Assembly: GCA_001938485.1 (NCBI GenBank)
Contig: MQRK01236706.1
Coordinates: forward strand, 1-56,201
From: Girardia tigrina
Taxonomy: Eukaryota
Direction: 5' to 3'
Length of the DNA stretch: 56,201 bases
Position 1 is the first letter of the stretch; the number at the start of each line of letters is the position of its first letter. The notes beneath the pieces were generated by a model. It was not told the DNA's origin and made no database searches. It saw only the letters and a list, made by a program, of their open reading frames with translations. Of the stretch, positions 1 through 56,201 are shown one piece after another. The translations under genes were made by a program, and so were the position numbers.

Positions 1-28
1 GCTAGGGACCCGGCGGCCAATCGGAAGC

Positions 29-131
29 GTTGGTAAGGCGATCGCGACCGTTGCCATGGTAACCGTGACCGTTGCTAAGGTGATCGCGACCGTTGCCATG
101 GCAACCGTGACCCCCCCCCCGGGGGGGGTCA
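29..131. repeat. GC-rich tandem repeat (2 x 42 bp, 21-bp sub-period) carrying RFX X-box motifs, followed by a TGA-C10-G8-TCA near-palindrome
   Basis: Units at 29-70 and 71-112; GTTGCCATGGTAAC at 50-63 and GTTGCCATGGCAAC at 92-105. Confidence 0.75.
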
Positions 132-399
132 TGTGGGGAGAATGCCCATTTTTCCCCTACTAATAATATGTCAAGATAAAGACAAAGAGAAAATTTCAGT
201 TGCTTTAAAGTAAGATTAATTAACAAAAATTATAGAGAATTAGCATAAAGTAACAAAACAACTTCAAAATGTTATTGATTTTATTAATTGTAACGACATT
301 TATTTTGAATGTTCGAATATTTGTTGTTTATATAATAGAAATTATGTTTGCATTAATTTGAATGTTAAGGCCATGTCATTAGGGTTATCACAAAAAAAT

Positions 400-910
400 T
401 TTGAGTTTTTTCATGAGTAAATTTCATGAGAAATCATTGTGGTCGCCTAAAGTAACATTATTCCTTGGCTTCACAAGAGAATTCATGCTCAAATCTCTTT
501 TCTTTAAGGATCATTGTGGTGAGACTTGTACCGTTACAGCTGACAGATTTCAACATAATGATTCTTCATTATGTTATTCAACAATTAAAATCAAAGAAGA
601 AATTCTCAGTAAAAATTTTTCAGCAGGATGATGCCACACCAAATATAGTTAACAAAACAAAACTTCTTCAAAGACAGTTTGGTGATAGGCTTTTCGGAAA
701 ATGTTTGGACTTTTCATCGCCTTCCAGAGTTAACGACCTGAATCCATGTGACTTTTAGGTCTAGAGAATGCTAAAATGCAATGTTTATAATTTAACTCCA
801 ACAGAGAATTGAGCAAGCACTTTCAGCAATTCCAAACAATATACTGCACTCTGTTGTGTACAGCGTTATTTAACGTCTACGTTTATGTAAAGCTGAAGAG
901 TATAGACATT
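400..910 (+). mobile_element. Degenerate Tc1/mariner-superfamily (DD41D/maT-like) transposase remnant
   Basis: FQQDDAT...FGDRL...DLNPCDF resembles the QQDGA / WPPRSPDLNPCDF catalytic motifs; frameshifted. Confidence 0.6.
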
Positions 911-1276
911 TATTCACACATTCAACTTCATAAATTCTTAACTTAAGGGTTACATTTTCATTTATTCATAATTGCTATGACCTGCTATGAGCCTTTATTT
1001 CATGCTGCATTGAAGTTTTTATGTTACTTTAATCTAACCCACTATAATCAGAATTAATTGATGGCTTTTATGATTTAATCAGAAAGAATATCATAAAAAT
1101 GCCTCTCAGTAATTTTGAAAATGTATCTCATTTATATTACTTAAAGGGAATCCACCTAAAAGAAAGTAAAATAATAAAATGATTATATGGCTAATTTAAA
1201 AGATATTTCTGAAATAAGTATTCGTAAAAGAAGTACATTACATAAAATCTTTTATTAGAAAATAGTAAAAAATTAC

Positions 1277-1362
1277 TCTTTAAAATCTATCGGTTCATCC
1301 TTTGGGTGGTTTGATATTCGTTGCTGTAGCAGGTCTATTCCGTCGGAGATCAGAGGAGTCAT
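1277..1362 (-). CDS. CYP gene B exon 5
   Basis: [32 protein letters not shown] boundaries. Confidence 0.88.
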
Positions 1363-4300
1363 CTAAAGTTTATGGAATACCATCTTTAACAATAACTGAC
1401 AACAAAAAGTCACGATTTTATTAATATAATCATCATTCAAGTGTTCAATCATGTTGCTCATTCATACATTCAAATCATACCAACTTATTCTGATATTAAG
1501 TGTCTCAATATTAATAAATTTAGTAATTTTAAATAATAAATGTATAATGTGTAATCAATGCAACTTGAAATGCAACCTTCAGAAAGTAACTTTTGAAAAT
1601 TTAAAGAATGTTATTTTTCTCCATTATTTTTAAAAAAAATTGTTAATAAACTCAAGCTTTCAAAATAAAAATTATTACTTAGTTTAAAAATAAAGGAAAA
1701 CAGTGAAAAAACACAAAGCTTAAGGGACGAAAAATTCAAAGCACACGAAAAACGAAGAAATGTTAGAGACCAAAAAGTGTCCGGTTTGGCAAACAACAAA
1801 GAAGGACATTTTAGAGGAAAATGTTTAAATGTGAAGTGTAGTCATTGTTATAGAATGAAACACTTAAAAATGCGTTGTCGCATAGACTCGAGGAAGAAGA
1901 GCTAAAAGCTCAAATGTTAATTCATTGCATTGATGATGAAGATGTTGTTTGTGAAATTAAATTACGGAAACTAAAGAGTGTCAAGGAAATATCTGAGTTC
2001 GTTGCACTCGTAGACGAAATAAACCACGAAAAGAAGAGCAGGATCAATGCTGTCCGAAGTTATCGAAAGGTTGTTCAAAACAACAGGGCTCCTGAGGTAA
2101 CTAAAAAATGGGTAAATCAGAGTCAGTCGAGAAAACAACTCCTAAGAGAGGAATCAACCTCCAAATCAGAGTTCAAATGTTATACTTGTCATTAACCAGG
2201 ACATTTCAGCCGAAACTGCCAACAAAGAAGACATGTGCAGTGTTGGAATTGTAAAGAGACTGGGCACATCAGTCGAAACTGTCCTAACAGACAGCCATTG
2301 GTTTGTTTCTTGTGCGGAAAAAGGGACATAGGTGAACTCAATGTCCAGAGATACGCTGTGAAAAATGTGGCCTAAATGGGCATCTAGCAGCGGCATGTTT
2401 AGGGAACTCTATCAGACAGAATTATGGTTACGACAATGGAAGATCGAGAATGCAGAACAATGATCGAAAATTTAAAATCAACACGATGAACGAAGATGAA
2501 GAACGCACATTTGATGATAATGAAGAAAAAAATGACAAGACGTACCCAAACGACTGGGCTCCGCCAATTGTGGAGTTGGTGGGAGCCGAGTGCCACTGAT
2601 CTTAGAAGATAATTCCCATGGATTCGGATGCGAGCTGGATGTGCGAACGATGAATAAGGTCTATGGATTTGTGAAAAAGAAATTTGAGCAAGTATTCTAT
2701 GTTAACACGTTGATTGAGGATCAGAAATCAGAGATATGTTATAGTAAAATGCAGGGGCGTCCGAGCGTTACAGTGGAAATTCAGGGGAAACAGTGGGAGT
2801 GTTTGTTGGATACAGGAGCAGGTGTTAATGTTATGAGTAAGAAGTATTATCAAGATTTAAATAATTTGGTGTTAGAAAAATGCGATATCAATTTGAGAGG
2901 TGCCAACTATGGAAAATTGAAAGTATTGGGTAAAATAGAGGTTGAAGTAAATGTATGTCAGACAAGGAAAGCAGTACCATTTATTGTTGTGGAGAGTGTG
3001 GTTCCGGAACTGATAGGAGGTATAGTCTACATGAAAATTTTCGGTTATTCCATACAAAGAAATGAACCTCAAGACAATAATGCATCAAGGGAAGCACGTG
3101 GAAGTGTGTGTAACATCGAGACGAAATTCGGCAGGGTGATAAGGCCAGGAGAGAGATTAAAAAGAGCGTTAGATTGCATTGGTAAAGTAGATTCAAAACT
3201 ATTAGATGTCATTCAAAATCAGGCAGAAGTATTCAGGGCTGACAAATGGGATATCGGATGTACCAGTTTAGCAAAACATCATATTAAGACGAATGGAGAG
3301 CCAATTAATTTAAAACCTTTTCGTCAACCAATGCATCTCGAAGAAAAAATCATGGAGACTATAAAGAATTTGTATGATAATAATATCATTCGGAAGTGTA
3401 ATTCACCTTGGAACACACCATTAATTTGTGTGTGGAAAAAAGAGAAGAAAGATATTCGTATCTGTTTGAATTTTAGGCGTTTAAATGCAATAACGAAGAG
3501 ACAAGCTTTTCCGATACCCAATGTTGATGAGATGTTGGATGCTTTAGGAGGTGCAAAGTATTTTAGCTCGATTGACCTTGGAAATGCTTATTATCAGGTT
3601 GAGCTGGACGAAGAATCTCAAGAGAAAACGGCCTTTTCTACAAAGCAAGGACAGTATTTTTTTACTCGTATGCCGTTTGGTATAGCGGCTACACCGGGAA
3701 CTTTCCAAGAGATGATGACAAAGGTAGACGGAGGAATCCAGGGTGCCACTGTATACTTAGATGATATCTTGGTATACACAAAAGATCGGGAGCAACACTA
3801 TATTGTTTTGAATCAAGTTTTAGATAATATTAGGAAAGCAGGATTGCGGGTGAACCCANNNNNNNNNNNNNNNNNNNNNNNNNNNNNNNNNNNNNNNNNN
3901 NNNNNNNNNNNNNNNNNNNNNNNNNNNNNNNNNNNNNNNNNNNNNNNNNNNNNNNNNNNNNNNNNNNNNNNNNNNNNNNNNNNNNNNNNNNNNNNNNNNN
4001 NNNNNNNNNNNNNNNNNNNNNNNNNNNNNNNNNNNNNNNNNNNNNNNNNNNNNNNNNNNNNNNNNNNNNNNNNNNNNNNNNNNNNNNNNNNNNNNNNNNN
4101 NNNNNNNNNNNNNNNNNNNNNNNNNNNNNNNNNNNNNNNNNNNNNNNNNNNNNNNNNNNNNNNNNNNNNNNNNNNNNNNNNNNNNNNNNNNNNNNNNNNN
4201 NNNNNNNNNNNNNNNNNNNNNNNNNNNNNNNNNNNNNNNNNNNNNNNNNNNNNNNNNNNNNNNNNNNNNNNNNNNNNNNNNNNNNNNNNNNNNNNNNNNN

Positions 4301-7300
4301 NNNNNNNNNNNNNNNNNNNNNNNNNNNNNNNNNNNNNNNNNNNNNNNNNNNNNNNNNNNNNNNNNNNNNNNNNNNNNNNNNNNNNNNNNNNNNNNNNNNN
4401 NNNNNNNNNNNNNNNNNNNNNNNNNNNNNNNNNNNNNNNNNNNNNNNNNNNNNNNNNNNAAAGGATCTTTGCACACGAATGCTGATATGCTTTCAAGGAT
4501 GAATTGTGATACGTGTACTCAATGTTTGACGCAACACGAGGAAGCTAAGAAAGAAAAAAATCAAGACGCGTGCACTGGGTGTTGTATCAGAAGATGACAC
4601 CACAAAGCCACTCAAAGATATTATCTGGGAAACCCATCGGATGTTGGCACACGCGGGTGCAAGAAAAGTTGAGTATTATTTAAGAGACTCTAAGGATTTT
4701 GACAAGCTGAAAGGTAAGATCAAAGAGATTNTACGNAGTTGTGAATCATGCCAAAAGTATAAAACATATACGGCAAAAACAAAAGAGAACACGATAAAAT
4801 TAGAAGCTGCCGAGGTTTTTGAATGTATTTATATGGATATTTGTGGACCGTTGAAGGAGACTTCTGGGAAAAAGAAATATATTCTAGGTATCATTGATCA
4901 GTTCAGTAAATAAATTACGTTATTAGCAATATCGAAACAAGATGAAGAGTCGATAATAAAAGGAATAATGCGGAATTGGATAGTGAAATTTGGTTCACCC
5001 AAGGCGATGAATGTGGATTGGGGTAAGGTTTTTGAATCAAAAAAGATGAAAGAGTTCGCAGAGAAACAGAATTTTGAAATTAGATTCTCCAGCCCATATA
5101 TATCATCATAACACCAACGGACAAATTGAACGACAATTCCGTACGGTGAGAGAATTGATAAATGCAACATTACATGAAAGAAAAAGTTCCGACTGGGCAG
5201 AAATTCTACCAGAGATCGAGTTCTCATTAAATGCCACATTACAGACGACTATCGGGATGAGTCCAACTGAAATCATTTTTGGAAGACGCATTAGCAGGGA
5301 GAAATGGGATGGAAAAAATAGCAAGACATTTCAATATGAGCGGGACCAGAAGCCTATCACGCGACGACAATTCTTCCCAGGAGATGATGTATTGGTAAAA
5401 GTAGAATCTCGAACAAAAGATCAAGGGAGATACGACGGGCCATATAAAGTAGTTCGAAAAGTACATGATAGAAGATATGTTCTTGAAGATATGTCTGGTA
5501 AAACATGTGAAAGAAATGTGGAGAAAATTAAAAAATTCTTGTGTGCGGGGGTGTACGAGAATGTTGTTGTTAATTTTTTAATTTTCAGAAATAAGAATTT
5601 TGGTTTTTAAAAATTTCGAATTATAATCGAAATTAAAAAAAATAATAGAAAATAGAAATAAAAAAAAGAAAAGAAAAAAAGTAAATTTGTTTAAATAACA
5701 AATTTAAACTGTGGTAGATTAATAAATTTTTGCAAGTTTTTAATTTGTTTTGATTTAGAATGGAAGATAATTCCCAACCTAACAATCAAATATATGAAAG
5801 ATTTCAAGATGAAAGAAGCCGAAAGACGTATGCACCATACAAATGATTCAGAACTCATAAATTACGACATTGTACAACTAAAATTGATAATTGAAAGAAT
5901 ACTGAAAACGATATAATTTTAATTCTATTTATTACAACAATACATCATCACTTAGACGTGGAAGCATGTTGCATATTTTTTTCAGTCTCCTCAAATATAT
6001 CAACAGCGAAGAGTGAAATTTAAATTTATTTTAGTCTTTATAGTCCGAAATAAAATGTGATTTTTAAAAATCGTTTTTTTATATTATTTATTTGTTATTT
6101 TGATCACTTATAATTTTTTTTATTATTTTGCAAAGGTTCTTTCTCATCTAGAATATGTCAAATAATTTTTATTCAAATATTAGAGTCCCTATTTATTCAA
6201 TAAAATAACTATTGTTAGCTCAAAACAAAAAGCAAATTCTATTACTAAAAGAACAATGTTTAAAATATTATTTGTCATTTTTAATTTTATTTATACAATG
6301 CAGTCATTGTTCAAGAGTTAATTTATGTAAATAATTTTAAAATTTTATATAAAGTTATTTAAACACATAATTCTCAGATAAAATCAATTAAAAATTAAGC
6401 TATTAATTAAAAAAAATAAATAAAATAAAATAACATGTTGATAAAATCACACTAAATCCAATGCGGTTACTTTTAGGGGGATGGTATTTGGTAGGCGCAT
6501 AAATCTTTGTACATTACATTTAATTTTATTATCTAAGGCTGCTGATTTGCATTTGTTGTTTGAAATTTTATTTAGTGCTATCTTATTGTGACTCAAAGGA
6601 AATAGGAGTGTGGTATGAAAGAAACGCTTGTAAGCAATAAATTTCTGATTGTGAAAAGGATTGAAGATTTTTAATCTCCCCGAACAGTTCTTCTGGATCA
6701 GTGTATCTTTCCTTGAATCGCCGTGATACTTGGAATTTACCTGGGTACACATTTGCACATAACTTCTATCAGAAAGATCACTCAATAATTGTTTACATAT
6801 GAAAGACTGCCTTTCCTTTAAATATTGTCATTACTCTCTCTGACTTCAATTCGGTCGGAAAATCATTTTGATTTCCATTTCTGGGTTTCCACCTTCCGCT
6901 TTGAGAATCTCAGCAATGACCCTCATTCCTTCGTGATACTTTTCCATTACTTAGCTGTTATATTGATACTTTTACTTCTAAAATTGGTTGACTTTCATCG
7001 AACACTGATTACATGCCAAAATTAGTCATGTCAGCTCACTCAATAAGACATCTGGATTGAACTTTTTGGAAGAATATTTTTCCAATTCTTCGTTCTTGAT
7101 CGTTGATACAGTAATTAAATTCATTATGACCAAAAAATCGTATACCTAATGAAGTGTGTTCCTTCCTTTCGATTTTCAATTGATCTTTCAACTGCGTAGC
7201 AAATAAGGGTATAAAATGTATTTGTTTTCATGACTGGGACGATATATTAGTTGATCCGGTTCATCAATAACACTTACAAGCAATGTTTTCGTCATTGCGA

Positions 7301-9397
7301 CACCTTTAGCCTTAGTGAATCTACCTATTAATGACGCTTTAATTGTTTCGGAAGTCTAATATTCTTATCCAGAATTGTTCATTTTTATCTGCAAATGTTC
7401 CTTGATATCCCATTTCTCTAGCAGTGTCAGATACGTTTGCTTTCCATTTCCGTCACTTTGTCAAACGTTTGACATGACTCAAGGTTAAATATTACACAGT
7501 AGAGATCTGATTCACAGTCATATTGAGATTTTTATAACCATTTCTCATTTTTTAATGATTTTTTCTCCGAGAAAAAAGTTTAGTAACTCCCATTCTATCG
7601 TTTCATGGTGGGGCTAACTTGTACTTATATTTAATTTTTGTTTATGTTACTTCGTTTCACAACTTTCTTCAATAGGATTATGATCTCAGAGGTATGATTA
7701 AAATTAGTAAACTGTTCAATGCAATATATCAAATGGTCTGCTTCTACATATAATAAATATTATATTTGAGAGTTACCGCTTCAAGTTAGTGTAAAGTGAT
7801 TTAAAACATGCCGTTTTCGATGCATCATGGTAACTGTAATGGATGGGAAATTTTGATATATTTTTCTCTACCATTAACGTTATTGAATAATTAGATAAAG
7901 AGATGAATAATATTTATTTGGAACACAATAGACACCAGATTGTCATGAATATAATTAATTGTCAAATCATTCGCTGACAATAAGTATATTTTTGGTCAAG
8001 TCCAAATGATGGAATTTGATGGAAGTCCAAAATATGGAATTTGTTGTACAAATGCTGATTTCTCTGTTTAGTGTGTTACTAAACATTTGTCGGGTGAACT
8101 CGCAATGCAAGTGGTTTAGGTGCAGGTAGTTTGGTGGAAATTCGTCGGCGAGAATGCCATGTGAGACGAATTTCCAGTTCCGGCTAAACTAGAAAACCCG
8201 GTGAAATGGATAATGATCCAGTTAGATGTTTCACAGACAAACAATGGAGAAATCAGCTTGTAGATTTTTCCAGAGACTAAAATCAACAGATTTCGAATTA
8301 TCCAGAATATTTTGGCATTGAGTAGGAACAACATTACTTCGACATATGATTTCACATCATGCTCTTTTGTTGGCAATTATCAATCGCAGCACTTTAATCC
8401 GAAAATCTGCATTGTGATGGTTGTCCGACGAGATTGCGATATTTGACTGAGAATCTCATTCCCATTGTCGTGTGAATGAAGATGGATAACGCGAAGGACG
8501 CGTAACGTAAATTCCAAATATTCAATGTCATATATTGGACGTTATCTGCAGGTTACGACATCATTTGTAAAGACAGAACGAATATATCCAACTATTTGAT
8601 TGTTTGGTTTATTATTATTGAATCGATAAATAATAATTAATTTTCATATACTGTCGTTCTCATTTAATAGCGTGATAGTGTCATTAATTAGCAAAATTTT
8701 CTTTGTTATTTGATTGTATGTACTTATTTTTAATTTACTAATTTTTCATTTTTATGTTAATATTTATGTTAATATTATATTTAAGTACAGAAATGAATTA
8801 CAAAAATAACACATCAATCTCCAAAAATGTCTATCTGTTTTATGCAGCTTGGAAAAAATATCTCCATTGGTTATGTTGAAAATCTTCAACATACTTCATT
8901 CGGAGATTTTTCACTCTCTCGGAATTTTTCTCCTCAACGGATCCATAGATCTTTTTGATGGAATAGAATTTCCCCGAAAGAAATCTGTCAACCGTCGAAA
9001 TTGAGCAAATCACATTAAATTGCTCCTGCAAAAATTGCTTTAATTCCGATAACGTTGATTCGGGCATGCTTTCTAAATGTTCCAGAAGCTTATTACCCAT
9101 TTCTTCATTTATTATGTGCAGAAATATCTGATAAAATATACTCCATTTTTAATTTATTGTCTTTTTGAATCAATAAAAATTTTTGCTAATTAATGGAGCG
9201 CTTGCTAATGAATGCAAATAAATTATGTGTGCTCNNNNNNNNNNNNNNNNNNNNNNNNNNNNNNNNNNNNNNNNNNNNNNNNNNGCAAATCTTTGTGATT
9301 TTATCCAATTGGAATTAGGTCAGTCTATTTTTAGGTAAGCTTTATTATATAACTTGCTAATTAATGACAATATCACGGTATTAAATGAGAACGACAG

Positions 9398-9446
<49 letters not shown>

Positions 9447-12400
9447 TAGTAGCTGGCTAAAACAGTAACCACTATCAAAAAATTATAATCCTTAACTTAT
9501 AGTAGTTTTACTATATTGACTTTCGTTTTGAATATTCTATCTGAATAAGTCACAAATTGAATGCGGGATTTCAATATATATTTTCCCTCCCATTTCTTCA
9601 TTTCACTGATTGGTGGTCAAATTTTAAATTAGGTCTACCCTTCATATCTTGTAATAACACCGTATTTATGTATCTCCATTGTTATGAATACTGAGGTAAT
9701 GTCACGATTGGATCACCAATAGTTTATTGTCGAATATTGTCTGTGGTTTATGCTAATACAAGAATATCGTATGGAATGTTTGTAATGATTTATTTAGAAA
9801 TATAGTAATCAGAATAGGGAATTTCGTTCTATGATGAATTACTATTTTCAATTATTATCGTCGTCGGAAAAGTAAGGTAAGTAAATATTATACTAGTCAC
9901 AAACAAAAATAAATAACGTTTCTTGAATAGACTGACGACCAACAACAATTTCGTCAGTTATAATTTTTAATTGTATTATGGATTTTTTTTAATCCATAAT
10001 TTTCAAATTCTAATTCATAATTCGCTTATGACTACATATTCGTAGTCAAGCGAATTATAATTCAAAACTGAATTAATAATTATAACTGACAAAAAAAAAT
10101 AAAGGCCAAATAAAAAACAAAAAGTGAATAATAATTAATAAATAAAATGCGTATAACCATGGACAAATAAAAATGGAAAATAAACGATACTGAAGGTATA
10201 AACTATACACACGCACATTTAAATATCGTATACTAACAAATATCAAACCCATGGTACTTTAAGTGGATAGTGGATTCAAATACTATGTATTTGAATTCAC
10301 TATAAATACCATTAAATTCCATTTGTTGAGAGTAATTTTCTCATCCTACAAACTTTTTAGTTAAAGTATTAAACCGGGATATTAATAAAAAAATGAGAAA
10401 GGGGTTTAAGAAGGTGCTAGAGCGCTGATGATACCTTCACATTGTTTCCTCCGAATAATTTAACTCAACATTTCAGATGGAATAGAATGAAGGTATACAT
10501 CAAGCTAACAGATTTCCTCACAATACTGCTCAGCCCAAATTTAAGTTTCAAACCTGATGAATTCATAAGGCATCACTGCAAAGCTATCTTATCATCGACA
10601 GCTGGCTCCTCATGGTTTGCAGCTGTACTCAAGCTCGAATACGACAGATTAGCCGCACGGCATTTACAGCCTACTTATCAGTTAGCCTCCTGAGTAACTT
10701 CTGGCTCACTGATACTACGAATCCACTGCCGACAAACAGTAGCTTGTCGACCTTTCAGAAACTTTCGCTTAGATCCGGACTCAAACATTCCTAATTCCCT
10801 AGGGACACTAATTGGAAGCATGTGTGACTGACGTGCAAAATCGTCTCTGTAGTTGAGAGTATGTATTTGAAACCTTGACAATTATATTTATAAAACAGAT
10901 TATCTTGCAACTCATAAACCCTTTTTGATTTGCTTGAAAAGCCACACAATCCCCAATTTAATATTCAGATTGAGCAAAGTAAAGACCTCTTAATACTTTA
11001 AATCTTTGATTTAATAATATTTATATAATATTTTGTATATTTTATATTTTTGAAAAATAATGTAGTTAAAGCTATTATAAGAAATTGATTTCTCTTAATT
11101 TAATTCTTTCTTAACCATGTTTGTGTGCATAATTTGTCAAATGTTACTTTAATATAATGATTTATCTGTTTTTTTACTACGTATTGTCCATAAAGCATTA
11201 TATAAAAATATTTAAACAAAAATATTTAAATAAAAAATATTTAAATAAAAATAAATTAAATAAAAATATTTAAAAAAATATGCAATATCAAAATTTAGAG
11301 ACAAATCCATAACTTTCTCTTTTTTATGCCTTTTCTATATTTTTTTCTCACAAAAGCTCTATGTTAAGAACAAAGAAATCCTTACAATATCATATTCGGA
11401 ATGATTAAAAACATTTTAAAAGAGTGGTTTTAATGACATTTCAAATTTAAAGCTTCCTCTCAAATAAACTCAAAACGATTTGTGCATTGCACGCTAACCT
11501 GATCGTTAAAATAAATTGCATCGGCTGTAAAATCTCCTACATTGAAGAGACAAATCGACACCTCAAAACCCGAATTAGTAAACATTCACAATCGAATCGA
11601 GCGAGCAATGTTCTTAATAATTGTTGTATTGTAAAGAATAGAATCTCTTCTGTTTTAAAGGATGTGTTTTCTGTTTTACCGAAGGGTAATTATTCACATT
11701 ATGAGATACGGTTATGTGAATCACTACGACTCATAATTTAATATTCAAAATGGGAAAATGAAAGCATTGCGATTTCTTAAGATTTTTAATTAATATAAAT
11801 ACAATTTTTGTCATTAATATCCAATTTAATTTAGAGAATATGTATATTTAAAAAATTATTTTACTAATACACTTGAATTCGTTTTCTAGAATATAATTTT
11901 TTTTAAGTTTCGATTTTTAAACTTATGTTTCAAAATATTTAGAAAGTATTTTATGATGATTAACACCATTGGATAAATTGTAAATTACTAATTAAAAATA
12001 AAATAGAAAAAAACAAAATAAATTATAAATACCTTTCGAAGTTTTCCTGAAGTAAATGTAGGAGTAATTAAATTTCTAACTCTTTCCCAATCTTTTCCCT
12101 TTAAAGTAGTCAACATTTTTGAAGTTATCTCATTATTCATATTGAGATCCTATAATAAATTGTATATTATTACAGAAAATTTTTTATTTATTTATGGTTT
12201 TATTGAATTGTTATAGAAGGTATTACTTTATCAACAAAAACCATCAAACAAATTATTGAATTTATGTTAACTAATTATTCATAATTATTATTTTTTTATT
12301 ATTTTATTAATATTTAAATCTGTAAATCTGGATCAAGCTGTAAAGTAACTAAAATAAAAACTGGTTAGTTCTTATTTTATTTGCTTGGAGAAATTAGAAT

Positions 12401-14811
12401 AAGAAAATAATTAATATGATGATATTTACATTTTTTAAGGTAATTATTTAAGGTAATTATCATTATTATAAAATTTAAAAGTTTTTTTTTGGATGGAACG
12501 GTGATTTTTTTGAGTGAGATTTTTTTTCAACAAAAAATTCGTTGCATCAAAATATCTTTTATCAATTTGAGACAATAAATTTCACGAAATTCAAAAATTT
12601 GACAGTCGAAAATTTGTTTTTCAATTTCTGTGTTTTCAATTGTTTAACAATTTTGTGATTGTTTAAAAAAGAAAATGATGCTACTTTTTTGCGTTTGTTT
12701 AAATGTGTTATTGTTGAAATAAATCATACGTGATAATGTTATGGTTCCGAAATATACATATGAACACTTTTGACAAAATTTTATGTAGAAAAAATTTTAA
12801 AATAATTCTTTTGGTAAAATTATTAATTTCAAACAAAATAATATTTAGTTTAACAAAAGTTGGAATTGAAAATTAAAAATATTTTAGTCTTTGTTTCATT
12901 TTATCAATTTTCAAGGCTGATGAAAACTACTATATAAACAGCAGCAAATTTAGTTTAGTTTGCCCAATTTTTGCCGACAAATTTGCCTAAACAAAAATTC
13001 TCGTAAAAGAAACAAGTAACGTGAATACAAAAATTTATTTTATTTTTATTTTATTCTTTTAAAATATTATTTTTTTAAAACCATAAGTATCCCGTATGGG
13101 AGAAAAAGGTTTAATTTAAATTTAAACATTCGTTCGTTTTGGAGATTCACAGTTTTTACTGTAATCTGTTAACTCGTACGAAATATTGATTTGTGTTTGT
13201 GTTCTGTCATCAAGAATTGAATTATTATTATTATTTTTGACTTGTTAATTCTTGGTTATTTGAAATAAAGTTTTATAAAAGAATTTGTGTTCATTGTCTA
13301 TATATTTATGTTGGAAGTCCTTTCTGAATAATTGGAGTCAGATTAAAGATTAAAGAATAAAGATTTGTATTTTTAAAAGGTAAATATTTAAATTAAAGAT
13401 TTCTAATACCCAACAATAAATTGTTGCAATTTTGAATTATAACTGGTTGAATAAAGATTTTCGGTCATTGAAATATTTTTCTATTATTCACGAATTTCTG
13501 TGTTTACCATAAAAAATTCGAGCGCGATGAATTTAGATAGAAAGAATATCAAACACGAGTGATACCAAACAGCCCGTTCAATATTGGTCTTTCTTTTGAT
13601 TAAAAGTATCGATGCGGCTGTTTTGAATACTACATACACGAAAAATAGCGTGGCAGTAGAGTACAATAAACCCGATAATGAATTCCATGTGACATTCGAA
13701 TTGAGTAGGCAAATCGAACCGACTGCATCATCATATAAAGTTTATTCAACAAAAATCAAAAATAATTGGAAGAGTTTAGAGAAAATTAATGAAACGCCGT
13801 CGTAAGTATCAAAATTTAAGGAATTGGCTAATGAAAATCGCATTTCTATCAAAATGTTAGACTCAATAAAGTGATTCCTTTCATTGCTGATGTTGGGATT
13901 TAATAAACTGTTCTACAATTATAACTGAAATGATTTTTCTTATTTTCTTTTCTATTGTTATGGATAATAAAACGAAACAGAAAATTGCACAATAACTGTT
14001 GACTAACGTTTTTTATATTTATTACTGTGGCTGCTAAGTAGGTTATTATAATACATACCGTCTATTTGGATTTTAGGTTTTTTCACTGTTTGGTTTTGTT
14101 TTTACGCTGCGTTTTTCGTGTTTGGAATAAATATCAGTTTAAGTTTCTTCAATAACTTCTATAATTTAATTTATGAAAACAATTTTTATTATGAATTTAT
14201 AAATGAACATTTTATTTTTTATTATTGTAAAATTTAGATGACCGGTCGTTGCTTAAAGATCATATTAATATAAAATATTGAATCCCTACACATGTATGAG
14301 TATATATTATGTCAATTTTGTGATGTTCTATGTACTCTATACTATTTAATAAGCTCATCAATTAATATAAATTATAGATATATTATAATAATACGTATTT
14401 ACGAGTCTATCTGTGAAGCATTTAGCTTCTTTGATGAGAATCTGTTTCAGAATCTCTTCATCTGCAACAATTGATAATGGTATCCCTCCAAAATAAAATC
14501 TGAAAATTATTAAATTAGATCCTAAAGGAAAATGTATTTAATACGGATAAATCTTTCCGTATTTCTTTAGACTCATTTTATCTAAATCGTGTAAACCCAT
14601 TCGAAATATATCGATGAAATTGCCCATGTACGGAAAGGGTGGCGGACCTTTATGACCGAGTTTCTCGTGAAGATTGTAAGTGGATTTTCCATACCTGATT
14701 TGCATTGTTCACATTTAAACAGAAATAAAATAATAACTTGTAGAATAAATAAAGTGTTATTAAAATTAAAAGATATTTGTATTCAAAAATACACAAAATA
14801 TATTCGATCAT
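1277..14811 (-). CDS. Cytochrome P450, CYP3 clan, gene B; 5' part (exons 1-5), continues beyond the left edge
   Basis: Exons 14811-14738, 14694-14545, 14499-14403, 12149-12033, 1362-1277 have the same sizes and phases as gene A and open frames. Confidence 0.9.
1700..5940 (+). mobile_element. Ty3/Gypsy LTR retrotransposon, degenerate (gag with multiple CCHC knuckles, PR-RT, gap, integrase, PPT and 3' LTR) in intron 4 of gene B
   Basis: Zinc knuckles at about 2178-2400; protease LLDTGA; RT PFG and YLDD in ORF 2590-3857; integrase H...H...CxxC and catalytic core at 4641-5300 with GPY motif; PPT-like GCGGGGG then TGTAC at 5552. Stops and frameshifts present; 5' LTR not found. Confidence 0.9.
8651..9397 (-). 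mobile_element. Internally deleted IS630/Tc1-type DNA transposon with ~45-bp TIRs and TA target duplication
   Basis: CTGTCGTTCTCATTTAATA.CGTGATA.TGTCATTAATTAGCAA inverted at both ends and flanked by TA; HTH-like ORF fragment at 8840-9100. Confidence 0.85.
9404..9443. repeat. (TA)n microsatellite
   Basis: Seen directly. Confidence 0.95.
11380..11760 (+). mobile_element. Penelope-like retroelement remnant (GIY-YIG endonuclease)
   Basis: NLIVKINCIGCKISYIEETNRHLKTRISKH matches the PLE VYxxxCxxCxxxYIGETxRxLxxRxxEH pattern. Confidence 0.75.
12033..12149 (-). CDS. CYP gene B exon 4
   Basis: [19 protein letters not shown]. Confidence 0.92.
14403..14499 (-). CDS. CYP gene B exon 3
   Basis: Paralog of 45348-45444. 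Confidence 0.9.
14545..14694 (-). CDS. CYP gene B exon 2
   Basis: GPPPFPYMGN hinge, paralog of 45491-45640. Confidence 0.9.
14738..14811 (-). CDS. CYP gene B exon 1
   Basis: ATG at 14811, MIEYILCIFEYKYLLILITLYLFY, GT donor. Confidence 0.87.
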
Positions 14812-14889
14812 TTATATTATTTATCTTTTTGAAAATTCTCATAAAATCATCCAATTATCAATGATATATTTGATTAATTTAAACAACAA

Positions 14890-14897
14890 TGACCTTT
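14890..14897 (-). promoter_or_regulatory. Candidate nuclear-receptor half-site AAAGGTCA upstream of CYP gene B
   Basis: Identical motif at the same distance (79 nt) from the ATG in gene A. Confidence 0.35.
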
Positions 14898-16599
14898 CAT
14901 ACGAATATTTAAGTTTATTTTTGAAAATATTTTATTGGAATTAGAACATAAGTCTTGTTCGATAGTACATAATATTTATTTAACATATAAATGCAATATG
15001 TGATTTTGGAAGGAAAAAACATCAATCATCCATAAATCAGTCATTTAGTTTAGTTTAAATGCATTATTATTTCCTTTTTTAATTTAAATCATTTCCTGGT
15101 CAAATACATATTATTCTCTATCGGATTATACTTCCATTCGATTCCTATGACTTTTAATTCATCAATATTAGAATGTTAAAAGCTAATGTATAAATAGTGT
15201 TAAATAAACGTTTAAATGATTAAATAAATGTTTAAAAAAATAATATTACGAATTGTACTAGTAAATATTTTTTAAAATGAAGTTTTAAAAGTTAAACTAG
15301 AAATTTGTTAAAATGACGCACTAGGAGTCTAGGTTAAAGTATTTCTAAAAATTAAAATTTAAAGTCTGAAAAGGAAAATAACAAATAAACCATGAACAAA
15401 AATTTAATAATTGATGTAATTTTTAATCTTACAGTTGAAGGTAAAATTTCTAAAAAGAAAAAAATGATAAGTTTAATAAAATTGATTTAGAAAAGAAGCA
15501 AAAGAAAATTAAATTATTAAATCTTTTAAATTGAAGATGGTGCGAGAGCGGGTGCAGCGGTTTTGCAGCCGCGGTGAACTGACGACATAGTGCGAAAATC
15601 GGGTCGGGGGAGGAAAAATAAATTAGCATATCCGGACCTTGCCGGTTTTTGGGACGTTGGAGCGCCGCAGATACCGAATTGTCAGTTCGTTTTTTCTTGA
15701 TTAGTTCAAATTTCACTAACAAATGTTTCCTTCGAATCAGTTCCCAAGAAAAAAGAAAAGAATAATCACAATAACAATAATGAAAATCAAATAATATTGA
15801 TTGTTATTTTCTTCAAGAATCGGATTATAATAAATCACTTCTTTCATCATGTATGCCAATTCATTGGAGCATTGCAGTGATAAGAAGAACAACATCCACT
15901 GTTATGAAATCGATTTTGGCAAATTGCCGAAGTTCAAATATTATTCGTATCACAACCCAGTCCGTAATGCGGGATTCGATCTTTGGCGCCAGATGAAAAC
16001 GTTAACGAGCACGACAGAGATCTCTTAATAAACTCATTGAATCTTATAATTTTCAGAAGGCTAGGTAGCAGTGGCATTTCGTAATCCTTCAACGGACTCG
16101 CGATAATTGCAATAGCTTCCGGTGATTTCGGGTAAGTAGCATTTGAATCAGCTTCCGGAGAAGAGATTCTTAAACTTATTCCGCTTAAGCAAACTAAAGC
16201 TTTGATAATCTGATTTCTGAATATCTGATGGAAATGGGGCGGATATTCGGAATCACTTTTATTAATGGGTATCGGACTGTTCATTTGTAAATAATTAATA
16301 ATTGAATCACCATTTTCAAAAATGGTCACGCAAGAATCGCTAAGAATGACTTCTTTAATGTCATTAATGAAGAGAAAAAGAATTTCTTGCTATCTCTGTA
16401 ATTCGTAGTTAGAACTGTGACATATATAGATAATCATTGCTATTCATTTCACTCCACAGAGTTTCAGAGGTCATTCGTGTCACATCTTTCACTTCTCTGG
16501 GTCAGTCATTCTGCGTGTATTTTTCTGATTGTTCGCAATGGTATACCATGAATCAACACGCGTTTCACATAATTTTAAACCGAAGACTACGATTTTCTA

Positions 16600-17480
16600 T
16601 CCTGGCACATGATCTGTGATTCACGGATTATTCATGAAGAATAATCGCGTGATTCTTGTTTTGGAATTAGGGGCTTACTCATGGTAAGTTTTAATTAATT
16701 TGGTTTATTCTAATTAAATTTTGTAATTCTTCAAGGCCTTATAACTGTTACGGTTGATCCACGACTTCCCTTGAGCACCAAAGAAGAGGGGAATAGTCTA
16801 ACTCGACTATTCCCAAATATATTTAAATAAGCCCCATTCAACAATCAACTCCGTGAACCACAGAGGCCCAGGGATCTCATGTCGAACGGAGCCGAGTCCA
16901 CTTTCTCACCTAAACACCTTGGAAGCCGCGAACCTTTAAAGAAAAACATAATTAAAACGAGAAAATCCTTAATTAATTAATTAACTTACCAAAATGATTC
17001 AGAATGAATCATGGAAATCCGCCGACTGATAAGCTCTACAGAAGATCCCCAGCGAATGAAATTGTCAAAATTGTCCGGAAAAACGATTGACCTTATCTGA
17101 CAGTCGCCGGTTGATGACAATAGAGCGGTAGTGCAGCGATATTCCTTGAAAAATAAACAAATAAAAAAAAATTTACAGATGAAACGTACCCAAATCCAAC
17201 ACTAGCAATAATCGTCGCAGACGTCTCAAGTGGGTGGCCTGTCTACAGACATCGAAGGGAATGGATTGTCCAGATGTAGGTGAAACCCCCTCGAATCCTG
17301 TTTGAGATAATTCAGGTCACGTAATCATGCTACCTGGTACACACGATAATGCATGCATACAGAATACCAAGCCGCAAATCACTGCGAACAAATCGGCATT
17401 GACAGATAAGCGCATATACCCTGAAACACCCGGACAGTGTGCACATGACATCAGGTGTCAATACTGATGTATTTCATGCA
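16600..17480. mobile_element. Two oppositely oriented fragments of intron-containing LTR-like repeats related to 49448-52530
   Basis: Plus-strand intron 16684-16735 and minus-strand introns 16934-16989 and 17145-17189; flanking exon sequences resemble 50022-50447. Confidence 0.55.
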
Positions 17481-17864
17481 TAAGCATAAGCACAATTTCT
17501 TTTTGATTTTTAATTTACTGATAATTTAATTTTGATTTCTAATACGCCCATACTAATACAACTACAGACGATTCTTAAAAATTAGTTTACAATTCTCGAA
17601 ACTGTTTTGCGAGTAAATTTTTTTTAAAAATTTACGAGTATTTGAAACGGTGTTCCAATCTACGAATTTTGATTTTCAATTTGGGCTGTCAGTTAATTAC
17701 GTTTGGATAGGTATGAGCCTTGAATTTTATTAATTAGAATTTGCGTTCCATCACTTTTGTTTATCGAGTCTTAATTTCATGAATTATCATTTTATTTTAT
17801 CACTTCTGTTTCATTGCTTATATCTCAGTTGAATATTAATTCATCATTGCAGTTATCTGTTTAT

Positions 17865-18788
17865 TTATTTTACTGCTTTCAATATAATTTTCTTTCTTTC
17901 TCCTTCCGCTCTTCCCTCAATCATAACCTTTGCTAATGCTTGTTTTCTTATTTGATGACCGTAGAATTTCAGCTTCCTTCTCTTGATGATCTCTTCTATT
18001 GATTCCGGTCTTTTAACTAGTATTTCTGTCACTCTCCTACAAACAAAGTCATTTGTCTTCTTTTCTTTCCACGTGATCTTCAACATTCTCCTGTAGCACT
18101 TCATTTCAAACACTTTAAGCCTATCCATACTCTTCTGATTTATTGTCCAACTCTCGCATCCATAGAGGAGTGTTTCCCAGACAATAGCCTTAGTGATCTT
18201 CAATCTGCTCTTGAGATGGATTTCTTTGAGGTTAAAAACTGTGCTAAGCTTAATCATTGCGCTTGTAGATATACCAATCCGGCTTCTGATTTCATCTTCG
18301 CTTCCCCCATTCTCTGTGATAGTAGAGCCTAAATATTTGAAAGTCCTTATATGTTCCAGCTTCTCCCCTTCAATGAAAATCTCCAGTTTAACCTCGTTGT
18401 TATGGTTTCTTGAAACCATTACTTTGCTTTTTTGTCTGTTGATTTCCATTCCGAAATTGTTTGACGCTTTGTGTAATCTGTTCGTGAGTTCCTGAATCTC
18501 TGCCTCATCTTTGCCGATTAGGTCTATGTCATCAGCAAATCGTAGGTTGGTTATTCTTGTTCCTCCGCAGCTTATTCCAACATCGTCTAGATCTTCTATT
18601 GCTTCCATAACAATTCTCTCAAGAAAAAGGTTGAACAGTGTTGGTGATAGAATGCAACCTTGTCTTACTCCTACTGATGATTTAAACCAGTCGCTAAATT
18701 GCTCAGTTGTCAACACTTTTGTTTTTGCATCTTCGTAAAGGCTCTTAATAATATTCGTGATATGTGTTCCTATGTTGTATTTATTCAA
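17865..18788 (-). mobile_element. RTE-clade non-LTR retrotransposon, 5'-truncated RT fragment (307 aa open)
   Basis: GVRQGCILSPTLFN, LRFADD, FKYLGS, LLYGCESWT, FEMKCYRRMLKITW. Confidence 0.9.
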
Positions 18789-19949
18789 TCTTTAGATTAC
18801 TGTTAAAAATAATGTTTATTAATGTTTCCTTAGTTTACCGTTTAGAAACATTCAGTCAAAATGATGTTTCTTTTAGTTTAAAGTTTCGAACAAAGTTTAG
18901 TAATTTAATCTGGAAACCTTCAACAATGATAGCTTCAAATAACGTTTAGTAGTGTTTGTTTTCGGTGATGTTCGTGAATGCTAATGGAAGGAATATCGCT
19001 TGACAAGTAATATAGAAACACAACTTAATATGTCTAGTATCGACCGAACTAACAGATCTATGTAAATAGTAGATTGAAGAGTAGCGAGTCAATAATAGAT
19101 CAGTACGGTGTAGAAAAGCAAATGTAAATACTTACACAAAGATTGATTTATGGATAGTAATCGACTTCATTAACCGAATCTAATGAAAGCTTGTCTAAAT
19201 AACGATAATGCCGTTTTAGTAAATTTCTTTATAACTACTCTTTATGGAATTGTTGTACGAACTTCTTCTGGTTGATTTATTTTGCTTAAGAACGTTTATT
19301 TTATTCAGTCCTCGGCTCTATAAATTGTATCAGGTTTGAGGTTAAAGACACCAGCTCATGGTCAATATTTGAGACGACCCTCATCTGACGATTTGTAAAA
19401 TATTTCATATTTCATTAAACAAATAATTCTTAGTAGGGAATATTGTTAGGATTTCAATTGTGAACTAACCTTAATTTTCGAATTTTCATAGATTGGATGA
19501 ATATAAAAATGCAGTTCTATTAAATGGAAGAGTGGCTTGTTTCAATTGATTTATTTTACGAACTCTTCTATGAAGTAACATAAAAATATTTTCCTTAATT
19601 AGATTAAAGATTATTTTCTTTCAAACGAGGCAATGTTATTTTGTTTAATCTTTATTTCTAATTTAACGTACACCGAAGCGACGCTCTACTTCCTTTATTT
19701 TAATAAATGTTTATAATCTTAATTTCAATTTTGTAAGGATTTTAATTTTAAATCATAGTTCGACATGGAAAACAACTTGTGTGTTTTAAACCCGTTTCAG
19801 CTATTCCGCATAGAATTAAGTATTGAGTTAATGTTCAATGAGAAGGGTTAACAATAATTATAAAATATATGTTGGGTAGGTTTGTTTTCCTTTTGTGTGA
19901 GGAGAACATCTAGAAACGACTACGCCTAATACTCAGTGCAACAGAGTAT

Positions 19950-20844
19950 TGTCACTGTGAACACTCCAGTCACACATAATTAAATAAAGTATAATTCCAT
20001 GTAACTAGGAAACGAATATAAATGACGAACAATAATTGAGTTGTTACTTGGGGCGAAGAACCTTTCGGGGTGACGTAGGCCGACTGTAGCATGCAAGGGG
20101 CACGCAGTAGACCAACGTTTACTTCCTTGGGGCTCCCTTTATTCGATCTGACTAATAAACTTGAATAATGAATCTTAGGACATGAATCAGAAATGACATC
20201 TACCCCTTAGAAATTGAGCTACCAGTCGGGTCACAATCGGTACTGGTAGAGAATTTGAAGGCGCTCCAACGTACACACAACATGCTGATCTGAGCGAAGG
20301 AGACGCGTCTGTTCCCGTGTTTATCGAATCGATGAGTTATTGAGAGGAGTCAGAAATAAGTATGAGTTGCCGTTTAACTCAGAAGAGCGGATTGGGGCTC
20401 AGAGCTTGCAAAAATGTTGGTAGAGGAGGGAACACGACATAACTCTGCTTGGAACTATCGAATTTTGGCGTACGGAACCTTCACGTGTAGCCCCCGTTGA
20501 GTTCTATCTAGAGAGGGGCGGATGTCTTGATGGGCTGCTTGGTATGTTCCGAAATGCCTTTTTCGTGAATTTTGTTTTACATATACGTTTTTATAATATT
20601 CAATTCGTTGCAACTGACCAACAGGGCGATCAAGAGACTTCTGACGATACTAGATTGCTCCGACACCTCTTCCGGATCAAATGCTATTGTGATATTTTGT
20701 CCAATACATGTATTAAATCAATATTGTCTTTTTATATTATTGTCATACTATATTTTATATTATATTATTATTCTTCTTTTATTATTTGTTATCACTGGCC
20801 GAGTTAATGTCTTACGGGGCAATTGTTATTATTCGCCCGCAACA
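19950..20844 (+). mobile_element. Probable solo LTR (TGTCAC...CGCAACA) with one internal intron-like segment
   Basis: Termini resemble those of 49448-52530; GT-AG segment at 20542-20624; ATTAAA at 20712. No TSD found and the left end is uncertain. Confidence 0.5.
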
Positions 20845-21654
20845 CAGAACATGTGATTATCTGGGTGAATATTGTGGAGCAGAAAATAAAATATAAGCTC
20901 CAGTGCTGGACTATTCAGCAAGTTTTAAAAACTAGTTGGCTTTTACTGTATACAAAATGTTACACCGTACTGACAAAAACAAACTTTTGACCCGAAAAAT
21001 GATTATAACTAGTTGCAAATTACCCTAGCAACATGGAAATAATGGTGATTTGTTGAACACAAAATATTTTCTTCAAAATTTGAAAATGTATAACATAAGC
21101 AATCTCAATATTCATGAATTTCTTGTAGAGTTTATTCTAATATCACCAATTACTATGATTGAAAAGAGAACACAACGCCTTTATTAGTTTCAAATGAGCA
21201 GTGATCTCCTGAAAAATCACAAACCGAGTTTAATGTAGTTAAATCAAATTTAAATTTATTATTAGTTATTTAGATATTACGATATTTAATTAAATTAATT
21301 ATTATTTATAATTTGTTTATCGAACTTTTTTCAAAAATTAATATTTTTCAGCTTAGGAGATATGTATACAACGTACATTAAACATGCTAAACAGGCATGA
21401 AATTTTATGGAAAATAGATTTAAAAGAATTATTAAAAATTATTTATATTTCATAATAATTACTATACCATTATTATTCAAACTATATATTACAGAAGTTT
21501 TTATAAAAATTAGTTAAATTATGAATATTAATTTATTCTTATCACATACAATTTTGATAAAATAAAGAAGAATGTTTACTCAATAAACAAAATAATGTTC
21601 TATCAATTGTTAGTTATCAATTCTAAGTGTTTCAGTATTAAACATGATTTAGGT

Positions 21655-21738
21655 TTATGACGATTCTCGTTTAACAACCTTCAGCAAAATTGGTTTAATG
21701 GGTGCTGAAAGTGTGGTTGTCTTGAACTTAATCTCTTC
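21655..21738 (-). CDS. CYP gene A exon 11 ([27 protein letters not shown])
   Basis: CYP3A-like C-terminus P.KPI.LKV..R, TAA stop at 21657-21655. Confidence 0.9.
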   Translation of the reverse strand, partial: EEIKFKTTTLSAPIKPILLKVVKRESS

Positions 21739-24700
21739 CTTAAACAGCAATAGAAATTTAAATTAAATTTATTATTTTATTTTAATTTACCAATGTTTCT
21801 GGACAAGTCACCAATTCGAACTTCTGTAGAAGACTGACAATGGCCCATTTCGTTTCGAGTAATGCGAATCTCATCCCAACACAATTCCTCGGGCCCATTC
21901 CAAATGGCATAAACGAATATGGACTGTTGAGTTTTTTATTTTCCGGACTGAATCTGCAATCAGAGTCAATTTAAATACTTTTTAATGTTTCAGTTTTGTA
22001 TAATTAGTTTGATATGATAGCATCAGTCTTTGTAATTCCCCAGAAAATTGAGAAAAGAGACATCATTATTTGTGTGACCCTCCATGGTAAACATCATTTT
22101 TGGAAGTACTAGACGATTTTTATATTTCCATCTGATTTCTTATTTCTACTTAATCTTTTGTAATGTTTCAGAAATACATTTATAAATTTAATAAAATATT
22201 TTTAATAGTAGACAATTCTCAAATAAAATATGGAAATTGGAAATTTAACTTGTGAAAAAATTGATTATTGGTTAAATCAAACCACATTGGCTGATCAAAT
22301 GGACATGACAAATGTTACTTGGACACTTGAAGAGGTTCATTTAAAATATATTGGTTAAAATAAATAAACGTTCTTTTCAATTATTATTCTTTTATAGATT
22401 AAAAAATACTGTGTAACAGCAATTCTTCTTTAAATACTTAAATCAAATATCAAATTAACTTTTTAATTATTAGAAACCGGGAAAATATATCCCCCTTTCG
22501 AGAAAACAGCTTTGATCCTCGATAAACAAGCAAGTTCACACAGAGGGGGGTCAATGTTTTCGGAAGAAAAAAAATTGATACGATTCTGTTTTGACATCTT
22601 CATTTGTAAAGTGTTGATTTGCGAGAAAATTCGATAATAACCGAAAAAAATGGTAATCTGTTTGAGAGATGTTCGACCATAACGACAAATAGCTGTTGAA
22701 TGTCCACAACTTCGCGAGAATAACAATTTTTTCGTTCATTTCAACAGTAATTCAGATCACGGTTTACGTTTTACTTTGTTTACTAGCGTTAGCTTTTCTG
22801 TTTTTGATATATCTTGACTAAGAATTCCATATGCGTTTTTAGTCATTTTAAAAGAGATCGATCTTTGTCCATCAGTTATTTTCAGGAAATAAAGGGTAGC
22901 AAATGACAGGATGGGTTAGTCATGAAGTTTATTGATGGCATGATTCTTTACGTAAATTAAAACAATCATTTCTCTGTCGATATGATAAATGTTTGACGAG
23001 GATTTTCTTGTTCTTTACATACATGTTATTTATCTTTTTTATTTTACTATTTGTTAATTATCCATCGGTGATAGCAATTATGATTCTTTGTTGATGTTAA
23101 AACAGATACCGATTCCCTGCTGTGGTAAGTCTATATTTGATATATTGTATACAGCTATTTTATAGCTGTTTTATTGGGTTCTTGCTCAAAAGACATTATC
23201 ATGAACACAAAACTTTATTTCTAAAACTATTTGAATTTTTTAAACAAATATTTTTCAGGAACTTTTGCACTTTCTTTTTACACAACCATTATAAATAAAA
23301 TAGATATAAATAAAAATATGATTAGTATATTTTTTACAAATTAAAATTCTATATTTTTTTAATAAAAAATTATAGTGAATTAAAATTTTGTCACAAAGAT
23401 TTTGTTGCGTCTTTTATTAATTTTTCAATTTTATGGTACATTTAAATTTACCTGTTTCTCAATTACATTTTCCAAAATAAAATTAAAATTGTATTCTTCA
23501 GTATTTTCTTCTTTTAATTGCTTTTTAACTCGTGCATCTGTACATAATTTGTCTAATGTACATTAGAAAAATTATGTACAGATGCACGAGTTAAAAAACA
23601 ATTAAAAGAAGAAAATACTGAAGAATACAAACAAATAATTAAAATTCCATATTCTGAAGGATTTAGAGCGTTTAATAAGAGTATTTATAGAACAATAAAT
23701 AGTGCTAAAGTAGTCCCTGTCACATCCAAAGTTTCCTCTCAAACAAATCGAAAACAGTTTGTGATTTGCAAGCTAATCTGGTATATAAATTTAATTGTCA
23801 CGGGTGTCAAAACTCGTACATCGGAGAGACAAATCNNNNNNNNNNNNNNNNNNNNNNNNNNNNNNNNNNNNNNNNNNNNNNNNNNNNNNNNNNNNNNNNN
23901 NNNNNNNNNNNNNNNNNNNNNNNNNNNNNNNNNNNNNNNNNNNNNNNNNNNNNNNNNNNNNNNNNNNNNNNNNNNNNNNNNNNNNNNNNNNNNNNNNNNN
24001 NNNNNNNNNNNNNNNNNNNNNNNNNNNNNNNNNNNNNNNNNNNNNNNNNNNNNNNNNNNNNNNNNNNNNNNNNNNNNNNNNNNNNNNNNNNNNNNNNNNN
24101 NNNNNNNNNNNNNNNNNNNNNNNNNNNNNNNNNNNNNNNNNNNNNNNNNNNNNNNNNNNNNNNNNNNNNNNNNNNNNNNNNNNNNNNNNNNNNNNNNNNN
24201 NNNNNNNNNNNNNNNNNNNNNNNNNNNNNNNNNNNNNNNNNNNNNNNNNNNNNNNNNNNNNNNNNNNNNNNNNNNNNNNNNNNNNNNNNNNNNNNNNNNN
24301 NNNNNNNNNNNNNNNNNNNNNNNNNNNNNNNNNNNNNNNNNNNNNNNNNNNNNNNNNNNNNNNNNNNNNNNNNNNNNNNNNNNNNNNNNNNNNNNNNNNN
24401 NNNNNNNNNNNNNNNNNNNNNNNNNNNNNNNNNNNNNNNNNNNNNNNNNNNNNNNNNNNNNNNNNNNNNNNNNNNNNNNNNNNNNNNNNNNNNNNNNNNN
24501 NNNNNNNNNNNNNNNNNNNNNNNNNNNNNNNNNNNNNNNNNNNNNNNNNNNNNNNNNNNNNNNNNNNNNNNNNNNNNNNNNNNNNNNNNNNNNNNNNNNN
24601 NNNNNNNNNNNNNNNNNNNNNNNNNNNNNNNNNNNNNNNNNNNNNNNNNNNNNNNNNNNNNNNNNNNNNNNNNNNNNNNNNNNNNNNNNNNNNNNNNNNN

Positions 24701-27700
24701 NNNNNNNNNNNNNNNNNNNNNNNNNNNAAATTCTACCGCATGCTGCCTATTCACCAGATTGTGCCCCATCAGATTATCATCTGTTCCGATCAATGCAAAG
24801 CGCTCTTCGGGACCAGCACTTCAAAAACCAGGAACATATAAAAAAAATGGCTGGAACAATGGATCGCATCAAAAGACCAAAACTTTTTTTCGATGGAATT
24901 CATAATTTGCCTGAAAGATGGTCGAAAGTCATAATTAACGATGGAAAATATTTTGATTAGAATAAAACATATTATGTCATATAAATAAACTTGTCTGTTC
25001 TGCAAAAAAATCCAAAAAACTAAGTTATACACCTAATAGAAAGTAAGTTAATAAAAAGAATGGAAAAAATAAAAATATTTATGGAAATATTTCCCAAATA
25101 GGATCTTCGAAACATCTTAAATAGTAAAATGACAAATATGAAAAATAAATAAATTTTATGAAATAGATACACAATTCAAATCTATGTTTTATAACTAATT
25201 AATAATATGTTATAACTAATATACAAATTTATAAAACTGTGTTTCGACGGACGTCACGCATGATCAAACATTTTGTATTTCAGTGACCTTAATGATTACC
25301 AATGGTGATTGTTCAAATGTCTTGTGACTACAATTTAGGCCGTAATTAGTTTGAATCATTTACTAATTCAAAGTGTCCATCTAAAGATCACACAATTGGA
25401 CTTGTTTCAAGGCTCTTCTAGTTCATCAGAATGTTATATATCTAAATATAAATATATTTTTCGATAATATTTAAGGAAACATGAAAACCATGTATCCTAC
25501 TGTTTCTTCCATTCTACTAGTGTAAATGGTTTCAACAAACTCGATCAACATAGTAACTGAACGCTGAGTTTGGTAAAGGACTAATGTCACACATGTTGGG
25601 AGAATTGTTGAGTTCATAAAATTTTTGAATTTACAATATGATCAAAATTAATATTTTAAAAAATTACATTCCGTAAAATAGTGTTATAGATATGTTAAAA
25701 TAAGATTTTCCGAATTTAATGTAAAAATTAATTTATGTAAGAAATAAAATAAATTTTACTGGGTTTATTAAAATATTTATGCAAAGTTAAAAAAGTTATT
25801 TTTAATTTTGATGGAAATATTTAATTGAAATAAAATAAAAAAGAATATAAAGTTTAATATTTTATTTGTGAAATGAAAATAAACTAAACTATTTTTTGTA
25901 AATTTTATTTTACACGATTAAATCGAAGTGAATTAAAAAGCAATTTTAATTTTACTTTTGAAAAACAATTATTATTGGAAATATAATTTTATTTTACGTA
26001 AAAAAGGGGTAATTTAAAAGTTGTTAAATTAAACGAAAATTGCGATTTTAATTATATTTTCAAAAAGTTTTTATTAAGTCTAAAAGTAATTTATAAACTA
26101 TAATGAAAACGAAATGAAAATGCTATTTTATAGAATAGAGAAATGTAATTGAGAAACAGTTAAATTTAAATGTACAATAAAATTGAAATTTAATAAAAGA
26201 CGCAACAAAATCTTTGTGAAAAATTTTAATAAATTCACCTAATAATTTTTTTAAGAAGTATAAAATTTTAATTCGCAATAAATAAAAAAACCATATCTAT
26301 ATTTATATCGATTCTTATTTATAATGGTTTGTGTAAAAAGAAAGTGCAAAAGTTTCATCGAAAATATTTGTTTAAAAAACTTAAATTGTTGTAGAAATAA
26401 ATTTTCGAGTTAATGACGTCTTCTTTTGATCAAGAACCCAATAACATATATACATCCATGTCAGTCAGACACAAGACTATGAGAATATTTATCAGCCATA
26501 TAGTTGTAAACCTCATCTAATTACGACTACTGAACATATTAACATTGTTCGTAACCTAAATATCTCCAAGTTGCAATTTACACTTCTTGCTTTTCAGATT
26601 TAATATTAGAATCTAATGGTATAATAGTAACATACTTCTTTTACTGATAAAAGAATATAGCTAAATATTATTCCATGTGAAATACTTTTTACTTCTTTAT
26701 TGGTATTACAGAATTCATGACTTATCTTGAGTATGATCACAATGTAACTGTTTAGAAGATAATGAAGTTAAATATGTAAACAAGATAAAAAATCATTATT
26801 TTAATAGATAATAAAAATCCAGTACGAAGTGAAAAGGAAATCAAATGTCAAAATACTAGTGCGTTCAAAATCTAACATAGATAAGAAGACACCCAGACCA
26901 TATTACAATCCTTTGCAGATAAGAATCCTAAATATGCATTTAACGACAAAAATCCATTTAAAAACAACGAATATAAAAATAAACAGCCAATCAAATATAA
27001 TGAAATATATCGAAACGGATTTAAAGTACTCCTATTCTCATTTACGAATCAGTGAAAGTATATAAAAAATGTTCTTATCCCTAACACACTCAATACACAC
27101 ATATAATACATGCCTGGAAAACAATACATACCTTATACACACCCGGTTAATCGTCGATTAAATGCAAAAAAATTTAAATTAAATAAAATGAAAAACATGA
27201 AAGAAACTCAATATTCTATGATCAGCAGTGCTAATAACACTGAATCATGGAACATTAATATTATTATTAGCAGGATGTCAAAAGACAGTGAATGGACATA
27301 GCCATGTCGTTATAAAATGTTTAGAAAATCCAGAGTTTTGATCAATTAATAAAAAGGTAATCAATTAATTAATAAATGGATACCATCGATTAACATGGAA
27401 TGGCTAAACAGAGCATATAATTTAGACAAATATTATTTTTTTAAGTAAAGAAGGCCCAGGGCTCCGTCAAAGAAAAAATAAAAAAGAGCCATTCATCAAT
27501 CCAATTGAGGCATTTTTAGCAAAATTAAAATGGGATGTTAGGACAGAAATGATGAATTTCCAGAACCGATTGTCAATCAGTCATCATGAAAGAGTTGCCG
27601 TATTAAGGGAGGTATTACTTTTAGCGGAATTAATTACTTTAAAATTTACATAAAATTATATTCTTATTATTTCAATAAAAAATTTCGTTGCAATTATTTG

Positions 27701-30700
27701 TGGGAATATATATAATAATTTGTATAAATAAAGTCTAATTTTAATGTACAAAATTAAAAAATATTTTCTGTTAAAATTATACAACCTTTGTGGATCAAAC
27801 GTATCAGGATCCGGCCATATAGATGGGTCTGTGTGAATAGCATAAATAGGAACAGTAAAGATATCTCCCTTTTTAGCAAGTATTTTTTTATTATCAGAAG
27901 TTATTAATGTAACATCCTGAGTACATGACCGGTCGAGTCTCACAGCCGGTGGACACATTCTCAAAGTTTCGCAAACGACGGCATCCAAATGCGGCATATT
28001 CATCAGCACTTCATATTTTATTTCCCCCTTAATATAATGTAAAATTTCAGTTTAAATTTACATTTTTTAAATAGAAAAATGTTTTATAATGTTTCAAAAT
28101 GTTTTCTATAATCCTTTAATAGAAATATGTAATTACTTCATACCTCACTTCCAAATGAATTTATTATTTCATTATAAACGTCTTGTTGAACACTCGGATT
28201 TTTAGCAAGAAAATACGCTATGTAAGTCAAAGTTGTCGCTGTTGTTTCGTATCCCGCCAAAAGGAAAATAAAAGACTGTGCCATTATTTCGTTGGTTGAC
28301 AAAGATTTCGAGTCCAATTGTTTGGCCTGACTGGGGTTATCTTCTTCTGTTTCAGCGTGCGCCCTCAACATTAGACCGAGGAAATCATTGTATTCCTGAA
28401 AATTATGAGTTTTTCATATAAAATTTTAACATGTTGTTAAAATTTTGATTGCAAAAATATTTTAGTATACTTTGTTTATAATTTTTGATAATCTGGTATT
28501 AGAAAACAGTTTACCTAATAGTATTAAATATTGAATTAGCTATGAAAATTATCACAATACAATTATCACATCAAACTTGTAATGTATGACTTCGTTGCCT
28601 TTACGGGTTAAGTCTCACGGGATTCGTAAAACTCAAATTCAAAAGAATTCGGACACCTACTATTTAAAATCTTGTAACATCGTCCTTTGCTTTTATGACA
28701 TCTTCCATTCTTCTATTCATTGAATTGTATAAATCCTGATATTTATCAATGGGAAAACTATTCCATATTGCTAAAATTTTATTCTTCAAATCAATTTTAT
28801 TTTCAGGACGTTTTTTCGTAATTCCTTTTTCATAATTGACCAAACATTCTCTATGGGACTTAAATCTGGGTTTCCTGGAGGCCATGTCCAGAAGGACATA
28901 TTATTTTTCACCATCCAAGTTTTTGTAAATTTAGAAGTATGACAAGATGCTCCATCTTGTTGAAAAATGAAATCTCTATTGTCAAAATACTGCGTAATAG
29001 ATGGGATGAGACTTTCCCTTAATATCTCTTTGTAGATACTTTGTAGAGTTAATTGTGCCCTCTATAAAGTGAAGATTACCAAGTCCTTTGCTTGTCATTC
29101 AACCCCAAGTTATTACACTTTCTGGAAATTTCAGAGTTCGGTTTAAACAGTCCGATAATAATGACTCGGTAAGAAGTCTTAAGGCCGATTTTCCATTTTC
29201 GCCCATAGACAATTCAAAACGAGATTCGTTTGAAAAAATAACTTTATTCCAATCATTTTGGCTCCATTTAATATGATTAAGAGCCCATTCAAGTCTCCTT
29301 TTCTTTTGAATAGGTGACAGAAACGGTTTGTTTTTAGCCTTAAAGAAGTGTTACGCAATGCTTATATTTCATTAAAAAAATCTTACATTATAGAATGAAT
29401 AATTTAATTCATGTATTTGACGTAGACAAGTGGATGGAGAAGAAGAAATGTATGTTTGCATACTCCATTTCTCGTTGATTTCTTGAACAGTAGCACGACG
29501 ATATTGAGGAATTAACCTTTTTAAACACCGGTTATCAGTAGCGGAAGTCAACTTTGGTCGTCCAGATTTCTTTGGCGATGAGTTATTCTGATGGTATTTA
29601 GCTTTTTTAATGTTATAGAACACCGTCAATTTACATATCTCTAACATTTTTGAAATTTCCCTTACTGATTTTCATTTAACATGCATGGCAAATATTTTCT
29701 CATGCATTTCCGTATGCATCTTTTTTCCACGAACTATATTTTAAAAATAACAAAAATTTAATCGACTGAAATATTTAAACAATAATAACTACATGTGTTT
29801 TTACTAATAATACATATTGAATTTAAAATAATTCATTGCCTACATTTATATTATAATTTTTATTGTGTCTGAATTCTTTTGAATTGAAAAGCAGATGTCC
29901 GAATTCTTTTGAATTTGAGAATAAATTTTTAAATGCGAATAAAATTTTTATTAGTTAATTTTTTTATTTGATTTCTTCAAATTATTTTCGAATTGTATTT
30001 AGATTATCGTAAAATATTAAATTAATTCATCTATAATACAAATAAGTACATATTATTTATAATTTAAAATTTTTAATAAGAATTATTTTACTATGTCCGA
30101 ATAAATATGAATTTGGGTAGTATAACAACAATTCACATATTTAAACAAATTTTCCTGTTAATTCAATTATCTCGCCACAAACAAATTAATCTATTAAATT
30201 CTTTTCGATTCAATTTTTAAAATCTTGCAAATTTTAAACTTAAAATTTATTAAATAATTTTCACATTAAAACTAAAAATTTATTTAAAATTGTTTCATAA
30301 CTTCTATTAAAATATATAAATTGTTATAACTGTAAAAATATTTTTATTTATAAATAAATATTTAATATTTAATGGTTTTCTTATCATTTTTAGTTTTAAG
30401 ATATTTAATAGATACATTAAAAAACATATTTTTATTTTAAATAGGTATTTAATTTTTTTATAATTTTCTTTTATTATATCATTTTTTATTTTTAAATATT
30501 TAAAAACATATTTTATTTTTAAATATGTATTTGACTTTTCAATAGTTACTTTATTATATCATTTTTAATTTTAAAATATTTAATAAGCATATTAACATTA
30601 AAATATTTTAACTTTTAAATTCAAAAAATAATAAATTATTTTGGCGAGATGCAAATTTAAATTAACCCCTCATCATAATAATAAAAATTTTTATAAGATC

Positions 30701-33700
30701 CTTTAACATGTGTTTGTTAATCTATTATTTGTTCCAGTATTGAGTATGGCCAGTAATACCGAGGAGCTTAACATGGACTGTAAAAATTTATGTGATGTTT
30801 TGACTATGTAGATGATCAGTATTTTATAAATGACACGACGCATCTTTTTCTGAGATTATTTATTGCTGTGTCCGATAACTGCAGTCGATACAAGACTTCG
30901 TCGTTTTCTTTTGGTCATAATCCTAGGCCTCCGAATATAATTGCCTCTAGGTGGATGATCCAATCTGAATATTTAGCTTTCGCCTCTTTGTCCAGTGTTG
31001 AGTATTTGTCTCTGTGAGGAATGTTTCGAATTGTTTGTTGATATTGTTCATGTTGTATGTAGATTCGAATTGTGCCTCTCCTACCCAGATGGATGATTGA
31101 CATTTTCTTTGATTCCTACTAATTTAAAATAATTTAATTTAATATTAAAGTAAAAAGATTTAAAATAATTTTCGAATGTAATATTTAATTTGTAATGTAA
31201 TTTAAAATTTTAATATATTTATTAAGGATACTAACAGCCGAAGTCTTATTACAAGATTTATTAAGACTAAAATGGTCTGTAATCAGCGTCTGGGGCATGA
31301 CTTGTTTCTTAAATTGATTCTTCAAAAATTTGCCAAAATCTGCAATGATTAAAACAATTGTATTTTTAATTAATTGTTAAATAACAATTAATTTATTATA
31401 CAATTAGTAATATAAATTTTTAAATTCGACAGTAATTGACTTCAATTGTCTAGGGAGAGATGTCATGCTTCAAACACCACCCAGTCTCAAACATACTATA
31501 AAACTCATTCAACAATCACTCAACATCATTCAAATATCATTCCAATATCCCTCACAATATTAATTTAATATGTACTTTAAACAAAATATTTAGATTTAAT
31601 TTTAACTAATTAAAATCTTTATAATTAATAATTATTAATAAATATTTTTCATTTATTGAAAAAAATAGTATGAATTTAGAAATATATTAATCAAGAAAAA
31701 ATGTCGAATAGTGAAGGCGGTTTGAATAATTGTTGTCATGACAATTCTACTTGTGATGTTAATAAATGTTTAAAAAATCATATTGATGTTGTTAATAGTC
31801 TCGTTCAAGTTTCTTTCTGTCTAGATGTTTTCTGTGTCATCATAAGGTCTCATGACATTTATCATTTAAATAGTGTTTCTTCCATTGTATCGGAATTGTT
31901 AATCTTTTATCATTTTGGAGGTTGAGAAATCGCTTTGTTGATCCGTTATGATGGTATAATGCGGAAATACGTAGTCTAGTACTTCGTTGATTAGTTCGAA
32001 GTGATAGCATTAAGCGTATTTGCTTTCGTTTAGGAGCATTTTAGAACAAAGACAAAATCCATGGATTCAAAAGAAATAAGATTTCAATATCAGTAACCTT
32101 TTTCTGTGATGTTTCATAAAAAAAATGTTTTCAGAAATGCTCCAAGAACAATTTCAGATCTGAACGAAGAAATATTGAAGTAGATCAAAGAAATTCCGAT
32201 TTCAACTTTTAAGCAGATTTGTGGAGAGTTTGAGAATCGACTAGAAGACGTGGTTACATATGGTTAAACGCAAAAATATCATTTCTTAATCTGATGAACG
32301 AATTTTAATGAATTTTTTAATTTTTTTCTCCTAATGCATATGTAGTGACCACCTTTAATTAAATAAAAAAATCTAATAAGAAAAAAATCTCAATTAACAA
32401 TAAAATATTAATATTATTATTTACATCAAAATCACTTAATTTACCTATCTATAAAAAAGGAAATTAACTATTCTTATGCAAATAGTTAATAAAACAATAT
32501 TGAACCGAAACAATTGTTTAAATATTCACAAAGTGATTGTGCCAATTCGAAATGAATGGATATTTTGTATAAAATATATTTGCTCAATAAATCATAGACA
32601 ATTTCTTTTATTCTCGATTTTTTCTTTCTTTGAATTAATTATTGATTCTCGAAAGTACTCTTCTTACATTTTCTGAATCCGTGATTGAAACCGTCTCGAA
32701 TAAAATGCAACAGGATTTATCTGTCTCAAATAAATCAGATGAAAACAAATCGAATAAACAGTTGAGCGTCAAAGCACCGGTTTTCGAGCCAAAACAAAAG
32801 ATAATCAATCCAAATTTGTCCGATCCGGTTTGTGGCAAATTGTCGTTACCAGCAATTTTACGGACGATCGATTGAAACTCGTCCGTTGCGCTCTTTATTG
32901 AGCAGAGTACCTAGAAGGGGCACTACTGCTGGCGGGTGTGATGACGACCCATACAACAGTAGACAAACGTCATCAAATTGCGGTAATTTATTGTTGTTAT
33001 CTGACCATAGCTCTCGATTCAAGTCCCAGGATCAAGTGCCGGCGATAGGACCCGTCGAGGTCTCACGTAGACGATGCGGCGCCACCACTACATCATGTAT
33101 TTGGACTGATATATTTATCTTAATACACCTGTACAATAATAATGTAATAATTAAAATATAAATTAAATGGATAGATTAATTGAGGTTTCTATTAGAACTG
33201 ATGTTTTAGGATTAAAATTCTTTTATTAAAACATAAAATACGATTCCTTATTTACACGAATTCCATATTAAACGTACTTCTGTTGATTTCTCTCTCTCTT
33301 CAATCGCTTTTTTTAGATTATCTGTGAAAAACTTCAATGTCTTGTATCCGAACAAATTCCACTTCGCGGTCAGTTTGCGAATGATTGTTGCAGATTTAGG
33401 AAAAAATACTGAAGTATTTTTTAATTATTATTAGTATAATAAATCTTACAAATAATAGCAAAGATAGGATTAAAAAAGGAAAATGAAAACAATTTTTTTG
33501 CATGTATTACAAACATATTCTTTGGATTCGTCTGTGAATCAATGTGCATTCCGAACATGGTTCGAGCGATCACGTCCATCGTTAGAGCACCGAAAAATCT
33601 AAGTTAAAAACTTGGATTAAATAGAGGTTCTTTTACGTAGCAAACTCAAAGTTGTTAACATTATTTTGTGAGACACCAAGGATACAGGGAATACTTTTAA

Positions 33701-36700
33701 AATTTCATGATTTTGAAATACATATTGACAGAAAATGAAGTTACTGTATTCATGTTTTAAAATAAAATTAAAAAAATCTTATAACTGTGAGGAATATTTT
33801 GAATGGTGTTTATTGTATGTTGTTTGGTATGTTGTTTAAAGATTGTGTTTCTCCCACCAAGATGGAAGATTAATATTTTAAATATTTTAAAATGTCAAAT
33901 TATTTATTCAATTTTAAAATTTAAATAACTTACTTTCAAATTAAATTAATATATGAAAAATATTTTTAAAATAATTGAAATTATTTTTGTAATTTAAATT
34001 AATATTTATTCTGAAATAGAATTATAAATAAATTGTAATTTAAATTTGTTTAAATAATAAGACGCTTAGAAATAGAACTAAATTTATCAATCAAGAACGA
34101 TGATGAGCTACGAAAGTTTTATGGAGAATTGTCCTAGTGGCAATTCAAGTTGTGTTACCAATAAAGGTTTAAAAAACCAATTAGTATTAATAATAATAAT
34201 GGTTCTTATCTCAAGATCAAAACCATGATTATTAAATTTAAAATGAAACTGTTTAATTACAAGTAAATTATAGAAGAATATAAACATGAAGATCATAATA
34301 AAGTCACAGAGAAGAAACTTTTAATGCTTTTCTTGAAAGATAAAATAAAAGAAAATAATATAATTGATAAGTTTTGTGATCGATGTTGCAAACGATTTCT
34401 AAATGATACTAATGGAAATAACAAAACGCTCTAAAAATAATAATTTTATTTTGAATAAAATGCAACTGTAAATAATTTTTTAAAATAATCTCCAGGCATG
34501 ATAAATTGTAGTCATGTTAAATTTATTATTTAATCAAAATTAGTAATTAAAAATCATTACCATAATAATTTATTAAACTCACATTTTTTGTTATAAGTAG
34601 AATTTCTTCAGGTGTTTGGTCTATTGTGAGAACAAAGAACTTAAACAACTATCAACGGTTACAGCTTATTACATACACGAAAATGTCAAATTAATCATTG
34701 ACAATAGATAGTAGTAATATTTTTTAATTATTTGTTATTTTGAAATGATTATTGATCAATTAGTAATATAAAATAGATACTTTTAACAAAAAAAGAACGG
34801 AGTGTGGATTTGACATTAATTGATTGATTAAAAGATTTAATCAGCAATGCCTCATATGACACAGCAACATTTGTTTACATTTATCATTTTTAGTCTTTTC
34901 AAAGGTAATCAACTTAAAAAAAATGAAGAAATAAAATAAGCATTGAATAATTATTTAAATGATATTTTAATGATATTGTATTTTATATTTTACAAGAAGA
35001 CTACATGACAGTAACCGAGACAAAATAGTTCCAAATAAAAACAACAAAGGTGTTACCCAAAAAAATATTTTGATTTACAATTTTATCAAACACTTCGGCC
35101 CATCTCAAGGATATCTCCCAAAGAGTTCACCGTTGAGGTTACAAAATTATCCCCTTTAATTTTCTACCGATCCTGGATCCATGGGAAAGCAAATAAATAT
35201 GTATTCTTTTGTTTGTTCGATATGAAATCCGATAAAAAAGTATCATAACAAAAAACCGAAATAATAAACCAGTTAATCCACTGTCAAACTTTACTTTCGG
35301 GGATGCATTTTTATTGAATTATATAGAAAGAGGAACATTTCCAAGGATTCACCTCAATAGCCGTAACATTATCTATTCAAAATATACGAATTCTATGACA
35401 TAGGATTCAGATTTGGACGAATTGCACACTTTCAAAAAGTCAAACTAGTACTTGGAAACCTTCCATAGAACTGAAAAGGGACGAATATCAAGATTTGCTG
35501 ATTAACAGAGTCACGCTGGTTAAAAAATATACAAATTAAATGGCCTCTTATAAACGTGTCAAATGAAAGGGTTGACGTTTGGTAGACACCGGGAACCAAG
35601 AGGAGTCCTTGACAAAGGTTCGTTTTCAATAAAACTTAACAACGGCGAATTAAAGCAATATATCATATATATATAATATTAGTATTCATAAACGTCATTA
35701 CATAACATTCTTATTAGAAAATAGTAAAAAATTACTCTTTAAAATCTATCGGTTCATCCTTTGGGTGGTTTGATATTCGTTGTTGTAGCAGGTCTATTCC
35801 ATCGGAGATCAGTGGAGTCATCTTAAGTTTATTAAAAAACCATCTTAAATTCATACATTCAACTCATTCCATCTCATATTAATGTTTAATGTTTTTAAAC
35901 GAAATAACTTATGAAACATAAATAAATTATTTAACATCCCTACATACGGTCTTCCATAAATCATTATAAGTTTTCAATGGCATTTTAATCGCAGTGTTAA
36001 GATGTTGTACGGCATATATAATACTTGGATTTTGAAAATGAAAATTTTTAATATTTATTAAAGATTTAGAGTTAATATGAGAAAACATTCAAACTTCCTA
36101 TGATCATATCACAAATGCATTAATTATCAGGTTTTTGCAAGCACGATACTTTGTAAAAGTTAAAATCGAAATGAGATGTTGTTAAATATTGAACGATTGA
36201 GGAAGTGCGAATAAATATTATACTGATGAATGGTGAGTCGATCGGATGATCACTGTACGTGATACAAATGAAAATGTTATGAGAGAGTTACGAAAACCCT
36301 TAAGCTGTTTGGTTATTAATACTTTGTCAGGAAGTGATTTAAGCATATGCATTGAAGGATTAAAAAATAGGGTGATGTTAATATAAGACAGAATTTGGAT
36401 GTGTAGTTTGCAGAAGAAAGAAGATTGTCCGAAGTGGTAAAAAAGGTTGGCAAGGTACCTTATAACGTCGAGGATAAATTCCACGATTATTTTGGTGTTA
36501 AATAACTAAGTCATCAAAGCACAACTATGTCGCAATTATTTGTTTAAATAAATATCTGAATTATTCATTATATTCTTTATTAAAAACTGAACGCCATTTC
36601 GATAATCCGCCGAAATTAATTACAAAAATAAATTTTGAAAAATGGCATTCAGTTTTTAATAAAGAGTATAAATTGCCATTATTTTTTACATTTATTATAT

Positions 36701-38273
36701 TGTTAAACTAAATTTGTTTTTTTGATAATTTATTGATGTTCACATTATTCTTCAATTATATTGTAAAATATGTTAAATTATTTTTGCATCAATTTTTGGC
36801 TCACATTAAATTACTGAATATTGTTCTTGCTTCTAATTTACTAAAATCACTATTGTTATCTCAAAACAAAAGGCAAATTCTATTTTAAAGGAATAATGTC
36901 TAAAATATTATCTCTCATTTTTAATTTATATTTATATAATGTAGTTATTGTTCAAGATTTAGTTTATGTAAAGATGTTTATAAAATTACACCAAATTATT
37001 AAAACTAATCAAATTCTCATGCATTTCGATTAATTATTATAATTTTAGAATCAAATAATATAAAATTATAACAAATTATAAATATTAACCTATCGGTCCA
37101 ATGTGCAAATTGCATCAATGAAATCAGATCATTAAGACGAATATTTCCATGTATTATTTTATGGGTACCGAGTGTTCCATTGATCATAAATTTCGTAACG
37201 CAGAATTTAATTAGATAAAGAATTAATTAAAAAGATTATAAATGGTGATTTTGTACGATCAATTATTGGTATCTCGTCCGTTCATCTCACATTCGTTCAT
37301 CCCGTGTTCGTTCATCCCGCGTTCGTTCATCCCGAATGTTTTTGTTAGTTCATCCTAAATTTATTTTAAAGGACCAGCTTTGGTAGATTTACCTTTTTTG
37401 TTTTTTTTATTTTATTTCTTTTCTTTTTTTTATGCAGGATAACATTTAAAAACAACATTTAAATACAAAATAGTTTCATACGGACATCCTAGAATTTAAT
37501 TAAAAAAACTAATTTATTTTATAAAAGAAAGAAAAGTTCAGCAGTGTACAAAAATGAGCAGATAAAAATTTTGGGTATAGGGACAGATATTATATTTATT
37601 TAATAAAATATCTTTATTTACTGATTACTTTTATACTCAATTTATTAATAAAACTTAAATTTCTTCAAACCTAAATCAAAGACAACAATTTATTAATATA
37701 ATGATATTTTGAATCTATCACAGTACAAATAATAAAACTTCAAACAAAGAAAAAAAATATAAAAAGAATATTTTAAATAAACCCCTTAACCTTAACCTAT
37801 ACCCTATTTAACGTTAATTCAGCTGAATCTGTAGGTTGAACACACACTTAACTCTTGTTTATTCATGTAAACTAGAAAGCGCAAACTAGAGAACAAAATT
37901 TATTAGATAAAATATTGATCGAGGTTAGATAACCATTTAAATATGGAAATCCTCCTCTTTTATATTAAGGCAATATTATATAATATGCCCCGGGGTCAGT
38001 CGATGCAATTGACATTGACCGTGCAATTGCATATTCAGGTGATATCATGACATATGAAATCACCGGAATTCAAACTCTAGTGATGTAATGACATGCGACA
38101 TCATTGAAGTGCAATATTATTGAATGTGGTGAGGAATGACATCACCACAATTCATAATAATTCAACTAATACCCTAGATTTAACCTTACGATTAATATAC
38201 TGAATAATTAAGTTCAATTATGAATATGTTTAGAGAATATAGAAAAAATCGAATGTTGGAAAATATTAATTAA

Positions 38274-38330
<57 letters not shown>

Positions 38331-41300
38331 ACCCCTAACACTTCTATCTGCTCAATTTTGTACTCTACTGAACTTCACTTTCTTTTATAAGATAAATAAG
38401 TCTTTTCAATTAATTTCTAGATTGTATGTATGTAACTATTTCGTATTTAAATGCCGTATTTACATGTTATCTTACACAAAAAAGAAAAAAATAAATTAAA
38501 AAAGGTAAATCTATCAAAGCTGGTCCTTTAAATAAATTCTGGATGAACGAGCGCAGGATAAACAAACGGGAATAAACAAACCCCAAACCAAATTATTAAT
38601 GATTTATTTTGAAAGGTTCACAAAATAGCAATAAAAAAATGATATAGCAACAATTATATACCAAAGCATTGCTGATATAATAATTTATAATAAATAAATT
38701 ACAAAAATACTTAAATGAAAGGCAAAACACTTGTACGCTGATTTTAAGATCATTAGATTTTGTCATCAATGTTTCGTATGATCCTATTGAGAATCCCTTC
38801 GATAAATCCAATTATCGTATAATTTTCCTCATAAATCGACTATATGACATTTTCTATACCGATATTGAACAATCATTTCTGTAAAGTAAATTATTTTTTG
38901 CTGTTACCCTCTATATCTTCTTTCCAGTTTCAGTGATCAATTGTATACTCCCTCTTTTTAAGTTTCTGTTCGAATTGTAGTTAATTATATTTTAAATATT
39001 ATAGTTTTAGTATTTATTTATTTAATTTATGTTTTATGCTAAAAGCGTGCTCAGGGACCGCATTAAAAATTAATCAGATCCTTTAGCACTCTTTTACAGT
39101 ATTAAAAGGTTCAATAATTAGTTTTATAAAAATGATTATTAAAAAACGAAAGTTGAAAAGTTGACTTATGAGATTATTAATAAATTAATTAAAAATGAAA
39201 AATCAGTTTTCTGTATGAAAGACCTCTCAAATATATATAAATATTATTATTATTTCTAGACAAAAACTAAGAGACTTCATAAAAAAATAGACAAACGTTG
39301 GTGCCAATGGTAAATCCATTGTAACTCAATCAATTTGAATGTGCCGGAGTTTTTAGCATAAAAGCCCTCCAATATATTTATATTTATTTTGAGGGGGGAC
39401 TTTTATACGGAAAACTCCGGTATGCTAAAAATGATATAAATAGTAAAATCAAAAATTATATATTAAAAATTATGCTTCCTACTCTCAAGGATTTAGAAAA
39501 CAACTGTAAACCATTTCCGTTTTCTATTTCTTGTTTTTTAGTTTTTGTTCCAATGAATCAGAAAAAAGATAAATAACTAAAACGATAATAGAACCCGAAC
39601 TTTTATAATTACTGTAAAGTCAAAATGCGACTTTACTTTAATAAAAAAAAATAAATATTGAAATTATCAATAATTAAAAACATGATAATAATAATTTTGT
39701 TTAAATTGTTGGTTTTACATGAAATAAACATTCTTAAAAACCTGACTTCATATTTTGATTTATCTTGTTAATAGATGGATGATTCTTAAAATGGTGTCAG
39801 AAGTGGGATCAATGAATGCGATATTCACAGCGATATTCACAGAATTCCAAGAACATCTCGACACCGGATCAAGTACACCATACACAGACTTCCGAGAAGC
39901 CATTCTCCAGAGCAGGAAAATTCCAATTTCAACTCATTTCGACAGACTCTTCAGCTCTGAAGACCTGGCAGATCGTCGTCCAAATAGTGAGAGAAAGAAT
40001 ATTGATTTATATGCGAGTAAAAAGTTGTATAAAAGCGGTGTAAAACAGAAAAATCTCGAAAGAAATGATATTGAGTTTAATGCGAAATTTACTGGAAGGA
40101 AGTGGGAAGTAAAGTGGAAATGGAAAGATATAACGCCTCAGTTGTCAAATAAAGTAGCGAATTATCATATGGATAAAGACACCAAAATAAAGTTTCATGA
40201 GGTACTACAGGGTTGGATTAGTGATGGTTGGTTAAAGAAAAGTTCAAATATTGATGGAGAAGGAATTATACCGTTGCTTGCGGTCAAACAAGAAAAAAGG
40301 GTAAAGTAAGGCATGTCATGGATTATCGAGAGTTGAATCAGTTTATTAGTTCTCATGCATTAGATGCAGTATCAAAGGATGATGAACTTCGTGAGTGGAG
40401 AAGTATGCCGAAGAATTTCAAAGTTATCGACTTAAAAAATACCTATTTACAAATCGTAGTAGATGTACTTTATGGAAGTATCAGAGAGTGTGAATTAATG
40501 GTGAATTTTACGAGCTTACAAAATTAGGATTTGGTTTATTATCCGGTCCGAAAATAATGTCCATGATTTTATGAAAGGTTTTGTCTATTGATGAAAAAGT
40601 TCGCCGTGGAACTCGTCATTATGTAGATGATATCATTGTAAATGAAGACATAGTGAGCGTAGAAGAAGTACGGAATCATTTACCGAAGTACGGTTTACAA
40701 TGTAAAGATCCAGAGGAACTAAACGGAGCGAGAGTTCTTGGTCTTCAATTGTCTCAATGTGATGGAGTATTAAACTGGTCGAGGAGTACTCCCTTACCCT
40801 TGAACGTCCCAGATAAGATCACTAAAAGAGGTGTATATTCGATTTGTGGAAAATTAATTGGTCATTAACCGATTGGAAATTGATTGCGTGTAGCATGTAG
40901 CTACATAAAACGGTCGTATAATGGATTACAATAGAATGAACATGTGAATGAAGAGTCTATTAATTTTATTCGTGAAGTGATGGATCGTATTAGTAATTCA
41001 GATCCAGTACGAGGTTGTTGGAATGTGGATCTGAGACGAGAATGTACGATATGGTACGATGCAAGTTATATTGCAAATCGGAGACCATACGATCGAAGAT
41101 GGAAGCTGGGTAAGACAAGAAAATTATTGTGCACATATTAGCATTGCTGAGCTTGAAGCGATTATGAAAGGAATTAACTTGGCTTTGAAGTGGAATGTGA
41201 AGAAGTTATTAATTGTTACAGATTCAGTTTTAGTTCATCTTGGCTTGCATCATTGAAGACAAGAAAAAGCCGAAAAGAAGTAACCGAAATGAGTGAGATA

Positions 41301-44300
41301 TTGGTCAGGAGACGTTTGGTAATGATATACAGTTTTTTAAACGAGTCCGAAATAGATTGGGAGTGTGATTGGGTTTTCTCTGAACTAAACAATGCAGATG
41401 TCTTAACTAGAGTACCAAGAAAATGGATAGAAAGGAAATGTTGTATTGTTCAACAAGAGAGAAAATATTCAGGATATCGGAAAACGATCTGACGATCAGA
41501 ATAATCCTGAAAACGAGTTTATTGATGATTTAGAAATCTGTGAAGACGAGTGTGAAGCATTTGATGAGGATTCGAGTGTTGAAGAGATCATGGACCAAAT
41601 AAATCGTGACGAGCAACGCAGAAGAGACCGAGAGAAAAGAGAACCACCGTGGCACAGAGATTACGAAATGGAAACCTGATTTTTGGCGGGGATGTAATAA
41701 TGTTGTTAAATATTCGAAATTAAATTTGTTTAAATAAGTGATAAAAAGTGTGAAAACAGAATTTGATTTTTTGTGTTGTACTTAAATAAACTTTGTTGTT
41801 GTTTGGTGGTGTTCTATTTCTGTTGAAACTACATAAACAAATGCCATTTTTAACCAATAAAACTTTATTAATAAAAATTTAATTGTATTATTTTAACATT
41901 TTCAGATATTTTTTATTAAGTTTTCAAAACTTAGTGCTTATAATAATACAAAATCATTGAAACTTGTGTTATGATCATATAATTGAAGTGATTTAATGAA
42001 GCTATTTATGAATATTTACTGACACATATACACTAGTTTTCCAAAAAGTACGCGACTCAAATTATGCTTCAAAAAAGATTTTAAAATGTCTTTGGTGGTT
42101 AACGAAATAAGAAAATTTGTAAATTAATAATAAAAAGTTAAAATTTATAACATCAAATAAATTATAATTACTTTTCGAAGTTTTCCTGAAGTAAATGTAG
42201 GAGAAACTAAATTTCTAACTCTTTCCCAATCCTTTCCCTTTAAAGTTGTCAACATTTTTGAAGTTATTTCATTATTCACATTGAAATCCTAAAAAAACTT
42301 GATTTATTACATATTTTACATTGTAATGCTTTTTACCGTTTTATTAATGTTATCGCTTTAATAAATTTTATTTTATGCATTCATCCTTATTATTCCTTGA
42401 TTTTCATTATTTTTATTATTATTTGTATTACCATTTTAAAATTATAGTCGTTAATAATTTTTAGTAAATATTTTTATTGTACTTTTAAAACAGTTAATGT
42501 TAAAAATCAAGGAAAATATAAAAAATTGCACTTCTGGCTGCAAAATAATTATAGAAATCTATGAGAATGGAGATGATTGGAAGTCAGTCTCTCATATCTA
42601 TGAAATAAATCGAAGAATAGCTTACAACATGATTCGCAAAAATCAAAACGAGCCTCTTTCAAAAAAGGGTGCAAAAAGACTAAAAACACACAAAAAGTTG
42701 TGTAAAGTCTGATACAGATGACTGATGAAGATTTAATAATTTTTAAAGTATATCTGGCTCATGAATTCAAAATTAGAGAGTGTATCAACACTGTTAAAAA
42801 CTGGTTAGACTGTGAGTTAATTTCAGTAAAGGATGTTTGACCTGTATTTGAGAAGAAATAAAACAAAACAAAGAGTTCTCAATATGTTACGTCAATGTTG
42901 TCTCTTCGATCTCAAAATAAAACGATTCAGTTGATTCATTTTTAGTGTCGACGAGGGTTCATCAAGAAAGAAGATTTTCAACTATGATTTCGAAGATTCT
43001 AAGCGCTCTACATTAATAATAGTATTAAAAGAGCAATTTTTGTGTTCGAAAATGCCCCTGTACACGTCGGTTTTGGAACGGCAAGTGAAGAATATGAAAA
43101 TTTTCAAGTACTTCATTTGGCTTCTTATTCTTATTTATAAAGTCCAATCGAACTAGCTTGGAACTCATTCAAAACTGACGGGAAATATGGTTTGAGGAGT
43201 GAAATACATAATATTCGAAAATATATCTGAAGAGACAGAGGTCCAACGTTTGTTGAAAATAAAATGCAACTTCAGGAGAAAATTGCTTTAGAAGTAAAAA
43301 AATGTGTTATTTCCGCAAAATCTAATTCATTTTGTGTACTGTACAATGTTGGTATTCTCAAAATAGATGGTTTAAAGCAGTAAAGATCATATTTTTGGGT
43401 AAAATCTTAAGTAAATTGATCTTAATGGAATTACGTTGTGTTAAAAGTTGATATTATTTCAGGGTATTCCATTCAATGTTCAATCGAAACTAATAGTGGC
43501 GATCTTTTACCAATCTTAATTGGTTAATTAGAGCATTTCAACAATATTTTATAACATTATGTTATATTTTTAAAACAGATTTATTTCTTTTTTGAAATTG
43601 TGGTGAATCAAATTGAAAATTAAAACAACGAATTTCAATGAAATAATGTTAATAATTTTTAGATGAATTTGGTTTAGATGAATGTGTTTTTAGGTGAATT
43701 TATTTTAGGTGAAATCGGTTTAGGTAAATTTGTGGTTAGATGAAAATGTTTTGGGCGAATTAACCTAAAGCAAAAATATGTACAATTTCTGAAACTGACA
43801 TTTTTTTAAGGTAATCATGGTAATCTAGCTAGTGCGGCAAATGTTGAAGTGAACATGATTACGGTTTTAATAAAAAAAGCACAAATGTTTGTTTTAATTG
43901 TTCAATGTGGTGATTAAATCGTACTTAAATTTTATTACCTAAATTTCTTACTTAAATTTCAGTGTATAAGACGGTCCTTTATCCCTAAATTATTTTTCTA
44001 AAAATGGGGGTAAGAATTATCAAATAGTAACAAAAAATAAACCCTTTATCATGTGAATATATATTTCAATAAAATAAACAAGGGAAAAAATAAGACATCA
44101 AGCTTTGAAATAACAATCCCCTCATCAAGTCAATCCACACCATGTATTAAACGAACACACAATACGGAGCCTTTTAAAACAATTTTACCAACAAATTTTA
44201 TAAAAATGAAATTATTTGATGCCTAAACATTAAGTAAAAATACACTAAACGCAATCAATTCCATCCTCTCAAATCAGTCATTGACAACTATCAATTGAAA

Positions 44301-45757
44301 AACGATAATTTTAATCTATCCTTTAGAACTTTAACAGAGAGATCATAAGAGACATATGATAAAGATAACAGTGTGACAGCCAACCATATCTTAATTTTTG
44401 ACATAAAAATTAGCACAATAAATGCAATCCACTCGATTTTAGCTTTCACATCAAACCACAAAAATCCTAAATCTCATCGATTTATCACTCATGATGTGTG
44501 AATGTGTTATAAATTATAACTTATAATACAGTCTGTGTTTGGTCTTAAACCTGGAAAATTGAGACAATACAACCTTTTGGACATGTTTTTCAGTCAAATT
44601 ACATCAATAAGATTTTGGACTGTTTTTCCAAGGGTTGGGTGTCAATTGATTGCATACAAATTGGTCGGTTCATATACGCCGGTTAAAATTGACCGGGCTG
44701 TCAATTGATCGGGTGAAAATTAATCGGTTGAAAATTTATTAGGTGAAAACTTATCGGTGGTCTATAATTTCTTAATGCAATCACCTGTCAATCCATGCTA
44801 GTAAATAGTAAAATTTCTTAGTTAAAATAATAAATGACAATTTTTAAACGTTTATTTGAAATATATTTGATAGATAGTACAATATCGTTGTTAGTTATTA
44901 AAAGTGAAAGGTAAAATTTTGAAGTAATAATAAGAAATGAGTTACCAAAATACTAAATAAGAAAATAACAGACAAATAAAAATATAATTAAATTAGTTTA
45001 TTAAATACCAGAGCACGATAATTAAGTCTCGAAAATTAAGACTTAAAAATTAAGTCACGGAAAATTAAAAAATATATTAAATCATATGTTTCTTTGTCAT
45101 TATATATTTATATGTTGGTGTAAAGCTTTTACTTTTATTCTAATATGTTGATCATTATATGTTTATATCAATTTTCACCCGATCAATTTTCAACCGATTA
45201 ATTTTAACCGGCGAATATGAACCAACCAATTTCTATGCGATCAATTGACCAGATATCTTTTCATAGACATATATAAGCGTCCCATTTATCAATAAATCTT
45301 ATAAACTATGAATATAAATTTCAGCAGGTAAAATAATAAGACTTTACGAGTCTATCTGTGAAGCATTTAGCCTCTTTGATGAGAATCTGTTTCAGAAGGT
45401 CTTCATCTGCAACAATCGATAATGGTATACTTCCAAAATAAAATCTGAAAATTAAGTAAATGAGATCCTGAAGAAATATTTATTTCATACGGATAAATCT
45501 TTCCGTATTTCCTCAGACACATTTTATCTAAATCGTGTAAACCCATTCGAAACATATCGATGAAATTGCCGACGTAAGGCAGAGGTGGCGGACCTTTATG
45601 ACCGAGTTTCTCGTGAAGATTGTAATTGGATTTTCCATATCTAATTTTAATTGTTCACATTCAAACAGAAATAGAATGATAACTTGTAGAATAAATAAAG
45701 TATTATTAAAATTAATAGAATTTTGTATTCGAAAATATACAAAATATATTCGATCAT
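21655..45757 (-). CDS. Cytochrome P450, CYP3 clan (CYP3A-like), gene A; complete 11-exon gene, 514 aa
   Basis: Manually spliced exons 45757-45684, 45640-45491, 45444-45348, 42288-42172, 35821-35736, 33598-33450, 33408-33278, 28395-28144, 28027-27786, 21953-21791, 21738-21655. All introns are GT-AG with compatible phases; total 1545 nt with no internal stop. Motifs: N-terminal TM anchor, [37 protein letters not shown], heme motif [11 protein letters not shown]. Confidence 0.93.
21791..21953 (-). CDS. CYP gene A exon 10 (heme-binding [15 protein letters not shown])
   Basis: FxxGxRxCxG motif, 163 nt. Confidence 0.95.
22450..23020 (-). mobile_element. Highly degenerate Tc1-like transposase remnant
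   Basis: Fragmentary TDKDRSL...KRKP and LWS.. motifs across frames. Confidence 0.4.
23170..26445 (+). mobile_element. Penelope-like element with inverted 5' arm, interrupted by a gap and a mariner
   Basis: IKIPY...[26 protein letters not shown] fragment at 23640-23835; 71-bp-arm palindrome at 23489-23630; ~300-bp inverted copies at 23170-23475 and 26138-26445. Confidence 0.65.
24729..25038 (+). mobile_element. mariner (DD34D) 3' end with TIR
   Basis: [17 protein letters not shown]...[15 protein letters not shown], followed by ...ACACCTAA-TA. Confidence 0.9.
27786..28027 (-). CDS. CYP gene A exon 9 (K-helix [15 protein letters not shown])
   Basis: ExxR and PxRF region. Confidence 0.95.
28144..28395 (-). 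CDS. CYP gene A exon 8 (DFLGLML...I-helix [14 protein letters not shown])
   Basis: I-helix motif, AG/GT boundaries. Confidence 0.95.
28625..30120 (-). mobile_element. Tc1 (DD34E) transposon with IR/DR-type ends, degenerate
   Basis: [38 protein letters not shown] across frames; repeated TGTCCGAATTCTTTTGAATT motifs at 29864-29920 and 30093-30120, inverted at 28627-28655. Confidence 0.88.
30720..31110 (-). mobile_element. Possible non-LTR retrotransposon remnant
   Basis: [13 protein letters not shown] resembles the post-RT GGLG motif; otherwise degenerate. Confidence 0.3.
31940..32280 (+). mobile_element. Degenerate Tc1/mariner (DD41D-like) transposase C-terminus
   Basis: ...[19 protein letters not shown]...FENRLE resembles C-termini of this group. 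Confidence 0.45.
33278..33408 (-). CDS. CYP gene A exon 7 (F/G region)
   Basis: Open frame, 41-nt upstream intron, compatible phases. Confidence 0.88.
33450..33598 (-). CDS. CYP gene A exon 6 ([25 protein letters not shown]...)
   Basis: E-helix MDVI..FG..IDS motif, 149 nt. Confidence 0.93.
35736..35821 (-). CDS. CYP gene A exon 5 ([28 protein letters not shown])
   Basis: 86 nt, phase 0/2, near-identical paralog at 1277-1362. Confidence 0.88.
36571..36668. mobile_element. ~100-bp MITE, TA-flanked, ~28-bp TIRs
   Basis: CTTTATTAAAAACTGAACGCCATTT ... AAATGGCATTCAGTTTTTAATAAAG. Confidence 0.7.
37268..38589. mobile_element. Non-autonomous fold-back/MULE-like element with ~300-bp TIRs containing GTTCGTTCATCCC repeats
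   Basis: 37270-37590 is the reverse complement of 38325-38585; flanks CAATTATT/AAATTATT may be a TSD. Confidence 0.75.
38279..38326. repeat. (TA)n microsatellite
   Basis: Seen directly. Confidence 0.95.
39342..39423. repeat. ~80-bp hairpin MITE-like inverted repeat
   Basis: CCGGAGTTTT...AAAAGCCCTCC / GGGGGGACTTTT...AAAACTCCGG. Confidence 0.6.
39792..41833 (+). mobile_element. Deleted LTR retrotransposon (tRNA-Leu PBS, gag fragment, RT-RNase H, no integrase, PPT, short 3' LTR)
   Basis: PBS TGGTGTCAGAAGTGGGAT at 39792; [23 protein letters not shown]; RNase [20 protein letters not shown]; PPT GGCGGGGA then TGTAAT...ACTACA at 41693-41833. Confidence 0.82.
42172..42288 (-). CDS. CYP gene A exon 4 (C-helix [19 protein letters not shown])
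   Basis: WxxxR motif and the CYP3-typical PTFTSGKL, phase 0/0. Confidence 0.93.
42490..43330 (+). mobile_element. Degenerate IS630/Tc1-type transposase
   Basis: FVFENAPVH...LHLASYSY...[11 protein letters not shown] (DDE_3-like) across frames. Confidence 0.6.
43657..43770. repeat. Degenerate ~15-bp tandem array (TTTAGGTGAAT-like), orphan MITE terminus
   Basis: Seen directly. Confidence 0.55.
44634..45257. mobile_element. MITE with internally repetitive TIRs (AAAATTGATCGGGTG units)
   Basis: 44640-44740 is the reverse complement of 45168-45250. Confidence 0.75.
45348..45444 (-). CDS. CYP gene A exon 3 ([32 protein letters not shown])
   Basis: CYP3-like B-helix region, AG/GT boundaries. Confidence 0.92.
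45491..45640 (-). CDS. CYP gene A exon 2 ([25 protein letters not shown]...KYGKIYP)
   Basis: Proline-rich hinge, AG/GT boundaries, 43-nt upstream intron. Confidence 0.92.
45684..45757 (-). CDS. CYP gene A exon 1 ([24 protein letters not shown], membrane anchor)
   Basis: ATG at 45757, hydrophobic stretch, GT donor at 45683; paralogous to 14738-14811. Confidence 0.88.
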
Positions 45758-45835
45758 TTATATTATTTATCTATTAATAAATTCTTATAAAATCTTCAAA
45801 ATATAAATGATATATTTGATTCATTTAAACAACAA

Positions 45836-45843
45836 TGACCTTT
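45836..45843 (-). promoter_or_regulatory. Candidate nuclear-receptor half-site AAAGGTCA upstream of CYP gene A
   Basis: Conserved with gene B in sequence and position. Confidence 0.35.
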
Positions 45844-46099
45844 CATAAGAAAATTTTAGTTTTATATTTAATAATTATATTGTTTGTTTTGTTAATCATC
45901 AAAATCGAAATTGATATATGTATATAGGTCGATTTTTATTTGATTTAAACATATATGGAAATTTAATTTATTCAGACGGAATTTTTTTACAGAATAATCC
46001 GTTTTAATTTTGCACAATATTTTTTAATCTATCAGTATTTTGCTTGTTGAAGACGAAATATTTATTCTAATTCAACATACAATTTCCGCCAACATGGCC

Positions 46100-47640
46100 T
46101 TCATTTATTTATACAAATGTTATATTAATCCGCTCGCCAAATTTCCTCTTCCTTCACAAGAATTTGGCTGATCTCCGGTTTCTTGTTTCTCGCGGCTGAT
46201 TTCTTTTCACACTTGCATCGATCGCTTGTTTTACAACCCTCGATTCCATAACTTGCGGCTTCTTTGTGACTTAACCGGTTCGTTCATATAATATCGTCCA
46301 TATTGGGATCAACCTCTTCCGCATGCCGATGTTTCATGTGATATTAATTAACTTTCCTTGTGGATCCATTTGAAAGAATCCTTACCTATCTTTCGAGAGA
46401 TCACAGCGGAATTCTTGAACTTAGATCCATGACCACATCTTAATCAAACCTTGCTTGTTTGCACAAATAGACTATATGATTCACGCTTCTTTGAATACCG
46501 CTTCTCTAAACTTTGCGGGACCATTTCAGGCTTTACATTGACACTACGTTTTCGAACCGTCCTCCCATTGGACGAATGAACATCAGATGAGGACTCTAAC
46601 CCAACGTTTCACATGGTGCGCCTCATACCACACAACACTGCGCCGATCAGCACCTCCAAAGAATCACTGTTATTTTCCTTGACTTCCATCAACCGTTGTT
46701 TGAAAGTCCAATGCATCACTTTGTACGACGGCATTTGGACTTAATATGGAGAAAATAACTTGCACGTTTTCTTCAATGCTATCATCCATAGAAGTTTCCA
46801 GTCTTGACAGAGAATCCATCAATGCATTCTCTTTTCCTTTTATAAATACACAGGTTGGTTTAAATTATTGCATTAATAAGAGCAGTCTTTTCACTCGGGT
46901 CGACATATCGTCTGAACTTTTCTTCCAGAGGTTAACCAAAGGTTGGTAATCTGTTTGAATCTAAAATTCGCGACCCAACAAAAAGATGCGAAATCTACGA
47001 GTTTCAAATAAAGCACCTGCCGCTTCTTTCACGATTTGTGAGTAGTTAGTTTTTGGGGCTGTGAGTTTTCGTGAAACATATAAGACTGGTCTACCGTCTT
47101 GAAGTAACACAGCACCAAAGTCAAACCCTGAGACATCCGATTGTACCACTACTTTATCATTTGGATTGAACGTGGCTTGTGGTTGTACGTGACGAATAGC
47201 TGATCGTAACTTTATCCATGCAGACTGTGCTTTAGAGTTCCAATTCCATGTTCCATAAAGCTTCCACAAAGCACTATCAAGAGTGTTGTAGTGTAGTACA
47301 TTTGTAGACCCAATATAATCTGATAATCCCAACCTTTTCTGACAATCCTCTCGGTTTCCTTGGATCCTTCATGGACAAAAGCTTCTTTTTTGCGTCATCA
47401 TTTGCTTCCACACCGTTCTCTGACCCCCGATATCCCAAAAACACATCTTCCTACTTAAGTATTTGACACTTAGGTATATTCATGGAAACATCGGCTGCTA
47501 GTAGTTTTTCTAACACCATTTTTACAGTTTTGAAATGATCATCGAGAGTCTCTATGGTGATCAATATATCATCCAGAAAAACTGCCACGTTGCAAACACC
47601 ATCCAAAATGTCTGAGACTTTGTCCTGGAATATCATCAGT
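46100..47640 (-). mobile_element. Ty3/Gypsy pol remnant (RT, RNase H, partial integrase)
   Basis: AVFLDDIL; SDVSGFDFGAVLLQDGRPVLYVSRKLT..TNYSQIVKEA. Confidence 0.85.
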
Positions 47641-48526
47641 AAACTTACTAAACCAAAGGAAAGACAGCACCACCGATAATTTTCTTTTCCATTTCGATGT
47701 AAAAAAATTTTCTTTTGGAGATATAAAAATTATTTCCTAATGTAAATAAAAACAATACCTTAAAATTGTATTGTTTTATTGTATTAAATAATAAAAATTT
47801 TAAAATGATGGGGTTAGAGTTTTTTTTCAAACGAAACCATATCTTTTTATTTATCTCTTTTACACAACGGTTTTAAATCAACAAACCTTAATTTACCGCC
47901 AATTAATTCGCGCATGAGACAAATTCAGTGAACCGTTATTCCAGCACAGAAAAGAAATGACCGGAACTAGCGAAATAACGATTCCAAATGAACAGACGAA
48001 AATGACGAACGACGAGAAAACTTTTTCAACTATTAAAGTGACTCTTCCCAATGCAGAAACGTCCGACGTGCGGTTGGTCGGAGAACGTTATAATTTCGTG
48101 GAGCTAGTCGACGCAAATTTGGTCTGCGATCAAATGTCATCGATACCCGTAAATATTGTCACCGATGGAAAATTGTCCGCACCGTTTGAGTGTACCGAAG
48201 ACCTCTTGCAAATGGAACGGTCGACCCGGTGACCCATTAAATCGATTCACATATCGATTACTTCTACAAACGGGACGGTTCAGGTCCTGTCGCTATCACA
48301 ATTAACTAATTTTTATGATAGTTATATACAATTTACAATCAAATTTTAAGCAATAATATAAGAAATATAACTTAGTGTATAAAGCAAATATTAGGGGATC
48401 AAGAAACACCGTTCAGCGATCGTACTCTATTTAAATTTATAAATAAGGATTATTATTTTAATATAGTAGAGATTATTATTTCACTTATAGAGAATTTTAA
48501 ATTGCGATATAATTTAAGTTTTAAAT

Positions 48527-48850
48527 ATTAGGTTGGTCGAAAAATAATGGCGGTTTTTGAGCTTTATATTTTGTTTATCTACTTTGATATGTATATAAGT
48601 TTAAATGCATTAGTGTTAGATATTATTTGAAATCTTATGCCTTGCTGTATATTCATATAGTCATTATTAGCATATTGCTGTTATTTTTTAGAATATTTAC
48701 GGTGCTAAATTAATAATGGAAAAAATTAAAATTCGAGCAATTTTCTTGTACGAATTTAAACTGGGTCGTAAAGCAGCAGAAACGGCTCGCAATATCAATA
48801 AAGCGTTTGGCAAGGGAACAGCTTCTGAGCGCACAGTGCAACGATAGTTC
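48527..48850 (+). mobile_element. cecropia-subfamily (Hsmar1-like) mariner 5' fragment
   Basis: TIR TA-TTAGGTTGGTCGAAAAATAATGGCGGTTTT; ATG at 48716 gives MEKIKIRAIFLYEFKLGRKAAETARNINKAFGKGTASERTVQR*. Confidence 0.9.
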
Positions 48851-48859
48851 TGTGGTTAC

Positions 48860-51800
48860 GAATAAATTATACCACTCTAGGTTCACACATCAGTGGGTCA
48901 TTTGGGATGATCTGAAAGTAATCGGGCAGCTGCTAAGTATACAGAGTGACTATACAAAGTATTGTTGTTTCCTGTATAAGTGGAATAGCAGAGCAAGAGA
49001 ACAGCATTACATCAGACAAGACTAACCACAAAGAGAGATGCTACAGCCTGGGTGTATTAATGTCAGCTATCTACCATTAGTGGATCCCAGGAAGAGACTG
49101 CTGCCGTCACTGCATATTAAACTAGGGCTAATGAAGGCAATGGATCGAGGTGCCGCTGGTTTCCGGTCCTTGTAGGAGAGGTTTCCGCACATAAGCCAAG
49201 TGAAACTAAAGGAAAGAATCTTTGTTGGGCTACAAATTCGTAAAGTTACGTTGGATCAAAACTTTGACGCAGCACTTAAGCCAGATTAACTTGAAGCGTG
49301 GAAAATCTTAAAAGCCGTCATCACACTGTTTCTCAGGAATGTAAAGAATCTAAATTACCAACTCATAATCAATAACCTCCTACAGTCCTACAAGCGTTTA
49401 AGATGCAATATGTCCCTTAAAATTCATTTTCTCTACTCTCACCTAGATGTTGCGGTCGGAAATCCATTAAAACATTACAATATATTCACAAACACGCAAA
49501 CATTAGCACCCAGCACACAGAAAGAAAGAAAAGTCAGCAAATTTTATACATGTATTTAATGCTTACAACATATAGACAAATCCACAACTGCCGAGACACC
49601 CCAGAAAGTCAGTATGACATCGAAGATATTGGTTGTGAGCTAAAAATACATCATAAAGAAAAAAACAGACAAAGTCGAATAAAAACTCACCCGATAAAAA
49701 AGGACGAACAACCGCCCCAGTTAAGTACTACAAAGGGGGGTCTGCGAAAGCAAACCGTCGATGTCTGAAGAACCCGCAGGTAGAGGTAATAAACCCTAAA
49801 AGAATAAGAAATCAATTAAAATAAACACAAAAAATTAATAAAGTCGCCTACCGAATTATCCATTAGAGCTGAGAGGTCAACCGACACCCTCGGCGTAGCC
49901 CCTTGCGAGACGGATCCATGGGCAGAGCGTGTAAGATAACAGCGGATCCTTGAAAGAAATTATTCACCCTTAAAGAAAAAAAATTAATTAAAAAAAATAA
50001 GACAAAAATTAACAAAGTCACCTACTGGATTATCCAATGAAGCTACGGAGTCAACCGACCCTCCCACGAAAGATCTTCGCGCGGGCAATCCGTGGACAAA
50101 ACCCGCGAATTCGTAGGTCACTCTGAGAAAAGTTATAGGCCCTTAAAGGTCAAACAATTAATTAAGAAAAATAGAAAATTAATTAATCTTACCATGAGTC
50201 AACTCAGAATCTGAAAATAATCGTCAGCTGACGAATCATCCATGAATTAGCAGCAGGCATGTTTCAGATATTTGGGAGTGTGTAAAGACACACGAGCATT
50301 AGATCCTATAATAAAATAAAAAAGTTTTAAAATTTTCGAAAATTTTTAGAAACACACTTACCAGTCTAACCAACCAGCATCGCAGAAATCTCAGACAGTT
50401 GGTTGGCGAGATTCAGTTGGACAGAGGAGGACGACAGGATAGCATATCTACAATATAAAAGGAAAATCATTTTTTACCAAGTCGCACAAAAAATTTTGAA
50501 CTAGAGAAACCGAATCTACGTTACACGTTACGCCAATATATTAGAAGAATCTCGATATACAAGCATCAAACCGACGAGGAGAACGACAATCTATCCAAAG
50601 AAGCCGGCGATACCATCCAACGGAAAATTGTTTACCGAATTCACGAGGGAACGACCGAGAAAGACACTTCACTTAACCGACGTGTCGACGAGCGAAAAGG
50701 ACACTTCAATTAACTGACGTGTCGACGAGCGAGAAAGATAAACAGACAAACCGATATTGTTGATCGAGATACACTCCGGGACCCGTTGAGATCCTTTCAT
50801 TGTAAATAATTTTGTTGATTTCGTTTGCGTTTATTTCCTTAATATTGGTTAATTTATTACGTCAAATAAATGTGTTTACTGATGATGCGTTTAACTTTTA
50901 AATCCAATTAACCCGTAAATCCGAAACCCGGCCATCTAGCGCCTCCGTCTAGGCGGGTTTCTTTCCCGTCGTCGTCGCCGTCCCAATGAATCCTGCGGAA
51001 ATCCATATAAATTTCGGCAATCCGTCGAAAGCGACCTCTAATCCAAATCGGAGTGTCCCCTTAAGGATATAATTTGATAAATTAAAGCAAACCTCTCCTG
51101 AGAACAATTTTGATAATTTTATATAAAATAGATTTTATTTGTTATGAGTTTTGTCATTCCTTTGAAAAAGAAAAAGGGAGAGAATCTGGAAAATTTATAG
51201 TAATATTTTTCTGTAGCAAGCTTAAATAGGGAAAAATTCTTAGGATTATTATAACGATTTATTGCTATTTCTATGACAAATAATTTGACTTTATTATCGA
51301 ATATTTACTTAAATTAGGATTGTTATAATGCTTCGTTGCGATTTTTTATGGCAAATAGTTGACTTATTTAGCTTTTATTTAAACCGCTTTGTTGAGAACT
51401 AAACTCTCTAATAATTTCGATAAATATCGCGGTAATAACTTCATTTATTGACTGTTACCATTGTAAATGAAATTAAAATTCTTATAAAATTTTATGTTGA
51501 TAAACTTTTATTATAAATTTCTACCCGATGGTAAATATTTCTACAATAATTTATTTGTAAATAAGAAATGGAATCTCCCAATGAATCCGATAATAATTCC
51601 GTCTTTTATAAATTTTATTATTATCATGAATAAAAATTTTCTTAAGCGAGAATTTCCTCTATTTAATGGATTTAAGTAGAATTTTGAAAATCATAAAATT
51701 AATTACTTTTATGATGAATTTATTTTATGATGAAATTTTGCAATTCACCGATTTTACCAAACTTACTTACCGACTTTATAATTTAATTTTTAATGAATGA

Positions 51801-52730
51801 ATAAATTTTACATGAATTTTCTTTATTTTATCGGTACAAATTTATTTTAACGAGCATACTCTACAATCCTGAGCATAGGAATTTATCAATTTTATTTTTA
51901 ATCCGTTTTATAAAATAAGAAAAGTGCCGATATTCTTGTAGCGAATCATGAAAGAAAGGTTTTACGAAATTATAGCGTACAAAATGGAGGTTAGAGTCTC
52001 ATAATGGGCGAGCTCTTATTAAACGACTGAAAGGTTGAGGACTGTAAGTCTGAATGAACCAGACCCGTTATTGACAAATCCATGTTACCTTGATATTGAT
52101 ACAATAAAGTTTAAGAATCAATATGAACTACTGTTGAGACAAATGTACACTAGCTAAGGAGGCACCCTACTACTTCCATGCTACACAAATATGTTTGCGA
52201 CAGTGTTGCAAATTTGTTATCATCATGCGCAAGTCTCTCACACAACACAATACAGTAACCACCAGCCCATGTGCGAACATATCTATAGACATACTCCTAT
52301 CGATACTGACCCAGGTAGGGGGCCCACAGCTCATCCTACCTTTAACTGAACCCGAAGGCCCCTTGAGCTTGGCACTGCTAGGCAGATGTCAAGCAAGATA
52401 GGAGGCGTCCGACCCTATATATAATGTCATTAAAATCGAAGTAAATTTAGAGTGGGTTGTGGTTGACCCTTAACAACCACTAGGGGCTCAAGAGCTTTTA
52501 AAAATGTTTACACTCGAGAGAGTCGTGACATAGACTTCTTTCTTGCTAACCTTGGTGACGTCAGTGACGAACATGGGGAAAGATTTCACCAGAATATTGG
52601 TTGCTTGGAAAATCGTTATCAAGGCAAATGAAGTCAGGCTATGTTGGTAGACTACAGCTGGACTCTGAAGAGGGACACTACAGCCACTGGGTACAAGCGA
52701 AAGAGCAGTGGCAAGATGTTCTGAGGTGGC
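48860..52730 (+). mobile_element. Degenerate Chapaev3-like (CMC) DNA transposase split by a 3-kb solo LTR
   Basis: DLKVIG..YTKYCCFL..W.SRAREQHY, LHIKLGLMK and CNMSLKIHFLYSHLD up to 49447 resume at 52531 as DFFLANLGDVSDEHGERFHQ...YKRKS. Family name is from recalled motifs. Confidence 0.7.
49448..52530 (-). mobile_element. 3,083-bp solo LTR with 4-bp TSD (TAGA) and multiple internal short introns
   Basis: TG...CA termini; TAGA at 49444-49447 and 52531-52534; interrupts the HLD|FF codons of the transposase; ATTAAA at 49560-49555 on the minus strand. Confidence 0.85.
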
Positions 52731-52849
52731 GAGTGGGTACAAGAAGCTCATCCTTTCCCTGCAACTTAGACAACATTGTTTTTGAATGTAGCACAAAATT
52801 TGTAACACTGTAATGAATTGTTATCATATAAAGATGCAGTATTTATTTT

Positions 52850-53450
52850 GTCTTACAACCAGGGTAGCTGTATAAGAAAAAACTAGAGGTTCTGGGCAGA
52901 AAATAATAAAGTATTCGTTATCAACAAGTGCGATTTAGTGGGAAAAAATGATTTTCATAAAAGAAACAGACAAAAAGTTAAAATTTGTTGATTAGTGTTA
53001 TCAGTTTAGATCGACTTTTCATTACAAGTGGCAGTTCGATTCAAAAATTTATTACATTTATAATGAGAAAACACCCAAACGTTTTTTTCTGCTTTTCCTT
53101 CTAGTCATGTGCAATTCTTTTATCCTACTTTTTCACTTTATCATTTTTTCACGTGATTCAATATTGTTTGCTTTGAAACAGCAAACGTTAGCGATAAGTC
53201 ATGAGCACTTTGTGATTGATCCAACGCCACAGTTATCTTCAATTCGTTATTGTCTACCTACGTTTTTTGGAGACGCCAAGACTCTTTTATGAGACTAAAA
53301 TTACCTTTCAACAATTTCCTGAAGCAATTCGAGACTGTCTATAGCATAGTAGTATTGCATTTTAAAACACTATTGATGTTTCGCATAGTTTATGATGATA
53401 AGGTTCACGTAAGAAATAGTACTTCATTATAGTTCCAATTTCTCTCTTTC
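52850..53450 (-). mobile_element. Degenerate mariner transposase remnant
   Basis: FRKLLKGNFSL...VDNNELKITVALDQSQSAHDLSLTFAVSKQTILNH resembles the mariner HTH region. Confidence 0.6.
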
Positions 53451-54021
53451 CAATTTTTAAAATACAGATTATTAAAACAAGTTATAAATAATTTTAGTTA
53501 ATTTTTAATGATGTGTTCAATAGCCAAGATATTGCAATCAAACAGAAAAACACTGACGTCCAAAATGTTAGCTCATTGGCAAATTATAACTATTTGAATT
53601 TATTATAATCATACCTACAAACTTCATTCTTGATAATAATCACTAATCAAAATTTATAATAAAAACGTATTTTATTTTGCTTGATGTTTTTTTATTTAAT
53701 TTTCTAATTTAAACAACATTTTGGAAACGTATTTCTTTTTCTACGAAGTTACATTAGGTTTATTAAAATTCTGTCCAGAAGCAATTCGTAATTATTTCAC
53801 TGATTCTATTATGAATAAGAATAAGAAATCTGTTTGACCAAAAACATTTCTTCTTCTTATAATATTTATAATTAAATTACCGACTAATTTGATGTTTTTC
53901 TTTACAAAAAGATTTTTGAAATATTAATCAGAAATAATAGACAATTACTTAAAACTAATTAATTATTAATTAAATAAATTAATTATTAATTCAAATTTTT
54001 TTATAGTCAGATTATTGCAAA

Positions 54022-54105
54022 TTAAGAGGTTTCTCGTTTGACAACCTTCAACAAAATTGGTTTAATGGGTGAAGAAAGTCCGGATTTTTTGAATTGAATC
54101 TTTTC
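54022..54105 (-). CDS. CYP gene C last exon ([27 protein letters not shown])
   Basis: Paralog of 21655-21738, TAA stop. Confidence 0.9.
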   Translation of the reverse strand, partial: EKIQFKKSGLSSPIKPILLKVVKRETS

Positions 54106-55981
54106 CTGAAATTTCAAAGCATTTATATTTTATAGTAACAGATATTATTACCAATGTTTCTGGACAAGTCACCAGTTCGAACTTCTGTAGAAGACTGACA
54201 ATGGCCCATTTCGTTTCGAGTAAAGCGAATCTCATCCCAACACAATTCCTCGGGCCCATTCCAAATGGCATAAACGAATATGGACTGTTGAGTTTTTTAT
54301 TTTCCAGACTAAATCTGGAATTAAAATTTTTACAAATTAAATTCAATAATAATCTCCTTTTAAATATTAATTTATGTAAAATTAAAGATATAAAAAATAT
54401 TCGAAATGAGTTTTTAATAAAATACTACAGTTTAAAAAAATACAAAATTAAATATTTCAAAAATAATAAAATTTACATTCAAGTAAACTATATTTATATT
54501 TACAATTTATTTGAATATTATTGGTTTGCGAGAGAAAATAGAAAAAAGTGTTCCTTAGAAATTTATGTAAATAAAACTTGTTTAAATATTTTTTTACATT
54601 GTTATCAATAAATAAAAGTTTTAAAAATGTCTTCATTTGAGTTTTTATCGCAAAACAACCACGAACCCAACAGATGATTTGGATGATAAATGTAAACAAA
54701 TTTAAAAATTTCTGTATTCTGAGTGTTTTTATAATTTGTTAATTCGATGATAATCGACTTTGCAGTGCGATTTAGAAGAGCGTTCCTGAAAATGGCATTG
54801 TTAATTAAACAAACCCAGGAAAAAATGAATTTATGGATAGGATCAGATACTTCACTGGTATTTCTTAACAAAGTTTAGAAGGTGTATAAATTGTTGCTGC
54901 TGAAGGGAAGTAACAATATCCCCAGTCGACTTTTCTCACCGACTGCGCGGAAAATCTCTACACGGGAGGTAAAGGCTATAAATTTTATTTTTGTGGTGTA
55001 ATAATAAACATTCTTAATATTCTTTGTCTTTATATGATCTTTTTATTTCAACGTAAGACATGAATTTAAGACATTACGTAAGCAGAAGTTGTTGATTAAA
55101 ATTAAGATGCAAAAAATATTTACATTTAAGTAAAAATTTTTTATATTTTATTTAAATATTTATATTTTATAAAAATGAAAAATTCTCAAGTTAAAATGAA
55201 AAAATATTTTCTTTTGTAAATATTTAAAAAAACATGGTAATTATACTAATGATTTGGAAAATTATACTAATGACTTGGAAATGACATACATATATAAAAT
55301 ACATAGGTTTGTAATTATCCTCACATTCACAATGGAATAAATAATAAAATTAATAAAATTAAAATTGATAAACTTAATAAATGATCGTTGCAGTGATATT
55401 TATTCATTGTTCACTCTTTTGAAAACCAAGAAGTAATATAATAATAATTAAATAAAAATATGAACAAACTTACAAAAGAAAACGAAGTATCAGAAAAGTA
55501 ATTTAGTTTCGTTTATAAAACTTTTTAATAAAATCTTCAATATCAAAAAGTTTGCCTATATTTTCCACTAATTATTATAAAATTTATTTTTTTTAATTTT
55601 TAAGTCAAATTTAGATTTATTAATTTATTAATTTAGATTTCGAAGTAATTAATCTAGCAATATTTTTTGTTTGTAGACCTCTTCGTAGAAATTTTTAATT
55701 TTTTGATTCATAGATTATATATTTAATAATTTAATTTACCTCTCTGGATCAAAAACATCTGGATCCGGCCATATTGATGGATCTGTATGTATAGCATAAA
55801 TAGGCACGCTGAAAACGTCACCTTTTCTAGCAATAATTGTTTCATTATCAGATGTTACTAACGTAACGTCTTGCGTACATGTTCGATCAATTCTTGATGC
55901 CGGTGGACACATCCTCAAGGTTTCACAAACAACGGAATCCAAATAAGGCATATTCATCAGTACTTCGTATTTTATTACTCC
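54022..55981 (-). CDS. Cytochrome P450, CYP3 clan, gene C; 3' part (last three exons), 5' part beyond the right edge
   Basis: Exons 55981-55740 (ETLR, PERF), 54314-54152 (heme motif) and 54105-54022 (stop) have the same sizes as gene A exons 9-11. Confidence 0.92.
54152..54314 (-). CDS. CYP gene C heme-binding exon
   Basis: [15 protein letters not shown]. Confidence 0.94.
55740..55981 (-). CDS. CYP gene C exon equivalent to exon 9
   Basis: [27 protein letters not shown]...FDPER. Confidence 0.93.
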
Positions 55982-56084
55982 CTTAGTATACATAAAAATA
56001 ATCAATAGTGATTCGTAGATCAATATAAGTATCTTATCTATATATTTTCAGGTGACCACTATTTTCAAACTTTTGAAATAAATT

Positions 56085-56201
56085 ATTAGGTTGGTCGAAA
56101 AATAATGGCGGTTTTGGGACACAAACTTCAAAGACGTGCAAATTCACAGAAACAAAGGTTTATTAATCAAAGTATGAACCGTTGGCATCAATACATTTTT
56201 G
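56085..56201 (-). mobile_element. cecropia-type mariner 3' end with TIR, in an intron of gene C
   Basis: Same TIR as 48527; minus strand reads KCIDANGSYFD*. Confidence 0.9.

Follow-up and report, generated by a model that had tools for sequence, protein, structure and literature searches.

Organization of the locus

Within the window, the whole 56,201-nt stretch of DNA that was analysed, positions 49448-52530 hold a 3,083-bp insertion with TG...CA termini and a perfect TAGA target-site duplication (Table 1). Of 150 homologues returned, 106 matched both halves of the interrupted frame, and in 101 of these the protein pieces on its two sides adjoin without a gap, and the ends of the insertion are therefore exact. 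The earlier note had described the insertion as splitting a transposase frame: the insertion and its boundaries are confirmed by the coordinates and the homologue alignment, but the name transposase found no support in Pfam and the interrupted frame already contains stops. The reading of the insertion as a solo LTR also holds, given its termini and duplication and the homologous LTRs that elsewhere precede a primer-binding site (PBS) and gag. The LTR family numbers hundreds of copies in the genome. Among 31 complete LTRs, 10 of which were chosen through a PBS search and are the 10 that bear a PBS, 17 have their own 4-bp duplication and four have neither feature. A Ginger-type DNA transposon was considered and rejected. 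The available part of the Ginger/GingerRoot account (PMC6839031) describes TG...CA ends and, for Ginger1, 4-bp duplications, but the window LTR is without long terminal inverted repeats, its termini sharing a few inverted bases only, and PBS and gag follow the homologous end.

Table 1. Features of the LTR insertion and its flanks in the window
Feature	Position	Strand	Basis
Solo LTR of a Burro-like env-bearing Gypsy element; U3 side 49448, U5 side 52530	49448..52530	+ (retro-sense)	TG...CA ends, target-site duplication; homologous end then PBS, gag-ubiquitin-env-protease
Left TAGA of the 4-bp target-site duplication	49444..49447	.	sequence
Right TAGA of the 4-bp target-site duplication	52531..52534	.	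sequence
Left piece of decayed transposase-like frame, interrupted by the LTR	49290..49445	+	sequence, homologue alignment
Right piece of the same frame	52533..52628	+	sequence, homologue alignment
RNA stem (possible pseudoknot) near U5 end; second PBS-like motif then inside LTR	52454..52490	+	covariation
Possible first intron; acceptor 50448 conserved, donor uncertain (50518 one candidate)	50448..50518	-	sequence, copy alignment
Predicted non-coding exon E1	50362..50447	-	sequence, alignment
Predicted intron 1, 56 nt, GTAAGT...TAG	50306..50361	-	GT 21/21, AG 18/21 aligned gaps
Predicted non-coding exon E2, 113 nt, modest conserved hairpins	50193..50305	-	alignment
Predicted intron 2, 51 nt	50142..50192	-	GT 19/21, AG 20/21
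Predicted exon E3, paralogous to E4 and E5; 116 nt here, 117 in most copies; with conserved hairpin near 50045-50065	50026..50141	-	alignment
Predicted intron 3; length 57 nt with donor 50025, 53 nt with donor 50021	49969..50025	-	alignment, motif detector
Predicted exon E4, a 117-nt duplicate of E3 unit with a hairpin near 49870-49890	49852..49968	-	alignment
Predicted intron 4, 56 nt, GT donor (GC donor unneeded)	49796..49851	-	GT 12/12 aligned E4-E5 gaps
Predicted exon E5, a diverged 105-nt paralogue of E3/E4 unit	49691..49795	-	alignment
Predicted intron 5, 51 nt	49640..49690	-	sequence, alignment
Predicted last exon: ATTAAA 49560-49555, TGTA motif, then GT/T-rich tract; 3' end guessed	49535..49639	-	motifs

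Parent element and its strand

A PBS-like motif follows the 52530-type LTR end at 176 genomic places and at none in the control. Its commonest form, found in 26 of 54 reads with overlapping loci counted in, matches the MLV PBS-Pro probe (PMC4587795) at 16 of 18 letters, and the primer site next to this end appears to be of the tRNA-Pro type; the 37 tRNA loci examined, drawn from 62 matches, included no tRNA-Pro gene. No recurring PBS was found beyond the opposite, 49448-type end among 59 ends that have TGG next. Searches in the minus-strand orientation adopted by the earlier note found no shared PBS or purine tract, a frequent match there being an unrelated repeat. On three near-identical contigs a purine tract does stand before an LTR start of similar kind, but the LTR in question failed to align to the window.

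On contig G000:C231567, whose LTR matches the window LTR at 79-91% identity across three blocks, the region downstream of the LTR on the + sense carries gag, CCHC, a ubiquitin-like domain (E 7e-5), a fusion glycoprotein (PF24664, E 3e-81) and then, in one frame with the glycoprotein, an aspartyl protease, gag lying upstream of this frame. Matches to Bcl-xL before env (E 0.51) and to dUTPase after the protease (E 0.59) are singly non-significant and sit at Burro-like positions. A 2.7-kb scaffold gap in this contig is bridged by the gap-free L185 (82-92%). From the PBS the contig runs for about 21 kb to its end without reaching reverse transcriptase (RT), so that RT and integrase would lie beyond; in Burro the internal region is 20-25 kb long and includes RT-RNase H-integrase. 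Elsewhere in the genome a homologous LTR is followed by a PBS and gag-env-protease, in the orientation opposite to that of the introns. No element with two LTRs was found on 6 contigs examined, no RT or integrase contiguous with a window-type LTR was seen, and no continuous gag-pol was present on five further PBS-bearing contigs, where pieces of RT, integrase and transposase may derive from unrelated insertions. A search by integrase family gave no link to the LTR, and an Atlas search with the ubiquitin-bearing piece gave a lead only (0.77).

The giant Burro-type Gypsy parent proposed earlier is supported by this array of domains next to a homologous LTR. In the available part of its published account (PMC6431247), Burro/GYPSM1 of dugesiid planarians likewise combines a gag with CCHC, a ubiquitin-like domain and an env related to mononegavirus fusion proteins before the protease; it has a long leader and a multi-kb LTR, and the weak Bcl-2 and dUTPase matches fall at the published positions. 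Burro also has MATH, BIR and ankyrin domains, none of which turned up when pieces of the leader and internal region of the window family were scanned, these copies being decayed and the contig ending before the 3' half. The same part of the account mentions no LTR introns or antisense RNA. The literature searches listed no account of introns in Burro LTRs; Grohme 2018, its supplements or Repbase may mention them.

Read from the + strand, the stem near the U5 end shows G.T in 10 of 44 rows at one pair, where A.C is absent (3 of 47 rows were left out). The sense-strand TATA and poly(A) motifs around 52418-52434 lack conservation, occurring in 30, 10 and 21 of 89. The side on which the PBS lies, the orientation of gag-env-protease and the wobble of the U5 stem establish that the genomic RNA reads the window + strand. 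The interval 49448-52530 thus belongs, as a solo LTR, to an env-bearing Gypsy element of Burro-like type with its genomic RNA on the + strand. Retroelements lose sense-strand introns, and the earlier note had placed a train of introns on the sense strand of the element, within R, and had the element replicate by way of an RNA left unspliced. The persistence of the introns in all copies would suit that model, but the three lines of evidence above indicate the opposite strand, the searches in its orientation recovered neither PBS nor purine tract, and we regard it as highly improbable. Because the genomic RNA reads the + strand, the minus-strand train is antisense and needs no escape from splicing; replication via an unspliced form of an intron-bearing RNA is not supported, and the rule of sense-strand intron loss is not overturned.

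An antisense train of predicted introns

The train occupies the first third of the LTR, on the U3 side. As the earlier note had it, five evenly sized AT-rich segments with AG ends (GC 0.15-0.25) lie on the minus strand between GC-richer blocks (0.41-0.52); the unit period is 156-173 bp. A motif detector tuned on these same five segments made 33 calls on both strands of the whole window, five of them in the 0.72-kb train. Some details of the earlier description require revision. A GC donor was assigned to an intron at 49796-49847, but GT stands 4 nt upstream (49851) in 12 of 12 gaps and the intron more likely spans 49796-49851. For an extra intron at 50448-50530 the acceptor is conserved, but the segment as given begins with TA and the donor is uncertain. 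The ATTAAA signal is present, but only 17 of 100 LTR ends have it, while AATATA occurs in 61 and TGTA in 83.

In 103 LTR ends the same window-tuned detector made 230 intron-like calls antisense, 12 sense and 18 in Markov resamples. Across LTR copies whose relatedness makes the counts non-independent, exon-to-exon gaps measure 45-62 nt in 86 of 89 cases and 15 nt or less in none, and donor GT and acceptor AG are each present in 82 of 86 gaps at small tolerance (exactly, in 78 and 70), so that the retention of introns and splice dinucleotides among genomic copies is borne out. AG occurs inside the T-rich introns in only 21 of 3,142 windows, one of two alternative GT donors is kept in 39 of 42 diverged units (Fisher p 0.02), and the non-homologous introns 1, 2 and 5 share common splice signals and size. 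No intron-lacking copy was found among those checked. The train is the best-conserved portion of the LTR after the U5 end: of 30 other complete LTRs, 12-24 share it, and 1-5 share the middle 1.8 kb. Some family members give 0-1 intron calls, and the train may therefore be dispensable or diverged. The intron sizes agree with the 45-85 bp peak of short introns in planarians (PMC13594981). The LTR introns look selected as U2-type splice units, whose excision we predict.

Could the train instead work as DNA? An enhancer or nucleosome-spacing array in U3, with T-rich linkers every ~170 bp and splice-like ends that go unused, would agree with the period, with the tandem duplication through which the E3/E4/E5-type units arise and with the near-palindrome that is their most conserved motif, a palindrome that may resemble a nuclear-receptor site. 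We consider such an array unlikely, as GT and AG are fixed at the ends and AG is excluded within, alternative donors compensate for one another, introns 1, 2 and 5 are alike in signals and size without homology, and the wobble of the unit hairpin is asymmetric between strands.

Coding capacity and folding of the exons

The predicted spliced RNA of the window holds no ORF, with a longest stop-free run of 60 aa and an ATG ORF of 28 aa, in accordance with the earlier failure to find a continuous frame across the exons. A gene that codes, or once coded, a small accessory protein in the manner of HTLV-1 hbz would be suggested by the 117-nt length (39 codons) of 34 of 57 E3/E4 segments, which are almost indel-free at about 57% identity, by several copies in which 100-122 aa pass without a stop and by one E5 frame that is stop-free in 13 of 14. 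However, pN/pS is 0.74-0.99 across the six E3/E4 frames and 0.76-1.05 in E5, fixed stops occur in 15, 20 and 11 of 21 representatives in the three frames (three mis-registered ones of 24 were dropped), all frames of E2 have stops, and only 1 of 25 copies outdoes shuffles (p<0.05). The pN/pS values and fixed stops argue against protein coding by the exons, and a gene of the hbz kind, now or formerly, appears unlikely, slightly more so than the DNA-level array.

The unit hairpin scores -7.0 on the minus strand against a null of -1.4 +/- 1.4, and -1.7 on the other strand; one of its pairs is G.T in 29 and G-C in 21 of 56 units. Taken as a whole, structure is poorly conserved (SCI 0.21). Folded singly, seven exon or upstream segments do no better than shuffles (z -0.95 to +0.06), nor do introns 1, 2, 4 and 5 (up to +0.74), and an alignment of E1, assessed without a null, gave no clear structure signal. 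Rfam returned no matches at E<=1 in 49400-49960 and 50030-52600. Hairpins of miRNA or mirtron type were rejected, as none of 11 segments, intron 3 not among them, folds better than shuffles.

A model for the antisense RNA

Based on these observations, we propose that the conserved antisense introns probably form a spliced non-coding RNA gene internal to the LTR, a predicted regulator of element expression. A regulatory lncRNA, one of the products envisaged in the earlier note, is supported as a candidate product, its role being suggested by analogy. A minus-strand promoter in mid-LTR would drive an RNA of roughly 0.7-0.9 kb when spliced, whose 3' end would fall about 90-100 nt short of the LTR edge; neither a promoter nor a start site was identified for the antisense RNA. 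The introns would be kept in LTRs because the spliceosome cannot read them antisense in the genomic RNA, and reverse transcription would carry them unchanged into the two LTRs and, through these, into solo LTRs. Splicing may stabilise or export an RNA that is complementary to the genomic RNA at its 3' end. Such an RNA may in turn damp or time element expression, either by pairing or through silencing by small RNAs, a role proposed for the antisense RNAs of TART/HeT-A and BLV; we put this forward tentatively, as a possibility somewhat short of even. The 117-nt units with their fixed hairpin might serve as protein-binding modules of the antisense RNA.

Intron-dependent protection from silencing occurs in animals other than planarians. 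The mimicry idea of the earlier note can be transferred to the antisense strand: transcription and splicing would then matter in cis, a host-gene look keeping the LTR enhancer open or shielding it from silencing of intron-poor RNA. Many short, host-typical introns without coding purpose and a unit carried by every LTR would fit; the conserved exon length and hairpin suggest that the RNA product counts, and we think a purely cis role as improbable as the array. More speculatively, and with doubt prevailing, every LTR, the hundreds of solo ones included, could be a self-contained multi-exon lncRNA gene, in which selected host-like splicing marks the LTR as 'self', averts small-RNA or intron-sensing silencing and leaves its promoter open to use in stem cells; the repeated 117-nt exons with their hairpin would then bind a protein of the host or of the element.

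The predicted regulatory RNA has its closest parallels in other antisense transcripts. In the env-bearing deltaretroviruses, as the available portions of the accounts describe (PMC10186651, PMC4855707), HTLV-1 hbz and BLV AS1/AS2 are LTR-driven spliced antisense RNAs, for which a lncRNA-like, provirus-regulating role has been proposed. These start in the 3' LTR, have one intron and splice into the internal region, and hbz codes a protein, whereas the window LTR has five or six predicted introns and a putative poly(A) site all within itself. Drosophila TART and HeT-A, in the parts of the reports available (PMC1636488, PMC2615633), make non-coding antisense RNAs with several short introns, partly in terminal repeats, and with intron size and spacing similar across diverged subfamilies; many of the TART introns measure 53-67 nt. 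The window LTR has the corresponding features at DNA level, namely a train antisense to the transposition RNA, several introns and no ORF. However, TART and HeT-A are non-LTR telomeric elements with long RNAs proven by RACE and ESTs, while splicing in the LTR is predicted; the LTR unit is compact, apparently ends inside the LTR, rides on solo LTRs and repeats a 117-nt exon.

What would such a unit imply? If the model is right, a TART/HeT-A design recurs in an LTR element that bears env and is unrelated to them; there the LTR alone contains the whole design, and the formation of solo LTRs multiplies it. The same parts of the TART and HeT-A reports leave open the role of introns in non-coding antisense retroelement RNAs (PMC1636488, PMC2615633), a question made directly testable by many diverged subfamilies in an RNAi-friendly host group. 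A large set of the multi-exon 'lncRNA genes' in such genomes may, on the same premise, be LTRs.

Conserved splice signals within the LTR

On the minus strand, the LTR carries five AT-rich segments of 51–57 nt, each ending in AG, between GC-richer blocks of 86–117 nt (predicted exons E1 to E5, running from 50447 down to 49691). Comparison of genomic copies indicates that these segments are a real feature with conserved splice signals, and their excision is predicted. An intron detector tuned on the window was run over the initial 1.3 kb of 103 LTR-type ends, a small number of which are chance motif matches: the antisense strand gave 230 intron-like calls, the sense strand 12 and Markov resamples 18. 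Such calls also occur in 5' LTRs bearing a primer site (PBS), 0–4 apiece. Gaps between exon matches, selected without use of the splice letters, measured 45–62 nt in 86 of 89 cases and ≤15 nt in none; thus no intron-less copy was found, in agreement with the earlier proposal that the introns are kept among copies. With small tolerance, GT and AG were each present in 82 of the 86 gaps (78 and 70 when exact), and AG occupied 21 of 3,142 four-base windows inside the predicted introns, copies not being de-replicated for these counts. A pair of GT positions, separated by 4 nt, follows the E3/E4 unit, and one tends to replace the other: among the 42 in-register sequences of 56 representatives, 20 have only the upstream GT, 10 both, 9 only the downstream one and 3 neither (p 0.02, relatives being non-independent). 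The train of exons and introns is common to 12–24 of 30 other complete LTRs, and the middle 1.8 kb to 1–5. The predicted intron sizes agree with the planarian peak of 45–85 bp given in PMC13594981.

Some borders had to be redrawn. The GC donor formerly assigned to intron 4 is probably not needed, as a GT 4 nt upstream is retained in 12/12 aligned gaps, and intron 3 has two possible donors. Of a possible sixth intron the acceptor alone is conserved; as delimited it begins with TA. E3, E4 and E5 are paralogues, and some subfamilies have one copy fewer; from such differences in copy number of the exon-plus-intron unit, the train would grow by tandem duplication. Of 57 segments of the E3-type unit, which share roughly 57% identity, 34 are 117 nt long and 10 are 116 nt.

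The ends of the element are exact, since the protein pieces flanking it join without a gap in 101 of 106 homologues matching both halves; together with the TG...CA borders, this upholds the earlier reading of a TAGA target-site duplication. The interrupted frame, called a transposase in the earlier note, matched no family in a Pfam search. The four bases preceding LTRs are often A/T-centred (e.g. CATT, AATA and TATA among the listed flanks), suggesting a weak target preference.

Strand of the genomic RNA

The earlier note had placed the introns on the element's sense strand, an orientation in which a search found no PBS or purine tract. Of 81 LTR ends corresponding to 52530 (the U5 side), 3 share a flanking motif, which occurs at 176 genome places (control, 0). 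On the plus strand it reads as a short T spacer and then a PBS-Pro-like sequence, 16 of whose 18 letters equal the MLV PBS-Pro probe in PMC4587795; host tRNA-Pro was absent among 37 tRNA loci checked. In contig C231567 a complete LTR, aligning to the window LTR at 79–91% with the intron train included, is followed by a PBS, a long leader and gag-env-protease frames: Ty3 capsid, CCHC knuckle, ubiquitin-like, mononegavirus-type fusion protein (E 3e-81) and protease. A weak Bcl-xL match ahead of env and a weak dUTPase match past the protease (E 0.5–0.6) are not significant alone. The C231567 leader contains a 2.7-kb scaffold gap, which a gap-free copy (L185) bridges. Finally, a covarying stem near the U5 end, with 78/88 Watson-Crick cells versus 43.9 in shuffles, accepts G.T on the plus strand, which is strand evidence independent of the PBS. 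Primer site, gene order and stem wobble contradict the sense-strand placement and together indicate that the genomic RNA is the window plus strand, the predicted introns being antisense and within the first third of the LTR.

The domain order of C231567 appears to be that given for Burro in PMC6431247, and the testable features of the parent element agree with Burro, as had been proposed. Across the six contigs examined, none carried an element with two LTRs, and no RT or integrase was contiguous with this LTR family in the contigs examined. On three near-identical contigs a purine tract stands ahead of a similar LTR start, but the LTR in question failed to align to the window. The PBS-to-gag leader exceeds 6 kb in L185 (1-6400) and L187 (pieces of G000:C219690 and C231567), with only short frames lacking clear Pfam families. 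The crossing stems at the U5 end would form either an H-type pseudoknot or a pair of alternative folds, and the inner PBS-Pro-like motif may be a decoy or a second tRNA contact.

Features of the window and of related contigs
Feature	Coordinates	Strand	Remark
LTR	49448-52530		TG start, CA end, TAGA on either flank
Intron 3 donor	50025 or 50021	-	
Intron 4 donor	49851	-	GT
Sixth intron as proposed	50448-50530	-	
Exon-plus-intron unit	49691-50141	-	3 paralogues; 2 in other subfamilies
Direct repeats, 37 nt	50670-50745		starts 50679 and 50716; core TGACGTG
Two overlapping stems	52454-52490	+	second covaries strongly and crosses first
Second PBS-Pro-like motif	52481-52489	+	~45 nt inside LTR end; in nearly all 47 representatives
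Low-complexity repeat arrays	2536-4597; 23557-24960		open in many frames; unrelated to LTR
Low GC (low-complexity array)	24001-25000		GC as low as 0.10
Nested LTR	L280:102-3490 (G000:C173678)		own TATA duplication
Two solo LTRs	L135 (G000:C97720:3000-12999)		6 kb apart; each with own 4-bp duplication
Asparaginase-like frame	L287:1376-2245 (G000:C212335)	-	290 aa; N-terminal match, E 1e-17

Nature of the exons

The train might instead be a decayed coding gene. In a coding test on 25 predicted spliced RNAs a single one exceeded its shuffles at p<0.05, pN/pS is 0.74–1.05 across all exon frames tested, and E3/E4 have a fixed stop in each frame; these results uphold the earlier view of the exons as non-coding. 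An Rfam search of the exons matched no family, and single exons folded individually showed no unusual folding. Alignments yielded one small minus-strand hairpin (-7.0 versus -1.4 ± 1.4; other strand -1.7) that shows G.T wobble, and modest hairpins in E2; for E1 they gave no clear signal. The proposed ATTAAA poly(A) signal is unconserved among copies; the same region has AATATA in 61/100 and TGTA in 83/100.

A model for antisense introns

What would this orientation mean for the element? Antisense introns would be invisible to the spliceosome in genomic RNA and would therefore be copied into both LTRs by reverse transcription, then persist in solo LTRs. The paradox of intron retention is thereby removed. 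A minus-strand promoter in mid-LTR would yield a spliced RNA ending within the LTR. The 37-nt direct repeats, whose core is presumably CRE-like, are a candidate enhancer between two promoters; a rival reading makes the train itself a DNA-level enhancer array. Conservation of the train across subfamilies implies, on sequence grounds, a benefit to the replicating element. The function we prefer is regulatory: an antisense RNA whose sequence is complementary to the genomic RNA's 3' end would damp or time expression. Splicing would serve stability or export of this RNA; alternatively, it might act in cis, as a 'licensing' effect. The train can be likened to the antisense RNAs of TART and HeT-A, which are non-coding and contain several introns (PMC1636488 and PMC2615633), splicing here being predicted, and is reminiscent of the spliced antisense transcripts of HTLV-1 and BLV (PMC10186651 and PMC4855707). 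Unlike these, it is wholly confined to the LTR, in an element of Gypsy type. The literature searched, which did not extend to Grohme 2018, its supplements or Repbase, gave no description of a train of this kind in the LTRs of Burro.

The family in the genome

In the 1.43 Gb searched (255,254 contigs), an 18-nt motif of one LTR end has 403 exact matches and a 20-nt motif of the other has 52; LTR copies range from 92% to about 65% identity. Judging by the type of element, the host is likely a dugesiid planarian. Among 31 complete LTR units of 1.6–4.2 kb, 17 are flanked by a 4-bp duplication of their own, another 10, chosen by PBS search, carry a PBS and 4 have neither. One same-family LTR (L280) is nested in another, PBS-bearing LTR, ~240 nt from the host LTR's end and within a TA run. 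The flank of one of the paired solo LTRs (L135) resembles, by eye, a Gypsy reverse-transcriptase motif. The asparaginase-like frame may be a host gene or cargo; it is situated downstream of a PBS-bearing LTR, at a distance of a few kb.
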